Source: a virus
Lineage: Duplodnaviria; Caudoviricetes
Virus record (IMG/VR): IMGVR_UViG_3300027759_000043
DNA length: 64,000 bases
Reading direction: 5' to 3' (one strand)
Shown: piece by piece, positions 1 through 64,000 of the stretch
How the letters are laid out: every line of letters begins with the position of its first letter
Numbering within the stretch: position 1 is the first letter of the stretch
Made by a program: the position numbers and the translations under genes
Notes under the pieces: model-generated
The model's input: the letters and a program-made list of their open reading frames with translations, nothing else
What the model was told of the DNA's origin: nothing
Databases searched by the model: none

Positions 1-2
1 GC

Positions 3-695
3 AATCGCTTTCATGATTTCTTTCAACGCTGTCATGCAAGATTCCCACATGTGATTTACATTGTGGGCAATCACGAATACTACCATGGTGACTTTGGCAC
101 TGCTCTTGCACATCTAAAGGATGTGCTGGGCTACTTGCCCAATTTGCACATTCTAGAAAAAGAGTCAATCACTATCGGCGATGTCACATTCTTGTGTGGT
201 ACTCTATGGACCGATATGAATCAGGAAGATCCAGACACCTTGTATCGCATTCGCAGTTACATGAATGACTTTAGAATCATCCGGGACAGTCGCTATCCTG
301 TGCATTACAAGGACAGCGAAGGCAAACACCACACACGTGAGGGCCGATTCAGTCCCGAAATCAGTGTGGAAGAACACCGGGCCATGGTGAAGTTTGTAAA
401 GGAGTCAGTTGACGCTGACCCCACTGCTCGGTATGTGGTTGTTGGTCATCACTCGCCTAGCAGATCAAGTACTCACCCACAGTATGCAGATCAAACCATG
501 GTGAATGGTGCTTACAGTAGCGACTTGGATCAGTTTATCCTTGATCGCCCACAAATCAAATTGTGGACACATGGACACACTCATCATGAGTTTGACTACA
601 TGATTGGCTCGTGCCGTGTGGTGTGTAACCCACGTGGTTATGATGGATATGAACAACAGGCAGAACAATGGCAACTAAAAACAGTGGATATCTAA
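3..695 (+). CDS. Calcineurin-like metallophosphoesterase (5'-truncated by window edge)
   Basis: Frame is open from base 3 (NRFHDFFQRC...). GNHE, VGHH and LWTHGHTH motifs are present. Confidence 0.9.
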   Translation, partial: NRFHDFFQRCHARFPHVIYIVGNHEYYHGDFGTALAHLKDVLGYLPNLHILEKESITIGDVTFLCGTLWTDMNQEDPDTLYRIRSYMNDFRIIRDSRYPVHYKDSEGKHHTREGRFSPEISVEEHRAMVKFVKESVDADPTARYVVVGHHSPSRSSTHPQYADQTMVNGAYSSDLDQFILDRPQIKLWTHGHTHHEFDYMIGSCRVVCNPRGYDGYEQQAEQWQLKTVDI

Positions 696-874
696 AATGG
701 TTGCGTTACAGTGGTGTCAGCATCATTGTAACGCTTAACCCACTGCATTGGCGCTGGGTGCCACAAGCACGTTGCGAACGCAATACTGAGTGGCCCAGTC
801 CCAATGAGGTCACATACATGGCAAGTTGGTTGTTTTTGACCATACGTGGTTGGGTTGACAATGGAGATTGGTAG
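668..874 (+). CDS. Small hypothetical phage protein
   Basis: 68-aa ORF overlapping the upstream stop, co-oriented in a gene-dense run. Confidence 0.65.
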   Translation: MATKNSGYLKWLRYSGVSIIVTLNPLHWRWVPQARCERNTEWPSPNEVTYMASWLFLTIRGWVDNGDW

Positions 875-1026
875 TGCGAGATCTAGTGTCATACATAGTT
901 TATGCCATACTCATGGTATTGCTGTATATCAACACCTCTGTAGTAGGTGAAGATCGTGAACGTGCGGCATTGGATCGGGTACGCAACTCAAGTGGATACT
1001 TAATACGATATGAACAAACAGACTAA
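874..1026 (+). CDS. Small putative membrane protein (50 aa, GTG start)
   Basis: Read by hand: VRDLVSYIVYAILMVLLYINTSVVGEDRE...EQTD*. It fills the gap and has TAGTG stop/start overlap. Confidence 0.45.
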   Translation: MRDLVSYIVYAILMVLLYINTSVVGEDRERAALDRVRNSSGYLIRYEQTD

Positions 1027-1282
1027 ACAACTAGCAGAACAGGCAGGATTTGTCCTGGATGAATTACCAGACACGGTTCTACAGCCATTGGAAACATTTG
1101 CTGACCTATTGCGAGCCGCTAACACTCGTGAAGTGATTGCATTGTGTGCCAACACCATTAACCGCAACCTTAACGAACAACAACAAAAAACAAAACGTCG
1201 TTGGGATATAGTAGAAGCCGTGGTAATCGTAACAGCATTGGTAGCCTGGGGTGCCTGGTGGTACACTCAATTACACACATAA
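1010..1282 (+). CDS. Hypothetical protein with C-terminal TM helix
   Basis: Hydrophobic AVVIVTALVAWGAWWY at the C-terminus. Confidence 0.7.
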   Translation: MNKQTKQLAEQAGFVLDELPDTVLQPLETFADLLRAANTREVIALCANTINRNLNEQQQKTKRRWDIVEAVVIVTALVAWGAWWYTQLHT

Positions 1283-1292
1283 AGGACCGGAT

Positions 1293-2006
1293 ATGAAAAT
1301 TTATATTGGCAAACCTCGAGATCACTGGATCTCACCTTACACCATATTGGATTACATGTTCTTTTGGACTGACTGGAGCAAGTGCAGTCGCGACCGCCGC
1401 ATTCGCACTCTTGAAGAAGAACGCAATTACGTGGAACATCCTGAGTGGGTAGAACGCTGGAGTGATCGACTGGAACCTGTCAGCCATGCTATTCGGTGGA
1501 TCTTGGATCGTGTGCATCCGGCCATCAACTATGTAAAGATTGATCGTTGGGATACCTGGAGCATGGATCATACCTTGAGTCCCATCATCTTGCCCATGCT
1601 CAAGCAACTGAAAACAACTCAGCACGGTGCAGGATTTGTTGACGATGAGGACGTTCCTGAAGAACTAAAAAGTACCAGCGCACCCGCCAAAGAAAACGAG
1701 TGGGACACTGATGCCAATCACTTTGCTCGTTGGGAATATGTGCTGGATGAAATGATCTTTGCATTTACTTGCAAAACAGATGACTCCTGGGAAGATGAGT
1801 TCCGTTCAGGCGAGATCGACATGCTGTGGGTACCAGTAGACAAAGATGGCAACGAGGTACCCAAGGGAGAACACAAGTTCTCTGAAATGAGACGTGGTCC
1901 CAACGACACATACAAGTGCGATTATGAAGGCATGCGAGTGGTTGAAGCACGTATACAAAACGGCTTCCGCTTGTTTGGCAAGTATTATCAGAATCTCTGG
2001 GACTGA
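1293..2006 (+). CDS. Conserved hypothetical phage protein
   Basis: AAGGA RBS at 1282-1286 before ATG 1293. Long ORF with TGATG coupling to the next gene. Confidence 0.8.
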   Translation: MKIYIGKPRDHWISPYTILDYMFFWTDWSKCSRDRRIRTLEEERNYVEHPEWVERWSDRLEPVSHAIRWILDRVHPAINYVKIDRWDTWSMDHTLSPIILPMLKQLKTTQHGAGFVDDEDVPEELKSTSAPAKENEWDTDANHFARWEYVLDEMIFAFTCKTDDSWEDEFRSGEIDMLWVPVDKDGNEVPKGEHKFSEMRRGPNDTYKCDYEGMRVVEARIQNGFRLFGKYYQNLWD

Positions 2007-2479
2007 TGGAAGAATCCAACTCCGCCAAAGGCCGGGACAGTTTTGATGTTGCAACCGGCAATACCTTGGTGCATTTTTTTAATCGTAATGTAACACCTTA
2101 CGCCACCAGCACACTAGGACCCAAGTTTGATCTAATACCTGTTGAAAAACAAAAAGATCTCATGATCAATCATGCCAGGATGTATGCCCAGCAAGAATAT
2201 GATCGTATCATGGAAATGGTCACAGTTCTACAACGACAGGCAGATGACATTAGACGCAGACTAGAAGTAACTGACGCAGTATATGCCGCAGAATACAATT
2301 TTCAGATTGTCATGGGCAACTGCTATTGGTTGGTTTGGCACAAGAGGTATGAAAAAACTCTGTTGGTACATAGCGGTCCTGATGACTGGAATACCGGAGT
2401 GCCGGAGGATTATGAATACATGACGCAGGTCAAGTACATGGGTGACCATACTTGGCAAGAAGTTGACTCCAAATTATAA
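2006..2479 (+). CDS. DUF2452-like protein
   Basis: AQQEYDRIMEMVTVLQRQADDIRRRL...YAAEYNFQIVMGNCYWL resembles DUF2452. Confidence 0.65.
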   Translation: MEESNSAKGRDSFDVATGNTLVHFFNRNVTPYATSTLGPKFDLIPVEKQKDLMINHARMYAQQEYDRIMEMVTVLQRQADDIRRRLEVTDAVYAAEYNFQIVMGNCYWLVWHKRYEKTLLVHSGPDDWNTGVPEDYEYMTQVKYMGDHTWQEVDSKL

Positions 2480-2491
2480 ATGTGTTACAAT
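2463..2491 (+). promoter_or_regulatory. Sigma70-type early promoter
   Basis: TTGACT-17 nt-TACAAT with a TG extension. Confidence 0.75.
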
Positions 2492-2496
2492 ACGAT

Positions 2497-2676
2497 ATGA
2501 CTACTATAACTGTTGAAGGTGCCGATCGAGCAATTGATGCGGGCATATGGCTTAATGAACAATGTATAGACTATCAAATTGATATGGAGCAAGTTTGGAC
2601 TAAGACCGAGCCTCGATATCAATTTCAATTTTCTAACACTAAAGACGCAACACACTTTGCATTACGATGGCGATAA
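2497..2676 (+). CDS. Small FxLRW-family protein 1
   Basis: Ends FQFSNTKDATHFALRWR. ATG 2497 lies at the predicted TSS (alternative GTG 2482). Confidence 0.75.
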   Translation: MTTITVEGADRAIDAGIWLNEQCIDYQIDMEQVWTKTEPRYQFQFSNTKDATHFALRWR

Positions 2677-2679
2677 GGT

Positions 2680-2907
2680 ATGTTCGAGCATGAACTACGC
2701 ATAGAACATGCCAGTCCCGACGACGGCATACGTTGGAGCCATGAATTGCAATGGTCCGGATTGATTCAGGGTCAAGACTATGTATGGCAGTACGTGCCGG
2801 CCTGGGATGACAACTTTGGATCACACACATCGCCTCGAGCCGTGGTGTTTGCATTTAGCAATCCTGCCATGGCCACATTTTACCAATTGAAATGGCAACA
2901 CACTTGA
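2680..2907 (+). CDS. Small FxLRW-family protein 2
   Basis: Ends FAFSNPAMATFYQLKWQHT. Confidence 0.75.
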   Translation: MFEHELRIEHASPDDGIRWSHELQWSGLIQGQDYVWQYVPAWDDNFGSHTSPRAVVFAFSNPAMATFYQLKWQHT

Positions 2908-3125
2908 TGAAACAACACATGTTACCTGAAACTGCTAGGATGTTTAGTCTGTGTGTGCATTGTGTGACTCCACGAAAAGATGCATACGGGCCAGACATCA
3001 TGCGTTGGCTCACTGAAAATATAGCAAAAACAGAAGCAGGGTTCAGGCCCTGGACTAGAACAGATCGAGAATTCAAATTCATGCACGAGCGTGATGCTAT
3101 AATGTTTGCACTCCGATGGTCATGA
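2907..3125 (+). CDS. Small FxLRW-family protein 3
   Basis: TGATG coupling. Ends FKFMHERDAIMFALRWS. Confidence 0.75.
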   Translation: MKQHMLPETARMFSLCVHCVTPRKDAYGPDIMRWLTENIAKTEAGFRPWTRTDREFKFMHERDAIMFALRWS

Positions 3126-3313
3126 CACATACAGTAAGAATACCCTGGCGAAAAGGCGACACCATCTCCAAGTGGGACGAAGTATGCATCTGGACCATTG
3201 AAGAATTTGGCCTGCCTGGCGAACGCTATACCACACACCCCACATCAGACTACATGGATTTTGTTTTCCAGCACAGCCGGGACGCTATATACTTCAAACT
3301 CCGATGGCTATAA
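3122..3313 (+). CDS. Small FxLRW-family protein 4
   Basis: ATGA coupling. Ends FVFQHSRDAIYFKLRWL. Confidence 0.75.
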   Translation: MTHTVRIPWRKGDTISKWDEVCIWTIEEFGLPGERYTTHPTSDYMDFVFQHSRDAIYFKLRWL

Positions 3314-3540
3314 AAACTGCTGAAGACACAATCCGACTGGGTGACAGTTTCAATCATGCCTGTAGAATTCAAAAAAACTATGGCGTGTTGGAAGAAATAT
3401 TGGCCTGGTCAAAAGAGTCATTGACTGCAGAATGGCGATGGCAATTGGTCAGTGTGAGTTCAGACGTCCGCCCCGGAGATTACATTTTCTACTTTGATAG
3501 CGAGCGTGACTACCTGGCATTTGTAATGAAATGGTTATAA
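3304..3540 (+). CDS. Small FxLRW-family protein 5
   Basis: Ends FYFDSERDYLAFVMKWL. Confidence 0.75.
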   Translation: MAIKTAEDTIRLGDSFNHACRIQKNYGVLEEILAWSKESLTAEWRWQLVSVSSDVRPGDYIFYFDSERDYLAFVMKWL

Positions 3541-3548
3541 GTAAAATT

Positions 3549-3836
3549 ATGCGTACACCCCAAGAACGAGACAAGAAAAATCTACGTATTCAACGTGACG
3601 AAAATGCTATTCGAAAGCAATCCAAGATTGCCCGAGCACATGGTATGGATGTAAAAGAGCCACACAAGTTCGCCAAGCATCATGCCATGGATTGTGGACA
3701 ACCAGGTTGTGTCTTGTGTGGCAACCCAAGAAAAACATTCAGCGAGTTGACCGCACAAGAAAAACGCCTGTTCCAAGATGCAGAACAGCCGCGTGACAAA
3801 CATTCAAACGGCTTGCCCCGGAATCAAGATGATTGA
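3549..3836 (+). CDS. Basic protein with putative Zn site
   Basis: HHAMDCGQPGCVLCGNPRK motif; rich in Lys/Arg. Confidence 0.7.
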   Translation: MRTPQERDKKNLRIQRDENAIRKQSKIARAHGMDVKEPHKFAKHHAMDCGQPGCVLCGNPRKTFSELTAQEKRLFQDAEQPRDKHSNGLPRNQDD

Positions 3837-4038
3837 CTTTGACATAACCATGCAAAGAATCAAGAACTTGGGCGAGTTTGAAGTTCAAGTCACTGTGCCT
3901 AAAACATTTAGTTTTCGTGGCCAGGTGCCCTGGGACATGCAGATACTAGGCGATCAGGCTTTTGTCACAGTGATCGCACCCAGCCTTACTGAGGCTCGAA
4001 GCAGAGTAGAAGAATATTTTAATTTCAAGGAAGAATAA
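3829..4038 (+). CDS. Hypothetical protein
   Basis: Coupled ORF MIDFDITMQRIK... Confidence 0.65.
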   Translation: MIDFDITMQRIKNLGEFEVQVTVPKTFSFRGQVPWDMQILGDQAFVTVIAPSLTEARSRVEEYFNFKEE

Positions 4039-4040
4039 AC

Positions 4041-4286
4041 ATGGACATGGATCAAGCGGCTGTATTTTTGGCCGGAAGTATATTGACAGCACTGGGGTTT
4101 ATTGTGGTATTGGTAGCCATAGTGATTGCCAACAACATCATACATCGTTGGTGGAAACCCTTGGGCTGGAACTTTGGATGGATCAGCGCACCCACAAGAT
4201 TTGCCACCCCAGAAGAACTAGAACAACCCCCAAAAATAGAACCTGTAATTGACAAGAAAAATGAACCGAAAGCAAAAACTAATTGA
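4041..4286 (+). CDS. Small membrane protein
   Basis: N-terminal TM (AVFLAGSILTALGFIVVLVAIVIA) followed by a charged tail. Confidence 0.7.
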   Translation: MDMDQAAVFLAGSILTALGFIVVLVAIVIANNIIHRWWKPLGWNFGWISAPTRFATPEELEQPPKIEPVIDKKNEPKAKTN

Positions 4287-4473
4287 GCAAGCAGGCTTCA
4301 GCCGGACCTTTGAAGCAGATAGATTGAATCACTTGATTGATCTCACAGTGAACCAGTGCATTGTTGCCATCACCAATTCTTCGCGAGATCACTGCCCCAC
4401 CACCTACGATCAGGATCAATGGGCCAGCACTATTGAACGCTGTGTTCGTAGCATAAAACAACAGTTTCGATAA
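4261..4473 (+). CDS. Hypothetical protein
   Basis: Overlapping co-oriented ORF; start 4249 or 4261. Confidence 0.6.
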   Translation: MNRKQKLIEQAGFSRTFEADRLNHLIDLTVNQCIVAITNSSRDHCPTTYDQDQWASTIERCVRSIKQQFR

Positions 4474-4475
4474 GA

Positions 4476-4504
4476 TTGACACACAAATATCCTTGTGTTA
4501 TACT
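4476..4504 (+). promoter_or_regulatory. Sigma70-type early promoter
   Basis: TTGACA-17-TATACT with a TG extension. Confidence 0.85.
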
Positions 4505-4525
4505 AGACTCAAATTGGAGAGTCGC

Positions 4526-4861
4526 ATGAGTACAAGTACTTTTGTTGTGGTTTGGGATAATTTGGGTTTGGAATATGTGGGCAACGTCACCGAGGACGAA
4601 CAACGCCGTGTGTGGGGCAAACTCAACGGCAAGCCTGTGCCAAGCCAACTGCCTAATGTGAATCATCTGTTGCTTCGTGCTAGATACAACAGCCAACGTC
4701 ACTATGAAATCTATTTGGTCAACGCCACGGATGGAATAACTACAGACGACATACGTGCGATGTTTGAGGCATCACCACAAACTGCCGCAGACACCATACG
4801 CACTCTTGGTCATTGCTACTACAGTGACCGAGTGAATAAAGATAAAATATTAATCACATGA
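4526..4861 (+). CDS. Conserved hypothetical phage protein
   Basis: GGAG RBS before ATG 4526; lies downstream of the promoter. Confidence 0.8.
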   Translation: MSTSTFVVVWDNLGLEYVGNVTEDEQRRVWGKLNGKPVPSQLPNVNHLLLRARYNSQRHYEIYLVNATDGITTDDIRAMFEASPQTAADTIRTLGHCYYSDRVNKDKILIT

Positions 4862-5415
4862 ACCAAAATATCATCGACGGCCTCAAAGCCTTTGACTGGC
4901 AAACCATTGTTGAATACGGCAACAGCCTTGACGATCTCAACAGCAGGCAATGGCGTTTTTTAAAAGGACTGGTGTGTGAACTCATCACAGAAAAATGTAG
5001 CAATGGTAACCTTGTCTATGTTGGCCAAGACCACAAAGATTTTGACTGGCCCAGGCACAATATCTCAATCTCAGTTGAATTAAAAAGTCAACTCAGTGCT
5101 AGAATGTACACCAAAAAAGGTCGGTTGAGAAAAAACTATCCCATCAAACTCAACAACAGTCACGGAACAAATGAAAAGAAAAAAATAGATGCCAAGGATG
5201 TGGCTGACATAATCATTGTGGTTCGTGATGATGGTGCGTTTATGATCGATCAAGCAACTGCAATCAAACATGCCAAACCAGCAGGTGATGGCTTTAATGT
5301 CACCGTCACCGGGGACGAAGTTATTGAGTTATCAGGTCTCGTTGTTCCAGACAAAGTATACACAACAAATCTCAAAGAAAAGATCATGACAGTGATCCGA
5401 GATTCTTTACCATAA
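4858..5415 (+). CDS. Possible PD-(D/E)xK nuclease-fold protein
   Basis: KGLVCE...KDFD...VELKSQ spacing resembles a restriction-endonuclease-like core. Confidence 0.4.
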   Translation: MNQNIIDGLKAFDWQTIVEYGNSLDDLNSRQWRFLKGLVCELITEKCSNGNLVYVGQDHKDFDWPRHNISISVELKSQLSARMYTKKGRLRKNYPIKLNNSHGTNEKKKIDAKDVADIIIVVRDDGAFMIDQATAIKHAKPAGDGFNVTVTGDEVIELSGLVVPDKVYTTNLKEKIMTVIRDSLP

Positions 5416-5424
5416 TGTAACAAA

Positions 5425-5442
5425 GTAGTACTTGAGTATTAC
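5425..5442. promoter_or_regulatory. Palindromic operator-like motif
   Basis: GTAGTACT-TG-AGTATTAC; exact reverse complement of 9069-9086. Confidence 0.6.
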
Positions 5443-5463
5443 TTTTGATTTTGCCATTTAAGG

Positions 5464-5492
5464 TTGACTTTTAATGGCGCCTATAGTATACT
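5464..5492 (+). promoter_or_regulatory. Sigma70-type early promoter
   Basis: TTGACT-17-TATACT. Confidence 0.85.
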
Positions 5493-5554
5493 TTGTTCTG
5501 TGTTAGCAATTAACACATTTTTTAACTTTATCGGCTTAGGCCAGAAAGACTACT

Positions 5555-5827
5555 ATGAGCGATACTTACACCGTTGCCGTTTTCAAAGATGAAACTTCTT
5601 ATAGCATGACCGTTCGCTGTCTTGCTCGCAACAAACATTTCAAGTACAATGTTGGTAACCCCAACTGCATTTACGACTCTACACAACCGGATCCCAAGAT
5701 GTTCACAATCCTGTTTGAGGGTTCTCAAACAGAAGCAGAGAAATTTGCTCATGTGATTGCGGCCGCTTACTCGTTGGTGGGCGTAAAGCGCGGACTTGTG
5801 AAAACTGAAGGAACTGACAATGAATAA
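5555..5827 (+). CDS. Hypothetical protein
   Basis: First ORF after promoter 5464. Confidence 0.7.
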   Translation: MSDTYTVAVFKDETSYSMTVRCLARNKHFKYNVGNPNCIYDSTQPDPKMFTILFEGSQTEAEKFAHVIAAAYSLVGVKRGLVKTEGTDNE

Positions 5828-6590
5828 AACAAACCACCGAGCCCTTGACGTTGAACTACAAAGACAACGTTACGGCGAAAACTCCGAACTACTCAAAGGT
5901 TTAGGATTCAACACAGATGTCATGAACATTCGACGTGTGGCCAGGGAATTAGCCACAGTTGATACTTGGCGTTACATGGAAACCAAAGGTCTTGAAGACC
6001 TCAAGGATTGTGTAACTGACTACGACTTGTATGAGTGGGTCACTAACACACAACTTGATCCCGCTTTGTTAAAAACAGGATTAATACTTGAGTTTGGTAC
6101 TGCAACTGGTCGCACACTGAATCAGTTTGCATATTGGTTACCCAATCAAACTATCTATGGTTTTGATGGTTGGCAAGGATTGCCAGAAAAGTTTAACGAC
6201 TTGGCAGAAGGACATTTTGCACAGGAGTTGCCTGAGGTACTTCCAAACTGTCAACTGGTAAAAGGTTGGTTTGGCAGTAAGCCTGCATGGGATAATTCTG
6301 GTATTGCAGAATTTACAGCACAAAAATTTGCTAGTGAGTGTTCGTTTCCAATTGCATTGTTGCATCTAGATGCAGATTTGTATGATCCAACTAAGACAGT
6401 TTTGGATGTATTTGCAAAACAGATTGTGCCAGGTACTGTGATTTTGTTTAACGAGTACTGGAATCATCCAACTTGGAAGAAACATGAATACCGGGCCTGG
6501 CAAGAGCATTGTAAAATGCATGGCGTTAAATATGAGTATATTGGCTATGCTAGTGATCATCAAGAGGTAGCGGTAAGAATTCTAAAATAA
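5820..6590 (+). CDS. TylF/MycF-like class I SAM O-methyltransferase
   Basis: LEFGTATGRTL, YGFDGWQGLPE, LLHLDADLY and ILFNEY motifs. Confidence 0.85.
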   Translation: MNKTNHRALDVELQRQRYGENSELLKGLGFNTDVMNIRRVARELATVDTWRYMETKGLEDLKDCVTDYDLYEWVTNTQLDPALLKTGLILEFGTATGRTLNQFAYWLPNQTIYGFDGWQGLPEKFNDLAEGHFAQELPEVLPNCQLVKGWFGSKPAWDNSGIAEFTAQKFASECSFPIALLHLDADLYDPTKTVLDVFAKQIVPGTVILFNEYWNHPTWKKHEYRAWQEHCKMHGVKYEYIGYASDHQEVAVRILK

Positions 6591-6617
6591 ATACATTTTA
6601 GAACAAAGGGTAACGGC

Positions 6618-7199
6618 ATGCAACTAAATGAAAGACTAGACCTTCAACAGGTGCAAACAATTGGCATTTTACGAGATGTACAAAATAGAAAAGTCGAACT
6701 TGAGTTTGAATCTACTAGAGAAAACTTTGACAGTAGAGCACGTAAATGCATCAGTGATGCCGCTACCTTAATTAATCTTGCCAAGGCCGGCAAAGATTAT
6801 AAAAAAAATAGACTGTATTTTTCTAGGTTCCAACCTTTCATTGACGCCAGAACGACTAAATTTGAAGTAGAATTAATGTCCCTCTATAGGGTTAGCACAG
6901 ATGGATCTCCAATTTCTACAGAGGTCAATCAAACCTCTAACCCTTCACCTGAAGAACTTGCTAAAAAACAACAAGAGTTAACGGATAGGTACAAAGCCGA
7001 AGACATGTTTGTTAATTATCTTAAAGATCCTAATAATCCAGTAACAATTGCATGGAAAGGCCTTACAAATAAAGCCGATGCTAAAGATCACATCATTGAA
7101 TTAATTCAATCTGGAAAGTCACCTGATGAAATTGCACGTGAACTAGGAAACGATCTGTATGAAAATTTTGTTACCCGATTAAGAAAACTTGTACCGTAA
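6618..7199 (+). CDS. Hypothetical protein, probably late
   Basis: TAAATA at 6588-6593 upstream; MQLNE N-terminus. Confidence 0.7.
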   Translation: MQLNERLDLQQVQTIGILRDVQNRKVELEFESTRENFDSRARKCISDAATLINLAKAGKDYKKNRLYFSRFQPFIDARTTKFEVELMSLYRVSTDGSPISTEVNQTSNPSPEELAKKQQELTDRYKAEDMFVNYLKDPNNPVTIAWKGLTNKADAKDHIIELIQSGKSPDEIARELGNDLYENFVTRLRKLVP

Positions 7200-7202
7200 A
7201 TA

Positions 7203-7231
7203 TTGACACAAAAAGATTTCTAGTGTATACT
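7203..7231 (+). promoter_or_regulatory. Sigma70-type early promoter
   Basis: TTGACA-17-TATACT. Confidence 0.85.
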
Positions 7232-7325
7232 AGAAACATGGTAGTGAATCCTACCGGCTAACCGATAAACAACGCTGTGACATAGGGTCACAGTATTGTA
7301 ATGGTTACGAACAAAAGGAAACATC

Positions 7326-8519
7326 ATGGCAACTGCCACACAAACCTACGCGGCTATAAAGAATGCCCGCTACACAAACTCCTCCTCTAATCTTGTTGAC
7401 CTAGTGCAACGCTACAACGACACTGTTGCCGCATTGCCAGTACAAGCACGCCGCAACCATCAAGCCAAACTCACCAAAGCACTAGCAACATTTAAAAAGA
7501 ACAACCCCGGACTCAAAAGCATTAACGATCCCAAGTTTCGTTTGTGCAAGAGCATTTCGGTCAAACTTAAAAGCATTCAAATTGACACCACCATGCAACG
7601 AGAACCTAACTTGCAGTGGGTTATCACCATTATCGAGAACTTCCGTGCATACCAAGCACAACCTATTCAGGTGTATGCTGTTGGCACCGCTGGTTATGGT
7701 GCGTGGGATGGCCAGCACACTAGCCTTGCACTTTACTTGATTGCCACACATGGTCTGGGCATGAACTTTGACGATGTTGAAGTACCTATCAACATTTACG
7801 ACATTGTAAGCCGTGGCGAGATTCGTGGTAACTTTATTAACAACAACACCACAGTGGGCAAGAATGCAGGTAAGAAGCCACTGGACATTATTGATATTTG
7901 GGTACAAATGATCTATGGTGTAGAAGTTGACGGTGTTACTGAACCGGAGTGGGTTATTGCCCATGCCAAGTGGAAAGCAATTGCTGACGCTGGTATGTTT
8001 TTGACTGCTGAAAAGTTCAATGACACTGAAGAACCGGGTGCCATTAGTCGTCTCAATGAGATCGCTGACGAAAGCATTTCAGTTGATACTGTTAAACGAT
8101 TTGCGGTATATGGCAAATATGTTGTGGACCTGCAACAACGACACATTAACACTAAGGAAATTCCTGTTATCATGGAATTGCTTAAATTGTGTCAGCAACA
8201 AGACATTGAATGGGATGACGCCACTATTGAAGATTTGGCTCAGCATTGTGTGGATTTGTTTGGCGCTAATTTTGACGCCGGGGGACAGTTTTGGAAACAG
8301 GCCCATCAGGCCACAATCAATGCTTACAACAAAGCCAACAGAGGCAACCCAACGCACTTGTGGCCCACTGCCCCTAAAAATAACAAGAATGTTGCTCAAG
8401 GTATTTCGTTTTTGTGGCATCAACTGATAACATCGTGGGTGCCTCAGCAAGGCAACGGGTTTAAGTTCCCCAAGCAACCATTCTCGGTGTACACACCTGA
8501 TGCCAAGGACTTGTTCTAA
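7326..8519 (+). CDS. ParB/Srx-fold (DGQHx) domain protein
   Basis: IQIDTTMQRE...PIQV...WDGQHTSLAL; AAGGA RBS. Confidence 0.7.
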   Translation: MATATQTYAAIKNARYTNSSSNLVDLVQRYNDTVAALPVQARRNHQAKLTKALATFKKNNPGLKSINDPKFRLCKSISVKLKSIQIDTTMQREPNLQWVITIIENFRAYQAQPIQVYAVGTAGYGAWDGQHTSLALYLIATHGLGMNFDDVEVPINIYDIVSRGEIRGNFINNNTTVGKNAGKKPLDIIDIWVQMIYGVEVDGVTEPEWVIAHAKWKAIADAGMFLTAEKFNDTEEPGAISRLNEIADESISVDTVKRFAVYGKYVVDLQQRHINTKEIPVIMELLKLCQQQDIEWDDATIEDLAQHCVDLFGANFDAGGQFWKQAHQATINAYNKANRGNPTHLWPTAPKNNKNVAQGISFLWHQLITSWVPQQGNGFKFPKQPFSVYTPDAKDLF

Positions 8520-8520
8520 T

Positions 8521-9072
8521 ATGACTACATTAATGGAACGTGTCGGTGGGTTCACGCAAACAAAACTCACACCGGTCAAGCGTGGCGGCGCTAGTTATGA
8601 TGCAACATATCGATGGGCTGTAACTAAAATTACTGATGCTGTTGCAAAATACAAAGCACACACTGTTGAAGATCAATATGCACGATTGCTTCGCGACGAC
8701 ATAGAGTTTGCTTTGCGTCGATATCAAAACTATGCAATTAAAGAAAACATTGGCGCTCACTATTTTGAAAAAGGTCTACGGTCTGGTGTCAAAACAGAGT
8801 TTGAGCATGTGATTCCGGCCAGGGTGGCTCGTGACTTGTTGTTGCGTGACCGTCTCACAATTGGAGAAGCACTTGATATCCCAACTTGTCGCTTGAGTGC
8901 CACAAAACACAAGAAGTTGAACTCAACCAAGTTGGGTTCAACTACACCGGACATTTATTGGTTTTGGCAACGCTATCAATCCTTGGGTATTAAACTTGAA
9001 ACATATGATGGCACCCCAGTTGACATGGCCACATGGAATCTAGACAGTCATTACACGTATTTCAAAGTGTAA
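8521..9072 (+). CDS. Putative HNH/DUF1524-like protein
   Basis: EFEHVIP motif; starts 1 nt after the ParB-like gene. Confidence 0.5.
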   Translation: MTTLMERVGGFTQTKLTPVKRGGASYDATYRWAVTKITDAVAKYKAHTVEDQYARLLRDDIEFALRRYQNYAIKENIGAHYFEKGLRSGVKTEFEHVIPARVARDLLLRDRLTIGEALDIPTCRLSATKHKKLNSTKLGSTTPDIYWFWQRYQSLGIKLETYDGTPVDMATWNLDSHYTYFKV

Positions 9073-9086
9073 TACTCAAGTACTAC
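9069..9086. promoter_or_regulatory. Palindromic operator-like motif
   Basis: GTAATACT-CA-AGTACTAC, 11 nt upstream of the -35 box. Confidence 0.6.
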
Positions 9087-9097
9087 CATATTTTTGG

Positions 9098-9126
9098 TTG
9101 ACCAATAATTGCCCATTTGCTATAAT
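9098..9126 (+). promoter_or_regulatory. Sigma70-type early promoter (copy 1)
   Basis: TTGACC-17-TATAAT; identical to 9813-9841. Confidence 0.9.
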
Positions 9127-9156
9127 ATACGCATAGACAGCAAAAAGGAGCCCAGT

Positions 9157-9387
9157 ATGGGATACAAGGTAATTGCAGATCGTTTTGAAACAGACATGAT
9201 GCGCCAAAAATATGGCCCCCGCAAAGGGCTTGAAGGTCCGTTCATGTATGCGTCGGGTCGTGTGCTCTACTATGATCCTCGAGAGGGCCGGTACTGGGAT
9301 CCACGTACTGACTTTTATGTTAGTAACGAAGAAATGGATGCTGAACACGGCATTCTTGTGCAACGTCTTGTAGATTTTCAAAGGTAA
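9157..9387 (+). CDS. Conserved hypothetical phage protein
   Basis: AAGGAG RBS before ATG 9157; GRVLYYDPREGRYWDPRTDFY. Confidence 0.8.
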   Translation: MGYKVIADRFETDMMRQKYGPRKGLEGPFMYASGRVLYYDPREGRYWDPRTDFYVSNEEMDAEHGILVQRLVDFQR

Positions 9388-9391
9388 TATT

Positions 9392-9808
9392 TTGCTTTAT
9401 TTTGCTTATGGTATGAACACAAATCGGACAGGCATGTCTCAGCGATGCCCCGGCGCCCTTAGCCTTGGCCATGCTCGCTTGATTGACAGGTGCTTTAGAT
9501 TTGCCAATCACGCAGATGTGATCAAATGCAAGGGCGCCTACGTGGATGGCGTGCTATGGGCTATTGACGATTTTCACTTGAAAAGTCTAGACAGTTTAGA
9601 GGGTTATCCTTTTTACTACAATCGCAGAGCCTTGCGTGTGGCACATGAAGATCGTGTTGTGATGGCAGAAACTTATTTTATGCAACCCGGCAATTTGGAT
9701 GCTTGGCCCAGTCAGCACTATTTTGACATGGTGGTTGAAGGCTATCGGGAACACAATGTGCCCACAGAACAACTGTTTAATAGTGTGTACGAAAGTACTA
9801 CATTTTAA
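9392..9808 (+). CDS. Gamma-glutamylcyclotransferase (GGCT/AIG2-like)
   Basis: LYFAYGMN, VDGVLW, LDSLEGYP motifs. Confidence 0.85.
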   Translation: MLYFAYGMNTNRTGMSQRCPGALSLGHARLIDRCFRFANHADVIKCKGAYVDGVLWAIDDFHLKSLDSLEGYPFYYNRRALRVAHEDRVVMAETYFMQPGNLDAWPSQHYFDMVVEGYREHNVPTEQLFNSVYESTTF

Positions 9809-9812
9809 AAGG

Positions 9813-9841
9813 TTGACCAATAATTGCCCATTTGCTATAAT
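9813..9841 (+). promoter_or_regulatory. Sigma70-type early promoter (copy 2)
   Basis: TTGACC-17-TATAAT; exact duplicate of 9098-9126. Confidence 0.9.
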
Positions 9842-9873
9842 ATGGACATAGAGTAACAAAACAGGAGCCCCAA

Positions 9874-10185
9874 ATGGAAAAACTTAGCACTATTCAGCAA
9901 ATCAATTCTGCTATCATGTTTGGCACGTGGACTGACGTAGAACTTCGTAGCATGGCCGATGCTATCCGTTTCAATCAGATCAGCCTTCGCAAGCAGGTCA
10001 AACGTAATCTGGACGTGGGCGTTCGAGTGCGTTGGGTTAGTTCCAAGAACCCCGCAGGTGCTACAGGCAAGGTAACTAAGATTGCTATTAAATATGTCAC
10101 AGTCCGCAGTGATCGAGACGGTGGTTTGTGGAAGATCCCTGCTAACATGCTAGAGATCATTGAAGGTCAAATGGCGACAGTATGA
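9874..10185 (+). CDS. Hypothetical protein (SH3/KOW-like C-terminus possible)
   Basis: AGGAG RBS; LDVGVRVRW...GKVTKIAIKYVTV...WKIPANMLE. Confidence 0.75.
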   Translation: MEKLSTIQQINSAIMFGTWTDVELRSMADAIRFNQISLRKQVKRNLDVGVRVRWVSSKNPAGATGKVTKIAIKYVTVRSDRDGGLWKIPANMLEIIEGQMATV

Positions 10186-10242
10186 GTACCGCAACGGTTG
10201 TGATCATAATTTTATTAATCGAAACAATTAGGAATATTTAAT

Positions 10243-11028
10243 ATGCCAGGATTTGTAGACGTAACAAATATGACAGCAAGAGAAGTTCGCATGATGGATC
10301 ACGCGGCCGACTATGATGAGCCTGCTGGTTATCAGCCACGTCGTCAATGGAAGTCTCGTGCCAAGCCCGAGGGTGTGAAACATTCTGTGGACAATGTATG
10401 GGCGGCGGCAGTGGCGGCACAACGTATCAATGGCTCTTATATTAAAGAGACTGTGTACAAGGTTGACCCAGAAATGTCTAGTAATACTGTGATTGATAAA
10501 CGTCGCAACCGCGATATCATGGTGGACATCCTTGCTAACCCTGCTGTACTTACTGTGGAAGATATTGCACAGGGTCAGGAGTGCCGCAAGTTCTTGCAAA
10601 ACGACATTACCTTCCGTGCTCTCAAAAACAAACTCACAGAGTTCGATGGCTCTGTCAGTAAAGTGCTGGCAGTTGAAGATGACTTTGATACAGTCAAACA
10701 CAAATTGGAATTGGCTGTGGTTGCGTGTCTGCCACAAAGTCATACTCGTACACTAGAGCGTCAAGCAGTTCAAGATCGTGTGCGCCAAACATCCGGCGAC
10801 CATGTGGGCCAGCCCGGCGACAAGGTTCAACTGGACGTGGAGATCATCAAGTCAAACTACAGTCAGCAATGGAACACTTGGTACGCCACTGCTATTACTC
10901 CAGACAATCATGCTGTGTTTTTTGCATACCGCCAAGAACTGGCCAAGGGTGCAAAACACACTATCCAAGGAACCGTCAAGGCTCACAGAGACGGCTCCAC
11001 TCAACTCAACCGTGTGAGCATTATCTAA
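10243..11028 (+). CDS. Phage protein with C-terminal OB-fold-like domain
   Basis: HVGQPGDKVQLDVEI...IQGTVKAH...TQLNRV. Confidence 0.7.
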   Translation: MPGFVDVTNMTAREVRMMDHAADYDEPAGYQPRRQWKSRAKPEGVKHSVDNVWAAAVAAQRINGSYIKETVYKVDPEMSSNTVIDKRRNRDIMVDILANPAVLTVEDIAQGQECRKFLQNDITFRALKNKLTEFDGSVSKVLAVEDDFDTVKHKLELAVVACLPQSHTRTLERQAVQDRVRQTSGDHVGQPGDKVQLDVEIIKSNYSQQWNTWYATAITPDNHAVFFAYRQELAKGAKHTIQGTVKAHRDGSTQLNRVSII

Positions 11029-11037
11029 GGACGCATC

Positions 11038-11166
11038 ATGAGCAAACTCATAATTGGATTCATTTTAGGTCTAGTAGTCAGTGCCGTTGGCTTTTCGGGT
11101 ATTGCTCGAATGTTTGACAAGGGTGTACAGACTATCCAAACACAAAGCAAGGAACTAGCACAATGA
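11038..11166 (+). CDS. Small membrane/secreted peptide (42 aa)
   Basis: Read by hand: MSKLIIGFILGLVVSAVGFSGIARMFDKGVQTIQTQSKELAQ*; AAGGA RBS. Confidence 0.7.
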   Translation: MSKLIIGFILGLVVSAVGFSGIARMFDKGVQTIQTQSKELAQ

Positions 11167-11357
11167 CCGAAACAAAAACACCAAACCGTTTTGATCTGGA
11201 ACAACAAATTTTAGATTGCTGGAAAATAACAGACGATCTACGATTGGTTGCTGAGAAAGGCGAACAAGCAGTTGAAGCAGTGGCCGTCTTGTATGAACAC
11301 AAGTTTGAACAACTGTGGGAAACTTTTGAATCCATGGTCCACGAAAGAAAAATGTGA
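11163..11357 (+). CDS. Small hypothetical protein
   Basis: ATGA coupling; RFDLEQQILDCWKITDDL. Confidence 0.75.
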   Translation: MTETKTPNRFDLEQQILDCWKITDDLRLVAEKGEQAVEAVAVLYEHKFEQLWETFESMVHERKM

Positions 11358-11536
11358 GTGACATACAAAAACGCATGGCCGAACTCATGGCACCTGTAGA
11401 TCAACAGATCATGATGTGCGATGATGGCCATGAGTTGTTGATGATGGCTTGCGCCATGTTACAACGCACCAGAGAACTATTTGACCAAACTCTGGGCGAA
11501 CAAGGTCGGAAAGAAATGTTTAAGGACTTAATATGA
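11354..11536 (+). CDS. Small hypothetical protein
   Basis: GTGA coupling. Confidence 0.7.
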   Translation: MSDIQKRMAELMAPVDQQIMMCDDGHELLMMACAMLQRTRELFDQTLGEQGRKEMFKDLI

Positions 11537-11727
11537 AATTCTATGCATGGTTTGTAAAACACCAAGATGTCATATCTGGCTTTGTGTCAGGTATTGCATT
11601 GATGACTGCCGCAGATTACTTCGCAAAAGGTGATATGACGTATGGTTGTTTGAGCCTGTTTGTTTCGGTGGCAAACCTGTTGCTATCAGGCAAAAAAATC
11701 GGCCAACCACTTGAGCCAAAATCTTAA
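11533..11727 (+). CDS. Small two-TM membrane protein
   Basis: Two hydrophobic segments; AAGGA RBS. Confidence 0.65.
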   Translation: MKFYAWFVKHQDVISGFVSGIALMTAADYFAKGDMTYGCLSLFVSVANLLLSGKKIGQPLEPKS

Positions 11728-11765
11728 TTTTGGTAAAACTCCCCAATCTTTTGTGGCAGAATTGG

Positions 11766-11794
11766 TTGACTAAAAACATCCATTCTGTTACAAT
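11766..11794 (+). promoter_or_regulatory. Sigma70-type early promoter
   Basis: TTGACT-17-TACAAT with a TG extension. Confidence 0.8.
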
Positions 11795-11855
11795 TAGATA
11801 TGTTGTTAACAGCAACATTTTTTTGAAACTTAAAGCACTTTGAAAGGCATTTAAA

Positions 11856-12191
11856 ATGGCATCGGAAAAACTTTTTACAGTGGCGGGCACTGCAACAAAC
11901 CCGGATGGTACTACCAAGGCTCGTTTTGCAAACGACTTGGTTGCTCGTGTGAAAATCTTGAGCAAGAACAACTGTACCAATATCAACTTGGTTGAGTTGC
12001 CCCAGGCAATGAGCAAGTTGGAAGCCTTGCAGTATTTGCAAGAGCAAGGTATCACTTCAGGTGATGCAGGCTTTGCAGTGGCCAACAAGTTGGCCGAAAA
12101 GACCAAGGTCGCCAAGAAGGGCGAGATCATGGTAAAGGCCACCAAGGCCACAGTGTCTACTAAATCAGTAGACGCAAAAGTCACTGCCTAA
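11856..12191 (+). CDS. Conserved hypothetical, probably highly expressed
   Basis: Has its own promoter and terminator, strong codon bias, and a Lys/Ala-rich tail. Confidence 0.85.
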   Translation: MASEKLFTVAGTATNPDGTTKARFANDLVARVKILSKNNCTNINLVELPQAMSKLEALQYLQEQGITSGDAGFAVANKLAEKTKVAKKGEIMVKATKATVSTKSVDAKVTA

Positions 12192-12210
12192 GCGGATGAC
12201 TTTCCAAAGC

Positions 12211-12236
12211 AACGGCCCTAGAGGCCGTTTCTTTTT
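12211..12236 (+). terminator. Rho-independent terminator
   Basis: AACGGCC-CTAGA-GGCCGTT followed by TCTTTTT. Confidence 0.8.
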
Positions 12237-12296
12237 GACCAAAAATATTGTTTTGGTGTAAATAATAATGAGGTCCACTAACTGCGACCCTACTTA

Positions 12297-12542
12297 ATGG
12301 CAAAACATAATCGGAACGAGGGCGAGGCTCTCTATATCATAGTACTCCACGAGTCACAAGCCGAACAGAGATTACGAGATTGGCAAAAACGAAACCCTAC
12401 TGCATCAGCATCCATTGCCGGTGGCCGTATGCGATTGTTTGACCAACGTAGTCTCAGTCTGTTTCAAATCAGTTGGCGTGGTAACTGGGATCAAATAACT
12501 ATCTGGGATACATGGCAACGTCGCCATATTTCAATAGAATAA
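12297..12542 (+). CDS. Hypothetical protein
   Basis: 81-aa ORF; TAAATA at 12259 upstream. Confidence 0.65.
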   Translation: MAKHNRNEGEALYIIVLHESQAEQRLRDWQKRNPTASASIAGGRMRLFDQRSLSLFQISWRGNWDQITIWDTWQRRHISIE

Positions 12543-12544
12543 TC

Positions 12545-12573
12545 TTGACATACCGCGTGTAGGCGTATATAAT
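12545..12573 (+). promoter_or_regulatory. Sigma70-type promoter, leaderless transcript
   Basis: TTGACA-17-TATAAT with ATG 7 nt downstream. Confidence 0.85.
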
Positions 12574-12579
12574 AGCACT

Positions 12580-12810
12580 ATGTCTACTACACCAATTGTT
12601 GTTACTTGGCACCAGGCCTTGCTGTCTGCGGGCAGTGCCGAATCGGACTCAGTTTGGCAACAGGATCAACTGTTGACGGAATGGATAGGCAACCGCTCAG
12701 TTCGTGTGATTGAACTAAACAATCATGCGTATGAATCAATTGCCAACATAGAAGATCTACCCCCAGTAGATATTGTCATAATCAAGGAGAAATCAAATGA
12801 CCAATCATGA
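12580..12810 (+). CDS. Hypothetical protein
   Basis: ATG at the predicted TSS. Confidence 0.65.
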   Translation: MSTTPIVVTWHQALLSAGSAESDSVWQQDQLLTEWIGNRSVRVIELNNHAYESIANIEDLPPVDIVIIKEKSNDQS

Positions 12811-12982
12811 ACAAATCGTAGCCGCCTACGAAACTTACCTCGCCGAAAACGAGAAATTCACCTCCAAAGGTGTCAAGGCTGCGGCTGCTCGTGCCCGCAA
12901 AGCACTACAAGAAATGACCAAAGGCATCAAAGAACGCCGTAAAGAAATCACAGCAGAAAAAGAAGCCCTAGCCGCCAAGTAA
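12797..12982 (+). CDS. Histone H1-like Hc1-family protein
   Basis: ENEKFTSKGVKAAAARARKALQEM...RRKEI; AAGGAG RBS. Confidence 0.75.
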   Translation: MTNHEQIVAAYETYLAENEKFTSKGVKAAAARARKALQEMTKGIKERRKEITAEKEALAAK

Positions 12983-13173
12983 TGACAACAGCACAAGTGG
13001 TTGAAGATCCAGACCATCCCGGAGAGTTACTCTTGGATCTGGGTCTTGAATTGTGTGCCCAACTTGGTTGGCAAGTGGGCGACACAATTGAATGGATAGA
13101 TCAAAAGGACGGCACATGGCTAATGACCAAATCAGTCTCGACGAATACATTGCCCAACTCAACACAAGAGTAG
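12982..13173 (+). CDS. AbrB/MazE/SpoVT-like DNA-binding protein
   Basis: GELLLDLGLELCAQLGWQVGDTIEW pattern. Confidence 0.65.
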   Translation: MTTAQVVEDPDHPGELLLDLGLELCAQLGWQVGDTIEWIDQKDGTWLMTKSVSTNTLPNSTQE

Positions 13174-13625
13174 AAGACTTTAAAGTATCTTCTCCAATTA
13201 ATTTTGGGCAAATGGGTCTTACACCCATTGAGCCTTTGACCTACAGTAGTGGCACCAGCGACCCCTACTACGGTGCTGTGCCTAATGTAAATGTTGGCAG
13301 TGGTATTAATGTCAGCAGTCCTGTTTGGACTACCAATACCACTGCTGGCCAGTATAGTTTTTCTGGACAAAACATACAGCCTGGCGGCAAAGTCGTTATC
13401 CAAGGTGAGAACGCTGATCTTGTGATAGGCGACAAAAGTATGAAAGCCTGGATGGAGCGGGTTGAAGAACGTCTCAACATCCTAACACCCAATCCTGAAA
13501 TGGAGAAGGAATGGGATCAATTGCGTAAGTTAGGTGCGAGATATCGTAAGTTAGAGAAAAAATGCAAGGAAAAATCAGACATGTGGAACAAACTAAAGGC
13601 TATGCCTAAACCGGAGATCAAATGA
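13116..13625 (+). CDS. Hypothetical protein with coiled-coil C-terminus
   Basis: AAGGA RBS before ATG 13116. Confidence 0.7.
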   Translation: MANDQISLDEYIAQLNTRVEDFKVSSPINFGQMGLTPIEPLTYSSGTSDPYYGAVPNVNVGSGINVSSPVWTTNTTAGQYSFSGQNIQPGGKVVIQGENADLVIGDKSMKAWMERVEERLNILTPNPEMEKEWDQLRKLGARYRKLEKKCKEKSDMWNKLKAMPKPEIK

Positions 13626-14395
13626 CGCCCCGACAAAGAATCAAACACATTACCAAATGGATCAAGACCTATGCCAAGAGTGCCAAAATCAACACTTTGG
13701 TAGTGGGAATTTCAGGAGGCATCGACTCCAGTGTGGTATCCACGCTGTGTGCTGAAACAGGACTCAAGACCATTGTAGTCCAAATGCCCATCCGTCAGAA
13801 TCGAAAACTAGATAATCGCAGTAGTATGCAGGCCGACTGGTTGCTGGAACGCTACAAAAACGTCACCTATGTGAGCATGGATCTAACCCCAGTGTTCACA
13901 GCATTTGAAAAGAAACTTGAGCCCATTTGTCGGGACAGCACGGATATAACTTTGGCATTTGCCAACTCACGTGCTAGATTGCGCATGATGACCCTGTATC
14001 AAATTGCTCAAAGTTATGGTGGTATTGTTGTGGGCACAGGCAACCGGGTAGAAGACTTTGGTGTGGGATTTTTTACCAAATACGGTGACGGTGGTGTAGA
14101 TATTTCGCCCATTGGCGATTGCATGAAAACTGCTGTGTGGAGCATGGGTCGTGAGTTTGGCTTACCCCAAGAAATTATTGACGCAGAACCTACTGACGGA
14201 CTCTGGGACGATGGACGCACCGACGAGGGACAACTAGGCATGACTTACACAGAACTAGAAACCATGATGCAATTGGACGAGGCTGGGTTTGAGCCTGCGC
14301 CCAAAGATCGAGGCAAAATGAAACAGTATCGAGCAATTCGTGCTAGAAATCTGCACAAGATGGAACCAATTCCTGTGTGCAAAATCACTGAGTAA
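13622..14395 (+). CDS. nadE: NH3-dependent NAD+ synthetase
   Basis: VVGISGGIDSS, NSRARLRM, GTGNRVE, FFTKYGDGGVD, PTDGLW motifs. Confidence 0.93.
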   Translation: MTPRQRIKHITKWIKTYAKSAKINTLVVGISGGIDSSVVSTLCAETGLKTIVVQMPIRQNRKLDNRSSMQADWLLERYKNVTYVSMDLTPVFTAFEKKLEPICRDSTDITLAFANSRARLRMMTLYQIAQSYGGIVVGTGNRVEDFGVGFFTKYGDGGVDISPIGDCMKTAVWSMGREFGLPQEIIDAEPTDGLWDDGRTDEGQLGMTYTELETMMQLDEAGFEPAPKDRGKMKQYRAIRARNLHKMEPIPVCKITE

Positions 14396-14477
14396 ACTAC
14401 GCCGTTTACCTCAAAACGGCACCATTTCGACCCGGTCTTGGCCTGGTTCTGCAATCAATTGAGTAAGTAAAACTACC

Positions 14478-15053
14478 ATGAAAGCACAAGTAAATCACAT
14501 CAGCGATCAACTCGCAACATGGAGTCTACGAGCCTTCCGAGTCACAGGACTTTGGATTGTGGCTTTAGCAGTAATTACTGTTAGTAACCACAAACTCAAT
14601 CAACTCCGTTCGGGCATTGAATCAATGCCTGCTGGTTACGTTTCGGCCACAGAAAAAATCCGTCAACTAGATTGTCTTACACGTAACATCTACTGGGAAG
14701 CCGCAAGTGAGCCTTTCGAAGGCAAAGTTGCTGTGGCCCAAGTCACAATGAACAGACTGGCATCCGGACGCTTTGGCGATAGTGTCTGCGGAGTAATCTA
14801 TCAAAAAAACGTATTCTACGAACGAGTAATCTGCCAGTTCTCGTGGGTATGCGAAAGCACACATAAAACTCGGCCAGTGTATCAACCCTTGTGGGCAGAA
14901 TCAGAATTAGTGGCTAAAAAAGTTCTACTGGAAAACTTTAGACTTCCTGGCTTAAAAGGCGCACTTTATTATCACGCAGATTATGTTAGCCCGGGTTGGC
15001 AAAAGCCCCGAATTGATAAAATTGGTCGTCACATCTTTTACGGAGAACGTTAA
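14478..15053 (+). CDS. Cell wall hydrolase (Hydrolase_2/SleB-like)
   Basis: CLTRNIYWEAASEP...AVAQVTMNR...CQFSW...ALYYHADYV...IGRHIFY; N-terminal TM. Confidence 0.9.
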   Translation: MKAQVNHISDQLATWSLRAFRVTGLWIVALAVITVSNHKLNQLRSGIESMPAGYVSATEKIRQLDCLTRNIYWEAASEPFEGKVAVAQVTMNRLASGRFGDSVCGVIYQKNVFYERVICQFSWVCESTHKTRPVYQPLWAESELVAKKVLLENFRLPGLKGALYYHADYVSPGWQKPRIDKIGRHIFYGER

Positions 15054-15367
15054 TGCCCTTCAATTTCCCTGTTGCAATTGTTGCCCTTCGTGACTACATT
15101 ACCAATAGCCTGGCACGACTTAGTGCAGACACACTGGGTTGGCTTGCCGCTATTGTATTGCATTGTGCAACCCTGCCCAGTTTTCTAGCATTGATGACCG
15201 GGCTATCAGATAAAACTCCAAGTTTAGACATCATCTTGTTCCTCTGGAGCGGCCTGGTTCTGCTGTTCATGCGAGCAGTGGTCTTGAAAGACATGCTGAA
15301 CATCATCACCATTGGGTTTGGATTTATACTACAAGCCGGATTCATGGCCTTGATATTATTCAAATGA
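15053..15367 (+). CDS. Three-TM membrane protein
   Basis: Three hydrophobic helices; TAATG coupling. Confidence 0.75.
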   Translation: MPFNFPVAIVALRDYITNSLARLSADTLGWLAAIVLHCATLPSFLALMTGLSDKTPSLDIILFLWSGLVLLFMRAVVLKDMLNIITIGFGFILQAGFMALILFK

Positions 15368-15861
15368 CCCCGCAAGAGATTGAACAAAAGTTAACTGACT
15401 GGATGGTTAACTTTGTTGAAAAGCCTCACCCTGGACTGGGTAACTGGTCACCATGCCCTTATGCCAGGCAGGCCAGACTCGCCAATCGGATTGAAATTGT
15501 ACACTCTGATCATCAAAGATTAATCACCACAGTCGAACAGGTGCTACCACTACTGGAAGAAAAAGAAGTTGTGGTGATTTATTTTGATCATACTAAAATT
15601 TCTGCTCAGGACTTGGAAAAACTAATTAAAGTATACAACCAGCAGGTGCTGATGGCAAGGAACTATGTGATCCTTGAGGACCATCCAGATGCTGTAGAAT
15701 TGGTTAATGGCGTTCACATGAACTTTGGGCATTGTGGATTATTGGTAATTCAAAAATTAAATAAACTAACAACAGCAAGTGAACAACTCAAATCAAAAGG
15801 TTACTATGACACATGGAATCAGTCTGAATTGGATCAAGTGGTAACATGGCGAAGTCAATAA
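15364..15861 (+). CDS. DUF1415-like protein
   Basis: WMVNFVEKPHPGLGNWSPCPYA resembles the DUF1415 LCPFA motif; LEDHP. Confidence 0.5.
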   Translation: MTPQEIEQKLTDWMVNFVEKPHPGLGNWSPCPYARQARLANRIEIVHSDHQRLITTVEQVLPLLEEKEVVVIYFDHTKISAQDLEKLIKVYNQQVLMARNYVILEDHPDAVELVNGVHMNFGHCGLLVIQKLNKLTTASEQLKSKGYYDTWNQSELDQVVTWRSQ

Positions 15862-16292
15862 AATTCTGCAGAATTGATTTATCAAAAACCAATTACGCAC
15901 TTTATCCCGGTGCCGAACGATTCTCCTGGTCCAGTGGCCTAGAGCCTTATGAACAAATCTATCGGGACTACTGTGCCCATAAACAGTTTGCGAGTGTGAT
16001 GCCTTTATTCTTGCAACAGTTTCAGGACTCGCACAACGACACACATGTGTATCGAAACGGCACAGACATTGTGGCCTGGAGTCTATGCCGGCGGTGGGAT
16101 CAGCGCAATGCAGAAAGTCTTCAGTTTGCCTGGAACTATCATGAACCTGAACTAGAACTGGGCCGACGTAGTCTTGAACACGAGTGCGCATACTACAAAC
16201 AACTGGGCTATGAGTATCTATATCTAGGACAGGAGGCCGAATACAAAACTAGATTTGACGGCTACGAACAATTGGGTAAGTTAAATGTATAA
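15846..16292 (+). CDS. Arginyl-tRNA-protein transferase C-terminal (ATE_C)-like GNAT
   Basis: LELGRRSLEHECAYYKQLGYEYLYLG...YK resembles ATE1/Bpt SLG...YVYLGY. Confidence 0.65.
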   Translation: MAKSIKFCRIDLSKTNYALYPGAERFSWSSGLEPYEQIYRDYCAHKQFASVMPLFLQQFQDSHNDTHVYRNGTDIVAWSLCRRWDQRNAESLQFAWNYHEPELELGRRSLEHECAYYKQLGYEYLYLGQEAEYKTRFDGYEQLGKLNV

Positions 16293-17310
16293 TGTATATC
16301 AGCATTGGGATCCATTGAAGGTCTGTATAGTTGGGCGTAGTTATCCTCCAGAATTTTATAACTTTATTGCTGATACAAAAGTTCGCAATGTTATGGAGCG
16401 TATAGCCATAGAAACCGAAGAAGATTATCAAAAACTAATCAAATTATTAGAATCTTTTAATGTGAAGGTGTTGCGTCCAGAAATTGTTGAGTTTAGTAAT
16501 TATTTGGTGCCCGACAACTCTAAATACATCACTCCCCCAATGACCCCAAGAGATTATAGTATAATGCTGGGAGAACAATTTTATTTTAAAACTAATAGTT
16601 TTTCTGAATGGGAGATGTTGACCTGGGGCAAAGTCCTGGGAGAAATTCAACAACAAGGTAACAATGTAATTTTTTCAGCAGAGCCCGAATTTGAAAATTT
16701 TAATTCTGCTATGGCCACTAGAATTGGCAAAGACATATACCAAGGATCAGGAACCTATGATGAAGATCTAACAAAAAAAATGCAGGTGTACTCAAAAACA
16801 TACCCCGAACATCGTTGGCATGCCATCAATACCGGAGGTCATGCTGATGGTACTTTTTGTCCTGTTGTACCTGGATTAATTATCAGTCTCTATGACATTC
16901 CAACTTATGCCAAAACCTTTCCGGACTGGGAAGTTGTTTATTTGCCCGGACAAAGTTGGCATGCTATACCCGAGTTTGAAAAACTCAAAATCAAGAATGC
17001 TGGCAAATGGTGGGTACCAGGGCAAGAATTCAATGATGATTTTACTGAATTTGTTGAGTCATGGTTGAGTCATTGGGTAGGATATGTAGAAGAAACTGTG
17101 TTTGATGTCAACATGTTGGTAGTAGATCAAAAGAATGTGATCTGCAACAACTACAACCAACAGGTATTTGATGCACTAGAAAGACACGGAGTGACTCCAC
17201 ATATTGTGAACTTTAGACACAGATATTTCTGGGATGGTGGCTTGCATTGCATTACCAGTGATGTACATCGAGAAGGTACTATGCAAGATTATTTTCCAGA
17301 AAGAGGTTAA
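16285..17310 (+). CDS. Amidinotransferase family protein
   Basis: WDPLKVCIVG, PMTPRD, GHADGTF, RHRYFWDGGLHCIT motifs. Confidence 0.85.
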   Translation: MYNVYQHWDPLKVCIVGRSYPPEFYNFIADTKVRNVMERIAIETEEDYQKLIKLLESFNVKVLRPEIVEFSNYLVPDNSKYITPPMTPRDYSIMLGEQFYFKTNSFSEWEMLTWGKVLGEIQQQGNNVIFSAEPEFENFNSAMATRIGKDIYQGSGTYDEDLTKKMQVYSKTYPEHRWHAINTGGHADGTFCPVVPGLIISLYDIPTYAKTFPDWEVVYLPGQSWHAIPEFEKLKIKNAGKWWVPGQEFNDDFTEFVESWLSHWVGYVEETVFDVNMLVVDQKNVICNNYNQQVFDALERHGVTPHIVNFRHRYFWDGGLHCITSDVHREGTMQDYFPERG

Positions 17311-17311
17311 C

Positions 17312-17644
17312 ATGGATTTATACACAATTTGGGCAGACAAACAAGGTGACATAACAGATCTAGAATGGGTCACAGGAATGAAGAGTTTCTTTGATCATTT
17401 GATCTCAGAAGGCCGGATGGAAAGTTACAGAATCACAAGATGCAAAATGGGATTCCGTAGCATAGCCAACATGCCAGAATGGATGATTATCATGGAGTTC
17501 CATGACATGGGTCAGATGGATTCAGCATTCAAACGAGTGGCACCACTCGAAGGTGAACTCGAAGTCAAGCACAAAAGTTTCAACCAGTTTGTAGGGGGCA
17601 ATATACAACATGCCTTGTTTAGAGACTGGCCTGATCAGTTTTAA
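17312..17644 (+). CDS. Hypothetical dimeric alpha/beta-barrel-like protein (DUF6614-like)
   Basis: GAGG RBS; YRITRCKMGFRS...EWMIIMEF...LFRDWPD. Confidence 0.6.
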   Translation: MDLYTIWADKQGDITDLEWVTGMKSFFDHLISEGRMESYRITRCKMGFRSIANMPEWMIIMEFHDMGQMDSAFKRVAPLEGELEVKHKSFNQFVGGNIQHALFRDWPDQF

Positions 17645-17665
17645 TATTACAGAAATTCATATTAT

Positions 17666-18862
17666 ATGAAAAAATACGCTCATATTTCCAAGGCAGATTA
17701 TGATACAGTGGCTGGCCCAGACTGGCCACCGTTCTCTGAATTCCAACACAGTCTAGACGTTCCTGAATTTGTCTACGCCGAATTGGATAGTATGATCAGA
17801 CCACCTGAAGGATTTTCACATCCTACTTTTTGTGTTCTTCCTTTCTATGCCATGGAATATCCGCAACAAACACCGTGTTGTTTAATGTCAGCAGAAGAAT
17901 CTTTGAAAGAAGTTCAACAAAAAATGTTGGCAAAACAACGACCAATGTCATGCAAAAAATGTTGGCATTTGGAGGACAACGGTTTAAAAAGTGACCGTCA
18001 AATAAAAAATGAAACGTTGGACCATTTCAGCAATATTGATCTTGAACAATTGATAGAACAAAGTCTCCAAGGCAAAAACAAAACTGTTCATTACAAAGTT
18101 GATACCAGTAATACTTGTAATGCCGCCTGCGCATCTTGTAATGGGAATGCCAGTAGTACCTGGAATAAACTGCTGAAAAAAAATAATTTTACAGCATTTA
18201 AAGATTGGAAAATTTTACCCGAACAAACCTCTAACTGGATTGATTACACAAATGCTGTGTCTTTATCATTTAGAGGAGGCGAGTCGTTTCTTAGCAATAC
18301 TAATTTTTACATACTTGAGCAACTGATTGCACACAACAATACCGACTGTTTTGTAAGTTTTGTGACTAATGGAAGTTTTCGTTTGACAAAAAGTCAGAAA
18401 GCCATCTTGTCACAATTTAAAAATTTAAATTTTTGTTTCAGCATTGACGGCATAGGTTCAACATTTGAATATCTAAGATGGCCATTGAAATGGACAGATA
18501 TTGAACACAATATCTCATGGTGTAAAACAAATCATATAGACATTAGCGTGAGTTATACCTTGAGCAATTTAAATTTATTATATTATCCACAAACTATACA
18601 ATGGTTCAAAGATAATGACTTAAATTATTTGGTTAGTCCAGTTGTTTCACCCAAGCATTTTCGTCCCCAATCACTGTCGGCTGAAGTAAAACAAAAATTT
18701 CATAGTCATCCAAATCATGAATATTTTGCCCCATGGTTGACACACGAGTCAACTGATAATGAGTTATTTGCTGAGTTCGAATTTGAAATAGCCAGGCAAG
18801 ACAAAATGAAAAATATTTCCATACGCAATTATTTGCCCGAACTAGTTGGACTGTTGGACTAG
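17666..18862 (+). CDS. Radical SAM protein with twitch/SPASM-like domain
   Basis: CNAACASC, FRGGESFL and FSIDG motifs; FCVLPF...PCC...CKKCW. Confidence 0.88.
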   Translation: MKKYAHISKADYDTVAGPDWPPFSEFQHSLDVPEFVYAELDSMIRPPEGFSHPTFCVLPFYAMEYPQQTPCCLMSAEESLKEVQQKMLAKQRPMSCKKCWHLEDNGLKSDRQIKNETLDHFSNIDLEQLIEQSLQGKNKTVHYKVDTSNTCNAACASCNGNASSTWNKLLKKNNFTAFKDWKILPEQTSNWIDYTNAVSLSFRGGESFLSNTNFYILEQLIAHNNTDCFVSFVTNGSFRLTKSQKAILSQFKNLNFCFSIDGIGSTFEYLRWPLKWTDIEHNISWCKTNHIDISVSYTLSNLNLLYYPQTIQWFKDNDLNYLVSPVVSPKHFRPQSLSAEVKQKFHSHPNHEYFAPWLTHESTDNELFAEFEFEIARQDKMKNISIRNYLPELVGLLD

Positions 18863-18879
18863 TAATACTAGAGTATTAC
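18862..18879. promoter_or_regulatory. Palindromic operator-like motif (perfect)
   Basis: GTAATACT-AG-AGTATTAC, 1 nt upstream of the -35 box. Confidence 0.65.
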
Positions 18880-18880
18880 A

Positions 18881-18909
18881 TTGACTCATAATCATGTTTC
18901 TGCTATAAT
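18881..18909 (+). promoter_or_regulatory. Sigma70-type promoter, leaderless transcript
   Basis: TTGACT-17-TATAAT; ATG 7 nt downstream. Confidence 0.85.
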
Positions 18910-18915
18910 GTAGAC

Positions 18916-19146
18916 ATGTTTAAGACTTCTCAGGGTCGATCCTATAAAACTTTGCGTCCAAGTGATGCTGACTTCACGTTCTCGCCCAATGGCATAACAC
19001 TGGTGCCACGGGCAGAGATTGAAGTCTCGATCAATTGCCCTGACAACTATTTTCAGATTCTTCAGACTTGCATCAACAAAGGATGGGTCAAGCCCATTGC
19101 TCACATGCGCGACACTGAATATACCATGGAGTTACTACGCAAATGA
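18916..19146 (+). CDS. Hypothetical protein
   Basis: ATG at the predicted TSS. Confidence 0.7.
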   Translation: MFKTSQGRSYKTLRPSDADFTFSPNGITLVPRAEIEVSINCPDNYFQILQTCINKGWVKPIAHMRDTEYTMELLRK

Positions 19147-19535
19147 CTATGCACTTACATCATCCTAGCCTCAGCCTCAACGGTAAGAAGCGCGGCAAGA
19201 CGAAATTTCGTAACGCCGAAGAAGCACAACGTGCTAGAGAACTTGATGCTAGTTGGAAAGAATTAAAAAAGAAGTGGGAAGTGGACGCAGAAGAAAAGCG
19301 TCGCAGTCGTGCCATGAAGGCCGAGCCCTTGATATACAAATTGTCTGCGCCAGAAGGCCGTATGACCACGCATCATATTCCCAGTGTCAACACAGGTGGC
19401 AATGCTACCTTGGCTCCGGCCAAAGTTTACACAGGTACCAAGGTCAAGGGTATTGCTACCATGCACAAGTCAAATGCGGTGCCTGTGTTTTCAGATGAAG
19501 AAGCCGTAGAAATTTCCAGGATGCGACGTGGATAA
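19143..19535 (+). CDS. Conserved T4-like-phage hypothetical protein
   Basis: C-terminal KVYTGTKVKGIATMHKSNAVPVF motif, recalled from T4-like phages. Confidence 0.8.
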   Translation: MTMHLHHPSLSLNGKKRGKTKFRNAEEAQRARELDASWKELKKKWEVDAEEKRRSRAMKAEPLIYKLSAPEGRMTTHHIPSVNTGGNATLAPAKVYTGTKVKGIATMHKSNAVPVFSDEEAVEISRMRRG

Positions 19536-19781
19536 ATGACTCGTTGTCGATTTGATTATAAAGACCGTGACCAGGTGTTAAAATGGCTAGAAGAAAACAT
19601 ACAAGAAAATTATCACAAAGACGGCAGTAGATACAATATGAGCACTATTAGTCAATTTATTGAATGGCGCAGTCAAGATTTAGAAAGTTGGGTTATGAGA
19701 GTTGCAGGAACTCCGCCTCAAGGACATGTAGAAATCATGGATGAAGGACTTGCGGCCATGTTTGCATTGAGATGGCGATGA
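19536..19781 (+). CDS. Small FxLRW-family protein 6 (dispersed copy)
   Basis: Ends DEGLAAMFALRWR. Confidence 0.7.
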   Translation: MTRCRFDYKDRDQVLKWLEENIQENYHKDGSRYNMSTISQFIEWRSQDLESWVMRVAGTPPQGHVEIMDEGLAAMFALRWR

Positions 19782-20200
19782 TTAAAAAACGTTTATTAAC
19801 CTACAAAGGAGATTTTGTCATGGGTGGTATGTGGGAAAAAGATGAGGTGGTACGCTTGCTCAGAAGCCAGCCGGGCACACAATATCAAGAAGCAGATGAC
19901 GTTGTTAAAGAACAGATCCGTGAATGGGTCCGTGGTCTTTTACAAAACAGTGAGATCAATGTGACCTTTACCAAGGCAGATGGTACTGACCGTGACATGC
20001 TGTGTACGTTAGATCACAGTAGAATTCCAGTCAGCATAACCAAGCCGGTATCAGTGGACGGCATTGTGCGTGAGAGCCGGAAACCCAAAAAGGAACCCGA
20101 CCCTCACAGTATTCGAGTATTTGATTTGGAAAAGCAGGAGTGGCGCAGTTTCCGTTTTGAACGACTCAAAAAGGTCACAGCCACCCTGAATTTTCAATAA
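19772..20200 (+). CDS. WYL_2/DUF2693-like SH3-fold protein
   Basis: VTFTKADGTDRDMLCTL...IRVFDLEKQEWRSFRFERL. Confidence 0.75.
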   Translation: MAMIKKRLLTYKGDFVMGGMWEKDEVVRLLRSQPGTQYQEADDVVKEQIREWVRGLLQNSEINVTFTKADGTDRDMLCTLDHSRIPVSITKPVSVDGIVRESRKPKKEPDPHSIRVFDLEKQEWRSFRFERLKKVTATLNFQ

Positions 20201-20210
20201 GTAATTGCTT

Positions 20211-20429
20211 ATGGCAAAAGAAGATATTATAAACATGGAAGGTCGGGTAGAGGAAGTGTTACCGGCCACTATGTTTAGGGTCAAGTTAGACAACATTGAT
20301 GCACTGGTATTGGGACACTTATCAGGACGTATGCGCAAGAACAACATCAAAGTGCTCCTGGGTGATAGAGTCGAAATGGAATTTAGTCCATACGATCTCA
20401 CCAAAGGACGTATCACTCGCCGCAAATAA
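20211..20429 (+). CDS. infA: Translation initiation factor IF-1
   Basis: MAKEDII...EGRVEEVLP...FRVKL...[28 protein letters not shown]. Confidence 0.95.
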
Positions 20430-20432
20430 ATA
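20427..20432 (+). promoter_or_regulatory. T4-like late promoter core TAAATA
   Basis: TAAATA 5 nt before the SOD ATG. The same core precedes many late genes in this window. Confidence 0.65.
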
Positions 20433-20436
20433 CAAC

Positions 20437-20979
20437 ATGCGTGAACACATCGATTTATTAGAAGCAACTACCCGTCCATCTAAATTGGAAACAACTCCCT
20501 TGCCCTATGGCCGAGATGAACTGAATCCTGTCATGAGCGGGGACACAATTGACTATCATTTTGAGCATTTGGCCAAGGGCTATGCCAAACGTTATAATGA
20601 AGGTGAAGGCGATGCAGATTTTAATCGTGCTGGCAGTTTTCTGCACAATAAGTTTTTCCCACAATTACAACCCCCAAAAGGAACCAATCGCCCACGTGGC
20701 GCAGTATTGGAACTGATCGAGCGCAAGTTCAAGAGTTACGAAAACTTCCAGGACGAAGTCAAAAAGACAGCAATGAAGATTCAAGGTTCGGGCTGGGTTT
20801 ATTTAAGCACCGGCGGCGAGATCAAAACGATCCGGAACCATGCGGTACGTACAGATATATGTGTACTTATTGATTGGTGGGAACATGCCTGGGCGTTAGA
20901 CTATCAGTGGGAAAAAGAAAAATATCTTGACAACATCTGGCGTATCATCAATTGGGACGTCTGTTCTGATAGACTATAA
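20437..20979 (+). CDS. sod: Fe/Mn superoxide dismutase (divergent)
   Basis: LPYGRDELNP, YHFEH, FLHNKFF, QGSGWVYL and IDWWEHA motifs. Confidence 0.88.
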   Translation: MREHIDLLEATTRPSKLETTPLPYGRDELNPVMSGDTIDYHFEHLAKGYAKRYNEGEGDADFNRAGSFLHNKFFPQLQPPKGTNRPRGAVLELIERKFKSYENFQDEVKKTAMKIQGSGWVYLSTGGEIKTIRNHAVRTDICVLIDWWEHAWALDYQWEKEKYLDNIWRIINWDVCSDRL

Positions 20980-20991
20980 AGTAGGTACATT

Positions 20992-21312
20992 ATGAAACTA
21001 GAATCTGGCGCAGTTGAAAAACTCCGTGAACTTGTGGCTGAAGAAGGCAATCCCAATCTCATGCTACGAGTGTTTGTACAGGGCGGCGGCTGTTCGGGTA
21101 TGAGTTATGGTTTCACGTTTGATGAAGTTAAAAACGAAGATGACTTTGACTTTGCCTACGAAGAAGTACAAGTTGTAGTTGACAGTATGAGCATGCAGTA
21201 CCTACAGGGTGCCACAATCAACTACAAAGACGACATCATGGGAAGTAGTTTTGTAATTGACAATCCCAACGCCATCACCTCCTGCGGTTGTGGGTCAAGT
21301 TTCTCAGTATAG
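20992..21312 (+). CDS. erpA: A-type Fe-S carrier (ErpA/IscA/HesB)
   Basis: [17 protein letters not shown]...[14 protein letters not shown]...[14 protein letters not shown]. Confidence 0.92.
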
Positions 21313-21340
21313 CCCCTAGCACATAGACCTTCTCTGCCGC

Positions 21341-21346
21341 TAAATA
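21341..21346 (+). promoter_or_regulatory. T4-like late promoter core inside an RBS-sequestering hairpin
   Basis: CTCTGC-cgcTAAATAca-GCAGAG; the GAGGA RBS overlaps the 3' arm. Confidence 0.6.
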
Positions 21347-21365
21347 CAGCAGAGGATACAGATCT

Positions 21366-23093
21366 ATGACTCAAGAAGTAATCGATATAGGGACCGCGCC
21401 AAATGACGGCTTGGGCGATCCGCTACGCACAGCATTTGCCAAAACCAACAATAATTTCAGTCAACTTTTTTCCACAGCAGGCGTGAGTGGTATTGCCAAT
21501 GGTTCTAGTAACGTAAACATTCCACAGGCAAACGGAAATGTAGTTATTTCTTCAGCAGGCTTTCCTAATGTTTTGATAGTGGCTGGTAATGCTGTGTATT
21601 CTACAGGCACACTAAATTCCACAGGTTTAGCCACACTTAGCAATCTCAGTGTAACTGGTGCTGTGATCAGTACCGGAACAATTCAAGGTTTAGGTGCCGT
21701 GACTGCGGTTACTGTGACAGCATCGGGCAATTTGTCTGCTAACAATGCTGTGATAACTGGCAACGTCACTGGAGGACTATTTACAGGTAACGGTGCAGGT
21801 TTAACTGGGGTAATTGCTACAGGCAATGTGGGTGCGGCAACACAATTGACCAATGGCACTACCACAATGAACATTCCGGTTGCCAATGGCAATATGATTG
21901 GCAACGTAGGCGGTGTGCTCAATATCTTTACTTTGAGCACTGGCGGACTAGGGATCACAGGGATTGTCAGTGCATCAGGTAACGTAACTGGTGGTAATAT
22001 ACGAACAGCCGGGCTAGTATCTGCAACTGGCAACATTATCGGCAACTATATTTTGGGTAATGGCGCTTGTCTAAGTGGCGTTCTTACCTCGGTTGCCAAT
22101 ATCAACAATGGCACAAGTAATGTTACTGTAGTAAGTTCGGGTGGTAACATTTCGGTTGGTGTCAGTGGAAATGCAAACGTGACAGTATTTTCCTCTACAG
22201 GACAATTTGTTCAAGGTACAATAAGTGCAAGCGGTAATATTCAAGGTGATACCTTTTTGACCAGTGGAGTTGTTAGTGCCACAGGCAACATTACAGGTGG
22301 CAATATATTAACAGGCGGCGTTGTTTCAGCAACTGCTAATGTAAACGGTGGTAACTTATTGACCGGTGGATTGATCAGTGCCGCTTCAACAATCACTGGT
22401 TCTGCCAACATAACTGGTGGTAACTTATTGACCGGTGGATTGATCAGTGCCGCTTCAACAATCACTGGTTCTGCCAACATAACTGGTGGTAACATACTAA
22501 CAGGTGGATTAATATCTGCAACTGCTAACGTAACAGGTGGCAACGTATTGACAGGTGGCATTGTGAGTGCCACAGGCAATGTGCTAGGCAACGTGTTTAC
22601 TGTGAATTTAGGCAACACCACCACTGCCATTATCAACGGTGGTGGCAATGCTGTGGGCAACATTGGATCAAGTAGCAAGTATTTTAATCAGGTGTTTGCC
22701 CAAGCAACAACGGCATTGTATGCTGACTTGGCCGAAGTGTATGCCGCTGATGCAGAATACGCTCCAGGTACTGTTGTGAGTTTTGGCGGTGATCAAGAAG
22801 TCACAAGATCCGTTGTGGAAGATGATAATCGAGTGGCTGGTGTGATATCCGAAAAACCCAGTTACCTAATGAATTCAGGACTTGAAGCAGAACATCGTGC
22901 CGCAGTAGCATTAACAGGTCGTGTGCCAACCTTGGTGATTGGTCCTGTGCGCAAAGGTGACATGATGGTGTCAGCCGGCAACGGTTGGGCACGAGCAAGT
23001 GCAACACCGGCCATGGGCACAGTGATTGGCAAGGCATTGAAAAACTTCGATGGCGATTCGGGCATAATTGAAATTGTTGTAGGAAGAATGTAA
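21366..23093 (+). CDS. Baseplate/tail-fibre protein with C-terminal peptidase-G2-like chaperone domain
   Basis: N-terminal IDIGTAPNDGLGDPLRTAF; Gly/Thr/Asn repeats; C-terminal ADLAE.Y...PGTVV...VALTGRVP. Confidence 0.8.
   Translation: MTQEVIDIGTAPNDGLGDPLRTAFAKTNNNFSQLFSTAGVSGIANGSSNVNIPQANGNVVISSAGFPNVLIVAGNAVYSTGTLNSTGLATLSNLSVTGAVISTGTIQGLGAVTAVTVTASGNLSANNAVITGNVTGGLFTGNGAGLTGVIATGNVGAATQLTNGTTTMNIPVANGNMIGNVGGVLNIFTLSTGGLGITGIVSASGNVTGGNIRTAGLVSATGNIIGNYILGNGACLSGVLTSVANINNGTSNVTVVSSGGNISVGVSGNANVTVFSSTGQFVQGTISASGNIQGDTFLTSGVVSATGNITGGNILTGGVVSATANVNGGNLLTGGLISAASTITGSANITGGNLLTGGLISAASTITGSANITGGNILTGGLISATANVTGGNVLTGGIVSATGNVLGNVFTVNLGNTTTAIINGGGNAVGNIGSSSKYFNQVFAQATTALYADLAEVYAADAEYAPGTVVSFGGDQEVTRSVVEDDNRVAGVISEKPSYLMNSGLEAEHRAAVALTGRVPTLVIGPVRKGDMMVSAGNGWARASATPAMGTVIGKALKNFDGDSGIIEIVVGRM
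22347..22493 (+). repeat. Exact in-frame 69-nt tandem duplication (2 copies plus 9 nt)
   Basis: 22347-22415 equals 22416-22484, encoding GGNLLTGGLISAASTITGSANIT twice. Confidence 0.95.
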
Positions 23094-25390
23094 TGGCACA
23101 ACCGCAGTGGCAAACAGCCGCAGGCCATTTGGGCACCATACCTGAAGGTGTTTTTTACCAAATTCAATTGGTGGCAACGGATCCAGATCATCCTCTTGAT
23201 CCCACCGCGGTAACCTATAGAGTAATTGCAGGTGCTTTGCCCTTGGGTATTCAATGTACCACAACCGGAATGCTTGAAGGTGTCCCTTATGTTATTAATG
23301 GTATAAACAACGTCGACAGCAGATTTGTAATAAGAGCAAGTACCAATACTGTCCCACCACGCTTTGCCGACAGAACTTTTGATTTCACAGTACTGTCACA
23401 GGTGCCACCAGTGTTTGTAACTCCAGCCGGTAATGTGGGCACATTCTATGATGGCGCTCCTATCGCTCCCATACAGATTGATATTTCAGATCCCAATCCC
23501 GGTGATAATGTTGTGATATCTCTAGTGGCTGGCAGTCTGCCACCAGGACTGACCTTGAGTGCAACCGGATTGATTTCAGGGTATATCATCCCATTAGTAC
23601 CAGTTACTCAAACTCCTGGATTTGACACAACGCCGTTTGATCAGTACCCATTTGATTTTGGTGTTAATAGTCTCAGTACCAATTATCAATTCACACTGGA
23701 AGTCAACGACGGTAGAGAAACCAACATACGCACATTTGAAATCTACGTTTATAGTCGCAGTAGTCTCACAGCCGACACTATAGAATTCACTGCTGACAAT
23801 ACGTTTATTACTGCTGACGAAACCAACCTCTACACACCGTTTATTGTTAATTCTGAGCCCAGTAACCTGGGCACTGTGCGCAGTGACAACTTCTGGGCAT
23901 ATCAATTCATTGGTCTGGACTTTGACAACGACGTAATGGAATATCAAGAATACCCAATTGACGGATCTACTAGCACGTTGCCACCAGGTACCACTCTTGA
24001 CCTACAAACAGGATGGTTGTATGGTTATCTACCGTACCTGGGTGCCACAGAAAATACATATGACTTTGCTATCACTGTGAGAAAAGCCTATGATGCACAA
24101 TATCGTAGCGATCCATATTACTTTTCACTGACTGTGGTTGGACAAGTCAACACTGACGTCACTTGGTTAACACCTAGTAACCTTGGTACAATCATAAATG
24201 GTAGCACAAGTACTTTATACGTGGCAGCGGTCAATACCTTGGGTGGTCGCGTTCTGCAATATAGATTGGATCCGTTGGCAGTTAATGAAATCCCGCCGGG
24301 ACTTGAGTTATTGTCATCGGGAGAAATTGCCGGGCGTGTGACTTTCAACACTTTTGCTCTGGACCTTGGAACCACTACATTTGATCATGGTACCACCACA
24401 TTTGATGCCACCTACACATTCACAGTAAATGCCTACAGCCAAGATGGCCTGGTCAGTGTGTTTAAAACGTTCTCAATAACTGTGTTGCATGTTTACGGTG
24501 AGCCATACGAAGATCTCTACATCAAGTGTATGCCCCCACAAAGTGATAGAGATTTGATCAATCAGTTGATACAGAATCAGGATATCATTCCTGTAGACCT
24601 GGTGTATCGTGTGAATGATCCCAACTTTGGTGTGGCCAAAAATGTTGTGTATCATCATGCATATGGACTCACGGCTGCCACCTATGAGGCTTATGTCAGC
24701 AGTTTGGTAATCAATCACTACTGGAAAAATCTTGTGTTGGGATCAATCAAAACAGCCCAAGCACTAGATGATGCAGGCAATGTACTTTACGAAGTGGTGT
24801 ATAGTCAAGTGATAGACGACTTGGTAAATGATGCAGGCGAAAGTGTGAGCAAGAGTGTTGACTTACCTTACCCTATCAATCAATTTGATTCAACCGAGAT
24901 CAGCACAGTGTATCCCAACAGCCTGATCAACATGCGAGATCAAGTGATTGATGTTGTGGGACAAATTTCAAACATCTTGCCACGCTGGATGTTGAGCAAA
25001 CAAGTTGACGGCAAAGTGCTAGGATTTACCCCAGCCTGGGTGATCGCTTACTGCAAACCCGGTAAGTCTGGACAGGTGGCCTACAACATAGCCCAACAGT
25101 TTGGAGAAAAACTGAACTTAATTGATTTTGAAGTTGATCGTTACGAATTGGATCGACTGTTAACTCACAACTGGAATCCAACAGTGCAAAGATGGGTGGG
25201 TACCGTACCAGATACCTACTCCAATACTGATTCATATGATCAGTATTTGTTATTTCCACGTAGAAATATTCTTAGTCCAATAATTGTAACACCGAATCCT
25301 AATATTCCTGTAAACTGGCTGAACAATTCGGCTGAGATTGTAGAATGGAACAATGATTTAGATCAGCCAGTGGGTTGGAAAAATTACTAA
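23093..25390 (+). CDS. Virion structural protein with Ig-like (He_PIG-type) repeats
   Basis: Repeated G.LP.GL.L...G.ISG units. Confidence 0.8.
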   Translation: MAQPQWQTAAGHLGTIPEGVFYQIQLVATDPDHPLDPTAVTYRVIAGALPLGIQCTTTGMLEGVPYVINGINNVDSRFVIRASTNTVPPRFADRTFDFTVLSQVPPVFVTPAGNVGTFYDGAPIAPIQIDISDPNPGDNVVISLVAGSLPPGLTLSATGLISGYIIPLVPVTQTPGFDTTPFDQYPFDFGVNSLSTNYQFTLEVNDGRETNIRTFEIYVYSRSSLTADTIEFTADNTFITADETNLYTPFIVNSEPSNLGTVRSDNFWAYQFIGLDFDNDVMEYQEYPIDGSTSTLPPGTTLDLQTGWLYGYLPYLGATENTYDFAITVRKAYDAQYRSDPYYFSLTVVGQVNTDVTWLTPSNLGTIINGSTSTLYVAAVNTLGGRVLQYRLDPLAVNEIPPGLELLSSGEIAGRVTFNTFALDLGTTTFDHGTTTFDATYTFTVNAYSQDGLVSVFKTFSITVLHVYGEPYEDLYIKCMPPQSDRDLINQLIQNQDIIPVDLVYRVNDPNFGVAKNVVYHHAYGLTAATYEAYVSSLVINHYWKNLVLGSIKTAQALDDAGNVLYEVVYSQVIDDLVNDAGESVSKSVDLPYPINQFDSTEISTVYPNSLINMRDQVIDVVGQISNILPRWMLSKQVDGKVLGFTPAWVIAYCKPGKSGQVAYNIAQQFGEKLNLIDFEVDRYELDRLLTHNWNPTVQRWVGTVPDTYSNTDSYDQYLLFPRRNILSPIIVTPNPNIPVNWLNNSAEIVEWNNDLDQPVGWKNY

Positions 25391-25423
25391 TAAATAGATT
25401 AATAACTTAAAAGAGATATCATA

Positions 25424-26545
25424 ATGTCCGCCGTACCATATACTTTTGCAAACGATACTGGCAATATTGCCCTAAGTCAACTTGACGTCAATTTTGCCAA
25501 CGTCAAAGCCCAAGCCGATACTGCTGTTGTGGTAACGGCCTCTGCACAGCCTAATATTAGCAGTGTAGGCACGTTGAGCAGTTTAAGTGTGACTGGCAAT
25601 ATTACTACTGCTAGTTATTTCAAAGGTAATGGATCAGCACTAACTGGAATTGTGGTGTCTGGTGCCAATGCCGCGCAATTGGTTGGTAGCACATTGAGTT
25701 CAAACGTAGTTAATAGCAGTTTGACCTCTGTGGGTATTTTAACTGGATTGAATGTTGATGGAACAATTTCATCAACTGGGACAATCACTGGTGCCTACAT
25801 TGTGGGCAGTGGGGTAGGATTAACTGCAATTCCGGCTGCTAACATCTCTGGAACTGTGGCCAATGCCACTTATGCTACTTCAGCAGGTAGTGCTACATTT
25901 GCAACAACCGCCACCAGTGCAACAACTGCCACTCAAGCCACCTATGCCACCACAGCCAATTCTGTTGCTGGCGCTAATGTTTCAGGCACAGTGGCCAATG
26001 CAACTTATGCTATAACTTCAGGGTTTACCACTTCCGCTGATAGTTCTGTTACTGCGGCCTTTGTTACATCAAATGCTCAGAGTAATATCACCAGTGTTGG
26101 TACATTAACTTCATTGAGTGTTACCGGCAACATCACTGGTGCATATGTTAGAGGCAACGGTTCTGCACTGACAAACTTAGTTGGTGCCAATGTCACAGGT
26201 ACTGTGGCCAGCGCAACAACTGCCACAGTGGCTGGAACTGTGACTACAAATGCTCAGGCCAACATCACCAGTGTTGGCACACTGACTTCATTGACTGTCA
26301 CTGGCAATGCCACAAGCGGCAATTTGCTAACTGGTGGGTTAGTAAGTGCCACTGGCAACGTAACTGGCGGAAATATACGCACTGCTGGCGTGGTTAGTGC
26401 AACTGGTAATATTATTGGCGGCAATTTAGTTGTTGGCAGCAATGTTGCCATGCTGAGTAATGTGGCTCGCTACACCTGGGTATCCAATGCGGCACCGTCT
26501 GCTGGTCAAGGCAACATCGGCGATATCTGGTATCAGACTGTCTAA
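25424..26545 (+). CDS. Tail-fibre-like repeat protein
   Basis: TAAATA at 25391; repeated NITSVGTLTSL.VTGN units. Confidence 0.75.
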   Translation: MSAVPYTFANDTGNIALSQLDVNFANVKAQADTAVVVTASAQPNISSVGTLSSLSVTGNITTASYFKGNGSALTGIVVSGANAAQLVGSTLSSNVVNSSLTSVGILTGLNVDGTISSTGTITGAYIVGSGVGLTAIPAANISGTVANATYATSAGSATFATTATSATTATQATYATTANSVAGANVSGTVANATYAITSGFTTSADSSVTAAFVTSNAQSNITSVGTLTSLSVTGNITGAYVRGNGSALTNLVGANVTGTVASATTATVAGTVTTNAQANITSVGTLTSLTVTGNATSGNLLTGGLVSATGNVTGGNIRTAGVVSATGNIIGGNLVVGSNVAMLSNVARYTWVSNAAPSAGQGNIGDIWYQTV

Positions 26546-28185
26546 TGGAAACTAAAGAATATATTGTTGCGTTAAACAAAGGAGTTGACTATGATCAATT
26601 CTGGGCCGACATCGAAAATCCCACCACTGGACTAGCACATATTCCAGATCGCTCAGTGGGAATTGCAGATAATCTAGATGCACTAGATAGAGTGACTCAT
26701 TATTTCTTGACTGCAGAAGAAGCAGAAAAGTTGCGCAATGATCCTAGAGTTCTAGGTGTTGAAATACCAGCAGAGCATAGGGATGATATTGTAATCTCTT
26801 TGAATACAGTACAAATTGGAAATTTTACAAAAACAAACAGCAGTACAGGAAATATTTTAAACTGGGGATTAATCAGAAATAGTAATCCTACTAACGTGTA
26901 CGGGTCAAGTACTACAACAACAGAAAATTATAACTATGTGCTAAATGGAAACAATGTAGACATAGTTATCATTGATAGTGGCATACAAATAAACCATCCT
27001 GAGTTTGGTAATAGAGTAAATGCTTACCAGTGGACTAACGCAGTTAACACCACAACATTTTACACAGACTATAATGGTCACGGAACCCACGTTGCTGGCA
27101 TTGCCGCAGGTAATACTTATGGTTGGGCTAAAAATTCTAACATATACGCAATAAAGTTTGTTGACCCAGGTGCGACCGATCCTGATAAAGGATTCTCTAA
27201 TCAAACGTTTGGCTATGTAGCAAATCTTTTAGTAAGTTGGCAGAATTCAAAACCTGTAAATCCTGTTACTGGTGTAAAAAATCCCACAGTGGTTAATATG
27301 AGTTTTGGGTATGGTATTAGTACTAGTACATATTATGTTGCAAATGTGACTTACAGGGGTAATACATATTCGAGCCCGGCTGTGCCTAATAGTACATACG
27401 GACTGTATTTTTATCAAGGTATATATCCATATAGAGATCCAACATATGATGTTTATGTAGATCAAATGACAGCCGCCGGTATGACGGTTTGCAAGGCCGC
27501 CGGTAACGACGGATTAAAAATTGATGTACCAGGAGGCGTTGATTACAATAATACTATCCAATTAAAATATATTGCAAATAATGTGTCTGTTGGATCATAT
27601 TACTATATGCAAGGTTCATCACCAATGAGTAATACTGCTATCATAGTCGGAGCATTGGATTCTACTACATATAGTTCTACCCTTGACAAGAAAGCATATT
27701 ATTCTGATGCTGGTCCAATGGTAGATATTTTTGCCGCAGGTTCAAATATACAAAGTGCATGGTCTAGTAATAGTGCCACCGCTGGGTCAACGTATTATGC
27801 AAATGCTTCATTTAAACAATACAACCAACCAGGTACCTCAATGGCCAGCCCTCAGATTGCAGGCTCTGCGGCATTGTACTTGCAAGCACATCCTACTGCC
27901 ACTCCTGCACAAGTAAAAACAGCATTATTAAATAACGAAACTACTACAATGATAGGAAATATTGCTACCAATCCTTCAGGAAATGATTATGGTAACACAG
28001 TATCCCAGTGGGGCGGAAATGCTGGAGTAGCGTATCAAGCGATACAAGGGCTGACCCAAATTAAAAGCAGTTCCGGAAATTGGCAGTCGTTACAAAATAT
28101 ACAGATAAAAACTGCCGCAAACACTTGGACCACAGTCGACCGAGTGTGGACTAAAACTGCAAGCGGTTGGCTACAAACGTACTAA
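26545..28185 (+). CDS. Subtilisin-like S8 serine protease, probably virion-associated
   Basis: Catalytic triad motifs IIDSGI, GHGTHVAG and GTSMASP; oxyanion AAGND. Confidence 0.92.
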   Translation: METKEYIVALNKGVDYDQFWADIENPTTGLAHIPDRSVGIADNLDALDRVTHYFLTAEEAEKLRNDPRVLGVEIPAEHRDDIVISLNTVQIGNFTKTNSSTGNILNWGLIRNSNPTNVYGSSTTTTENYNYVLNGNNVDIVIIDSGIQINHPEFGNRVNAYQWTNAVNTTTFYTDYNGHGTHVAGIAAGNTYGWAKNSNIYAIKFVDPGATDPDKGFSNQTFGYVANLLVSWQNSKPVNPVTGVKNPTVVNMSFGYGISTSTYYVANVTYRGNTYSSPAVPNSTYGLYFYQGIYPYRDPTYDVYVDQMTAAGMTVCKAAGNDGLKIDVPGGVDYNNTIQLKYIANNVSVGSYYYMQGSSPMSNTAIIVGALDSTTYSSTLDKKAYYSDAGPMVDIFAAGSNIQSAWSSNSATAGSTYYANASFKQYNQPGTSMASPQIAGSAALYLQAHPTATPAQVKTALLNNETTTMIGNIATNPSGNDYGNTVSQWGGNAGVAYQAIQGLTQIKSSSGNWQSLQNIQIKTAANTWTTVDRVWTKTASGWLQTY

Positions 28186-28212
28186 ATACACATATTATTC
28201 TAGGATACCAAA

Positions 28213-29103
28213 ATGACCAGCCAAATAAACCCAAACGATATCGACGGCGCTTACCCAGTTGCTGGGCAAGACAACAACAGCCAAGGATTTCGTGACAATT
28301 TTACCAACACCAGCACAAACTTTCAGTATGCGGCTGATGAAATTACTGACTTGCAAAACAAAGCAGTACTAAAAGCCGCCCTGACCGGGACCACCCTGGA
28401 CAACGACATGGACAGCCAGTTGTTGTACAATTTCCAGTCTCAGCAAGTTTCTGGTACTCTCAATAATTTTGCCACCACAAGCGGCTCAGTTTCTTTGAAC
28501 TGGACCCTTGGATCATATGCAACGTTGACCACATCAGGTTCTATTGTCCTGGGATTTTCTAACTTCCCTGCTTCAGGCGTGAGCGCATCGATTGTGTTGC
28601 AGATCACAGTTGCCAGCACCGCACACACATTGCAATTGCCCACTGCGGTCACAATTGGTACTGCCAATCTGCAGGGATATGTGCCCAGCACAAGAACAAT
28701 CACATTCAACAAGACCGGTACTTACACATTTGAATTCTCGACTGTGGATGGCGGTACTTCGGTTACTGTTATTGATCTAAACCGCAATCAAGATCCAATC
28801 TATTTGCCCAGTTCAGAAGACCTGGCTGCCAGCGCCGGTGCCAATTTGGCTGTGACAACCAGTTACTTTTCTACTTCCTCGGCAGAAACTGCCACCTTGG
28901 CCGCTGGCGCAACAGGACAAATCAAAGTGTTCAGTGCAGTAGATGTCACTGCCGGTGACATGGTTATTACTGTATCAAATGCAGGCTGGAAAGCATCAGG
29001 AACCGGATCCATTACATTTAATGCACGTGGTGAAAGTTGTACTCTACAATATACCAATTCCAAATGGTTCTGTATCGGCAACAATGGTTGTACATTTGCC
29101 TGA
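28213..29103 (+). CDS. Virion structural protein
   Basis: TAAATA at 28183; N-terminal YPVAGQDNNSQGFRDNF; beta-rich. Confidence 0.75.
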   Translation: MTSQINPNDIDGAYPVAGQDNNSQGFRDNFTNTSTNFQYAADEITDLQNKAVLKAALTGTTLDNDMDSQLLYNFQSQQVSGTLNNFATTSGSVSLNWTLGSYATLTTSGSIVLGFSNFPASGVSASIVLQITVASTAHTLQLPTAVTIGTANLQGYVPSTRTITFNKTGTYTFEFSTVDGGTSVTVIDLNRNQDPIYLPSSEDLAASAGANLAVTTSYFSTSSAETATLAAGATGQIKVFSAVDVTAGDMVITVSNAGWKASGTGSITFNARGESCTLQYTNSKWFCIGNNGCTFA

Positions 29104-29109
29104 TGGGTA

Positions 29110-29138
29110 TTGACAACGCCTTGTAATTCCTGTATACT
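29110..29138 (+). promoter_or_regulatory. Sigma70-type promoter
   Basis: TTGACA-17-TATACT. Confidence 0.85.
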
Positions 29139-29156
29139 CTACACACAAGGAGTAAC

Positions 29157-29393
29157 ATGGAACATCCGTTTATAAATGATCTAGATGGCTTGACCCTGGA
29201 ACAACTGGGGTCAAAAATTTCCGAACTCAACAAGAAATTGGGCATTGCCATGCGCTCAGGCAATCCTTATCTTTGCGACCAAATCCGTATGGCCATTGAC
29301 AGTTACTATAGCAAGCAACAAGAAAAGATGGCTGAACTTTACCGACCCAAAGACGGCGAAGATCCTTTTAATTCCAAGATTGATATATCATGA
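29157..29393 (+). CDS. Hypothetical protein
   Basis: AAGGAG RBS. Confidence 0.8.
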   Translation: MEHPFINDLDGLTLEQLGSKISELNKKLGIAMRSGNPYLCDQIRMAIDSYYSKQQEKMAELYRPKDGEDPFNSKIDIS

Positions 29394-29995
29394 ATGTAAG
29401 ATTAGAATATGACATGCACTGGCGAGCAGCCATTTGGTTTGAGAACTGCCTGCAGGTCAACAGTTACAACATTGAACTGGCCATCACAACCAACACCAAT
29501 AATTCCGATGACCATGTGGTGAGTTTGAATAGACTTAATCATTTTGTCTACAACGAAATGGCCAATACAGTGTACATACATCAAAACGATGTCACACAGA
29601 TTCAGGCACTCACAGCGGCTGGGATCAAAGTAACCACTCTACCCGAAGAGCCTATTGACCAGATCATAGGTATTGCGTTATACTGCAAACTCAATGCTAT
29701 CTTGCAGGAAAGAATGTTTGTGAACGGGGTGACCATACAGAGTGATCTTGGGGACAATGTACGATATCTACACAACGATCATGAAAGTACAGGACCACTT
29801 GGCCAAATTGGTTGGTGGCAAGACTCTACACCCGTACATTCAGACTTCAAATCCTCTGCCAGTAAAAAACACGTGGTCCGACTCAACAGAACCATGTCAT
29901 GGCAGGATCTTGAAATGGAATGGTCTGATGTGGAACCTACAGACAATACTGGTAACACCGTGGTATTTGCAAAGTTTGGACCTGATGAAAACTGA
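29390..29995 (+). CDS. Conserved hypothetical protein
   Basis: ATGA coupling; 201 aa. Confidence 0.75.
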   Translation: MNVRLEYDMHWRAAIWFENCLQVNSYNIELAITTNTNNSDDHVVSLNRLNHFVYNEMANTVYIHQNDVTQIQALTAAGIKVTTLPEEPIDQIIGIALYCKLNAILQERMFVNGVTIQSDLGDNVRYLHNDHESTGPLGQIGWWQDSTPVHSDFKSSASKKHVVRLNRTMSWQDLEMEWSDVEPTDNTGNTVVFAKFGPDEN

Positions 29996-30494
29996 TAGTG
30001 TGGGGCAAGTTGTACTGGGCGAGCAGGACTTGATCAACTTGGTCATGCAAGGGCGTGACCTTGAAAGTGTGGGCGGCACCTTGGTAGACGATTCAGTAGA
30101 CATAGAAGCCGCAGCCTTTTGGTTGGAACATGTGCCCGATTTTACGCACTGGACTGAACCTGATGCTCAAGCAGTATTTGATCACATGCAACAAAGCACA
30201 TGGCACATGCCTGAAGAATACAAGGAACTAGACATTGCTGAACATGTGCTAAAACTTTGTGCCACCGAAGCCCAACTACAACGCTGTGGTTCAGAATTAT
30301 TGCTGTATCAAGAACGTGGCCTGTTTGATTTGTTGCGTTATCTAAAATATCTGGTGGATGTCATGCGTGACAATCATGTGATATGGGGTGTGGGTCGAGG
30401 ATCCAGTGTGGCCAGTTATGTGTTATACCTGTTGGGTGTACATAGAATTGACAGCCTGTACTACGAATTAGATCCTGCAGAGTTCCTGCGTTAA
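29985..30494 (+). CDS. Stand-alone DNA polymerase III alpha (DnaE) fragment
   Basis: WGVGRGSSVASYVLYLLGVHRIDSLYYELDPAEFLR matches DnaE GPGRGSAAGSLVAY.LGIT.IDP...L.FERFL. Confidence 0.8.
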   Translation: MKTDSVGQVVLGEQDLINLVMQGRDLESVGGTLVDDSVDIEAAAFWLEHVPDFTHWTEPDAQAVFDHMQQSTWHMPEEYKELDIAEHVLKLCATEAQLQRCGSELLLYQERGLFDLLRYLKYLVDVMRDNHVIWGVGRGSSVASYVLYLLGVHRIDSLYYELDPAEFLR

Positions 30495-30516
30495 ATAGAG
30501 TTCAAGGAGAAAAACA

Positions 30517-30918
30517 ATGACACAAAAAACTTATCGAACTGCACAAGGCAAAGTTGTTGATCTAGGCGCCATGATGGTGCAAAACGAAACTGTTCGTGCT
30601 GTGGGCAACATGAGTGCAAATGCTCGTGGTGACATAATTGACAATCAAGGTCGTGTGCTGGCCACACGTGGTGAACAAGTAAATCGAAATCTCAACCGCC
30701 AGACCAATGCTAATTCAGGACCTATTCCCACCAGCAATCGTGTGCCCGAAACACCTAAACTAAGCCAAGCAGAACAATTGGAACTGGACCGAAAACAACG
30801 ACAAGCCAAACGCGAAGCCGTGGCACGTGGTGAAAAAGTAGAACTCAAGGGCGATGCTCCCACTCAGGGACTTGCGGCTGCCATGGCTCGCGCAGAAAAA
30901 CTCAAGGATCAAGAATGA
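30517..30918 (+). CDS. Conserved hypothetical late protein
   Basis: TAAATA at 30492; AAGGAG RBS. Confidence 0.8.
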   Translation: MTQKTYRTAQGKVVDLGAMMVQNETVRAVGNMSANARGDIIDNQGRVLATRGEQVNRNLNRQTNANSGPIPTSNRVPETPKLSQAEQLELDRKQRQAKREAVARGEKVELKGDAPTQGLAAAMARAEKLKDQE

Positions 30919-31316
30919 CAAAATTAGCATATCAAGCACATCAACTACGAAGAGAACAACTCAAGCCCCTAAACGATTCAGTAATTGTAGGAGAAATGGT
31001 ATTTGACCAACGCTTTACCACAGGCGGTATTGTGTTACTCAACGACAACGGCAAGAGTACAGGCATTCGCCCACGTTGGGGTCAAGTGTATGCTGTAGGC
31101 CCTGAACAACATGATGTACGGGTAGGCGAGTGGGTGTGCGTTGCACATGGTCGTTGGACTCGTGGTATTGACATTGAAGACGAAAACGGCAAGCAAACAC
31201 TACGTCGAGTTGATCCCAAAGACATTCTAATACAAACCGATGAACAACCCAACGATGAAACTTTTAGCACAGCCATTCACGTGGAAGCCAAACCAGACTG
31301 GATGCAACACAACTAA
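30915..31316 (+). CDS. groES: GroES-like co-chaperonin
   Basis: LKPLNDSVIV...TTGGIVL...GQVYAVGPE...VRVGEWV. Confidence 0.85.
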   Translation: MTKLAYQAHQLRREQLKPLNDSVIVGEMVFDQRFTTGGIVLLNDNGKSTGIRPRWGQVYAVGPEQHDVRVGEWVCVAHGRWTRGIDIEDENGKQTLRRVDPKDILIQTDEQPNDETFSTAIHVEAKPDWMQHN

Positions 31317-31317
31317 C

Positions 31318-32991
31318 ATGACCGTTGATCAATGCCTAGACGACCTGCGTAAAAAATTTAACGTACTCGACGTTGTATGGTGCGATCAGTGGAATTCAAA
31401 TGTTGACGCTTTGTTGCAAATACAGTCTTTGCACAGAGATGTTTTTGAGAATGATCAGCGAGTGGTTTTTGTTATCACAAAAGACTCTTCTACTTCAACA
31501 ATTCCTGGGCAAACTTTACAAAACTTGCAAACCATGATCAATGATGTGGATATAAGCAATTTTTTTATCTGCCTTGTCAGTACTAATCCTGATTTAAACC
31601 AACATTATAAAACTGTTTTTGAAAATATCAGCCGAGATACAGTGCCATTCCATGTTTATCAATGCCAAGGAAACTATCACACAGTTAAAGATACCTACTT
31701 AGAAGTCTTTAACAAATATAACAGTGTAAAAAACATAGCACACAGTGTCACACACTTGAACAAACAACACAAAGAGTTACTGTTTCATAACAAAACTTTT
31801 TGCATGTTGCCATGGACGGGCATCAATGTAGAACCCAACAATCGTGTGCGTCCTTGTTGCGCATTTCAACAATCTTTAGGTGATAGTTCTGCTCATTCTC
31901 TTGAAACTATATGGAACTCATCTTCATGGAAACAGATAAGAACAAAAATGCTGGCAGGCCAGCGTGTGGCAGCCTGCGATAACTGCTATCAAAAAGAAGC
32001 CATGGGCAGGGACACCCTAAGACTCACAGTCAATCGATTACTAGTCGATCAAATTGGCGTAGTAGATCTTACTAAAGATGACGGACACCTTGACCAATTT
32101 CATCTCAATTATTGGGACATCAGATACAACAATCTTTGCAATCTTGCCTGTCGTAGTTGCAATCCTGAGGCATCATCATCTTGGCATCGACCTGCGGTAA
32201 GTTTAGGAATGATAGATGCTGATCAGCCGCCGATGCTAGTGGCAGGTCGAGACAACAATGATATATTTCAACAAATCATCCAGCACATAGATCATGTAAA
32301 ACAGATATACTTTGCCGGCGGCGAACCCTCGATGATTGATAAATTCTATGACATACTGGAATTGCTAGACGCACACGGTCGTAATGATGTGCGCTTGTGC
32401 TACAATATCAATATGTCAAGATTGTCACTCAAAAAGAAATCTTTGCTAAATCTCTGGCAACGCTTTCCCAATGTCAGTATTGGTGCTAGCCTTGATGGTG
32501 AATATCAACGTGGTGAGTATCTAAGGCAAGGTTTAGTATGGAATGATGTAGTTGATAATCGCCGCATGATGCAGGATTTATGTCCGCATATTGATTTTTA
32601 CGTGACTGCCACTGTTAGTATTTTAAATGTACTACACCTGCCAGACTTTCACCAATCATGGGTTGAACAAAAACTGATAGGGCCAGAGGATTTTAATATA
32701 CAAATGTTGTTTAATCCAATGCATCTTCGAGTAGATCATAGCCCCGATAGTATGAAAGACAAAATTAGGCAAGCATATACCAAACACCTGGACTGGTTGA
32801 TACCAAAAGATTCATTGGGACGGGCTACCTATGGATTTCGTAGTGTGATGCACTATATTGAAAATAATCACGAATTTGACAGTGTTGATTTTTGGCATAA
32901 AATTCAGCAACTGGATCAATTTCATAACACTGATATGATGCATTGTTTTCCTGAATTGAGTTTTTTACAAGATAATAAGCAACCTATATGA
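31318..32991 (+). CDS. Radical SAM protein with twitch/SPASM domain and N-terminal extension
   Basis: NLCNLACRSC, YFAGGEP and ASLDG motifs; FCMLPW...RPCC...CDNCY. Confidence 0.9.
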   Translation: MTVDQCLDDLRKKFNVLDVVWCDQWNSNVDALLQIQSLHRDVFENDQRVVFVITKDSSTSTIPGQTLQNLQTMINDVDISNFFICLVSTNPDLNQHYKTVFENISRDTVPFHVYQCQGNYHTVKDTYLEVFNKYNSVKNIAHSVTHLNKQHKELLFHNKTFCMLPWTGINVEPNNRVRPCCAFQQSLGDSSAHSLETIWNSSSWKQIRTKMLAGQRVAACDNCYQKEAMGRDTLRLTVNRLLVDQIGVVDLTKDDGHLDQFHLNYWDIRYNNLCNLACRSCNPEASSSWHRPAVSLGMIDADQPPMLVAGRDNNDIFQQIIQHIDHVKQIYFAGGEPSMIDKFYDILELLDAHGRNDVRLCYNINMSRLSLKKKSLLNLWQRFPNVSIGASLDGEYQRGEYLRQGLVWNDVVDNRRMMQDLCPHIDFYVTATVSILNVLHLPDFHQSWVEQKLIGPEDFNIQMLFNPMHLRVDHSPDSMKDKIRQAYTKHLDWLIPKDSLGRATYGFRSVMHYIENNHEFDSVDFWHKIQQLDQFHNTDMMHCFPELSFLQDNKQPI

Positions 32992-33221
32992 TAATAGACT
33001 GGAACGTTGACAAAGTCGTTGCCGAATGCCAAAAGATGTACCGCGGTGCCACGAATCCTTATGTGACGGGTTTTGTCAATTGGCCTTGCAAACAAGACTT
33101 GTATCGTGTAAAATTTGCTGTGGACGAGATGCTCAAGAACACCAGCGGATTTGCTGGTGAAGAGGAGTGGCTTGAACAACAGGAAAAAGACAAAATGTGG
33201 AAGGCATTAAATGGAAATTGA
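32988..33221 (+). CDS. Hypothetical protein
   Basis: ATGA coupling. Confidence 0.75.
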   Translation: MIIDWNVDKVVAECQKMYRGATNPYVTGFVNWPCKQDLYRVKFAVDEMLKNTSGFAGEEEWLEQQEKDKMWKALNGN

Positions 33222-33384
33222 AGTACAACCAAAAGACCCAAGTCGGGGACATTTTTATGTGAGCCTTGCTAAAAGTACATTGCGAATTGTAGCAGGAGTT
33301 TTTCTAATTGACGGAAACTTCTATGTAGCAGGTTCATTACTGATCCTAGCAGAAGGACTGGGCGTTATAGAGGAATTGGTATAA
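33211..33384 (+). CDS. Small membrane protein (57 aa)
   Basis: Read by hand: MEIEVQPKDPSRGHFYVSLAKSTLRIVAG...LAEGLGVIEELV*. Confidence 0.75.
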   Translation: MEIEVQPKDPSRGHFYVSLAKSTLRIVAGVFLIDGNFYVAGSLLILAEGLGVIEELV

Positions 33385-33385
33385 C

Positions 33386-33859
33386 ATGATTTTTAATCAT
33401 ATCAAACAACTCAAACAGGACGGAAAGAAAATTGGCATCACTTTCTCAACCTTTGACATGCTCCACGCGGGGCACATTGCCATGCTGAGTGAAGCCAAGA
33501 ATCACTGTGACTACCTGATCTGTGGGCTCCAGACAGACCCGACTATTGATAGACCTGAAACTAAAAATCGCCCTATACAAAGTATTGTGGAGCGACAAAT
33601 ACAGTTGGCCGCATGCCGTTATGTTGATGAAGTTGTTGTGTATCAAACCGAACAGGATCTTCGTGACCTACTGCTAATCTTACCGGTTGGTGTACGCATC
33701 CTGGGCATAGAATATCAAGACAAAGATTTCTCAGGTCGAGATGAATGTTATGATCGTGGTATTGAGATTGTGTTCAACGGCAGAGATCATTCATTCTCCA
33801 GTTCAAGTTTACGTAAAAGAGTAGTGGCAGCAGAAACAATAAAGGCATTGCAACAATGA
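33386..33859 (+). CDS. Glycerol-3-phosphate cytidylyltransferase-like (TagD family)
   Basis: TFDMLHAGH, LICGLQTD, ACRYVDEV, SSSSLR motifs. Confidence 0.88.
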   Translation: MIFNHIKQLKQDGKKIGITFSTFDMLHAGHIAMLSEAKNHCDYLICGLQTDPTIDRPETKNRPIQSIVERQIQLAACRYVDEVVVYQTEQDLRDLLLILPVGVRILGIEYQDKDFSGRDECYDRGIEIVFNGRDHSFSSSSLRKRVVAAETIKALQQ

Positions 33860-34779
33860 AAGAATTATGGGTAGAGAAATATCGTCCCAAGACCGTGGAC
33901 GGTTATGTGTTTGTAGACGACACACAACGTGAACAAGTGCAACAGTGGATTCGGGACGGATCAATTCCGCATTTAATGTTCTCAGGATCAGCAGGCACAG
34001 GCAAAACAACCTTGGCCAAGATGTTGATCAATGAACTGGGTGTAGATGAGTATGATGTGATGTATGCCAATGGTTCCAAGGAAGCACGTAAAGTTGAGTG
34101 GGTAGACAAACTGATCAGTTTCTGTCAAACCATGCCGTTTGGTACATTTAAGATTGTGCTGATTGACGAAGCAGACTACATGAATCCCAACTCAGTACAA
34201 CCTGCGCTTCGTAACTTGATGGAAGACTACAGTCAAACAGTACGGTTCATTCTTACTTGTAACTATCCCACAAAGATCATTCCACCCCTGCACTCACGCT
34301 GTCAAAAATTACAAATCAACAAAACTGATCATACAGAGTTCACTGCTCGTGCGGCAACTGTGCTGGTCACTGAGGGAGTGGAGTTTGATCTAGATGTGCT
34401 GGACACTTATGTCAAGGCAACGTATCCAGATCTGCGCAAGTGCCTGAACTTGTTGCAACCCAACAGCCAAACAGGTAGTCTGATCACACCTTCAGCCGCG
34501 GACAAGGGCATGGGTGACTGGCGCTTGGATTGTGTGGATTTGTTCAAACAAGGACGAGTTAGGGAAGCCCGAACACTCTTGTGTCAAAATGCCACACCAG
34601 AAGAAGCCAACGAAATATTTACTTGGATGTACGACAACTTGGACTTGTGGGGCCGGACCCCTGAACAACAGGATCAAGCCATTGTGATCATACGCAATGG
34701 TGTGGTCAATGTGCCACTGGTAGCAGATCAAGAAATCAATTTGAGTGCTACCTTAATTGAACTGGGACAAATCCAATGA
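33856..34779 (+). CDS. Clamp loader AAA+ subunit (T4 gp44/RFC-small-like)
   Basis: LWVEKYRPKT, GSAGTGKTT, IDEAD, SRC motifs. Confidence 0.92.
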   Translation: MKELWVEKYRPKTVDGYVFVDDTQREQVQQWIRDGSIPHLMFSGSAGTGKTTLAKMLINELGVDEYDVMYANGSKEARKVEWVDKLISFCQTMPFGTFKIVLIDEADYMNPNSVQPALRNLMEDYSQTVRFILTCNYPTKIIPPLHSRCQKLQINKTDHTEFTARAATVLVTEGVEFDLDVLDTYVKATYPDLRKCLNLLQPNSQTGSLITPSAADKGMGDWRLDCVDLFKQGRVREARTLLCQNATPEEANEIFTWMYDNLDLWGRTPEQQDQAIVIIRNGVVNVPLVADQEINLSATLIELGQIQ

Positions 34780-35084
34780 GATACTTACTAATCACCTATT
34801 ACAAAAAACCCAATGGCCAGATTGACGAAAGCACCGCGGTCAGCCGAAATCTAAAAAAGCGAGACATCCAGACTTGCAATGTTATACTTGACTTTCGAAC
34901 CCTCTCTGTAGTAAAATGTAGCATGGTAGGTACAGTGGTTCCAAGAGATTGGGACCGAATTGTCACCTACTACAATCAATATTACGAAAACATCATTGAA
35001 CGATTATTACAAGAGAACGGATACGAAATTGTCAAACCTGAATCTGAAAAAGAAACACAACCCCAATCAGTTGATCCTAGTTGA
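34776..35084 (+). CDS. Hypothetical protein
   Basis: ATGA coupling. Confidence 0.75.
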   Translation: MRYLLITYYKKPNGQIDESTAVSRNLKKRDIQTCNVILDFRTLSVVKCSMVGTVVPRDWDRIVTYYNQYYENIIERLLQENGYEIVKPESEKETQPQSVDPS

Positions 35085-35643
35085 CGCTGACGGCGTATTA
35101 TTAAACTGGGAGTATGCCTTTGCCATCTGGATGGAACAGCATGGACACGAAAAGCAATCGGGTTCAGAATTCATATACGACATTGGCGAGCGTTATGGAA
35201 TCTCCAAGGACCAAGGCCGCAAACTGATCAAACTGTTTAACGAATCGGCTGCTATTGGCTTCTTGCCACCCTTGCGTGACGCTATGTTCTATGTCAAGCG
35301 CCTGCACGAAGAACATGGCTATGTGTTTCACTGCATCACAAGTTTGTCAACAGATGTCAACGCACAACGCCTGCGTGAAATGAATCTCTCTAAACTGTTT
35401 GGATCTACTGCTTTTGAACGTGTGACTTGTTTGGAAACCGGGGCAGACAAAAATTACGCCCTGGAAGAGTATGCCGGGTCAGGCTGTTGGTGGGTGGAAG
35501 ACAAACCGGAAAATGCAGAAGTTGGACTTGATATGGGTTTACGTAGCATCCTGATGGAGCATGGGCATAATATGAATCATGTCAACGAACAAATTCCGGT
35601 TGTCAAAAATTGGCGGGAAATTTACGAAATCGTCACCTCCTAA
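34960..35643 (+). CDS. HAD-family 5'(3')-nucleotidase-like protein (true start probably about 35029-35071)
   Basis: LVDADGVLLNW, HCITS and WVEDK HAD motifs. Confidence 0.8.
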   Translation: MSPTTINITKTSLNDYYKRTDTKLSNLNLKKKHNPNQLILVDADGVLLNWEYAFAIWMEQHGHEKQSGSEFIYDIGERYGISKDQGRKLIKLFNESAAIGFLPPLRDAMFYVKRLHEEHGYVFHCITSLSTDVNAQRLREMNLSKLFGSTAFERVTCLETGADKNYALEEYAGSGCWWVEDKPENAEVGLDMGLRSILMEHGHNMNHVNEQIPVVKNWREIYEIVTS

Positions 35644-36374
35644 TCTTCGTACAATCTCAGCACTGAGCCAATGATGGGATGACGTTGGATATCTCGCCCG
35701 GTCATCCTGCACACAGCCATACCTGCCACAGGCTGTGCTTCTAATCTTGTGCATAGATCCAATAGGCCATTTGCGTCCTGTTTACGATCTGCTTGTTCCA
35801 CATCTCCAGTTACTACAATTCTGCTGCCGGTGCCTATGCGGCTTAGTAGCATTTTCATTTGTGCGGGAGTGGCGTTTTGCATTTCATCTGCAATGATCCA
35901 GGCATGCTTGAACGTGCGTCCACGCATGTAGGCCAAGGGTGAAATTTCAATTGTGCCTTCTTCAATCATGGCCAGGATCTCGGGCGGTCGGTAATACTCA
36001 CGTAGCACATCAAGCAGGGGTCTTGTCCAGGGTTCCATTTTGGCCACTAGATTGCCGGGTAAGAAGCCATGTTGTTCATCCTCCACGCCGATGGCGGGAC
36101 GAGTTAGAACGATACGCTTGGCTTCGCCGCTTCTGAAGGCTTTGACCGCTGCCAGCATGGCTAGATAGGTTTTACCAGTTCCTGCTGGCCCTGCTGTTAC
36201 AATGATGTGTTGGTCTGCGTCAAGTAGATTTAGTATGAGATGCTCTTGATTTCTAGTTTTGGGGATGAGTTCTATGGGTCGTTGTCGTGCCTTTGGTTGT
36301 GTGTTAAACGGAATTGTGTTTTCAGTGATTGTTTGCATACGTTGTTGCGCCTTGGCGCCTCTATTTCTACTCAA
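35640..36374 (-). CDS. phoH: PhoH-like ATPase
   Basis: GPAGTGKTY, LTRPA, GFLPG, AYMRGRT, DEMQN, TGD motifs; TTG start at 36374 with AGGAG RBS. Confidence 0.93.
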   Translation of the reverse strand: MSRNRGAKAQQRMQTITENTIPFNTQPKARQRPIELIPKTRNQEHLILNLLDADQHIIVTAGPAGTGKTYLAMLAAVKAFRSGEAKRIVLTRPAIGVEDEQHGFLPGNLVAKMEPWTRPLLDVLREYYRPPEILAMIEEGTIEISPLAYMRGRTFKHAWIIADEMQNATPAQMKMLLSRIGTGSRIVVTGDVEQADRKQDANGLLDLCTRLEAQPVAGMAVCRMTGRDIQRHPIIGSVLRLYED

Positions 36375-36536
36375 GTGCGATTCTCCTTTTGAAACAGCCA
36401 CTAGTGCTGTAGGAATATTTAGGTGAGTTACTTGAGAGTTCTATAGCCATGTAATTTCAAAATCCAGATCATAAGTATTAGACTTTGCGGTAAAAAACAA
36501 ACAAAGTGCTATTTGACTCTTGCCATAAATATCTGT

Positions 36537-37145
36537 ATGGCACTCAAAGACGAAGCAATTTTTAAAGATCATACAGATTACTGGATGGTTGCGGACAACA
36601 TTCGCGATATCTATCTGTCAGAGGGCAGTTTGCTTACCCTGTTAGATTTTGAGCGTGTGCTGGACGAAATGGATCTGTATGCGTTTCGAAACTGGGACCG
36701 CGGTGAACTAGTACAAGGCCCTGATATCGGCAAATACAAAGTGGGCTGTATTTTTATGTGGCCGGAAAAACTCATGCCCGATCCACGTGGCGCACGTCGT
36801 TTGCTACCATTTGACTGTGATGTGAGATTCAAAAAAACCACTATCAAAATACCCATCAAAGTGGAGCAACCCGCAGACTACATGCCCGGTACGCACACCG
36901 CTCGCTTGGTAGAAAAACACGTATGGCTGGTGGAAATTGTCATGCCCAAAGCCTTAATTTCAGACATCCGCACAGGATCAATTGAATTGGAAGACGAGGA
37001 AATTGATCTAGAAGATTTGGATTCAGCCTATCAAGAGGATCTTGATGGCGAGCAATATCAAAATGACCAGAGCGCAGAAAATGCACAACAATCATTACAA
37101 CAACCAGGAGCACCAATTGCAGCCGCACCGCCAGTCGCTTCTTGA
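36537..37145 (+). CDS. Conserved hypothetical late protein
   Basis: TAAATA at 36526-36531, ATG 6 nt later; acidic C-terminus. Confidence 0.75.
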   Translation: MALKDEAIFKDHTDYWMVADNIRDIYLSEGSLLTLLDFERVLDEMDLYAFRNWDRGELVQGPDIGKYKVGCIFMWPEKLMPDPRGARRLLPFDCDVRFKKTTIKIPIKVEQPADYMPGTHTARLVEKHVWLVEIVMPKALISDIRTGSIELEDEEIDLEDLDSAYQEDLDGEQYQNDQSAENAQQSLQQPGAPIAAAPPVAS

Positions 37146-37665
37146 AGGTCTTGGCTACAAAGACCTTGAGGGCATACTAAAGCCCACTATTCACGTGGAC
37201 GAATTCTCATCCAAAATGGGCGATGATGACGACATCATTGTACTCAGTTTCTTCACACGTGACAAAGCCGCTGCCAAGGATCTAATGAATTGGTTTGAAA
37301 AGGGCTATGACTTTGTGCTGGATGCTGATCAAAGCCCCGGTGAAATCAAGCCCAATAGATATCTAGTGTATGTGGAAATGCGACGTCGCAGAGCCGCTCC
37401 TGAACAGATCAATGAACTGCTGGAAGACCTGGGCACACTAACAGAGTTTGATCCTGCGGACTGGACCATGGTCTACAAGGAAAAGACACATCCTTGGAGC
37501 CCTGAAGAGTTTGCACGTTTGGTGCCACTCAGTCCAAGAGAGTATCGTGAGCGTACAGAGCGTGATCTAAACGAATGGCGCACGGCCGCAGGCTTGCCTG
37601 TGAAGCCTACTTACGAGCGAGATGATGCCATTCGCACAATACAATCAGCGGCAGGTATCATATGA
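37081..37665 (+). CDS. Conserved hypothetical late protein
   Basis: LLEGLGYKDLEG...; overlaps the upstream gene end. Confidence 0.7.
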   Translation: MHNNHYNNQEHQLQPHRQSLLEGLGYKDLEGILKPTIHVDEFSSKMGDDDDIIVLSFFTRDKAAAKDLMNWFEKGYDFVLDADQSPGEIKPNRYLVYVEMRRRRAAPEQINELLEDLGTLTEFDPADWTMVYKEKTHPWSPEEFARLVPLSPREYRERTERDLNEWRTAAGLPVKPTYERDDAIRTIQSAAGII

Positions 37666-38678
37666 GACTAAGAGAATTTGCACCCGCAGGTGGCGGTGGT
37701 TCAGGAGACTATTTTCAAGCACTGGCTAGTGCCTGGTACAATGGTGTGTTTGACACAGGTAGTCTGCAAAAAGGCATCAAGAGTCAAGAAGACGTGGAAC
37801 GTTTGTTAAATCGTGGCATTGTGTGTCCTGATGGTAAAACACGTAAACTGCATATTGATTACAACAGTGACTTTGACGGTGTGGAAATCTACAGTGATGA
37901 CTACTATGAATACGGTGACCACGATGCCACAATAGACAGTCGCACAGGTCAAAAGTGGGGGCCATATGATTTTATGGCATTCTCAGATGAGGACTTGAGC
38001 GAAGGCCTAAATGAATTTGCAGCCGATGATGGTGACCGTGGCGAAGACGATGCACTACGTAATTACGCTAGAATGTGGTGGGCCGGGGACGAAGCAACAC
38101 AAATGCAAATTGAACGGGCTCTTGTCAAGATGGGCTGGGAAATTGGCCAAGACGAAGGCGGCTACGACAACGGCGGTGTGTTTGTTGTACGTGCTGGTGA
38201 TGAGAACGGTGACAGTTATCAATCATGGGCCGCAGAAGATTTAACCGAAGGTGTGGCAGTAGACCCCAATAATCCCTGGGGATCACAAGGACGCTTTGTA
38301 GGCGATACTGGTCCTACGCAAATTACAAACACAGTTCCTCGACATGAGTTCCGCGCAGGTGATCGAGTCATGTACAAACCTACTGGTGCTCGTGCTCGTA
38401 TTGAAAACTTATACAAAAACGGAACCGTTGCACGAATTCATGTGGCCAGTGGCATGGGTGGCCAATACTTTGATGCCAAAGTTGCTGATCTAAGACCCAT
38501 TGGTCAAGGCCGCTTGGAGGAGAAGAGCACAAGCCAGGCACAGTTCCGCACAATGGCGGCTGCCGCACATGATCCTAAATTTGCCCGGAAAGTTGGCATC
38601 AAGCAGAGTGTGGCAAAAGAGTTTAACCGGGCCGATAAAGGGCAAAGTTACAAGTCATTGCCTAAGCGGGCAGACTGA
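37662..38678 (+). CDS. Modular putative head-internal protein
   Basis: MRLRE start; internal LSEG, LNEF, LTEG and LEEK junctions; basic C-terminal module. Confidence 0.65.
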   Translation: MRLREFAPAGGGGSGDYFQALASAWYNGVFDTGSLQKGIKSQEDVERLLNRGIVCPDGKTRKLHIDYNSDFDGVEIYSDDYYEYGDHDATIDSRTGQKWGPYDFMAFSDEDLSEGLNEFAADDGDRGEDDALRNYARMWWAGDEATQMQIERALVKMGWEIGQDEGGYDNGGVFVVRAGDENGDSYQSWAAEDLTEGVAVDPNNPWGSQGRFVGDTGPTQITNTVPRHEFRAGDRVMYKPTGARARIENLYKNGTVARIHVASGMGGQYFDAKVADLRPIGQGRLEEKSTSQAQFRTMAAAAHDPKFARKVGIKQSVAKEFNRADKGQSYKSLPKRAD

Positions 38679-38680
38679 TC

Positions 38681-39109
38681 ATGAGACAGTACATCAATCT
38701 TGTGGAAGCAGTGCAAAAGGGCTGTCCTATTGCCACGCATGATATCACACTAAATCTTAAAAATCGCCAGGCGGCCATTGATGACTATCACTACGGCCCA
38801 GCCAATCCGCTAGAGCCCGGTGACTACTGGGCAGGTGCCGCCAAGCGTTGGGCAGTGCCAGAGCGAACTGTAAAGACCATGCTGTGTGGCAACTGTGCGG
38901 CTTTTGATGCAAGTGACACCATGCGTAAGTGTATTGAGTCAGGAATCCAAGGCGATGAAAAACACGCAGATGCCGCGGCCACAATAAACTTGAGTGATCT
39001 TGGCTACTGTAATTTTTTACACTTCAAATGTGCCGGAACCAGAACTTGTGCGGCCTGGGTAGTGGGCGGTCCTATTACCGAAAAAGATCGCGGACAAAAG
39101 GTGGACTAA
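38681..39109 (+). CDS. Cys-rich putative metal-binding protein
   Basis: CGNC, YCNFLHFKC and TCAAW; MRQYINLVE leader. Confidence 0.7.
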   Translation: MRQYINLVEAVQKGCPIATHDITLNLKNRQAAIDDYHYGPANPLEPGDYWAGAAKRWAVPERTVKTMLCGNCAAFDASDTMRKCIESGIQGDEKHADAAATINLSDLGYCNFLHFKCAGTRTCAAWVVGGPITEKDRGQKVD

Positions 39110-39868
39110 ATGATCCTGGGTGATCTTTTTGAATCTAGTGGTCCTAGTTTAGAAGGCAGTTACACACCGGATCTAGTGTTCAGCAAACTGTGGCTGGCCC
39201 GTGAACTAAAATCCGTATTACAACAACAGGGCATCGACTCGGTGCCTGTTGCTTACATCCTGGGCTCTTGGTACAGCAATCTCAGCACAATCCTACGTAG
39301 AACAGGCGTGCCTATTGATCGAATTGTGGATGTGGAGCAACGGGGCGAGTGGTCGGAAACAGGGCAAAAGTTACAACAAGGCATGAACATCCAGGGTGTG
39401 GAACACATGCAGGCCGACGCCAACGAAATAGACTACAGACAATTACAACAGCCCGGCATTGTAATCAACACCAGCACAAATGACATCGCTGATCATGGCT
39501 GGTTTGATCACATTCCTGCTGGTACCTTTGTTGTGTTACAAGGACGCGACGCAGTACCTAGTGGTGCAGAACACACATATCAAACTCCAGAAGAACTGCT
39601 TGAAATGTATCCGTTAGAATCGGTGCTGTATTCAGGCACATGGGATTTGACAGATCCTGAAACGCCTTATCAACGTAGCATGGTGATAGGCATTCGAGGA
39701 CGTGAGCCGTTGAGAGAATTGCAGTTCCTGGGATCAACCTGTACCAAGGACTGTTCAGGACACCGTGCTGGCTACAACTGGAGCAAGCGCAAGGGCCTGG
39801 TACCTGGCAACAGCCCCTGGAGCCCCAGTTTCAACAAAGGTGCCGCACTGGCAGTGGCTGGAAAATAA
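39110..39868 (+). CDS. Rossmann methyltransferase-like protein with C-terminal Cys module
   Basis: YILGSWY...IVDVE...VINTS; tail CTKDCSGHRAGYNW. Confidence 0.6.
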   Translation: MILGDLFESSGPSLEGSYTPDLVFSKLWLARELKSVLQQQGIDSVPVAYILGSWYSNLSTILRRTGVPIDRIVDVEQRGEWSETGQKLQQGMNIQGVEHMQADANEIDYRQLQQPGIVINTSTNDIADHGWFDHIPAGTFVVLQGRDAVPSGAEHTYQTPEELLEMYPLESVLYSGTWDLTDPETPYQRSMVIGIRGREPLRELQFLGSTCTKDCSGHRAGYNWSKRKGLVPGNSPWSPSFNKGAALAVAGK

Positions 39869-39902
39869 ACCGCACACACTGTTTGCAATATATAACTGCA
39901 CT

Positions 39903-40547
39903 ATGAAATTGAAAAGTTTTGGGTGCAGTTTTATTTTTGGCACTGAGTTAAGTGACATTACCAACAGAACAAAAAAATACAGTCAATTGACTTGGCCGGC
40001 TGTGATTGCTCAACGCCAGGGATTACAATACAGTTGTTATGCCCGACCAGGGTCGGGCAATTTACAAATACTAAACAATGTGCTGGATCAAGTGGCTCAG
40101 CACTGCAATGACATTTACATAATCAATTGGACTTTTGTAAATCGTTGGGATTACATGTATGCTGGTAACAATCAATGGCATTCCATTCTGCCCTGGGATC
40201 AGCATGATCGTGCAGAATTTTACTATCGGCATTTTCAAGCCGAGTACACAGACAAGTTGAACAATTTGATCTGGATCAATTGTGCTGTACAAGCACTTGA
40301 AGCCGTGAACGCAAAGTTTTGTATGACCTACATGGACTCATTGTTGCTTGATTCACGGTGGAATACCGGTCCGGGTATTGCACAATTACAACAACGTATT
40401 GCGCCGCATTTGAATTTGTTTGATGGTGCTAATTTTGTGGACTGGAGTCAACGCAATGGACATGCTATTAGTTCACAATATCATCACCCGCTGGAACAGG
40501 CACATTCAGCAGCCGCTGACTATCTAATAGATCACAATTTGGTATAG
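39903..40547 (+). CDS. SGNH-hydrolase-like protein
   Basis: SFGCSFIFG...ARPGSGN...HHPLEQAH. Confidence 0.6.
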   Translation: MKLKSFGCSFIFGTELSDITNRTKKYSQLTWPAVIAQRQGLQYSCYARPGSGNLQILNNVLDQVAQHCNDIYIINWTFVNRWDYMYAGNNQWHSILPWDQHDRAEFYYRHFQAEYTDKLNNLIWINCAVQALEAVNAKFCMTYMDSLLLDSRWNTGPGIAQLQQRIAPHLNLFDGANFVDWSQRNGHAISSQYHHPLEQAHSAAADYLIDHNLV

Positions 40548-41257
40548 ACAAAATACAGTCTATCGTTGGCATCTTTTTTGTAGGTATCTAAATGCAAGTT
40601 GTATAGTTCAGCAAATTCATTTACCACTTCAAAAGTCCAATTAAAGATTTCCACATAAGGTCCTGTTCGGTGTGTGATACCAGGATTGGCACGTAGATAA
40701 AACCGGCCCCCGGTCTTCAATAAATCCACACAATGACTGAATCGCGATTCAATTTCGTCGCGGCTATTAAAATTAATTGATCCCAGAGCAATAATAACAT
40801 CGTAAAAATGTTTTACTCGGTACTCTAAAATATCAACTTCATAATCTGCGCAGTTATTGTAAGGGTCAATTCCAATTAAATTGTTGATTCTTCCTTTAAA
40901 TGGGTGATAGCCACAGCCAACATCTAGAACCCGTTCGGGATTTAGTTTGTTGATCTCATCGGCCAATTCCCAACCTGTGTGTTCATAATCCCCTGTTCTG
41001 GGTTTCCATATTTCACTGAAGAAACGCAAGATATAGCGTTCTGACAGATCATCCACAATTGATCGTAATGTACCCACATAATCGCAGGGTAAACTTAGTT
41101 CTGCTTCCACAGCGTCCTTGAACTTTCTGTAACGTGCAGGAGTCCAGGGCAAGTCCTGTACCACTGTATCAGCGTCAATAGAAATATCAGCATATTTGGG
41201 CAAAGCAAATGCTGTTTGCAAATTTTGTGTAAGCAAATTAAAAATTTTGGTGTTCAT
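40532..41257 (-). CDS. Class I SAM methyltransferase with ACP-like N-terminal domain
   Basis: VLDVGCG, IGIDP, IIALGSINF motifs; about 75-aa helical N-terminus. Confidence 0.75.
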   Translation of the reverse strand: MNTKIFNLLTQNLQTAFALPKYADISIDADTVVQDLPWTPARYRKFKDAVEAELSLPCDYVGTLRSIVDDLSERYILRFFSEIWKPRTGDYEHTGWELADEINKLNPERVLDVGCGYHPFKGRINNLIGIDPYNNCADYEVDILEYRVKHFYDVIIALGSINFNSRDEIESRFSHCVDLLKTGGRFYLRANPGITHRTGPYVEIFNWTFEVVNEFAELYNLHLDTYKKDANDRLYFVYTKL

Positions 41258-42105
41258 GGTGTTCCTTTGATTATAACATGTTTTAATTCTTCAGTTGAAG
41301 TGGGAAATTGGTCAAGACCGTGACAGGCTATTTCAATTCCTTGCGTTCTAAGAACATATTGTACAATTGCCTCACCCATGACACTCAATGATGACCATTG
41401 GCAAGGCTGACCCTGCAGGCTTTTCAAAATCATTTGAATAGTTTGAAATTCATTAACAATATATTGTTGTTTTTCAAACCATTCCAAATAAAAATTGTCA
41501 ATGTCATCAGGTGAATTCAGTGTTAAATTGCAATAGTCCAACATAGTTGTCACGGTGTGTTTAAAGTTGTACAAAATATCGTCGGCTGTGACACACAACC
41601 AATTGTCTTGGGACTGGGCAGGAACCTGCAAATAATTTTCAGTCTCGTCTAATGCAAAACTCAAGGCCTCTCGGAGTTCGTAGATCTGCATGTCTGACAC
41701 ACAGTTATATGCAGGATTCCAGGCCATAGGTTTGTTTTTTAGTACCCTGTCTACATATCCAGGTGCTTTGTAGTAAGCAAAAAGACTGTTTCTGTACACT
41801 TGCTCAGGTGTGTCAAAGTGTATCAAAATCAATTTTTGTTCTGCTGATATTTTTTCAGATATCTTTTGCACTGTGGTCAATGGGTCTAGATAATCTAGAC
41901 CTGGATAAACAGGTGTGGCTATTTCCCAGGAGTCGTTACTATTCCATTTGTCAATTGTTTTTGGATGGAACTCTTTCTCGTACGAATGCATACTGCCATT
42001 GTCTAATACTCTGGCGTCAATCGACTGTAATTCATTGCTGAAATTGCGCAGAGCATATTCTATAGTGCTACCAAATGCACCAGCAGGAAACAATACAGTA
42101 ATCAT
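41254..42105 (-). CDS. Sulfotransferase-like P-loop protein (tentative)
   Basis: N-terminal VLFPAGAFGSTIEY loop. Confidence 0.45.
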   Translation of the reverse strand: MITVLFPAGAFGSTIEYALRNFSNELQSIDARVLDNGSMHSYEKEFHPKTIDKWNSNDSWEIATPVYPGLDYLDPLTTVQKISEKISAEQKLILIHFDTPEQVYRNSLFAYYKAPGYVDRVLKNKPMAWNPAYNCVSDMQIYELREALSFALDETENYLQVPAQSQDNWLCVTADDILYNFKHTVTTMLDYCNLTLNSPDDIDNFYLEWFEKQQYIVNEFQTIQMILKSLQGQPCQWSSLSVMGEAIVQYVLRTQGIEIACHGLDQFPTSTEELKHVIIKGTP

Positions 42106-42237
42106 AAAAAATTTGCAGACTGTTTAAAAATTTTGGTTTTCATTGAAATTTTCTTTAAAAAGGTAAATAATTTTACAAGAGTCTTAAAAATTTTACAACT
42201 TCTTGTTTTTTTTGTTAAGTATATTTAAGGAGTAACT

Positions 42238-43215
42238 ATGACAATCAAAAAATTATTAATCGCCACATTATTAGTGCCTGTATTGGCATGGGCATGGGAA
42301 CCCACAAAGCCCGTGACAGTTATCATTGGCAACACACCTGGTGCAGGAAATGAAATGGCCTTTAGAAAATTGGCTGAAATTGTGCAGAAAAAGAATCCCA
42401 ACTTTGTGTATGTTGTACAAAACATTCCTGGCGCCGATTCAGTAATTGCCAACAACCGATTCTTGGAAGCCGCCAATGACGGCTTGACCATTAACTTGCC
42501 CTCACACATGAGTTCGTATGTTACAAATGATATCTGGGAAAAGAACATTAAAAAATACAATTATGACAGTTTTGTAGATGTATTAACAATGGGCAAATCA
42601 CCACTGGTATTGGTTGCGTCAGTAAAAAGTGGAATTGAAACTCCACAGGATTTTATAAAATACATTCAATCAGGCCGTAATATCAATGTAGCAATCGGCG
42701 GCGGAGCACATCGCACAGCATTTGAATACTTGATGGCCAAAGGCAACGGCAATAAAGAAGCAGTTCGATCAATTAAATTCAATGGCCCTGTTCCTGCTGT
42801 ACAGAGCGTGGGACAATGGGACGGAAAAACAGGTACTGAGTTTGGTATCATGCCCATTGCTGTGGCCAAATCATTAATTGATGGGGGCAAGGTAAAACCC
42901 ATTGGATTCACTGGCACAAGAAAGATGCCACAGTTTCCTGCAGTTCCGTTATTGAACACAGTGGCACCTGGCATTAACGTATATGCCGCATGGTCAATTC
43001 AATTGCCGCCAGGCACTAACCGAGATATTACGGAATGGTACCAACAACAATTCTCAGCCGCTGTGCGTAGTGCAGAGTATCGGGAATATACAGATGCCAA
43101 CGTTATCTTTTATGCTGAAGATGAACTAACTCCTGCTGGACTAAAGCGGCACATGGATGACCTAAGGGCCGCCTTTATTCCTGTGCTGAGCAAGATTGAT
43201 TTAAGTAAAGAATGA
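42238..43215 (+). CDS. Tripartite tricarboxylate transporter substrate-binding protein (TctC/Bug)
   Basis: Signal peptide; PTKPVTVIIGNTPGAG, VQNIPGA and VPLL.TVAPG features. Confidence 0.85.
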   Translation: MTIKKLLIATLLVPVLAWAWEPTKPVTVIIGNTPGAGNEMAFRKLAEIVQKKNPNFVYVVQNIPGADSVIANNRFLEAANDGLTINLPSHMSSYVTNDIWEKNIKKYNYDSFVDVLTMGKSPLVLVASVKSGIETPQDFIKYIQSGRNINVAIGGGAHRTAFEYLMAKGNGNKEAVRSIKFNGPVPAVQSVGQWDGKTGTEFGIMPIAVAKSLIDGGKVKPIGFTGTRKMPQFPAVPLLNTVAPGINVYAAWSIQLPPGTNRDITEWYQQQFSAAVRSAEYREYTDANVIFYAEDELTPAGLKRHMDDLRAAFIPVLSKIDLSKE

Positions 43216-43832
43216 AATATATCTTTGTAGCCGGCGCACCAGGCTCTAAATGGAGCAGTGTAGTTAAGAATATCTATTACTCACCCGACATTGATCGGTC
43301 AGATTATTCTGATGCACGTACATATTATCATGACGCAAGCGGAAAGCGGGAATTAATGCACCTGGGTGCGTATTTTGATCCCGGAATGGAATTTGGTCGA
43401 TTCTTTCACCGCTTGAGCATGTACGATAAAGACACACTGGAAAAGGATTTTGACGAGCCATTTTCAGGAACCGGTGTGCGTATCATTAAAAGTCATGTGT
43501 TTGCCAATCACATAGATCATTTAAAAGCATTATGGCCCGAATGTCCTATTGTTTTAGTACACCGTGATGATGACGCTTGCCTGGGCTGGTGGGTCAAATG
43601 CGGCCATTTTGACATCACATATCCATTATACCATGACTACTATCGAGATTTACGAACCATGGCCGGTATAATTCAGGAACAAAATGAAGGTATAGTAGCG
43701 GCACAACTTAAATATTACGGAAGACACCCGTTAACGAATCACGAGTTGGCCAGGATGCTAGGTATTGCTGTGCCACCGGACGAATACAGTCAAGACTATG
43801 GTCAATCAAACATAAGGGTAACGGTAATATGA
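43212..43832 (+). CDS. P-loop/sulfotransferase-like protein
   Basis: IFVAGAPGSKWS, IIKSH, IVLVHRD. Confidence 0.55.
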   Translation: MKYIFVAGAPGSKWSSVVKNIYYSPDIDRSDYSDARTYYHDASGKRELMHLGAYFDPGMEFGRFFHRLSMYDKDTLEKDFDEPFSGTGVRIIKSHVFANHIDHLKALWPECPIVLVHRDDDACLGWWVKCGHFDITYPLYHDYYRDLRTMAGIIQEQNEGIVAAQLKYYGRHPLTNHELARMLGIAVPPDEYSQDYGQSNIRVTVI

Positions 43833-44479
43833 AATCAAATTGGGCGATATCACGAGCACGAAGTAACTATCATTTTGATCCTAAAAGAATAGATCAACCT
43901 GAAGATGTCATGCGATATCTAGGACATATAGAACCCACGTGGACAGGGGATTTAACGGATGTAATTGCTACAGCAAAACCCGCAACCTGGGCCACACGTG
44001 GATACAAAGGTGAGGGAATTGAAGCACCGCCTGAGGAATTGGAACGGGAAGAATATGATTTAACAGCAAATGGCATGCCGCAAGACCTGCCCATTACACA
44101 TTTGTCATGGCGCATTCCTGAAAGCCTACAACGCATCACGGATGCTTTTGCCCTGGAAAACTGCATGAATCGCATACACATACAACGTCCAGGGGAAGTA
44201 TGGAACCTGCACATAGATAAATTGTCGAAATGGGATCCTGATCATCCTGAATTAGTCATGCGAATAATGATACAATTGACAGACTGGCAACCAGGACAGT
44301 TCTGGGCCTACGGCAATTATCACTACAGCCAATGGCGTGCGGGCGATGTAACTACGTTTGACTGGGCTAATATTCCACATTGCACAGCAAATGCTGGATT
44401 TGATCCCAGAGTAACATTTCAATTAACAGGCATACGTACTGCCGCAACCATGGACTACCTAGCGGCACTACCCCGATGA
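43829..44479 (+). CDS. 2OG-Fe(II) oxygenase/cupin (Asp/Arg beta-hydroxylase-like)
   Basis: PGEVWNLHID (HxD) ...FDWANIPHCTANAG..PRVTFQLTG. Confidence 0.75.
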   Translation: MKSNWAISRARSNYHFDPKRIDQPEDVMRYLGHIEPTWTGDLTDVIATAKPATWATRGYKGEGIEAPPEELEREEYDLTANGMPQDLPITHLSWRIPESLQRITDAFALENCMNRIHIQRPGEVWNLHIDKLSKWDPDHPELVMRIMIQLTDWQPGQFWAYGNYHYSQWRAGDVTTFDWANIPHCTANAGFDPRVTFQLTGIRTAATMDYLAALPR

Positions 44480-45096
44480 AAACAATATTAATCTTAACAG
44501 GCCCACAAGGCTCAGGCAATCATTTATGGAGCAAGATATTTGCTCTGCATCCGCAGGTGACAGGATGGCAGGCACTATTAACGGATTATTGGATAGGACA
44601 TGATCAAGAGCCATTTGCACAGTATTGGCAGGATCCTGAACAATTGCGATACTACAGATGGGCACAAAGTGACTGGTATGTGACTTCAATGAGTGTGCCT
44701 TACATGATGAATGGCACGCCCACTGTACCCAATTTCAAAGCATTTGTGACTAAATTACAAATAGCAGGTGTACGCATAAAGTTTGCTGTGCTGGGACGTG
44801 ATCGTAACATAGTGGAGATGCAACAAACCCGTGTGCGTGGTGCACCCACCTTGGCCACAGCATTAGCAGAATTTGATCAATTGGCCGCTCCTGTGTTTTT
44901 GAGTTATGAATTACTGCATCTTTATGGTGTGAAATATCTAGACAACATTCAACAACAATTAGGATTTCCAATTGCAACAACAGATCCCAGAATACAAGAC
45001 ATCCTGGCCGAGGACGCTAATAGTAAATACTTTGTGCCCATTGCGCATCACCCAACAGATGATCTTGCACGACACACTTCAAGGAAACACACATGA
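44476..45096 (+). CDS. Sulfotransferase-family protein
   Basis: ILTGPQGSGNHLW PAPS-loop-like motif; LGRDRN; LSYELL. Confidence 0.6.
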   Translation: MKTILILTGPQGSGNHLWSKIFALHPQVTGWQALLTDYWIGHDQEPFAQYWQDPEQLRYYRWAQSDWYVTSMSVPYMMNGTPTVPNFKAFVTKLQIAGVRIKFAVLGRDRNIVEMQQTRVRGAPTLATALAEFDQLAAPVFLSYELLHLYGVKYLDNIQQQLGFPIATTDPRIQDILAEDANSKYFVPIAHHPTDDLARHTSRKHT

Positions 45097-45935
45097 AACA
45101 ACCCCGACGCATATTAATAATGGGCCTGCCAGGCTCGGGCAAGACCTACTTTGCCGAACGATTAAAACGCTATTTGGAAGATCACATCGCTCCCATTAAC
45201 GAGCACAGTCTGCGCCCCATTGCTGATGCCAAGATCTCTGTGGCATGGTTAAATGCCGACGACATACGCAAAAAATACAATGACTGGGATTTCTCACACG
45301 AAGGGCGTATTAGACAAAGTGTACGCATGCGTGATCTGTCAGACGCTGCCGATACTGATTACTGTATTGTAGATTTTGTTGCACCGCTGGTGGAAATGCG
45401 CAACAACTTCAAGGCAGACTGGACTATCTGGATTGACACAATTGAAAAAGGTCGTTTTGAAGACACAAACCGAATGTTTGTGCCACCTGACGTTTATGAT
45501 TTCCGTATTACAGAACAAAACGCTGAAAAATGGGTGGAATTTGTGGGCGAGCACATTGTTGAAAATCGCCGCAGACCCACTTTTGATTGGCAAAAGGAAA
45601 CTGTACAAATGCTGGGTCGGTGGCAGCCTTGGCATGCGGGTCACAGAGCCTTGTTTGAACGTGCTATTGCCAAGACAGGACAAGTGGTTATTCAAATACG
45701 TGACTGTCAGGGCTGGCAGGGAACCAATCCCTTTGCTATAGAGCAAGTTAAATACTTTATACGCAGAGACCTAGATCCTGTATATCAAGGCCAATATGAA
45801 ATTCAAGTTGTTCCTAATATTGTTAATATCACTTATGGTCGCGACGTGGGTTACACAATCGAGCAAGAATCCTTTGATGAATCGGTTACCAATATCTCAG
45901 CGACCAAGATAAGAAAGTCCTTGGGCCTTGAATAA
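45093..45935 (+). CDS. APS kinase (CysC-like) fused to an HxGH nucleotidyltransferase
   Basis: GLPGSGKT, NADDIR, DFS.EGRIRQ and VDFVAP motifs; C-terminal GRWQPWHAGH. Confidence 0.8.
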   Translation: MKQPRRILIMGLPGSGKTYFAERLKRYLEDHIAPINEHSLRPIADAKISVAWLNADDIRKKYNDWDFSHEGRIRQSVRMRDLSDAADTDYCIVDFVAPLVEMRNNFKADWTIWIDTIEKGRFEDTNRMFVPPDVYDFRITEQNAEKWVEFVGEHIVENRRRPTFDWQKETVQMLGRWQPWHAGHRALFERAIAKTGQVVIQIRDCQGWQGTNPFAIEQVKYFIRRDLDPVYQGQYEIQVVPNIVNITYGRDVGYTIEQESFDESVTNISATKIRKSLGLE

Positions 45936-46152
45936 GTATCATGTTAGGTTTAATACTAAACACAATGGGTCTGATCTGGTGTGGCGCATATTTGAAAATG
46001 GTACAGAACATCTAGCAACTGATGTTAGAATTGTGGGCGAAACCTATACTGAATGCACTCATGAACACGGCGAAACCAAATGGAATATTGCCTGCAACGG
46101 GCGCATGGTTTGGGTTGACCGCGTGGCAGTTATTGTCACTGACAAGGACTAG
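45928..46152 (+). CDS. Small hypothetical protein
   Basis: Overlapping coupled ORF. Confidence 0.7.
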   Translation: MNKYHVRFNTKHNGSDLVWRIFENGTEHLATDVRIVGETYTECTHEHGETKWNIACNGRMVWVDRVAVIVTDKD

Positions 46153-46156
46153 ATGT

Positions 46157-47011
46157 ATGATACTGTCAAATTTTGTTCTACCAGGTAGAATTGACTTGGT
46201 TGAACAGTACAGTGGCATTGATTCGCAAAAGTACTGCCGAAACGATGATCATTTCAGATCATACCCGCATGCCATTGACTACCGATACAACAGCCGAGGT
46301 TATCGTGATCAAGAATGGCCTACTGATTTAAACAATGCAATTTGGTGCTTGGGTGACAGTTTTACAGAAGGTCTAGGATCACCAAGAGAGCATACTTGGC
46401 CTTATTTGTTGCAACAGATATCAGGGCAACGATGTATTAATGTCAGCCTGGACGGCGCAAGCAATGACTGGATATTGCGAAAAGCAAATGAATTATTGGA
46501 TCAACTGCAACCCAGTGCAATTGTAATACACTTGAGTTATCTTCATCGCGGCGAAAATTCTAATGATCTATTGAGCGACGAAGATCGACGCATGTCACTG
46601 AGAGCAGGAGAAATAGATACACCAGGTTGGATCGGTCAACTGCAACAGGACATACTAAAACTCAATCAACGCAAAGGCAATACCAAGATTGTGTATAGTT
46701 TTATACCTGAATGGGCATTGGAAAAAACATTTGCTCACGAATGGTCCAAAATAGCCGGTCCTGACTGGTGCGACATACCTAACAATGTAAATTCCTGGCA
46801 GTCTGTTCCGGCATTTGTCAAGAAAGAACTGTTAGAGTTTGGGTTGAAAGATTTGTTTTTGAATTGGGCCCAATTGTTGGACACAATGCAATTGTTTGTG
46901 CCGGAATTTGAGGTCGAAGACCGGGCGCGAGATTATCATCATTATGGATTAGTTACTGCTCAAAAATTTGCGCTCAGCGTAAACCAACTGTTGAGTCAAC
47001 GGTTGATTTAA
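46157..47011 (+). CDS. SGNH-like protein with GPDW module
   Basis: YRYNSRGYRD, WCLGDSFTEG, NVSLDGASN, RARDYHHYG. Confidence 0.7.
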   Translation: MILSNFVLPGRIDLVEQYSGIDSQKYCRNDDHFRSYPHAIDYRYNSRGYRDQEWPTDLNNAIWCLGDSFTEGLGSPREHTWPYLLQQISGQRCINVSLDGASNDWILRKANELLDQLQPSAIVIHLSYLHRGENSNDLLSDEDRRMSLRAGEIDTPGWIGQLQQDILKLNQRKGNTKIVYSFIPEWALEKTFAHEWSKIAGPDWCDIPNNVNSWQSVPAFVKKELLEFGLKDLFLNWAQLLDTMQLFVPEFEVEDRARDYHHYGLVTAQKFALSVNQLLSQRLI

Positions 47012-48178
47012 TTGAGTTTCTTCCTGTTGTGCGTGATTATTGAGATCAGTTGACGAATATTGTGCTTCGTTATTTTCTTTTGCCCAATTGTTGTACCATT
47101 CTACTGTTTGATCCCAGTTGCGTATGATCTTTTGTTTTTCTGTCAGGCTTTGCAGTTTAATGGGCACCGGGGACACAAGAAAACCATCGTCACACAACTG
47201 TGCAAGTTGCCCGGTGGTGTCTAGATAAGGCTTGAGATTTTGCGTCAAGAATGCATGTTGAACTTGGTTGACCAGTACTGTTTTTGTCTTAAAGATATCG
47301 TCGATTTCCTGGCGAATAGTCTGAGGCAATTGACTAGTTTCAAAGTCTCTCCAATCTTTTGGCCAGTCGGGACCTTGCAGTTGTTGCCACTTGCGGTCAG
47401 TCAACATTTCGGTGGCAATGCGTACAGGCGTACCCGACTCATTAGAATCCAATACTAAATTTGGCAACAAGCGATGACAGGCATTATAACTATCCCAGTC
47501 TTGTCCAAACATGTCGGTCCAGGTGTTGTTTGAATGGCCGCGCATGAAGTCTAGATTTAGAATATAATCCTCTATTCTATGAATATCAGTGTCATAATCA
47601 AAATAAGATTGTACGTTAAAATAAGTGTCTGTCCACTCAATATAACTTTTGTATTTGTTTAGATAGTTGATCAATGTTTGTTCATGAATGGTAATACCAT
47701 TGGCATAGATGTCTTGAAATACATTTATTTTTTCTACTGTAGAATAAACATTTAATTTTTTGCTGTGCCCATTAATTCCCCAACTCAATGCATGTTCCAG
47801 TAGATTTTTTCGACGGCAACTGATAATAAAGAAATTATCATTGAGATATTCATAAAATTTAATTTGTTCTGCAACAGAATCCTGACGATTCACAATGTGA
47901 TAGTGCGCCAACCGACTGGTTTTGTAATGATCTACAGATTTTAATAGATCTTGAACTTCAGAGAGTGTTTGAAAATACCCCCCCTGTGGTGCTGGTCCTT
48001 CGAATTTGCCCAGTACTTCTTGATTCAGTGTGTTATTGTAGTATTTTCTCAAGCCATTTGACAATTCGTGCAAATTAATAATAGGGCGGTCGAACCCTCT
48101 TCGTAACATATAAATTGTGACCAATCGTTGTAACAATGTTGATCCCACGCGATCCGGAGTTAAAATTAATACATTCAT
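46949..48178 (-). CDS. Sulfotransferase-like protein with GPDWP module
   Basis: ILTPDRVGSTLLQRL PAPS-loop-like motif; CRRKNLLEHALSW. Confidence 0.6.
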   Translation of the reverse strand: MNVLILTPDRVGSTLLQRLVTIYMLRRGFDRPIINLHELSNGLRKYYNNTLNQEVLGKFEGPAPQGGYFQTLSEVQDLLKSVDHYKTSRLAHYHIVNRQDSVAEQIKFYEYLNDNFFIISCRRKNLLEHALSWGINGHSKKLNVYSTVEKINVFQDIYANGITIHEQTLINYLNKYKSYIEWTDTYFNVQSYFDYDTDIHRIEDYILNLDFMRGHSNNTWTDMFGQDWDSYNACHRLLPNLVLDSNESGTPVRIATEMLTDRKWQQLQGPDWPKDWRDFETSQLPQTIRQEIDDIFKTKTVLVNQVQHAFLTQNLKPYLDTTGQLAQLCDDGFLVSPVPIKLQSLTEKQKIIRNWDQTVEWYNNWAKENNEAQYSSTDLNNHAQQEETQLNQPLTQQLVYAERKFLSSN

Positions 48179-48223
48179 TCAAATATTTAGTGGTGACTTT
48201 TAAATTAACAAATAAATAGTTGT

Positions 48224-48667
48224 ATGTGGATTCTACACTTTCTTCCTGACAGCATCATCTTATGGTTCTGTAATATCCTGTTATTAACAGGTATTGTAGC
48301 AACTGCGGCAGGCTTTTTTGCAAATCGCATTCCTGTACTTGGGCAATATCAACTGGCATTTAAACTGGCCGGTATTGTGCTGTTAGTGCTGGGTGTTTAT
48401 TTTCGCGGTGGACTGGCAGTGGAGCAAGAATGGCGTGAGCGTGTGGCAACAGTAGAAGCACGTCTTGCCAATGCAGAAAAAGCCTCAGCAGAAGCCAATA
48501 CGCAAATAGACACACGAGTACAAAAGCAAGTGACTCAAATTCGCCAGCGCATGACTTATGTCCGGCAATATGTGGACCGTGAAGTTGTAAAGTACAATGA
48601 TCAATGCACAATTCCCGAACCATTTATTCGGGCGCATAATAACGCCGCAGAAGGAATTCGAAAATGA
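48224..48667 (+). CDS. Putative inner-membrane spanin (Rz-like)
   Basis: N-terminal TM helices then a coiled coil; TAAATA at 48213; lies upstream of a lipoprotein and endolysin. Confidence 0.6.
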   Translation: MWILHFLPDSIILWFCNILLLTGIVATAAGFFANRIPVLGQYQLAFKLAGIVLLVLGVYFRGGLAVEQEWRERVATVEARLANAEKASAEANTQIDTRVQKQVTQIRQRMTYVRQYVDREVVKYNDQCTIPEPFIRAHNNAAEGIRK

Positions 48668-49104
48668 AAATAAATGATATTTTAAATGAAGATTTAAGCC
48701 AAGAGTTTGATCTAATAGAATCAATTATAATTGATCTTGCTCGGCGTAATCAAGTTGACGCTGAGTCAATATGGGAAGATTTAGAATCCTTAACTGATGA
48801 TGAACTGTATGTGTTTGCTGTGACAACTCCAATTTTCGAAGATTGGCAAAAGGCCAATAAACGGGATCGTACAGATGGCATGAGTCAAAAGGCAGTGAAC
48901 GCTTATCGCAGAGAACATCCTGGATCTAAACTAAAGACTGCTGTTACTACTAAACCTAGTAAACTTAAAAAGGGTTCAAAGGCCTCCAAGCGTCGCAAAA
49001 GTTATTGCTCACGCAGCCGTGGACAAATGAAGATGCACAATATCAGTTGCGCCAAGACGCCGGACAAGGCCATTTGCAAAGCACGTAGACGTTGGAACTG
49101 CTGA
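48664..49104 (+). CDS. Two-module putative head-internal protein
   Basis: MKINDILNE leader; acidic half, then a very basic half after IFE, ending RRRWNC. Confidence 0.7.
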   Translation: MKINDILNEDLSQEFDLIESIIIDLARRNQVDAESIWEDLESLTDDELYVFAVTTPIFEDWQKANKRDRTDGMSQKAVNAYRREHPGSKLKTAVTTKPSKLKKGSKASKRRKSYCSRSRGQMKMHNISCAKTPDKAICKARRRWNC

Positions 49105-49364
49105 TGCGATACCTGTTGATTGCATTATTATTAACAGGATGCTCAACTGTGGTACCTGTTACTGCACGTTTTCCCGACGCTCCGGGTCGGGGTGCAATGA
49201 CTGCTTGTCCTGCCCTGCAGAAATTAAACAATAACGCACAACTCAGTGATGTTGCCAACACTGTGACTGTGAATTACTCAACCTATTATGAGTGTGCCGT
49301 TCGAGTAGATGCCTGGCAAGAGTGGTACCAAATACAAAAGCATATATTTGAAGGAACAAAATAA
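49104..49364 (+). CDS. Putative outer-membrane spanin lipoprotein (Rz1-like)
   Basis: Lipobox LLLTGC; Pro-rich segment. Confidence 0.7.
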   Translation: MRYLLIALLLTGCSTVVPVTARFPDAPGRGAMTACPALQKLNNNAQLSDVANTVTVNYSTYYECAVRVDAWQEWYQIQKHIFEGTK

Positions 49365-49366
49365 AA

Positions 49367-49984
49367 ATGAGCACAATCTTGACACTAGACCAATTAAAAC
49401 AAATGGTCAAGAATCCTCATATCAATCACTGGTATGAAGTACTAGAACAATTGCTGGATGATTATGATATTAACACTCCGCTACGTGTGGCACACTTCAT
49501 TGCACAATGCGCACATGAGTCGGGCAACTTTGTTTTTATCAAAGAAAATCTCAACTACAAAGCCGCAAGCCTACAAAAGATATTCGGCAAGTATTTCCCC
49601 ACTGCTGAATTAGCACAACAATACGCCAACCGGCCCGAAATGATTGCCAACAGAATCTATGCCAACAGAATGGGCAACGGGTCAGAAGCATCAGGTGACG
49701 GATATAGATACTGTGGACGTGGACTTATACAACTTACAGGCCGAGACAATTACACATTCTTTGCAGGATCACTAGGTATTACAGTGGAAGAAGCAAGCGA
49801 ATATCTTGCCACATTTGAAGGTGCCGCACAATCAGCCTGTTGGTTCTGGGAACAGAACAATTTAAATCGCTTTGCTGATGCAAATGATGTCAAAGGTTTA
49901 ACAAAAGCAATTAATGGTGGCTACATTGGCTTGGACGATCGTATCAGTCACACAGAACATGCATTACACATACTAGGAGCATAA
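49367..49984 (+). CDS. Glycoside hydrolase family 19 endolysin
   Basis: FIAQCAHESG...ENLNY...YCGRGLIQLTGRDNY...TKAINGG. Confidence 0.93.
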   Translation: MSTILTLDQLKQMVKNPHINHWYEVLEQLLDDYDINTPLRVAHFIAQCAHESGNFVFIKENLNYKAASLQKIFGKYFPTAELAQQYANRPEMIANRIYANRMGNGSEASGDGYRYCGRGLIQLTGRDNYTFFAGSLGITVEEASEYLATFEGAAQSACWFWEQNNLNRFADANDVKGLTKAINGGYIGLDDRISHTEHALHILGA

Positions 49985-49985
49985 C

Positions 49986-50528
49986 ATGGCAGAACAAAAA
50001 CAATTATCACGCTCGGAGCGTGAAGCACAGATCAAAGACAAAGCCGGGTGGGTCATTGTGGTCATGGCAGCCTTGTTGGCCATCAACACATATCTGGGCA
50101 ATGGCAATAGCAGTCGTATACTAAACGACACAATTGAAGCCAACAATACCTGGGCGTTTTATCAAGCAAAATCAATCAAAGGTACACTGGCCGAAATGGC
50201 CCTGGATGATGCCATGGCTCGCAAGGATGTTGCCAAGGTTGCGGCAATCAGTAAAAAGATCGCACGTTATGAGTCAGACCCTGCCACCGGCGAAGGCAAG
50301 AAAGAACTAATGGCCAAGGCACGTGCTCTTGAAGCAGATCGTGCAGTGGCCAAGCAACGTAGTCCTTGGTACACATACGCAGGCAGTCTGTTGCAGATTG
50401 CTATTGTTTTGCTCACTGCCAGTATACTCAGCGTGAAGAACAGTTTGTATCGAGCCAGCATAGGTGTTGGCTCTTTTGCCTTGCTTTTAATGAGCCAGGC
50501 CATTTGGTTATGGATACCAGGAGTATAA
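49986..50528 (+). CDS. DUF4337-like membrane protein
   Basis: ANNTWAFYQAKSIK with flanking TMs. Confidence 0.7.
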   Translation: MAEQKQLSRSEREAQIKDKAGWVIVVMAALLAINTYLGNGNSSRILNDTIEANNTWAFYQAKSIKGTLAEMALDDAMARKDVAKVAAISKKIARYESDPATGEGKKELMAKARALEADRAVAKQRSPWYTYAGSLLQIAIVLLTASILSVKNSLYRASIGVGSFALLLMSQAIWLWIPGV

Positions 50529-50529
50529 T

Positions 50530-51273
50530 ATGGCATTACCAGGAATAGCAATAGGTGGCGGAATCACCGTGGGTGGGGGCATTTACTTTGGATGGACACC
50601 TCCTCCACCTGCGCTGGTTCTCAATCTTGACGCAGCCAACTATAGTGCCATGCCTGCAAATGGAAGCACTATAGCAGGCGATGGCGGCTTTGCCATAACA
50701 ACACTCAATCCCGGTGGTAGTATGAGTTGGGATCCTGCAGACGGCGGAATATTCCGTAAAACTGCACCCACTGGAACAGACTTCTTGACATTTGGACCCG
50801 ATTACTCAGCAACATCACAGGCTTATACTGTGATGATGGTCTACAGATCACAACCCAGTTCAGCAGGTAGATTGCTAAACGCTAACAGTGCCGCTCCAGA
50901 CTGGTTATTGGGCTTATGGGGCAGTCCTAGTTATGTTCAGGACATTTTCTTTAACGGCAACTTTGTTGGTGCAAATAATACTGCGGCTGACAATAACTGG
51001 CAATTTATATGGGCAACATACAACGGCAATGCAGGGTCACCAGTGTCGCAAAGTTATGTTGCCAATTCAACTGTGCCCACAACCACGTTTGGCACCGATA
51101 CCACAAGCGGTGGCTTTGACGGCTTGAGATTGTTTGGTAGATATGACAGCCCCACTGGCAGTTCAGAGAACCCAACGTCAGATGTGGGCTTGGTCAAAGT
51201 GTGGAACTACGTGCTAACTTTGGGTGCTATACAGGGTCAGTGGAACACTTATCGAGCAAGATTTGGATATTAA
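50530..51273 (+). CDS. LamG/concanavalin-like virion protein
   Basis: LVLNLDAANYS...VGLVKVWNYVLT. Confidence 0.7.
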   Translation: MALPGIAIGGGITVGGGIYFGWTPPPPALVLNLDAANYSAMPANGSTIAGDGGFAITTLNPGGSMSWDPADGGIFRKTAPTGTDFLTFGPDYSATSQAYTVMMVYRSQPSSAGRLLNANSAAPDWLLGLWGSPSYVQDIFFNGNFVGANNTAADNNWQFIWATYNGNAGSPVSQSYVANSTVPTTTFGTDTTSGGFDGLRLFGRYDSPTGSSENPTSDVGLVKVWNYVLTLGAIQGQWNTYRARFGY

Positions 51274-51296
51274 CAAGGAAATAACAGGAGTATAAT

Positions 51297-52067
51297 ATGG
51301 CAATCAACATTGGACCCGGAATCAACATTGGCCCAGGCATTACCGTAGGTGGCGGACTTGTTGCCACCGGCAGCATGAATTTTACCCCGGCTGCCGCGTA
51401 TCTACAGACACCCGTCAGTAGCCCAGGTTCTACCAATATTAATCTGCTGACCGGCGGGCAATTGACCACTTCAAGTGTATTCACGTTGGAAGCATTTATC
51501 AACATCACTTCATTCAATGGAACCAAGACTGGTCTCACCGGCGAAGAAAGTTGGATCATAGGCAATTACTCAGCAGATCTGGCCACAACTCCTTGGGGAT
51601 GGAATGTGCAGAGCAATGGTTATTTGCAACTGTTTATATACAATGGTTCATATAACAAATTGGTGGCAACCACAACACAACTGTCTGAAGGCGTCTGGTA
51701 CTATGTGGCCATGACCATAAATGGATCCAGTGTTTACTTGTTTGTGAATGGCACCTTGCAAACAAATCAGCCATCGGGCGCCAATATTATTACCACAAAT
51801 GTGGGTTCATCACAAGTGACTGATCAATTGACACTGGGATCCAGTTCCGCTGGCAGATATTTCAATGGCTACATGAGCAGTGTACGTGTCACCAAGTCAG
51901 CCCTGTACACTTCAGGATTCACTGCACCATCAGCACCATTGCCCAACATAGCCAACACTTCGTTGTTGCTACAAGTGAATTCAGCCGGCACGTACCTGGC
52001 TGATTCCAGCAACAACAACTTTACCATGACCAATAGCGGTGTAATTTACAGCACACTACATCCGTAA
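51297..52067 (+). CDS. LamG/concanavalin-like virion protein
   Basis: FTLEAFI...WYYVAMT...LFVNG...FNGYMSSVRVTK. Confidence 0.8.
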   Translation: MAINIGPGINIGPGITVGGGLVATGSMNFTPAAAYLQTPVSSPGSTNINLLTGGQLTTSSVFTLEAFINITSFNGTKTGLTGEESWIIGNYSADLATTPWGWNVQSNGYLQLFIYNGSYNKLVATTTQLSEGVWYYVAMTINGSSVYLFVNGTLQTNQPSGANIITTNVGSSQVTDQLTLGSSSAGRYFNGYMSSVRVTKSALYTSGFTAPSAPLPNIANTSLLLQVNSAGTYLADSSNNNFTMTNSGVIYSTLHP

Positions 52068-52093
52068 ATCATAATAAATATTAAAAGGAGCAC

Positions 52094-52624
52094 ATGATGG
52101 CAGAAGAATATAACAAAATGAGCGATTCAGAAAAGAAAAAAGAAGACTGGATGAACTCCAAATGGAGACCGGCTTGTGGTTGGATGTATATCGTGGTCTG
52201 CTTGTTTGATTTTATGCTTGCTCCTATATTATGGAGTATAACACAGGCTGTGTTCCACGGTGGTGTAAATGTACAATGGCAGCCACTTACACTTCAAGGC
52301 GCAGGACTGTTCCATGTGGCCATGGGCGCCATCATTGGAGTAAGTGCTTATGGTCGCACACAGGAGAAACTGAATGGAGCCAACAACGGGGGCATCGCCC
52401 CACCCACCAGCGGAACAACATACACACCGCCTGCACCAATCCAACCCACTGCACCCACCGGCTTTGGCGCACCAAGCGGAGGCGGCTTTGGAAGCGCACC
52501 TGTCACTGCACCAGCGTCAGGCTTTGGGAGCAATACAGGACCTGGAGCACCAGCGTCAGCAGATGTGGTCACAGGATTCGGAGGCAAACCCGCACCGGTG
52601 ATACCATCATTCCCGGCAATATAA
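52094..52624 (+). CDS. Putative 3TM holin with Pro/Gly-rich tail
   Basis: WMNSKWRPACGWMY...LFHVAMGAIIGVSAYGRTQEK; TAAATA at 52075. Confidence 0.7.
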   Translation: MMAEEYNKMSDSEKKKEDWMNSKWRPACGWMYIVVCLFDFMLAPILWSITQAVFHGGVNVQWQPLTLQGAGLFHVAMGAIIGVSAYGRTQEKLNGANNGGIAPPTSGTTYTPPAPIQPTAPTGFGAPSGGGFGSAPVTAPASGFGSNTGPGAPASADVVTGFGGKPAPVIPSFPAI

Positions 52625-52654
52625 AATAAATAATCTATAATATTTAGGAAAATA

Positions 52655-53443
52655 ATGTCTTCGCCACCACCACCATATGACGACATAACCGGTATCAGTC
52701 GTACTGTCATGAAAGATAATGCACAGGAAACTGTGTATGATTACAATGGCAATGCACGTCCTGGCGAAATGGTGGCCGATTTGACCCAAGACCCACCTGT
52801 GGTCTACATAGGCAATAATCTGGGTCAACTCACACAGGTGTTCCCTAGTACCAGCGGTGGGCCAGTGGGCAACAGCGGCGCTGTGCAAATAAATTGGCTG
52901 GGCACCTTTAGCAATCAAGGTGGCACCCCCGGATCTACATATTCTACTATACAATTCAATAGTGATGGACTGGCCACTATCAATGGTACCAATGCGTTCC
53001 AATCCAGCAGTAATGTGACCTACTTGACAATCAATGCACCACAGGTGCAAAGCACCGACTTTGGCGTCCTATCAGGTCCTGGCGTCACTGTCGTGGGGTA
53101 TGACGACAACTACAATACTCCTCGCAGTGCTTATTTTAGTGTGCAGGATCAGGCCACTGCTACACAACAGTGGGACTTTGGTATCCTTGGGTCAGGCAGT
53201 AACAATTTTAGTGTGCGCAACAGAACTGCAGATTCTTTACCATTCACTGTGAACACCGATGGAACAGTTCAACTTCAAGTCATGGCAGTGGCATCATTAC
53301 CTGCGGCCACATCTGCTGGATTAAAAACTTTTGTCAACGATTCTAATCGAGTGGCATCAGGCAACTTTGGAGCAGTGGTAGGGAACGCTGGTTCAAATGT
53401 TGTGCCAGTTTATAGTGATGGTACAAACTGGCGTATAGGTTAA
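52655..53443 (+). CDS. Putative virion structural protein
   Basis: TAAATA at 52627; beta-rich; ends VYSDGTNWRIG. Confidence 0.65.
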   Translation: MSSPPPPYDDITGISRTVMKDNAQETVYDYNGNARPGEMVADLTQDPPVVYIGNNLGQLTQVFPSTSGGPVGNSGAVQINWLGTFSNQGGTPGSTYSTIQFNSDGLATINGTNAFQSSSNVTYLTINAPQVQSTDFGVLSGPGVTVVGYDDNYNTPRSAYFSVQDQATATQQWDFGILGSGSNNFSVRNRTADSLPFTVNTDGTVQLQVMAVASLPAATSAGLKTFVNDSNRVASGNFGAVVGNAGSNVVPVYSDGTNWRIG

Positions 53444-53463
53444 TTAATCAAAGGAAATAAAAA

Positions 53464-54435
53464 ATGAGAAAATTAAATATTATGTCTGTATTTGTTGTAA
53501 TAGCAATTGGTCTAGCATCATTTGTTGCAACAGCACAGAGTAATCAAACTCCGGTAAACATCACCACGGTCACTCCAGGTGGTGCAACAGCAATTACCAG
53601 TTATAGTAGTATGAATACCACATATACTTTTAATCTGCAAAACACAACAAACGCACAATTTTGTCAAGGCACAGACAACTGTGCATTACCCACTGCACAA
53701 ACAGGGGCAAATGCCTATACTATTTCTAACACACGCTGGGGAACATACAAACTCAACAACGCTGTTCCGGGTGCCTGTGCTCCAAGTATCACATACGGTG
53801 GTGTTCAATATTGCTTGTTGGAGTTTCATTTCCATGGTCCATCTGAACACTGGGTCAATGGCGGAGCAACAGATTTAGAAGTGCATTTTGTTTTCTTCAA
53901 TTTGGCAGATGCCACATCTGGTCCACGTGGATTGTGTAGTGCAAATTCACTATTGGTACTGGGTCAACGAATGGTGGGCAATGGTAACTCAGCAAATGCT
54001 GCCTGGACCAATGTGTTTAACGCAATTCCTGTTGCCAACGCTTCTGGAGCATACAGTGGAACTAGTCTTAGCCTTAACATTCAAACACTAATGGGTATCC
54101 CAGGTGGCAACATCAACGCCGCCCCAAGTTACAGATACCTTGGTGGGTTGACTGCACCAATTAGTATTGCTACTTTAGGACAAGCCAACGGCAATCAATC
54201 TAATAGTTGTGTGGCCAATAACAATCCCAACAATGGTCAGCCATGGTGGGGCAATCCGCAGAATCAATTGACCAATGGAGCATATCCAGAAATTGTGCAA
54301 TGGGTGTTGTTTAGACAACCAATACAGTTATCTGTGGCACAGGTAAATCAGTTCAAGGCAAAATTTCCAGATGGCAATGCTCGTTCAGTTCAACCCAACA
54401 CCGGCGTGACCATCAACTTGGCCAATCCAAACTAA
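53464..54435 (+). CDS. Secreted alpha-carbonic anhydrase
   Basis: Signal peptide; EFHFHGPSEH, LEVHFV, YRYLGGLTAP and VQWVLFRQPI motifs. Confidence 0.8.
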   Translation: MRKLNIMSVFVVIAIGLASFVATAQSNQTPVNITTVTPGGATAITSYSSMNTTYTFNLQNTTNAQFCQGTDNCALPTAQTGANAYTISNTRWGTYKLNNAVPGACAPSITYGGVQYCLLEFHFHGPSEHWVNGGATDLEVHFVFFNLADATSGPRGLCSANSLLVLGQRMVGNGNSANAAWTNVFNAIPVANASGAYSGTSLSLNIQTLMGIPGGNINAAPSYRYLGGLTAPISIATLGQANGNQSNSCVANNNPNNGQPWWGNPQNQLTNGAYPEIVQWVLFRQPIQLSVAQVNQFKAKFPDGNARSVQPNTGVTINLANPN

Positions 54436-54447
54436 AGGAAAATCAAA

Positions 54448-54645
54448 ATGAACTATATCATATCAGTATTTGCACTAGTTGCTGTGATTGCGACCAATCC
54501 GGTCCGGTCCGAAGAGCATGAAACCAAAAAGGTCTGTGTTGATGTTGTTAAAGATGGCCAGCCTGTTAAAGATGCCAAAGGTGTTGTCAAACAAAACTGC
54601 AAAGACGTCAAGCAACACAAAAAACTAGAAGTCGAAAAGAAATAA
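54448..54645 (+). CDS. Small secreted basic protein
   Basis: Signal peptide, two Cys, AAGGA RBS. Confidence 0.7.
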   Translation: MNYIISVFALVAVIATNPVRSEEHETKKVCVDVVKDGQPVKDAKGVVKQNCKDVKQHKKLEVEKK

Positions 54646-54674
54646 TAGACATCCGGCCACAAGTCCTGTATAAT
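54646..54674 (+). promoter_or_regulatory. Sigma70-type promoter of dnaJ-clpA
   Basis: TAGACA-17-TATAAT. Confidence 0.7.
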
Positions 54675-54694
54675 TAACACATACAGGACTTTTT
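54661..54694 (+). terminator. Hairpin with T-run overlapping the -10 box and RBS
   Basis: AAGTCCTGTAT-N9-ATACAGGACTT followed by TTT. Confidence 0.55.
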
Positions 54695-54695
54695 C

Positions 54696-55478
54696 ATGCC
54701 CGATCACTATGCAACGCTGGGTGTTGCTCGAACTGCCACTGCTGATGAGATCAAACGGGCTTTTCGCAAACTAGCCAGTAAAAATCATCCGGACAAGGGT
54801 GGTGATACTAAAAAATTTCAAGAGATCCAGGTCGCCTATGATGTGCTAGGCGATGTGGCCAAACGGTCTCAGTACGACAATCCACAACCACAGTTCGGTG
54901 GCGGACCAAACTTCAATGCCAACTTTGATTTCAACACCATCTTTGACATGTTTGGTGCCAAGTTTCAACAACAGCATCCACAACGCCCACAACACTCAAG
55001 AATGACTCTTTGGATCACCTTACAGGATGTGGCCTACCCTGGACCCAGAACAGTAAGCATGGGCACCCACACAGGCGCACACAATGTACAAGTGAACATT
55101 CCCAATGGCATCGAAGATGGTGATCATGTGAAATACGACAACATTGCTCCAGGTGGTCAAGACCTGGTGATCACCTATAGAATTCATCCCAATCCACGCT
55201 GGCAACGCAACAGTGCCACACTCATAACCGAAACACCTGCCAGTTTCTGGTGCTTGGTTGCCGGTGGTGATATCACAGTTGTGGACATTCTTGGCAATCA
55301 ATTGGCTCTGACTGTGCCGGCCAATACCGCACCCGGAACGCTGTTACGTGCTAGAGGTCGCGGATTACCGGACAGATCAGGCACACGTGGAGACATGCTG
55401 GTTCGACTACAGGCCACTTTGCCTGCTGTAGTTTCTCCAGAATTAATGGCTGCTATCAAACAAGAAATTGGTGGCTAA
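54696..55478 (+). CDS. dnaJ: DnaJ/CbpA-type J-domain co-chaperone
   Basis: DHYATLGV...HPDKGGD; C-terminal DnaJ_C; no Zn finger. Confidence 0.9.
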
Positions 55479-55496
55479 GTAATTGAGCCATAAAGG

Positions 55497-55525
55497 TTGC
55501 GGATCAAATCAAATTCATGTATAAT
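55497..55525 (+). promoter_or_regulatory. Sigma70-type promoter
   Basis: TTGCGG-17-TATAAT. Confidence 0.6.
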
Positions 55526-55559
55526 CAATTGTATGACAACCTCTTCAGGACAAAACCAC

Positions 55560-57833
55560 ATGCAACACAACCCGGAAATTGAAAGTATTATTGAAAACGC
55601 GGTCAAAATTGCCCGCACCTGGCAACACGAATATGTGTTGACTGAACATGTGTTACTGAGTCTTATTAGACACGAACCATTTCGTCGCTGTTTAACTAAA
55701 TTTGGCACAGACGTGGCCATGTTTGAAACTGAACTGTGTGCTTACCTGGACAGTTGTCAAAGTCTAGTTAGTAGTGATCCAGATATCACACCCAGAAAAA
55801 CCACAGCCCTTGAACGCACATTCAATCGTGCTTTAACACAGGTGTTGTTTACTGGACGCAGGTCAGTTACCACAATTGATTTGTATCTTGCGCTCATGGG
55901 CGAGGGCAACAGTCACTCGCACTACTTTTTGCTCAAGTACGGGGTTACCAAGCAGGAGTTTGTGGAGTTTTGGCAAGTGAACTATGCTCAAGGTGAAGCC
56001 AACCGGATGAGCGATCGTCAGGCCACAGAAGTGCTGGATGAACATTGTGTGAGTCTCACTGCCATGGCACAGAAAGATCGCCTGGAGCCGCTAATTGGTC
56101 GTGCCACTGAACTGGAAGAAATGATTGCTGTGCTGGCACGACGCTTCAAGGCCAATGTGCTCATGGTGGGTGATCCTGGTGTGGGCAAGACCTGTATTGT
56201 GGAAGGCCTAGCACAGGAGATCTCGGCTGGACGTGTGCCTGAGTTCTTGAAAGATCACGAAGTATGGTCATTGGAAATTGGCTCGTTGTTGGCAGGAAGC
56301 AAGTATCGCGGTGAGTTTGAAGAAAAGTTCAAGCAGGTGATCCAGGCCCTGGAAAGCAAGAAGAAGTGTATCTTGTTTATTGATGAAGCACACACCATGC
56401 AGGGTGCTGGCGCAGGATCAAATGGCGCCTTGGACTTTGCCAACATGCTAAAGCCTGCTATCACTAGAGGCAGTTTGAAAGTTGTGGCAAGTACTACATG
56501 GGAAGAATACTATGGTAGTTTTGAAAAGGATCGTGCGTTGATGCGTAGATTCTATCGTCTAGCCATTGATGAACCAGATACAGCAACTACAGAAAAGATT
56601 CTTATTGGTCTCTCACCTAGACTGGAAAAATTCCACAATGTCATGATTGACACCGAGGCCATGACAGCCGCAGTGGAACTGAGTGGACGCTACATACACG
56701 ACAAGAAGAATCCTGACAAATCAATCGACTTACTGGATGCGGCCTGTGCTAGAGAGCGTGTGAAGGATCAGGGCCAACTCACTGTGACCAAGGATCTAAT
56801 CATGGCACAAGTGGCCCGTGTAACAGGTGTGCCAGTGGATCGCTTGCAGAACGAACGCTCGGCCAAGATTGTGGACTTGGAAAGCAATATCAAGCAGAAG
56901 TTATACGGACAAGATGGCGCTGTGGACTCTGTGCTGGAACGTGTGTACATCAACTTCTCGGGCATTGGCAACCCCAATCGTCCAATGGCCAGTTTCTTGT
57001 TCCTGGGTCCTACAGGCACAGGTAAAACAGAATTGGCCAAACTACTGGCCACTAACTTGGACATGCACTTGTTGAAGTATGACATGAGTGAATATCAAGA
57101 ACGCCACACGGTATCGAGCCTGATTGGTGCTCCTCCGGGCTATGTGGGCTTTGAAGACGGCAACATTGGTGGTGGCAAATTGATCTCAGACATCAGCAAG
57201 AACCCTTTTGCTGTGATCTTGTTTGACGAGATTGAAAAAGCACACCCTGATGTCAGCAATATCTTGTTACAGATGCTGGACGAAGGGCACATTACATCAA
57301 GCAATGGCAAACGAGTTGATGTCAAGAACTGTATCATTATCATGACATCAAACTTGGGTTCACAAGATTCAGAAGCCAACAACATTGGATTTGGCAGTTT
57401 TGAAAAGACAGGCGAAGATGATAAAGCACTTAAGAACTTTTTTAAACCCGAACTACGTAATCGTATCGATCAAATCTGCAAGTTCGTTAAACTGGACACT
57501 TTGGCCATCAAGAAAGTTGTGGTCAAGTTTGTGGACGAACTCAAGACAAGTCTGCATACAAAAGGCATACGTCTCATGCTTTCCGAGGGCGTCGTTGACA
57601 TGCTTGCTGACCGGGGCTATGATTCGAAGATGGGTGCGAGACCACTCAGCCGCAAGATTGATGAATTAATCCGTGTACCGCTATCCAAGAAGATTTTATT
57701 TGAACGCTTGAGTGACTGCGATATTGTAGCCACCATGGTGGACGATGCTGTGCATTTTGAAATCACCCCCAGAGTGGAAACTGCTCCTATAGTGGGAGAT
57801 GATGGCATTATCAGGGTTGCCAATGAAGTTTAA
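55560..57833 (+). CDS. clpA: ClpA-type Hsp100 AAA+ ATPase
   Basis: Clp N-domain (EHVLLSL); GDPGVGKT/IDEAH; GPTGTGKT/LFDEIEKAH; GARPL. Confidence 0.9.
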   Translation: MQHNPEIESIIENAVKIARTWQHEYVLTEHVLLSLIRHEPFRRCLTKFGTDVAMFETELCAYLDSCQSLVSSDPDITPRKTTALERTFNRALTQVLFTGRRSVTTIDLYLALMGEGNSHSHYFLLKYGVTKQEFVEFWQVNYAQGEANRMSDRQATEVLDEHCVSLTAMAQKDRLEPLIGRATELEEMIAVLARRFKANVLMVGDPGVGKTCIVEGLAQEISAGRVPEFLKDHEVWSLEIGSLLAGSKYRGEFEEKFKQVIQALESKKKCILFIDEAHTMQGAGAGSNGALDFANMLKPAITRGSLKVVASTTWEEYYGSFEKDRALMRRFYRLAIDEPDTATTEKILIGLSPRLEKFHNVMIDTEAMTAAVELSGRYIHDKKNPDKSIDLLDAACARERVKDQGQLTVTKDLIMAQVARVTGVPVDRLQNERSAKIVDLESNIKQKLYGQDGAVDSVLERVYINFSGIGNPNRPMASFLFLGPTGTGKTELAKLLATNLDMHLLKYDMSEYQERHTVSSLIGAPPGYVGFEDGNIGGGKLISDISKNPFAVILFDEIEKAHPDVSNILLQMLDEGHITSSNGKRVDVKNCIIIMTSNLGSQDSEANNIGFGSFEKTGEDDKALKNFFKPELRNRIDQICKFVKLDTLAIKKVVVKFVDELKTSLHTKGIRLMLSEGVVDMLADRGYDSKMGARPLSRKIDELIRVPLSKKILFERLSDCDIVATMVDDAVHFEITPRVETAPIVGDDGIIRVANEV

Positions 57834-58467
57834 AACAGTTGAACGTAATCAACTGTTCTTTGGACAGTATCAGTACTGTATCACCTGGTACTTGAAAAAC
57901 GTGAGTGTGTTGCGAGATCTGGATCCTATCAAGGCACTGAAATCCATACAGTATCGCAACCAGTGGGCACCCAACGCACACTATCGACAACGCATAACTG
58001 AAGAAGAACAGCATGACTTAATTCGTGCGTGTGATTATTTGTTGTCTCGTGCGAACCCGTTCAAGCGCACAGTCAGCAATCACATGATGTACATCTATAC
58101 CAACAATCCCCGAGATTTTGATGATCTGGGCACTGTGGCTGATTCAGTTGTGTGCAATCGCACACAGGTCAACGTGAGTTTACAGCCCGACGCTGTCACA
58201 CTCAAAAACCCTGCTCACAGTTACAGAACATTCTTTCGAGAGCGTTGGTTGAGAGATCATGAACTTAAAGGACTGCGTGAGTATTTTCAAGCCAGATCAG
58301 ATCAATTTAGATTCAGCCCAGGGTTCCAATTGTTAATAAACGGCAATCGCATGTGGCTCATGGGCAACTATTTTGTGGATCATAACGAGCCCCAAGCAGA
58401 TTTCTTGATCAACATGGCCATCCCGGGCATAGTAAAAAAGACCCTGCCCATTGTGGCTCGCAACTAA
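57823..58467 (+). CDS. Hypothetical protein
   Basis: Overlaps the clpA stop. Confidence 0.75.
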   Translation: MKFKTVERNQLFFGQYQYCITWYLKNVSVLRDLDPIKALKSIQYRNQWAPNAHYRQRITEEEQHDLIRACDYLLSRANPFKRTVSNHMMYIYTNNPRDFDDLGTVADSVVCNRTQVNVSLQPDAVTLKNPAHSYRTFFRERWLRDHELKGLREYFQARSDQFRFSPGFQLLINGNRMWLMGNYFVDHNEPQADFLINMAIPGIVKKTLPIVARN

Positions 58468-58477
58468 ATAGTATACT

Positions 58478-58642
58478 ATGGCAAAAATACACGAAGAAAT
58501 AGTTGTGATCAAACTATCAAAATTGGTCAAAGATTCTGATGCTGGCGTCGAAATTGCCAGCGATGACATTGTGGCAGCCTTGCAATCAGTCGCTGAAGAA
58601 CTAACAGGTGCAGGTATCATTGTGGAAGTTGAACGAGCATAA
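58478..58642 (+). CDS. Small late protein (54 aa)
   Basis: Read by hand: MAKIHEEIVVIKLSKLVK...IIVEVERA*; TAAATA at 58465. Confidence 0.75.
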   Translation: MAKIHEEIVVIKLSKLVKDSDAGVEIASDDIVAALQSVAEELTGAGIIVEVERA

Positions 58643-59019
58643 TGGCCACAACCACTGTGACTTTGTTGCCGTCAACCACTTATGGTGTGCCTTCTGGCAA
58701 CTATGATGGCTCCAGCGAAGATTTTATTGGCGATCCACAAAAGGCTGCCAACTACTATCGTGGGCGTGGTGGTGTTCAAACAATACAGTGGCGTTTTCTT
58801 GGCGTGCAAGGTGACGTTACTATACAGGCCACACTAGACGCTGATCCTGCTGGTGTTCAATGGTTTGATATAACCAGTTATGGTGATGGTAGCACAGCAG
58901 ATTCTACCACAATCACTGATGTACACTACGACAGTGTGCTGGGCAACTTTACTTGGCTACGTGCTGTGGTCACCAATTTCCGTGACGGCACAATTGAATT
59001 GGTTTCAGCCACCTACTAA
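58642..59019 (+). CDS. Putative virion structural protein
   Basis: TAATG coupling; beta-rich. Confidence 0.7.
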   Translation: MATTTVTLLPSTTYGVPSGNYDGSSEDFIGDPQKAANYYRGRGGVQTIQWRFLGVQGDVTIQATLDADPAGVQWFDITSYGDGSTADSTTITDVHYDSVLGNFTWLRAVVTNFRDGTIELVSATY

Positions 59020-59022
59020 ACT

Positions 59023-59457
59023 ATGAGCACTGTAAAATTTTCCTGTGTTGTAGCACCCAGCGACACTGCTATTCCGCTGGGTTGTGAAATATGGATCGAT
59101 GATACCTGTGTATTTGATCAGAACCATGTGAACGAACCCGCAGTTGTTGCGCATGAATTCAGTGATGACGATGGTGAACACTCATTACGTATTACACTAA
59201 AAAACAAACTGCCCGAGCATACCCAAGTTGATGACCAAGACAATATTGTATCAGATGCACTGTTGGGTGTGACTGAAATCTCATTTGATGAAATTGACTG
59301 CACACAAATTGTTCATGATCTGGCTGTTTATCGACACAATCTCAACGGTACGGCACCTGAAATTGAGGATAAATTCTTTGGCGACTTGGGTTGCAACGGC
59401 ACAGTAGAACTCAAGTTCACTACACCTGTGTACCTGTGGTTGCTTGAGTCAATGTAA
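59023..59457 (+). CDS. Hypothetical protein
   Basis: 144-aa acidic ORF. Confidence 0.7.
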   Translation: MSTVKFSCVVAPSDTAIPLGCEIWIDDTCVFDQNHVNEPAVVAHEFSDDDGEHSLRITLKNKLPEHTQVDDQDNIVSDALLGVTEISFDEIDCTQIVHDLAVYRHNLNGTAPEIEDKFFGDLGCNGTVELKFTTPVYLWLLESM

Positions 59458-59471
59458 CGCTAAATATTAGC

Positions 59472-60362
59472 ATGAAACAATTGGTTATCATGCCTGGCGG
59501 ATTTCATCCTTTTCACGCTGGACACTACGCACTTTATCAATCCGCACAGCAGGCGTTTCCTGGTGCTGATATCAAAGTGGCTGCCACCAACGACACAAGT
59601 CAACGTCCATTCCCATTCAAGATAAAAGAAAAACTAGCCCAGTTGGCCGGAGTTGCTCCTGGTGATTTTTATCAAGTGAAATCACCATTTCGTGCTGAAG
59701 AAATTACTAAAAATTACAACCCCGAAGATACACAATTGATATTTGTGCGCTCAGAGAAAGATGCCACAAAGCCTCCGCAGGCCGGTGGCAACAAAAAGAA
59801 TGGCGAACCAGCATACTTGCAACCACTTGAGGGTCAAGATGTTCTTTATCCCATGAACCGACACGCCTACATGGCTTACTTGCCCACAGTGGAGTTTGGT
59901 CCTGGCATGACATCGGCTACAGAAATACGCACAGCCTGGCCCACACTAAATGAAAAGCGCAAGACTGCTCTAGTAATGAGTCTGTATCCCAAGACACGGG
60001 CCAACACCAAGTTGGCCGCTAACGTGGTCAAAATGTTAGACACAGCCATCGTTGGTGAACTAGAAGAAACACGTATTATCAATCCCGAAAACATTGACAT
60101 ATTCTATCGCCCTGATCCGCAAAGCCGTGGCCGGCGTGTGGTGGCCAAGAATGTGCCCACCTCAGCACTGGACGCACTACTGGCCAAACTCAGTGACAAG
60201 TTTGGAGTACGTGACACCGACTTTGAATGGACTGCTACAGATACTCCAGTCAGTGAAGACTACGTGGAAGAAAAGTGGAGTCAAAAGTACAAGAGCAGTA
60301 TTAATTGCGCCCACCCTAAAGGATTTAGCCAACGTGCGCATTGCGCAGGTCGCAAAAAATAA
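59472..60362 (+). CDS. HxGH nucleotidyltransferase-like protein with C-terminal modules
   Basis: PGGFHPFHAGHY, TSATEIR; tail EEKWSQKYKSSINC..PKGFSQRAHC; TAAATA at 59461. Confidence 0.75.
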   Translation: MKQLVIMPGGFHPFHAGHYALYQSAQQAFPGADIKVAATNDTSQRPFPFKIKEKLAQLAGVAPGDFYQVKSPFRAEEITKNYNPEDTQLIFVRSEKDATKPPQAGGNKKNGEPAYLQPLEGQDVLYPMNRHAYMAYLPTVEFGPGMTSATEIRTAWPTLNEKRKTALVMSLYPKTRANTKLAANVVKMLDTAIVGELEETRIINPENIDIFYRPDPQSRGRRVVAKNVPTSALDALLAKLSDKFGVRDTDFEWTATDTPVSEDYVEEKWSQKYKSSINCAHPKGFSQRAHCAGRKK

Positions 60363-60411
60363 CGTCATATGTTAAACTCGTTAAATATTCTACAATTTAA
60401 ACGAGGACCTT

Positions 60412-61353
60412 ATGATAACCCAAACCGGAACTACACCCCCAACACTGCCACAAGATCCTGTGGTTGCACCACAAGAAGTGCCCGAGGGCCAACCACAAAA
60501 TCAAATTCAAGTTAATCTTGACTACTTGAGAACCACTCGAGTACACATCTGTATGCCTTGTTATGGTGGCATGCTCACAGAGTCTACATTCATGAGTTAC
60601 ATCAAGTGGGCCAATACTGCTCGACAGTTGGGCATTGATTGGACCGTGGAAACCATGACCAATGAATCACTTATTAGTCGCGCACGTAACACACTCACTG
60701 CCAAGTTCTTGCACACAAAAGAATCAACTCATCTGATGTTTATTGACGCTGACATTGGCTGGGAACCCTGGCACCTGTTGGCCATGTTGAACCATCAAAA
60801 GGATGTGGTAGGCGGATTATATCCCATGAAATCCTTGCCTGTGAAATGGTGCGTGAACGGCATTCCTGGCACACCACAAGATGACCCATCAGGCCTGGTT
60901 GAAGTTACCAAGACCGGCACTGGCTTCTTGCTCATGAAGCGTGAAGTGTTTGAGAAACTCAATGCACACCCTGCTGTGAAGCCATTTACCAATGACATTG
61001 GACTAGATCCTGTATTAAATCCCTACATGAAAACCTACTTTGACACAGCAGTACGTGAAAACCGCTACTACTCAGAAGACTGGACATTCTGTGAAAACTG
61101 GCGTGACATCGGTGGACAAGTCTGGATCGATCGGCGTGTGTTACTCAAGCACACAGGTACCTATGTGTTTGACTATCAAACACAGGACAAACTGTATCAA
61201 GATCTACACGAGATTGCCACAAACAATCAAATCGCTGCCGCAACCGCATTAGCGGCACAAGCACCTACGATTGTTGAAGCCAAGGTGATTGCAACCAACA
61301 AAAAAGAAGACAAAAAGTCTGACAAGAAAGCAAAAGCAGCCAAAGCCGCTTAA
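60412..61353 (+). CDS. GT-A fold glycosyltransferase-like protein
   Basis: ICMPCYGG, ESLISRARN, LMFIDADIGW, GTGFLL, SEDWTFC. Confidence 0.8.
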   Translation: MITQTGTTPPTLPQDPVVAPQEVPEGQPQNQIQVNLDYLRTTRVHICMPCYGGMLTESTFMSYIKWANTARQLGIDWTVETMTNESLISRARNTLTAKFLHTKESTHLMFIDADIGWEPWHLLAMLNHQKDVVGGLYPMKSLPVKWCVNGIPGTPQDDPSGLVEVTKTGTGFLLMKREVFEKLNAHPAVKPFTNDIGLDPVLNPYMKTYFDTAVRENRYYSEDWTFCENWRDIGGQVWIDRRVLLKHTGTYVFDYQTQDKLYQDLHEIATNNQIAAATALAAQAPTIVEAKVIATNKKEDKKSDKKAKAAKAA

Positions 61354-61370
61354 CGGTAAATACAGTTCGT

Positions 61371-64000
61371 ATGAACCTTAACGAACTTGACCGCTATAAA
61401 CTTTCTGACGCTGTAAAATTCAATGCTCGTCTAAACCCCAAAATATGGGGACAGGACGAGCACTTGAAGCCTGAAGTGCGTGAAGCACTGATGAAAATTG
61501 CTGATGATTTTCGTGAGAGCCTGGGTGTAAAAGACCTTGATTTAAAAGACATCACCCTCAGCGGAAGCAACGCCGCTTACACATACACCCCCAATTCTGA
61601 CATTGACCTGCATCTTGTGGTCAACATACCCGATGATGCTGTGTATCGCGAATTGTTTGATGCCAAAAAGTACGCATACAACAATCAGCACAACATCCGG
61701 ATTGGTGGCTATGATGTTGAACTGTATGTGCAGGATGTGGATCAGCCACATGTGACTCAAGGCGAATACAGTTTGCTCCGCAACGACTGGATTCAAGTGC
61801 CACGTCGTCAACGTGCTGATGTTGTGGATCAAAGCACCCGTAGCAAGTATCAAGATTTAAAACAACGCATCCGGGACGCTATCAAGACTCAAGACCATGA
61901 TGTAATGGCTGGCTTGATGACCAAGATCAAACAACTGCGTCAAAGCGGTCTTGATGAGCACGGTGAGTTTGGTCCAGAAAATCTTGCGTTCAAGATGTTG
62001 CGTACACAAGGTTATATCCAGCGACTGGTGGATGCTAGAAATGCCGCCAAGGATCAAGAACTCAGTATTGATGAGCAGTCACGTGTTCGAGTCACATATG
62101 GCTTTGGCAATGACAATGTGGACGAAGCCAGTTTGGCCGACATGAGGGCCGCATTCCAATCAGAGTTGAAACCCTTGGCTGATCCTGAAAAAGAAAAAGT
62201 ATATCGCAGTAGAGATGAGTATCTGCAGGCCGAAAAGAAAAAAGCCAAACAACAAGAAATTGCCAAATCTCTAGTACCGGTCAAACAAAAACCCTGGTCC
62301 GGTGGTGTATACGAAAGTGCAGATTCAGATCTAAGTCAAACAATCAATCAGTTTGCTCGGAGTTGTATAAAGTATTTGGGTATCAAGAAAGCACCCAAAA
62401 TTGAACTGCATACCAACACAGACTGGAGTGAACAAACAGGAAGTTTTGGTCAGTATGAACCTGAAACCAATGTGTTACACTTGGCCACCGCAGGTCGTCA
62501 CATGTTAGACATCTTGCGAACCATGGCTCATGAATTCACACATCGCAAACAAGCAGAAAAACAAGCACTACCCGCAGACGCAGGTGAAACAGGCAGCCCC
62601 TACGAAGACCAAGCCAATGCCATGGCAGGTCGTATCATGCGCCACTGGGCAGAGAAACATCCTGAGATGTTTGCTCATGTGCCATTAGAGGAAGCCTCGG
62701 GCTACATTCCCACAAAGAAACAGGCCCGGGATCCACGCTTTGTCATGGCTTTGACCAAAGACGTGCGTCCAGGTGCTGTAGGCAAAGAAGCCAACAAACT
62801 GGGTCTACAAACTGACGCTCAAGGTCATCCTGCACTACTCACAGCCACCTTGAACGAAAGTCTGTTGGCAGAATTGGCCCGCTTCAAACAGCAAGACCTG
62901 TTTGAAATCAACATGGGAAGCAAGAACCTCCGCAAGGAAGCGGCCAAGACTGGTGCCATTGCCGGCATGGAATTTGAAATGATTGTGCCCAATGTGGAAG
63001 GCGACAGCGGTGATCTCGACCAAGAGGCCGACTACGACTATGATCAACGTTGCCGTAGCATACAGGATGCATATGACTTTTTCTATGATGGTGACTGGAA
63101 CAGTCGACGCAGTTGCGATGAGATGCGTGACAAGATGCGAGACGACTATATAGAATGGCTGGACGAAAAAATTGCCACTGACTGGGAACGAGGCGGCGAT
63201 GACTACATCACCGACTGGGTCAAGAACAATGTGGACGAAAGTGAATGGAATCCCGACGACTTATCGGGTGATGCCCGCAACGAGGCACTAGAAGAATACT
63301 CAGCCAACATTCATGCAGATCCTGTGAGTGATCAATATCAAACAGCCTACGAAGAGTTCCGCGAAGAAAATCAAGAAAGTTATGACGAAAGTGACTGGTT
63401 GGACGACGCAGATCTAAGCAACATGAGCGAGATTGAAAATGCCTACAGCATGAGTTGGCCACACTGGAGCGACCCCCAGAGTGGTGGCGAATCCAGCATT
63501 GAAGATGTGGCACAGGAATTTGAAAACGCCATAGGTCGCGATGTCAGAGCCAGCGGCAACTATCACTCGGGTTCAGTGCTTCGTCCTAGCCCCACGCAAA
63601 TACGCTATGTGGTCGAACCTGATGGCAGCCTGGAGCCAGATGATCCCAACGATCAAGGCCTGGAGTTTGTATCACCACCCCTGCCCATAGATGAGATACT
63701 GAGTGACTTGAACAAAGTTAAAAAGTGGGCCAAAGAGTATGGTTGCTATACCAATGATTCCACCGGCTTGCACATCAACATTTCAGTGCCCAACTACAGC
63801 AGAGAAAACCTGGACTTTGTGAAACTGGCCCTGCTGATGGGCGACAAGTATGTGTTGGACGCCTTTGGTCGTTCCGGCAATACCTATGCCAAGAGTGCAT
63901 TTGACATTGTGAAACGTATTGTGCGTGATCAACCCGAAGAGGCGGCCAAGTTGTTGGACAAGATGAAGGGCAACCTGGATCAATTGGCCACCAAGGCCAT
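61371..64000 (+). CDS. Large multidomain protein, 3'-truncated: nucleotidyltransferase + HExxH peptidase-like + amidoligase-like
   Basis: Translated by hand (absent from the ORF track). LSGSN...SDIDLH...DVELY; MAHEFTH; GMEFEM, EPDGSL, GLEFVSPP, TGLHINIS. TAAATA at 61357. Confidence 0.8.
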   Translation, partial: MNLNELDRYKLSDAVKFNARLNPKIWGQDEHLKPEVREALMKIADDFRESLGVKDLDLKDITLSGSNAAYTYTPNSDIDLHLVVNIPDDAVYRELFDAKKYAYNNQHNIRIGGYDVELYVQDVDQPHVTQGEYSLLRNDWIQVPRRQRADVVDQSTRSKYQDLKQRIRDAIKTQDHDVMAGLMTKIKQLRQSGLDEHGEFGPENLAFKMLRTQGYIQRLVDARNAAKDQELSIDEQSRVRVTYGFGNDNVDEASLADMRAAFQSELKPLADPEKEKVYRSRDEYLQAEKKKAKQQEIAKSLVPVKQKPWSGGVYESADSDLSQTINQFARSCIKYLGIKKAPKIELHTNTDWSEQTGSFGQYEPETNVLHLATAGRHMLDILRTMAHEFTHRKQAEKQALPADAGETGSPYEDQANAMAGRIMRHWAEKHPEMFAHVPLEEASGYIPTKKQARDPRFVMALTKDVRPGAVGKEANKLGLQTDAQGHPALLTATLNESLLAELARFKQQDLFEINMGSKNLRKEAAKTGAIAGMEFEMIVPNVEGDSGDLDQEADYDYDQRCRSIQDAYDFFYDGDWNSRRSCDEMRDKMRDDYIEWLDEKIATDWERGGDDYITDWVKNNVDESEWNPDDLSGDARNEALEEYSANIHADPVSDQYQTAYEEFREENQESYDESDWLDDADLSNMSEIENAYSMSWPHWSDPQSGGESSIEDVAQEFENAIGRDVRASGNYHSGSVLRPSPTQIRYVVEPDGSLEPDDPNDQGLEFVSPPLPIDEILSDLNKVKKWAKEYGCYTNDSTGLHINISVPNYSRENLDFVKLALLMGDKYVLDAFGRSGNTYAKSAFDIVKRIVRDQPEEAAKLLDKMKGNLDQLATKA

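Follow-up and report, generated by a model that had tools for sequence, protein, structure and literature searches.

Within the 64-kb stretch of DNA that we analyzed (hereafter the window), which comes from an uncultured freshwater T4-like giant phage, four consecutive genes that we call A, B, C, and D are followed by a radical SAM gene, E (Table 1). The initial annotation stated that the four genes overlap or abut, and this is what we observe: A and B share 16 nt, B and C share 8 nt, and a gap of 1 nt separates C from D. The open reading frame of D extends over 17234–17644, and the ATG at 17312 is the start in all homologues. The gene upstream of A likewise overlaps it, by 4 nt. The module lies inside a gene run (12580–18862) that is on the plus strand throughout and that has a sigma-70-type promoter-like site at its head, and the next such site marks the end of the unit. 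The first site, as a consensus match only, suggests early transcription by the host polymerase, and the T4 late promoter motif TATAAATA is absent from the 64-kb window. The A-B-C-D stretch is therefore a genuine module whose genes are translationally coupled, and the operon that holds it is of early type.

Table 1. Coordinates of the module genes, the neighboring gene E, and the flanking promoter-like sites.
Feature	Coordinates	Strand	Description
Promoter-like site, sigma-70 type	12545..12573	+	Perfect TTGACA-17-TATAAT; consensus match
Gene A	15364..15861	+	165 aa; probable thiolate-haem monooxygenase, sandwich-fold class (DUF6875/'cytochrome P422', DUF1415, AglA-like)
Gene B	15846..16292	+	148 aa; stand-alone ATE_C-type GNAT, predicted aminoacyl-tRNA-dependent aminoacyl transferase
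Gene C	16285..17310	+	341 aa; predicted amidinotransferase-fold (guanidino-modifying) enzyme; accessory, inserted between B and D
Gene D	17312..17644	+	110 aa; DUF6614 protein; most conserved module member
Gene E	17666..18862	+	Twitch-domain radical SAM; neighbor, probably outside the module
Next promoter-like site, sigma-70 type	18881..18909	+	TTGACT-17-TATAAT with TG; marks the end of the unit

These genes had been proposed to form a coupled four-gene cluster. The functional linkage stands, but the conserved unit is the A-B-D triad rather than a fixed set of four genes, and C is an accessory inserted into it. In loci anchored on D and flanked by 3 kb or more, A and B are both present in 45 of 45, and in loci anchored on A, B is present in 51 of 51, D in 46 of 51, and C in 18 of 51. 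The order of the genes varies, with several arrangements among loci, and the mean pairwise identity over 93 loci is 79% for D versus 48% for A and 60% for B. The conservation of the gene neighborhood, with the module genes recurring together in hundreds of viral contigs, is not due to chance, and from these sequences we take A, B, and D to be functionally linked. The triad is present in more than 500 viral contigs, all from uncultured phages, where it sits in hyperplastic regions of T4-like genomes with homing endonuclease and recombination genes beside it. Among 50,697 deposited phage genomes not one contained it, it is essentially absent from cellular genomes, and neither megablast with the module region nor tblastn with the B and D proteins gave a match in deposited phages. 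Because the module has this distribution, its common viral function is still unnamed. In other phages, a 350-aa gene that has no Pfam, PHROG, or PDB match is often located 3′ of D.

The status of C as an accessory is apparent from close relatives, three of which (L025–L027) lack it at the exact same place. Compared with a relative that is 82–85% identical, the insertion is clean, gene-sized, and low in GC, and the GC3 of C is 0.32 versus 0.45 for the window. C adjoins the triad in 9–35% of loci, and on at least five occasions a C lineage has gained or lost this adjacency. One gene (P0279) is a C::D fusion with A and B adjoining, and it is identical in three independent assemblies. The C family is largely viral or metagenomic. 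Since most triads have no adjacent C, any guanidino substrate of the core itself is hypothetical.

The initial annotation described A as DUF1415-like and left its function blank. The description holds by fold, but DUF6875 is the better family by sequence, and A is probably a thiolate-haem oxygenase of the DUF6875 ('cytochrome P422')/DUF1415 group. The AF2 model (pLDDT 94.8) consists of seven helices and four strands and matches the DUF1415/DUF6875 cluster of a structure atlas with a TM of 0.82; it also matches atlas entries in which an ATP-grasp ligase or Trp dioxygenase is joined to DUF6875 in one protein. Cytochrome P422 enzymes (formerly DUF6875) are thiolate-haem tryptophan hydroxylases in which the haem is Cys-ligated, with an RxGxVCP haem-binding motif and a sandwich fold that places seven helices around a four-stranded sheet (bioRxiv 10.64898/2025.12.11.692455). 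They are the closest sequence family to A and share with it the seven helices, the four strands, and the Cys-Pro of the motif, which in A is Cys31-Pro32 and is invariant across 21 sequences. A differs from them in that the Arg, Gly, and Val positions of the motif are lost, in its partners and hosts, and in its Pfam score with DUF6875 (PF21780), which at 22.1 bits is below the cut-off of 24.5. This family is matched by 14 of 21 relatives of A, and PF21780 is also the precomputed label of two close homologues.

Among solved structures, the best match to the model of A is AglA (9ub3_A), with a Z of 7.2, a level common among best matches of that fold-search tool, and an rmsd of 4.2 over 149 of 165 aligned residues; the next match has a Z of 4.1, and Foldseek gives a TM of 0.38 between A and AglA. 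AglA has a Cys44-ligated haem and a four-stranded-sheet sandwich fold, and it N-hydroxylates the guanidine of AMPn-Arg (PMC12866846). Unlike AglA, A lacks a Pfam YqcI_YcgG match, as do its relatives (PF08892), and the profile comparison is not significant: hhalign of A against six YqcI/YcgG members gave a probability of 1%, where only the Cys motif aligns, with the Cys of A on theirs. A profile of A run against solved structures returned noise only. A weak tblastn match at 37456–37539 (E 0.023) was considered as a paralogue of A, but on inspection there is no paralogue there. Prediction of a complex of A, haem, and B gave a score of 0.00, which is uninformative either way on binding.

B had been called ATE-like, and we find this supported, in that B looks ATE/Fem/MprF-like rather than like an ordinary acetyltransferase. 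The sole Pfam family matched by B is ATE_C, at 20.7 bits and below the 25-bit cut-off, and 14 of 18 relatives match ATE_C alone, the strongest of them at an E-value of 1.1e-6. The GNAT core of B can be aligned with ATE_C, with the ...W-D/Y...LG...E...Y-L-Y-L-G stretch among the aligned parts, and by profile B also aligns with K. lactis ATE1. Compared with ATE1/Bpt, B has only 148 aa, scores below the cut-off, and begins at the GNAT core, the ATE_N domain being absent in B and its relatives by Pfam. The AF2 model of B (pLDDT 90.6) matches FemX (Z 13.8), MprF (Z 13.7), and L-PGS/aaPGS (Z 13.5) in the PDB over its full length, and ATE1 is among the top Foldseek matches; acetyl-CoA GNATs have a Z of about 12, which is a weak separation from 13.8. 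B most likely draws an amino acid from charged tRNA. Among longer or fused forms of B, we encountered one dubious homoserine-dehydrogenase fusion, and a B-D read-through protein (P0287) looks frameshifted.

C was assigned as an amidinotransferase, and the comparison with solved enzymes agrees with this. By phmmer, C matches solved AGAT, SxtG, HsvA, and StrB1 with E-values of 3e-12 to 5e-8, and these are its closest solved relatives. The motifs reported earlier are all confirmed, namely PRD (88–90), H186-A-D188, GGLHC (318–322), and the replacement of DAAD by NSAM. The catalytic pair is conserved in the C family, with Cys322 in 160 and His186 in 162 of the 165 sequences (aligned with AGAT Cys407 and His303), and so are both guanidino-binding Asp residues, with Asp90 in 158 of 165 and Asp188 in 163 of 165 (AGAT Asp170 and Asp305). 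C differs from AGAT in that it matches no Pfam family at E up to 1, the amidinotransferase model included, and in that the equivalent of Asp254 is Asn. In the phmmer alignment to human AGAT, FDAAD of AGAT aligns with FNSAM of C, such that Asp254 of the catalytic triad becomes Asn140, in a segment that is weakly aligned. Across the 165 family members this column is variable (N 45, D 25, S 19, C 13, P 11), and the change from Asp to Asn is typical of the whole C family. We therefore regard C as a predicted amidinotransferase-fold, guanidino-modifying enzyme, which may hydrolyze instead of transfer.

D matches Pfam DUF6614 (PF20319) at 76.5 bits against a cut-off of 25, as do all 14 of its relatives, and a profile of D gave nothing usable against solved structures. 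Atlas feature matches of 0.89–0.91 to DUF4286, DUF6974, and EthD-like clusters are leads only. Druad1, a 44-aa anti-Druantia protein with a DUF6614 label in a preprint, was considered as a guide to D and set aside as too short and as having no detectable homologues.

We next considered what these proteins might do together. In the argolaphos pathway of Streptomyces monomycini, AMPn-Arg is formed with AglC, ArgRS, and tRNA (PMC12866846), and AglA then acts on it as described above. The reading that we favor, to which we give a probability of about 0.45, is that the phage module follows a similar logic, where B would ligate a tRNA-borne amino acid to an amine, A would hydroxylate the product, and C would edit the guanidino group. 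As this logic requires, A and B are an obligate pair, and the best solved match to A is AglA. The proposal that the cluster carries out arginine or guanidino chemistry gains weight because A resembles AglA, an N-hydroxylase of tRNA-dependently attached arginine. The phage module differs from AglC/AglA in that it is viral, is accompanied by DUF6614 and sometimes by an amidinotransferase, and is without phosphonate genes.

In such a pathway, B would transfer an amino acid, plausibly arginine, from aminoacyl-tRNA onto an amine acceptor, and A would hydroxylate the product of B on nitrogen or carbon with electrons of the host ferredoxin type; no phage-encoded redox partner for A was identified. 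Where present, C would form a covalent Cys-amidino intermediate and in this way make or remodel a guanidino group, and D would serve as a partner of these enzymes, being physically joined to C in some phages. Our analysis shows the folds, the conserved residues, the gene linkage, the insertion of C, and the C::D fusion; we infer which donor and acceptor are used, in what sequence the steps run, and what is made. Candidates for the product are a small metabolite of the hydroxyguanidine type and a mark placed on a macromolecule. If it is a hydroxyguanidine-type metabolite, the module would add a phage-made natural product. The module unites three kinds of enzyme, each of them rare in viruses or not known there, namely a haem-thiolate oxygenase from a class first described in 2025, a tRNA-dependent transferase of minimal size, and an amidinotransferase, and with its three or four small, soluble-looking proteins these hypotheses are directly testable.

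An alternative is that the module writes N-degrons, where A would oxidize an N-terminal residue, B would add a destabilizing residue, and phage ClpS, ClpA, and ClpP would degrade host proteins; if proteins are tagged in this way, the module would become the first such writer known from a virus. In eukaryotes, oxidation of N-terminal Cys comes before arginylation by ATE1. The sole sequence family of B, ATE_C, is a protein-transferase family, the promoter is of early type, and genes for ClpS, ClpA-like proteins, and ClpP accompany the module. The window itself encodes a ClpA/B-type ATPase (55497–57833) adjoining a DnaJ gene, consistent with the phage ClpA named in the initial annotation. ClpS was not found in the 64-kb window by tblastx, and in a count made on triad-bearing contigs only, 8 of the 18 large ones have it, among them each of the three with a completeness of 86% or more. 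However, ClpS always lies away from the module and could be a mere trait of the phage lineage, and bacterial ClpS is not known to read N-terminal Arg. In addition, B is without ATE_N, and the characterized relatives of A and C work on free amino acids or small pseudo-peptides. We consider this alternative unlikely. Its extension to a multi-step writer formed by the triad, where DUF6614 would supply the missing tRNA- or substrate-binding part and C would widen the range of N-termini that can be processed, is more doubtful still.

We also considered that B might aminoacylate a base of phage DNA or RNA from charged tRNA, with A and C tailoring the adduct, in order to evade host defenses. There is precedent for this in Mu Mom, a phage GNAT that uses charged tRNA (Gly-tRNA) to modify DNA adenine (PMC13219725). 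Mom is the one characterized phage GNAT that draws on charged tRNA, as predicted for B, and early expression and the hyperplastic surroundings of the module, with their homing endonuclease and recombination genes, are compatible with such a role. However, Mom belongs to another family of GNATs and works alone, with DNA adenine as its target, and we saw no resemblance to B, which matches ATE_C and whose fold searches have no Mom among the matches listed. We saw no feature that suggests DNA binding, and a 7-deazaguanine DNA route is unsupported because a TGT/DpdA gene is absent from all 18 triad-bearing contigs, two of which are more than 90% complete. We hold hypermodification of nucleic acid to be less probable than either form of the N-degron proposal.

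Remodeling of the host envelope, where B would act like FemX or MprF to aminoacylate a peptidoglycan precursor or membrane lipid and A, C, and D would tailor the residue, is very improbable in our estimation, even though the best full-length folds for B are FemX (Z 13.8) and MprF/aaPGS domains (Z 13.5–13.7). B has a single GNAT lobe, against two in the catalytic units of Fem and MprF, and no membrane segment is evident. A cell-wall hydrolase gene is located two genes upstream of the module in this phage lineage, but this neighbor is restricted to close relatives, and in most phages the module lies next to baseplate-hub and recombination genes.

That these are unrelated accessory genes sharing a hyperplastic region, without a common pathway, we find scarcely credible: C and the radical SAM gene do come and go as single-gene insertions, and C-family members also occur in sugar-type clusters without the triad, but A with B in 51 of 51 loci, D with both in 45 of 45, the retention of overlapping start and stop codons, the repeated and independent joining of C to the triad, and the C::D fusion all argue against it.

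The radical SAM gene that had been noted after the cluster is indeed located 3′ of it and matches NCBIfam NF033640 (188.8 bits, cut-off 170), but E is a second, separate insertion that is not specifically linked to the module and probably not part of it. It is missing at the same place in relatives L025–L028, and in run X3 one contig passes directly from 17640 to 18890, with E missing. Of 107 loci, 62 have a paralogue of E no more than 3.5 kb from B, but only 21 have one on the same strand, and such genes are common across these genomes.

The conserved unit is a triad of genes, A (a probable haem oxygenase), B (an ATE_C-type GNAT), and D (DUF6614), and the amidinotransferase-fold gene C is an accessory, as judged from co-occurrence in loci anchored on D or on A. 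D-anchored loci with flanks of at least 3 kb contain A and B in 45 of 45 cases and C in 4, and A-anchored loci contain B in 51 of 51, D in 46, and C in 18. The initial annotation had described a coupled four-gene arginine-chemistry cluster and suggested a check of gene-neighbourhood conservation; when this was run, A, B, and D were found to co-occur in relatives, but C was present in a minority of loci. The gene orders seen are ABD, AbD, ABCD, ACBD, and ABDC, as well as B with a, c, and d on the opposite strand. Pattern scans placed the A family and the D family each on at least 540 viral contigs. No homologue of B or D was found among 50,697 deposited phage records, and a search of 185,579 prokaryote species genomes located B at three sites, always as A-B-(C)-D and always on metagenome-bin contigs; DUF6614 was not found in 400 other genomes of the phylum of these bins. 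One Haliscomenobacter bin has two separate A-B-D copies, on the 183-kb contig L049 and the 148-kb contig L050; they are probably giant-phage contigs binned with a bacterium, and the bin might be a clue to the phage host. The module is widespread in uncultured phages, with no characterised member.

In the window, A–D belong to a co-directional run of genes, and the ORF coordinates and junction spacing bear out the earlier description of four overlapping or abutting genes: there is a 16-nt overlap at the A/B junction and an 8-nt one at B/C, a single nucleotide separates C from D, and a 104-aa gene upstream of A overlaps it by 4 nt. Because of the promoter-like sites listed in the table, the module looks like part of a single early-type unit that also contains genes for an NAD synthetase and a cell-wall hydrolase. 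The stretch is present in freshwater metagenomes from several studies.

Coordinates of features in the window and in related sequences
Feature	Sequence	Coordinates	Strand	Remarks
Promoter-like site, sigma-70-type	window	12545-12573		perfect
Gene A	window	15364-15861	+	
Gene B	window	15846-16292	+	
Gene C	window	16285-17310	+	
Gene D	window	17234-17644 (ORF)	+	start ATG at 17312, as in every homologue; product 110 aa
Gene E, radical SAM	window	17666-18862	+	
Palindrome, 18 bp	window	18862-18879		
Next promoter-like site, sigma-70-type	window	18881-18909		
Second twitch-type radical SAM paralogue	window	31783-32973		27% identical to E
DnaJ-like gene	window	54696-55478		directly upstream of Clp-type ATPase
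ClpA/ClpB-type double AAA+ ATPase	window	55497-57833		778 aa
C::D fusion	locus L220	5001-6470		also L221, L222
Multi-C-paralogue cluster	locus L003	2604-10720		also L010, L013, L024, L040
S-SCSM2R ORF266	locus L001	6001-6894		
ClpS gene	viral contig G404	C1:306097-306330		also seven other viral contigs

Two segments of the window, 16277-17311 containing C and 17647-18872 containing the twitch-domain radical SAM gene E, and no others, are missing from its closest relative, locus L025 (82-85% nucleotide identity), and gene coupling is retained at both joints. C and E have GC3 values of 0.32 and 0.31 versus 0.45 for the window, and both read as insertions in this phage. The B/C and D/E junctions are spanned by contigs of independent samples with zero differences. 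One contig of an independent freshwater metagenome (run X3) passes from 17640 to 18890 with 27 other letters where E would be, and therefore variants with and without E coexist. In this contig D adjoins the palindrome and promoter region that lie downstream; the palindrome lies between the E stop codon and the promoter-like site, exactly at the right-hand edge of the E-containing segment. The radical SAM neighbour reported earlier is present after D, but it is probably no member of the module. These phages are rich in twitch radical SAM paralogues: 62 of 107 loci have one no more than 3.5 kb from B, but only 21 have it on the same strand. In related loci, three to five of these paralogues are often present.

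Gene D clearly belongs to DUF6614 (76.5 bits), and its conservation among many co-occurring phages extends to the DNA sequence. Among 93 non-identical loci, its mean pairwise identity is 79%, versus 48% for A and 60% for B, and D identity exceeds A identity in 99.7% of pairs. Contigs from many related phages stack up on D when aligned to the window; at an 85% identity threshold, four metagenomes show a summed contig depth over gene D (17184-17705) that exceeds the depth of the flanking genes by a factor of 10 to 100.

The predicted structure of A (pLDDT 94.8) is a four-stranded sheet surrounded by seven helices. Foldseek gave no clear match in the PDB, but in the ESM Atlas A matches a cluster labelled DUF1415/DUF6875 (TM 0.82) and DUF6875 domains fused to tryptophan dioxygenase or ATP-grasp ligase. 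Among 21 relatives, 14 match DUF6875 and 5 match DUF1415 in Pfam. The earlier DUF1415-like label stands at the level of fold, with DUF6875 the closer family by sequence. An exhaustive structural search returned a single outlier, AglA (9ub3_A; Z 7.2, 149 of 165 residues aligned; next Z 4.1). AglA, the founding example of the YqcI/YcgG haem enzymes, has a sandwich fold and haem ligand Cys44; its substrate is AMPn-Arg, obtained by use of AglC, ArgRS, and tRNA, in which it N-hydroxylates the guanidine (PMC12866846). A 2025 preprint renames DUF6875 cytochrome P422, a family of haem hydroxylases with a Cys ligand that are likewise described as a sandwich and share a conserved RxGxVCP motif (10.64898/2025.12.11.692455). 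Cys31-Pro32 is invariant across the 21 relatives of A, and Asp106, His107, Glu112, Asn120, Tyr148, Trp151, and Arg163 are likewise kept. When A was compared with six YqcI/YcgG proteins by hhalign, only the Cys motif aligned, with Cys31 falling on the Cys that is invariant among these proteins; since the probability was 1%, this is consistent with a link but short of proof.

For B, ATE_C is the sole Pfam match (20.7 bits, below the 25-bit cut-off), and ATE_C is also hit by 14 of 18 relatives, without a match to any other family of acetyltransferases. The best solved matches of its model (pLDDT 90.6) are full-length alignments to the aminoacyl-tRNA-dependent GNATs FemX, MprF/aaPGS, ATE1, and Sbb17, with acetyl-CoA GNATs close behind. 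A profile search aligned its core with K. lactis ATE1; the ATE_N domain is absent. These matches support the ATE-like assignment made initially.

C has no Pfam match, but phmmer relates it to the solved amidinotransferases AGAT, SxtG, HsvA, and StrB1 (E 3e-12 to 5e-8). Alignment with AGAT upheld every motif proposed earlier: Asp90 in PRD corresponds to Asp170, H186-A-D188 to His303 and Asp305, and Cys322 in GGLHC to Cys407, while FNSAM replaces FDAAD, with Asn at triad residue Asp254. Asp90, His186, Asp188, and Cys322 are conserved in 158-163 of 165 family members; an exhaustive search recovers 853 cluster representatives of the family. Position 140 is unconstrained in these members (N 45, D 25, S 19, C 13, P 11), so the Asn appears to be a family trait and no mark of decay.

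The best-supported reading is that the module follows an AglC/AglA-like logic, in which tRNA-dependent ligation would come first and haem-thiolate hydroxylation second; AglC and AglA are the only characterised pairing of these enzyme types. Bacterial ATP-grasp-DUF6875 fusions share this ligase-plus-oxygenase logic, and the presence of an amidinotransferase suggests that the substrate carries a guanidino group. Donor, acceptor, and product, as well as what D does, are all inferred. The N-degron route first suggested through a phage ClpA has gained some weight, since 8 of 18 large triad-bearing contigs encode ClpS, among them each of the three with a completeness of at least 86%, although this count covers triad-bearing contigs only and ClpS is never adjacent to the module. 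The window does encode a ClpA/B-type ATPase, but the adjoining DnaJ gene could mean a ClpB-like disaggregase rather than ClpA. A role in 7-deazaguanine DNA modification has lost weight because no TGT/DpdA gene is present in any of the 18 contigs, and action on DNA in the manner of Mom (PMC13219725) or on the envelope in the manner of Fem/MprF are minor alternatives. Beyond the initial annotation, the main gain is the assignment of gene A as a probable haem oxygenase. Also added are the counts that separate the triad from its accessory, the history of insertions in this phage, the evidence that C was linked repeatedly and is fused to D in one protein, the very high conservation of D, and the ClpS and DpdA tests.

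Three observations favour a functional tie between C and the triad. In a tree of 73 C-family proteins, biased to triad loci, triad adjacency changes at least 5 times on well-supported branches (11 by parsimony); a 489-aa C::D fusion (P0279), identical in ENA, Logan, and JGI assemblies, adjoins A and B; and a C-family gene lies somewhere in 16 of 18 large triad-bearing contigs. The fusion loci encode a C-family enzyme plus a full DUF6614 domain. Against this tie, C-family genes also occur without the triad, clustered with genes for a UDP-sugar dehydrogenase and a UvdE-like TIM-barrel protein; the family clearly serves more than one function. Some clusters hold two or three C-family paralogues with these two companions and a 172-aa protein, a combination that points to a possible pathway for amidino- or guanidino-sugars; L003 and L004 have the A-B-C-D module inside such a cluster. 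The sole cultured-phage relative of C, ORF266 of Synechococcus phage S-SCSM2R (32% identity), adjoins 2OG oxygenase and KdsA/KdsB genes and was found in the virion proteome by its authors (PMC12801897).

What the first reader, a model, noticed from the sequence alone, without database searches (positions are those of the whole stretch)
53464..54435. Phage-encoded secreted alpha-carbonic anhydrase with a large active-site-proximal insertion
The three Zn ligands (HxH at 53827/53833 and the H of EVH at 53884), the E of SEH and the gatekeeper Thr (GLTAP) are retained, along with a signal peptide. The canonical TTPPCSEGVxW is interrupted by about 40 Asn/Gly-rich residues before EIVQW. Alpha-CAs are periplasmic bacterial or eukaryotic enzymes, and I do not know them as an established phage auxiliary gene. 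It could alter periplasmic pH or CO2/HCO3- supply during infection. It sits among late structural genes.
Basis: partly seen in the sequence, partly recalled or inferred. Interest (0 to 1): 0.66.

Follow-up and report, generated by a model that had tools for sequence, protein, structure and literature searches.

The report
Secreted alpha-carbonic anhydrase in giant phage
A giant T4-like lake phage carries, on a small swappable late-gene cassette, an exported zinc carbonic anhydrase of the alpha ("animal/periplasmic") class with a rebuilt active-site entrance; I found no report of this enzyme class in phages, and its activity and purpose are untested.

Summary
ORF 53464-54435 (+) encodes a 323-aa alpha-carbonic anhydrase (Pfam PF00194, 60.5 bits against a cut-off of 27). 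The AlphaFold model (pLDDT 89.5) matches human CA II at Z 23.9, 1.9 A over 211 residues.

The protein keeps the three zinc histidines, the Glu/Thr gate and the CO2 pocket, and has a Sec-type signal peptide. A 42-residue insert follows GGLTAP.
- a second 30-residue insert at the proton-shuttle site, where His64 is replaced by Gly;
- Gln92 replaced by Glu;
- bacterial relatives (Terracidiphilus MAGs) already carry half-size versions of both inserts.

The carrier is a phage: related 335-347 kb contigs with this gene encode a T4-type capsid protein. The gene is accessory. 63 of 65 related loci and five near-complete relatives lack it. In this window it lies in a 1.9-kb segment with a possibly fibre-like gene, behind a TAAATA late-type promoter, between the holin and a chaperone operon. 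dN/dS is 0.10-0.16, inserts included.

Most likely it is an active periplasmic CO2/bicarbonate enzyme. Its purpose is unresolved. First readers of this scan noted the same family in at least two other genomes, and theta-type CAs in other lake phages.

The parts
52094..52624 (+). Holin-like gene (176 aa, one clear TM segment, Gly/Pro-rich tail). It is the left neighbour of the cassette and adjoins the CA gene in most related loci.
   Evidence: PF11351 GTA_holin_3TM E 6.8e-7 and phrog_3427 holin E 7.9e-8. TAAATA lies 14 nt upstream at 52075. Synteny.
52627..52632 (+). TAAATA late-type promoter core, 23 nt before the ATG of the gene upstream of the CA gene. It is the probable promoter of the FIB262-CA-sec65 unit.
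   Evidence: 12 of 26 + strand TAAATA copies lie within 60 nt upstream of gene starts, zones that make up 8.8% of the window (binomial P 6e-7). Where the CA gene stands alone (L004, L005, L006), TAAATA sits 18-40 nt before it.
52655..53443 (+). FIB262: a 262-aa protein of unknown function, possibly fibre-like, co-mobile with the CA gene.
   Evidence: It sits directly upstream of CA in the window and in L001-L003, L095 and L108. Residues 70-191 are 54% identical to the N-terminal part of a 1079-aa protein next to the CA homologue in L091, between gp14-like and gp15-like genes. Atlas look-alikes are viral, some with Mtd_N or T4_gp9_10_N, scores about 0.9, a lead only. The AF2 model failed, pLDDT 34.7.
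53464..54435 (+). Alpha-carbonic anhydrase gene (323 aa precursor, about 299 aa mature).
53464..53535 (+). Sec-type signal peptide (residues 1-24, predicted cut A-T-A|Q25).
   Evidence: n-, h- and c-region pattern. Small residues at -1 and -3 and Gln at +1 are kept in homologues. dN/dS is 0.4-0.7 here against about 0.1 for the rest.
53653..53742 (+). Insert 1 (residues 64-93): 30 residues at the proton-shuttle strand, with C67 and C73, ending in R91-W92-G93. G93 aligns with His64 of canonical enzymes.
   Evidence: Residue table and alignment. dN/dS 0.02-0.31.
53827..53886 (+). Zinc-site block EFHFHGPSEH...LEVHFV. H122, H124 and H141 are the Zn ligands (His94/96/119). E128 = Glu106, E139 = Glu117, E120 replaces Gln92, V143 = Val121.
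   Evidence: HMMER alignments to solved bacterial alpha-CAs. Invariant columns.
54151..54153 (+). T230, the gate threonine (Thr199) in GGLTAP. A231 replaces Thr200.
54160..54285 (+). Insert 2 (residues 233-274): 42 residues between Pro201-equivalent P232 and P275. It contains C249 and the conserved WWGNPQxQL helix.
   Evidence: The Pfam match splits here. pLDDT is 84/68/91/92 along it. dN/dS 0.02-0.26.
54448..54645 (+). sec65: a 65-aa Lys-rich protein with a signal peptide, last gene of the unit. Its 5' part lies inside the segment that has no match in L118.
54661..54696 (+). Terminator-like hairpin (11-bp stem, then UUUUUC) that closes the unit. It overlaps a sigma70-like promoter for dnaJ/clpA-like.
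   Evidence: Fold -17.2 kcal/mol, z -4.45. Promoter TAGACA-17-TATAAT at 54646-54674.
52615..54519 (+). Variable segment relative to the closest relative L118. This 1,905 bp has no DNA match, and L118 has 469 bp with a different small gene at this site.
   Evidence: blastn of the window against L118. Content of the L118 slot.

Best explanation
The gene encodes a zinc alpha-class carbonic anhydrase. It is made late in infection, exported by the Sec pathway and released into the periplasm of the infected Gram-negative host. There it speeds up CO2 + H2O <-> HCO3- + H+.

It belongs to a divergent bacterial subclade in which two loops that flank the mouth of the active-site funnel are enlarged: the His64 strand and the loop after Thr199. 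A third segment after His119 is enlarged too. In the giant-phage lineage both loops were enlarged again. The proton-shuttle histidine is absent, so turnover probably depends on buffer or is slower than in fast alpha-CAs.

The gene is not part of the phage core. It travels as a small late-promoter cassette, here with a possibly fibre-like gene, into variable slots next to the lysis genes. A minority of related phages carry it.

The most likely use is to make the periplasmic CO2/bicarbonate/proton system kinetically fast. That would feed bicarbonate-requiring host biosynthesis, as the periplasmic alpha-CA Caa does in Ralstonia eutropha, or buffer periplasmic pH in poorly buffered lake water.

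Shown: family, fold, conserved catalytic residues, purifying selection, phage carrier, cassette behaviour. Inferred: export, late timing, enzyme activity, physiological role.
For: Family and fold:
- PF00194 at 60.5 bits against a cut-off of 27.
- Bacterial alpha-CA structures by sequence, 4c3t E 1.6e-9.
- Foldseek 1kop E 3.9e-16, TMt 0.77.
- VIA Z 23.9, rmsd 1.9 A over 211 residues with human CA II.
- Model pLDDT 89.5.

Catalytic set invariant in 74 sequences: H122, H124, H141, E139, V143, L229. E128, V165, T230 and W280 each have one or two exceptions, all outside the phage family.

Selection: dN/dS 0.10-0.16 overall and 0.02-0.31 in both inserts, against 0.4-0.7 in most pairs (0.38-1.66) for the signal peptide.

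Phage carrier:
- 18 IMG/VR loci.
- Contigs of 335-347 kb, 95-100% complete, one with terminal repeats, encode T4 Gp23 (E about 1e-97) and one alpha-CA each.
- Lysis genes surround the gene.
- GC of the gene is 43.5% against 44.1% for the window.

Origin: the phage clade is monophyletic (SH-aLRT 100). It groups (SH-aLRT 99, inner order unresolved) with a group carrying RWG, Glu120 and ~20-residue inserts, two members of which are Terracidiphilus MAG proteins.

Cassette behaviour:
- 1,905 bp is absent from the relative whose ClpA is 97% identical.
- Only 2 of 65 related loci carry the gene.
- 0 of 5 near-complete relatives carry it anywhere.
- At least four different genomic contexts were seen.

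Late timing: TAAATA enrichment, and TAAATA before stand-alone copies.

Role precedent: periplasmic Caa of R. eutropha supplies bicarbonate for growth (PMC3904209).
Against: - No activity, zinc content or localisation has been measured.
- His64 is replaced by Gly93 and no other histidine is conserved near it in sequence.
- Gln92 is Glu, and Thr200 is Ala.
- Two large inserts border the active-site mouth, so the substrate or the rate could differ from an ordinary CA.
- Late expression fits poorly with an enzyme meant to feed nucleotide synthesis.
- Tight linkage to holin or endolysin and to a possibly fibre-like gene hints at an envelope-related job instead.
- The host is unknown.
- Model coordinates could not be read, so how the inserts sit relative to the zinc site is inferred from where homologous residues lie in known alpha-CA structures.
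Confidence: 0.6

Rival explanations
1. The enzyme is an envelope or lysis accessory. It is made with the lysis proteins and acts in the periplasm to set local pH and bicarbonate, so that holin triggering, endolysin or spanin action, or the fate of released progeny is tuned. It may work together with the co-mobile, possibly fibre-like protein.
For: - The CA gene directly adjoins the holin-like gene and/or the endolysin in most contexts. The orders seen are endolysin-CA-(DUF4337)-holin in L101-L103, CA-holin-DnaJ in L104/L106, holin-CA-DnaJ in L007-L009 and FIB262-CA-holin in L002/L003.
- It sits behind a late-type promoter.
- The FIB262 domain recurs next to a 43%-identical CA in a neck/tail cluster in L091.
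- Unchecked notes of this scan report theta-type CAs beside fibre genes in other freshwater T4-like phages.
Against: - 63 of 65 related loci with the same endolysin...holin-sec65-DnaJ-ClpA backbone lack the gene.
- Five near-complete relatives lack it entirely. Lysis in this group therefore does not need it.
- Slots next to lysis genes are common landing sites for accessory genes, so the linkage may be positional only.
- No known lysis mechanism uses a carbonic anhydrase.
Confidence: 0.2
2. The enzyme has a changed substrate. The rebuilt funnel (two inserts, no His64, Glu for Gln92, Ala for Thr200) adapts the zinc-hydroxide centre to a substrate other than CO2, for example an ester or another small electrophile of the envelope or the medium.
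For: - Both inserts flank the funnel mouth by homology to residues 62-65 and 199-206 of CA II, and their lengths co-vary (Spearman 0.84 over 74 sequences, 0.74 without the phage rows).
- The inserts are under strong purifying selection.
- Alpha-CAs have known side activities such as esterase and cyanamide hydration (general knowledge).
Against: - The CO2-pocket residues V143, L229 (invariant) and V165, W280 (one exception each outside the phage family), and the Thr/Glu gate, are kept as in true CAs.
- Bacterial relatives with half-size inserts are ordinary secreted single-domain proteins.
- No co-conserved partner enzyme points to another substrate.
Confidence: 0.1
3. It is a non-catalytic binding protein on a carbonic anhydrase fold, like poxvirus D8 or the CA-related proteins of animals.
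For: The BFVD fold search returns only eukaryotic-virus CA-fold proteins, including the poxvirus cell-surface-binding protein OPG105. The neighbouring gene is possibly fibre-like.
Against: All three zinc histidines (invariant) and the Glu/Thr gate (three exceptions outside the phage family) are kept across 74 sequences, down to 43% identity within the phage family, under dN/dS of about 0.1. Non-catalytic relatives characteristically lose these residues.
Confidence: 0.05
4. It is a cellular gene on a mis-binned or chimeric contig, or a host gene at a prophage border.
For: Eight other 'viral' alpha-CA loci (L110-L117) are of this kind. In L111 the CA gene lies beside PTS and glucosidase genes and an integrase.
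Against: - The family sits deep inside 335-347 kb T4-like genomes, one with terminal repeats.
- Phage lysis and chaperone genes flank it on both sides.
- It has phage-like GC and a phage promoter motif.
Confidence: 0.02

Closest known systems
Periplasmic bacterial alpha-carbonic anhydrases (Neisseria gonorrhoeae CA, PDB 1kop; Thermovibrio ammonificans, 4c3t; Ralstonia eutropha Caa)
   Same: Same Pfam family and fold, with 20-28% identity in structural alignments. Same zinc triad, Glu106/Thr199 gate, CO2 pocket, Sec signal peptide and single domain. Caa is a periplasmic enzyme needed for bicarbonate supply.
   Different: About 75-100 residues longer. It has a 30-residue insert in place of the NxGH(T/S) shuttle motif (His64 becomes Gly93) and a 42-residue insert after Thr199-Ala-Pro. 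Gln92 is Glu and Thr200 is Ala. Three other cysteine pairs appear to replace the usual Cys23-Cys203 disulfide. It is encoded by a phage.
Uncharacterised bacterial alpha-CA subclade with RWG / Glu120 / TAP and ~20-residue inserts (for example Terracidiphilus sp. MAG proteins HTX76721.1 and MFZ1085726.1)
   Same: It groups with the phage family in a 99%-supported clade (SH-aLRT) whose inner order is unresolved. It shares R-W-G at the shuttle site, Glu for Gln92, Ala for Thr200, the GNPxxQL helix inside insert 2, the C67/C73 and C158/C249 cysteines, and a signal peptide.
   Different: Identity is only 32-38%. Insert 1 is 9-19 residues and insert 2 is 22-26, against 30-44 and 37-46 in the giant-phage crown group. 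It lacks the C105/C117 pair. At least one member is chromosomal, on a 2.5-Mb contig.
Phage and virus carbonic anhydrases reported so far
   Same: A CO2/bicarbonate enzyme carried as accessory cargo by uncultured aquatic phages.
   Different: It belongs to a different, unrelated enzyme class. [quoted passage not shown] It is exported by a signal peptide rather than being cytoplasmic or fused to a virion handle. No LCIB-type gene was detected in nine related giant-phage genomes, but that search had no positive control.
Poxvirus D8 / OPG105 and giant-virus CA-fold proteins
   Same: An alpha-CA fold encoded by a virus.
   Different: Those are proteins of eukaryotic viruses. D8 is a non-catalytic attachment protein (general knowledge). 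The phage protein keeps the whole catalytic set.

Membership tests
Alpha-carbonic anhydrase (Pfam PF00194, EC 4.2.1.1) | Sequence match to the family profile above the curated cut-off | tested here: met
   60.5 bits against 27, E 2.4e-16, in two stretches split by insert 2.
Alpha-carbonic anhydrase (Pfam PF00194, EC 4.2.1.1) | Ten-stranded twisted beta-sheet alpha-CA fold | tested here: met
   AF2 pLDDT 89.5. Foldseek 1kop E 3.9e-16, TMt 0.77. VIA Z 23.9, rmsd 1.9 A over 211 residues, model 25-322.
Alpha-carbonic anhydrase (Pfam PF00194, EC 4.2.1.1) | Three histidine zinc ligands (His94, His96, His119) | tested here: met
   H122, H124 and H141 are invariant in 74 sequences.
Alpha-carbonic anhydrase (Pfam PF00194, EC 4.2.1.1) | Glu106-Thr199 gate that orients the zinc hydroxide | tested here: met
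   E128 and T230 are kept in all phage members and nearly all others.
Alpha-carbonic anhydrase (Pfam PF00194, EC 4.2.1.1) | Hydrophobic CO2 pocket (Val121, Val143, Leu198, Trp209) and second-shell Glu117 | tested here: met
   V143, V165, L229, W280 and E139 are kept.
Alpha-carbonic anhydrase (Pfam PF00194, EC 4.2.1.1) | Typical but not defining: proton-shuttle His64, second-shell Gln92, Thr200, Cys23-Cys203 disulfide of secreted forms | tested here: not met
   Gly93, Glu120 and Ala231 stand in their place. Cysteines co-occur as C67/C73, C105/C117 and C158/C249 instead. Known active alpha-CAs such as CA III and CA V also lack His64 (general knowledge), so this does not exclude membership.
Alpha-carbonic anhydrase (Pfam PF00194, EC 4.2.1.1) | Zinc-dependent, sulfonamide-sensitive CO2 hydration | not testable with these tools
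   Needs purified protein.
Phage accessory ('moron' / auxiliary metabolic) gene | Lies inside a bona fide phage genome | tested here: met
   T4 Gp23 on the same 335-347 kb contigs. Lysis genes flank it.
Phage accessory ('moron' / auxiliary metabolic) gene | Present or absent among close relatives; own promoter and terminator; homologue of a cellular metabolic enzyme | tested here: met
   2 of 65 related loci and 0 of 5 further near-complete genomes carry it. A 1.9-kb segment is absent from L118. A TAAATA element and a hairpin bound the unit. Cellular sister clade.
Non-catalytic CA-fold proteins (poxvirus D8, CARPs) | Loss of one or more zinc ligands or gate residues | tested here: not met
   All are retained. 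It is not filed here.
Core lysis-cassette component (holin, antiholin, endolysin, spanin) | Present wherever the cassette is present; homology to a known lysis protein family | tested here: not met
   63 of 65 loci with the same cassette lack it. No PHROG lysis family matches.

The most novel reading that the evidence does not exclude
Local control of CO2, bicarbonate and pH at the cell envelope may be a general, so far unrecognised step in the life cycle of freshwater T4-like phages. It would have been reached at least twice, by capture of unrelated enzymes: this exported, funnel-remodelled alpha-CA that travels with a possibly fibre-like gene next to the lysis genes, and the theta/LCIB-type CAs that other notes of this scan place on virion handles. 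On this reading the alpha-CA works late, at lysis or on release or adsorption of progeny, not as a carbon-supply enzyme, and its inserts dock it to an envelope or phage partner.
Probability: 0.15. Interest if true: 0.8.

Novelty: new variant of a known kind. Interest (0 to 1): 0.55.

Why it matters
Carbonic anhydrases reported in phages so far are of the beta class and are listed only as putative auxiliary genes. This is a well-conserved, phage-only branch of the alpha class, with about 60 sequence clusters. It is exported, probably late, and mobile between giant lake phages.

It raises two testable questions. The first is what an infected cell, or the phage, gains from fast CO2/bicarbonate/proton equilibration outside the cytoplasm. 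The second is how an alpha-CA works without its proton-shuttle histidine and with two extra loops around the funnel mouth.

The bacterial sister group with half-size loops is also uncharacterised, so one structure and one kinetic study would define a new alpha-CA subclass. The protein is small, single-domain and disulfide-braced, which may interest those who use CAs for CO2 capture.

Tried and rejected
- Deposited phage genomes (INPHARED): no DNA match to 50000-58000 and no tblastn match to the protein.
- PHROGs, NCBIfam and PADLOC: no family for the CA protein.
- Canonical T4 late promoter TATAAATA: 0 copies in the window. The shorter TAAATA core is the enriched element.
- FIB262 structure: the AF2 model from a 6-sequence alignment failed, pLDDT 34.7, so no fold search was made. 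Pfam and PHROGs found nothing for it. Atlas hits are weak leads only.
Their origin rests on two NCBI names.
- No whole genome is held for the window. Relatives were used instead.
- LCIB/theta CA (PF18599) in nine related genomes: nothing found, but the search had no positive control, so absence is not shown.
It therefore did not sample the RWG subclade well.
The disulfide pairs are inferred from co-occurrence only.
- The host was not identified.
- Rejected: mis-binned cellular gene, non-catalytic D8-like protein, and obligatory lysis component (see rivals).
Full report
OBSERVATION. The ORF at 53464-54435 (+) is open, 323 aa, and preceded by AAGGA 8 nt before the ATG. Between P232 and P275 lie 42 residues, 38% of them Asn or Gly. 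The N-terminus (MRK, 17 hydrophobic residues, A-T-A|Q) fits a Sec signal peptide. Homologues keep small residues at -1 and -3 and Gln at +1 while the rest drifts. No signal-peptide predictor was on hand, so export is a heuristic call.

FAMILY AND FOLD.
- Pfam PF00194 matches at 60.5 bits against a cut-off of 27. The match comes in two stretches that break at profile position ~195, where the insert lies.
- By sequence, solved bacterial alpha-CAs are the best PDB hits (4c3t, E 1.6e-9).
- An AlphaFold2 model built on a 74-sequence alignment has mean pLDDT 89.5.
- Foldseek puts Neisseria gonorrhoeae CA first (E 3.9e-16, TM 0.77 on the target).
- VIA-align gives Z 23.9 and rmsd 1.9 A over 211 residues with human CA II, spanning model residues 25-322.
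- About 90 residues of the mature protein lie outside the common core.

ACTIVE SITE. In the 74-sequence alignment H122, H124, H141 (the zinc ligands His94, His96 and His119), H129, E139 (Glu117), V143 and L229 are invariant. E128 (Glu106), V165, T230 (Thr199) and W280 have one or two exceptions each, all outside the phage family. So the zinc site, the gate and the CO2 pocket are those of a working enzyme.

Three typical residues differ throughout the phage family:
- Canonical N-x-G-H-(T/S) aligns with N60...W92-G93-T94, so the proton-shuttle His64 is Gly93 and no other conserved histidine stands near it in sequence.
- Gln92 is Glu120.
- Thr200 is Ala231.

Active alpha-CAs without His64 are known, for example CA III and CA V (general knowledge). 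This argues for slower or buffer-dependent turnover, not for an inactive protein.

TWO INSERTS, NOT ONE.
- Besides insert 2 (residues 233-274) there is insert 1 (residues 64-93) at the shuttle strand, and a longer segment after His119 (residues 144-162).
- By homology with CA II residues 62-65 and 199-206, both inserts border the mouth of the funnel. This is an inference, because the model coordinates could not be read.
- Their lengths rise together across the family. Canonical enzymes have 2 and 2 residues, an 'NTGS' group 5 and 2, intermediate groups 8-23 and 18-43, the RWG/Glu120 group 9-19 and 22-26, and the giant-phage crown group 30-44 and 37-46.
- Spearman correlation of the two lengths is 0.84, or 0.74 without the phage rows. 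These are related sequences, so the value is descriptive only.
- Cysteines co-occur as C67/C73, C158/C249 (which would tie insert 2 to the 150s segment) and C105/C117 (crown group only). The usual Cys23-Cys203 pair is absent.
- Both inserts are under purifying selection, dN/dS 0.02-0.31, like the core at 0.05-0.19. The signal peptide is relaxed, mostly 0.4-0.7 (range 0.38-1.66); the whole gene scores 0.10-0.16.

ORIGIN.
- A maximum-likelihood tree (quick search, SH-aLRT only) separates all insert-bearing sequences from canonical ones (99). It makes the phage family one clade (100) and groups it (99, inner order unresolved) with the RWG/Glu120 group.
- Two members of that sister group are named Terracidiphilus sp. 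MAG proteins, one on a 2.5-Mb contig.
- The basal phage-side members P0062 and P0061 still have bacterial-size inserts. P0062 lies on an IMG/VR contig. P0061 was not found on one.
- So roughly half of the 'phage insertion' is ancestral and bacterial, and the giant-phage lineage doubled it.
- The gene's GC content (43.5%) equals that of the window (44.1%), so the capture is not recent.
- A scan of 185,579 species genomes gave no match above 34% identity among the 80 loci it kept.

THE CARRIER IS A PHAGE AND THE GENE IS ACCESSORY.
- Around the gene lie Rz-like and Rz1-like spanins, a GH19-type endolysin, DUF4337, two lectin-like proteins, a holin-like protein, then DnaJ and a ClpA/B-like ATPase.
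- IMG/VR holds 18 loci of this CA family, on contigs up to 347 kb.
- Three such contigs, 95-100% complete and one with terminal repeats, encode a T4 Gp23-type capsid protein (E about 1e-97) and exactly one alpha-CA each.
- Eight further 'viral' alpha-CA loci are canonical. In L111, the one examined, the CA is a host gene at a prophage border.
- Of 65 related loci found through the ClpA-like gene with at least 5 kb upstream, only 2 carry the CA.
- Five near-complete relatives of 320-353 kb have none anywhere.
- Against the closest relative L118 (ClpA 97% identical), window 52615-54519 has no DNA match. L118 holds 469 bp with a different small membrane-protein gene at that site.
- The CA gene occurs in at least four contexts: after a 262-aa gene (FIB262); between endolysin and holin; between holin and dnaJ; and, at 43% identity, between gp14-like and gp15-like neck/tail genes next to a 1079-aa protein. 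That protein shares FIB262's central domain at 54% identity.

TRANSCRIPTION.
- TAAATA is enriched before genes. 12 of 26 copies lie in the 8.8% of the window within 60 nt upstream of gene starts (P 6e-7).
- One copy sits 23 nt before FIB262. None lies in the 20-nt gap before the CA gene.
- An 11-bp hairpin with a U tract follows sec65 (z -4.45). The unit is therefore probably FIB262-CA-sec65.
- Where the CA gene stands alone (L004-L006), TAAATA lies 18-40 nt upstream, and in L006 it follows a terminator-like hairpin.
It was not tested.

WHAT IS KNOWN.
- Other papers list viral CAs without class or study.
- BFVD holds no phage protein with this fold, only poxvirus OPG105/D8-type and giant-virus proteins.
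- JGI pipelines already label members 'carbonic anhydrase'. What is new is the recognition and the biology, not the annotation.
- Within this scan, first readers noted the same family in at least two other genomes. Follow-ups describe theta/LCIB-type CAs in other freshwater T4-like phages. Those notes are unchecked.

MECHANISM.
- Best reading (0.6 as a whole; identity about 0.95, activity about 0.7, role about 0.35): a late, exported, zinc-dependent CO2 hydratase. It makes the periplasmic CO2/bicarbonate/proton system fast, for bicarbonate supply as with R. eutropha Caa or for pH buffering.
- An envelope or lysis-linked role (0.2) is suggested by the linkage to the holin and the possibly fibre-like gene. 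It is weakened because nearly all relatives with the same lysis genes lack the enzyme.
- A changed substrate (0.1), a non-catalytic binder (0.05) and a cellular artefact (0.02) are less likely, for the reasons given under rivals.

LIMITS. There is no biochemistry, no host and no coordinates for the model. The tree has no bootstrap.

Noticed in passing
window 52615-54519 vs L118:6528-6996: The slot between the holin-like gene and the small secreted ORF is variable. The window holds FIB262 plus CA. The closest relative L118 holds a ~107-aa ORF with one TM segment and a coiled-coil-like tail.
   Followed up: partly
window 54448-54645: A 65-aa Lys-rich protein with a signal peptide (sec65) is kept between the holin and dnaJ in most of the 80 related giant-phage loci. 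It matches no family.
   Followed up: partly
window 54646-54696: A near-consensus sigma70-type promoter (TAGACA-17-TATAAT, 11 of 12) overlaps an 11-bp-stem terminator-like hairpin just before the dnaJ / clpA-like pair. This may be a combined stop-and-restart signal.
   Followed up: partly
window 54696-57833: A phage-encoded DnaJ (J domain plus C-terminal domain) and a 778-aa ClpA/B-like double AAA+ ATPase form a pair that is conserved at 69-97% identity (ClpA) in over 180 IMG/VR stretches.
   Followed up: partly
window, + strand, e.g. 6588, 21341, 25391, 28183, 30492, 52075, 52627, 60382: TAAATA is enriched 6-33 nt before gene starts (12 of 26 copies, P 6e-7). The full T4 late box TATAAATA does not occur at all in the 64 kb.
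   Followed up: partly
L110-L117 (e.g. L111:2719-3453): Canonical alpha-CA genes in isolate-derived IMG/VR records. In L111, the one examined, the gene lies beside PTS and 6-phospho-beta-glucosidase genes and an integrase, so it is a host gene at a prophage border, not phage cargo.
   Followed up: partly
proteins P0065, P0247 (not in the window): 1,690-aa proteins of the green algae Pseudoscourfieldia marina and Pycnococcus provasolii match the query in up to 12 separate alpha-CA stretches. They look like giant multi-CA-domain proteins.
   Followed up: no
window 50530-51273 and 51297-52067: Two adjacent genes start with Gly-rich G-x-G-I-x-V-G-G-G-type N-termini. The second is a concanavalin-A/LamG-like lectin domain that matches parts of large virion structural proteins. 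They sit between the endolysin and the holin.
   Followed up: no
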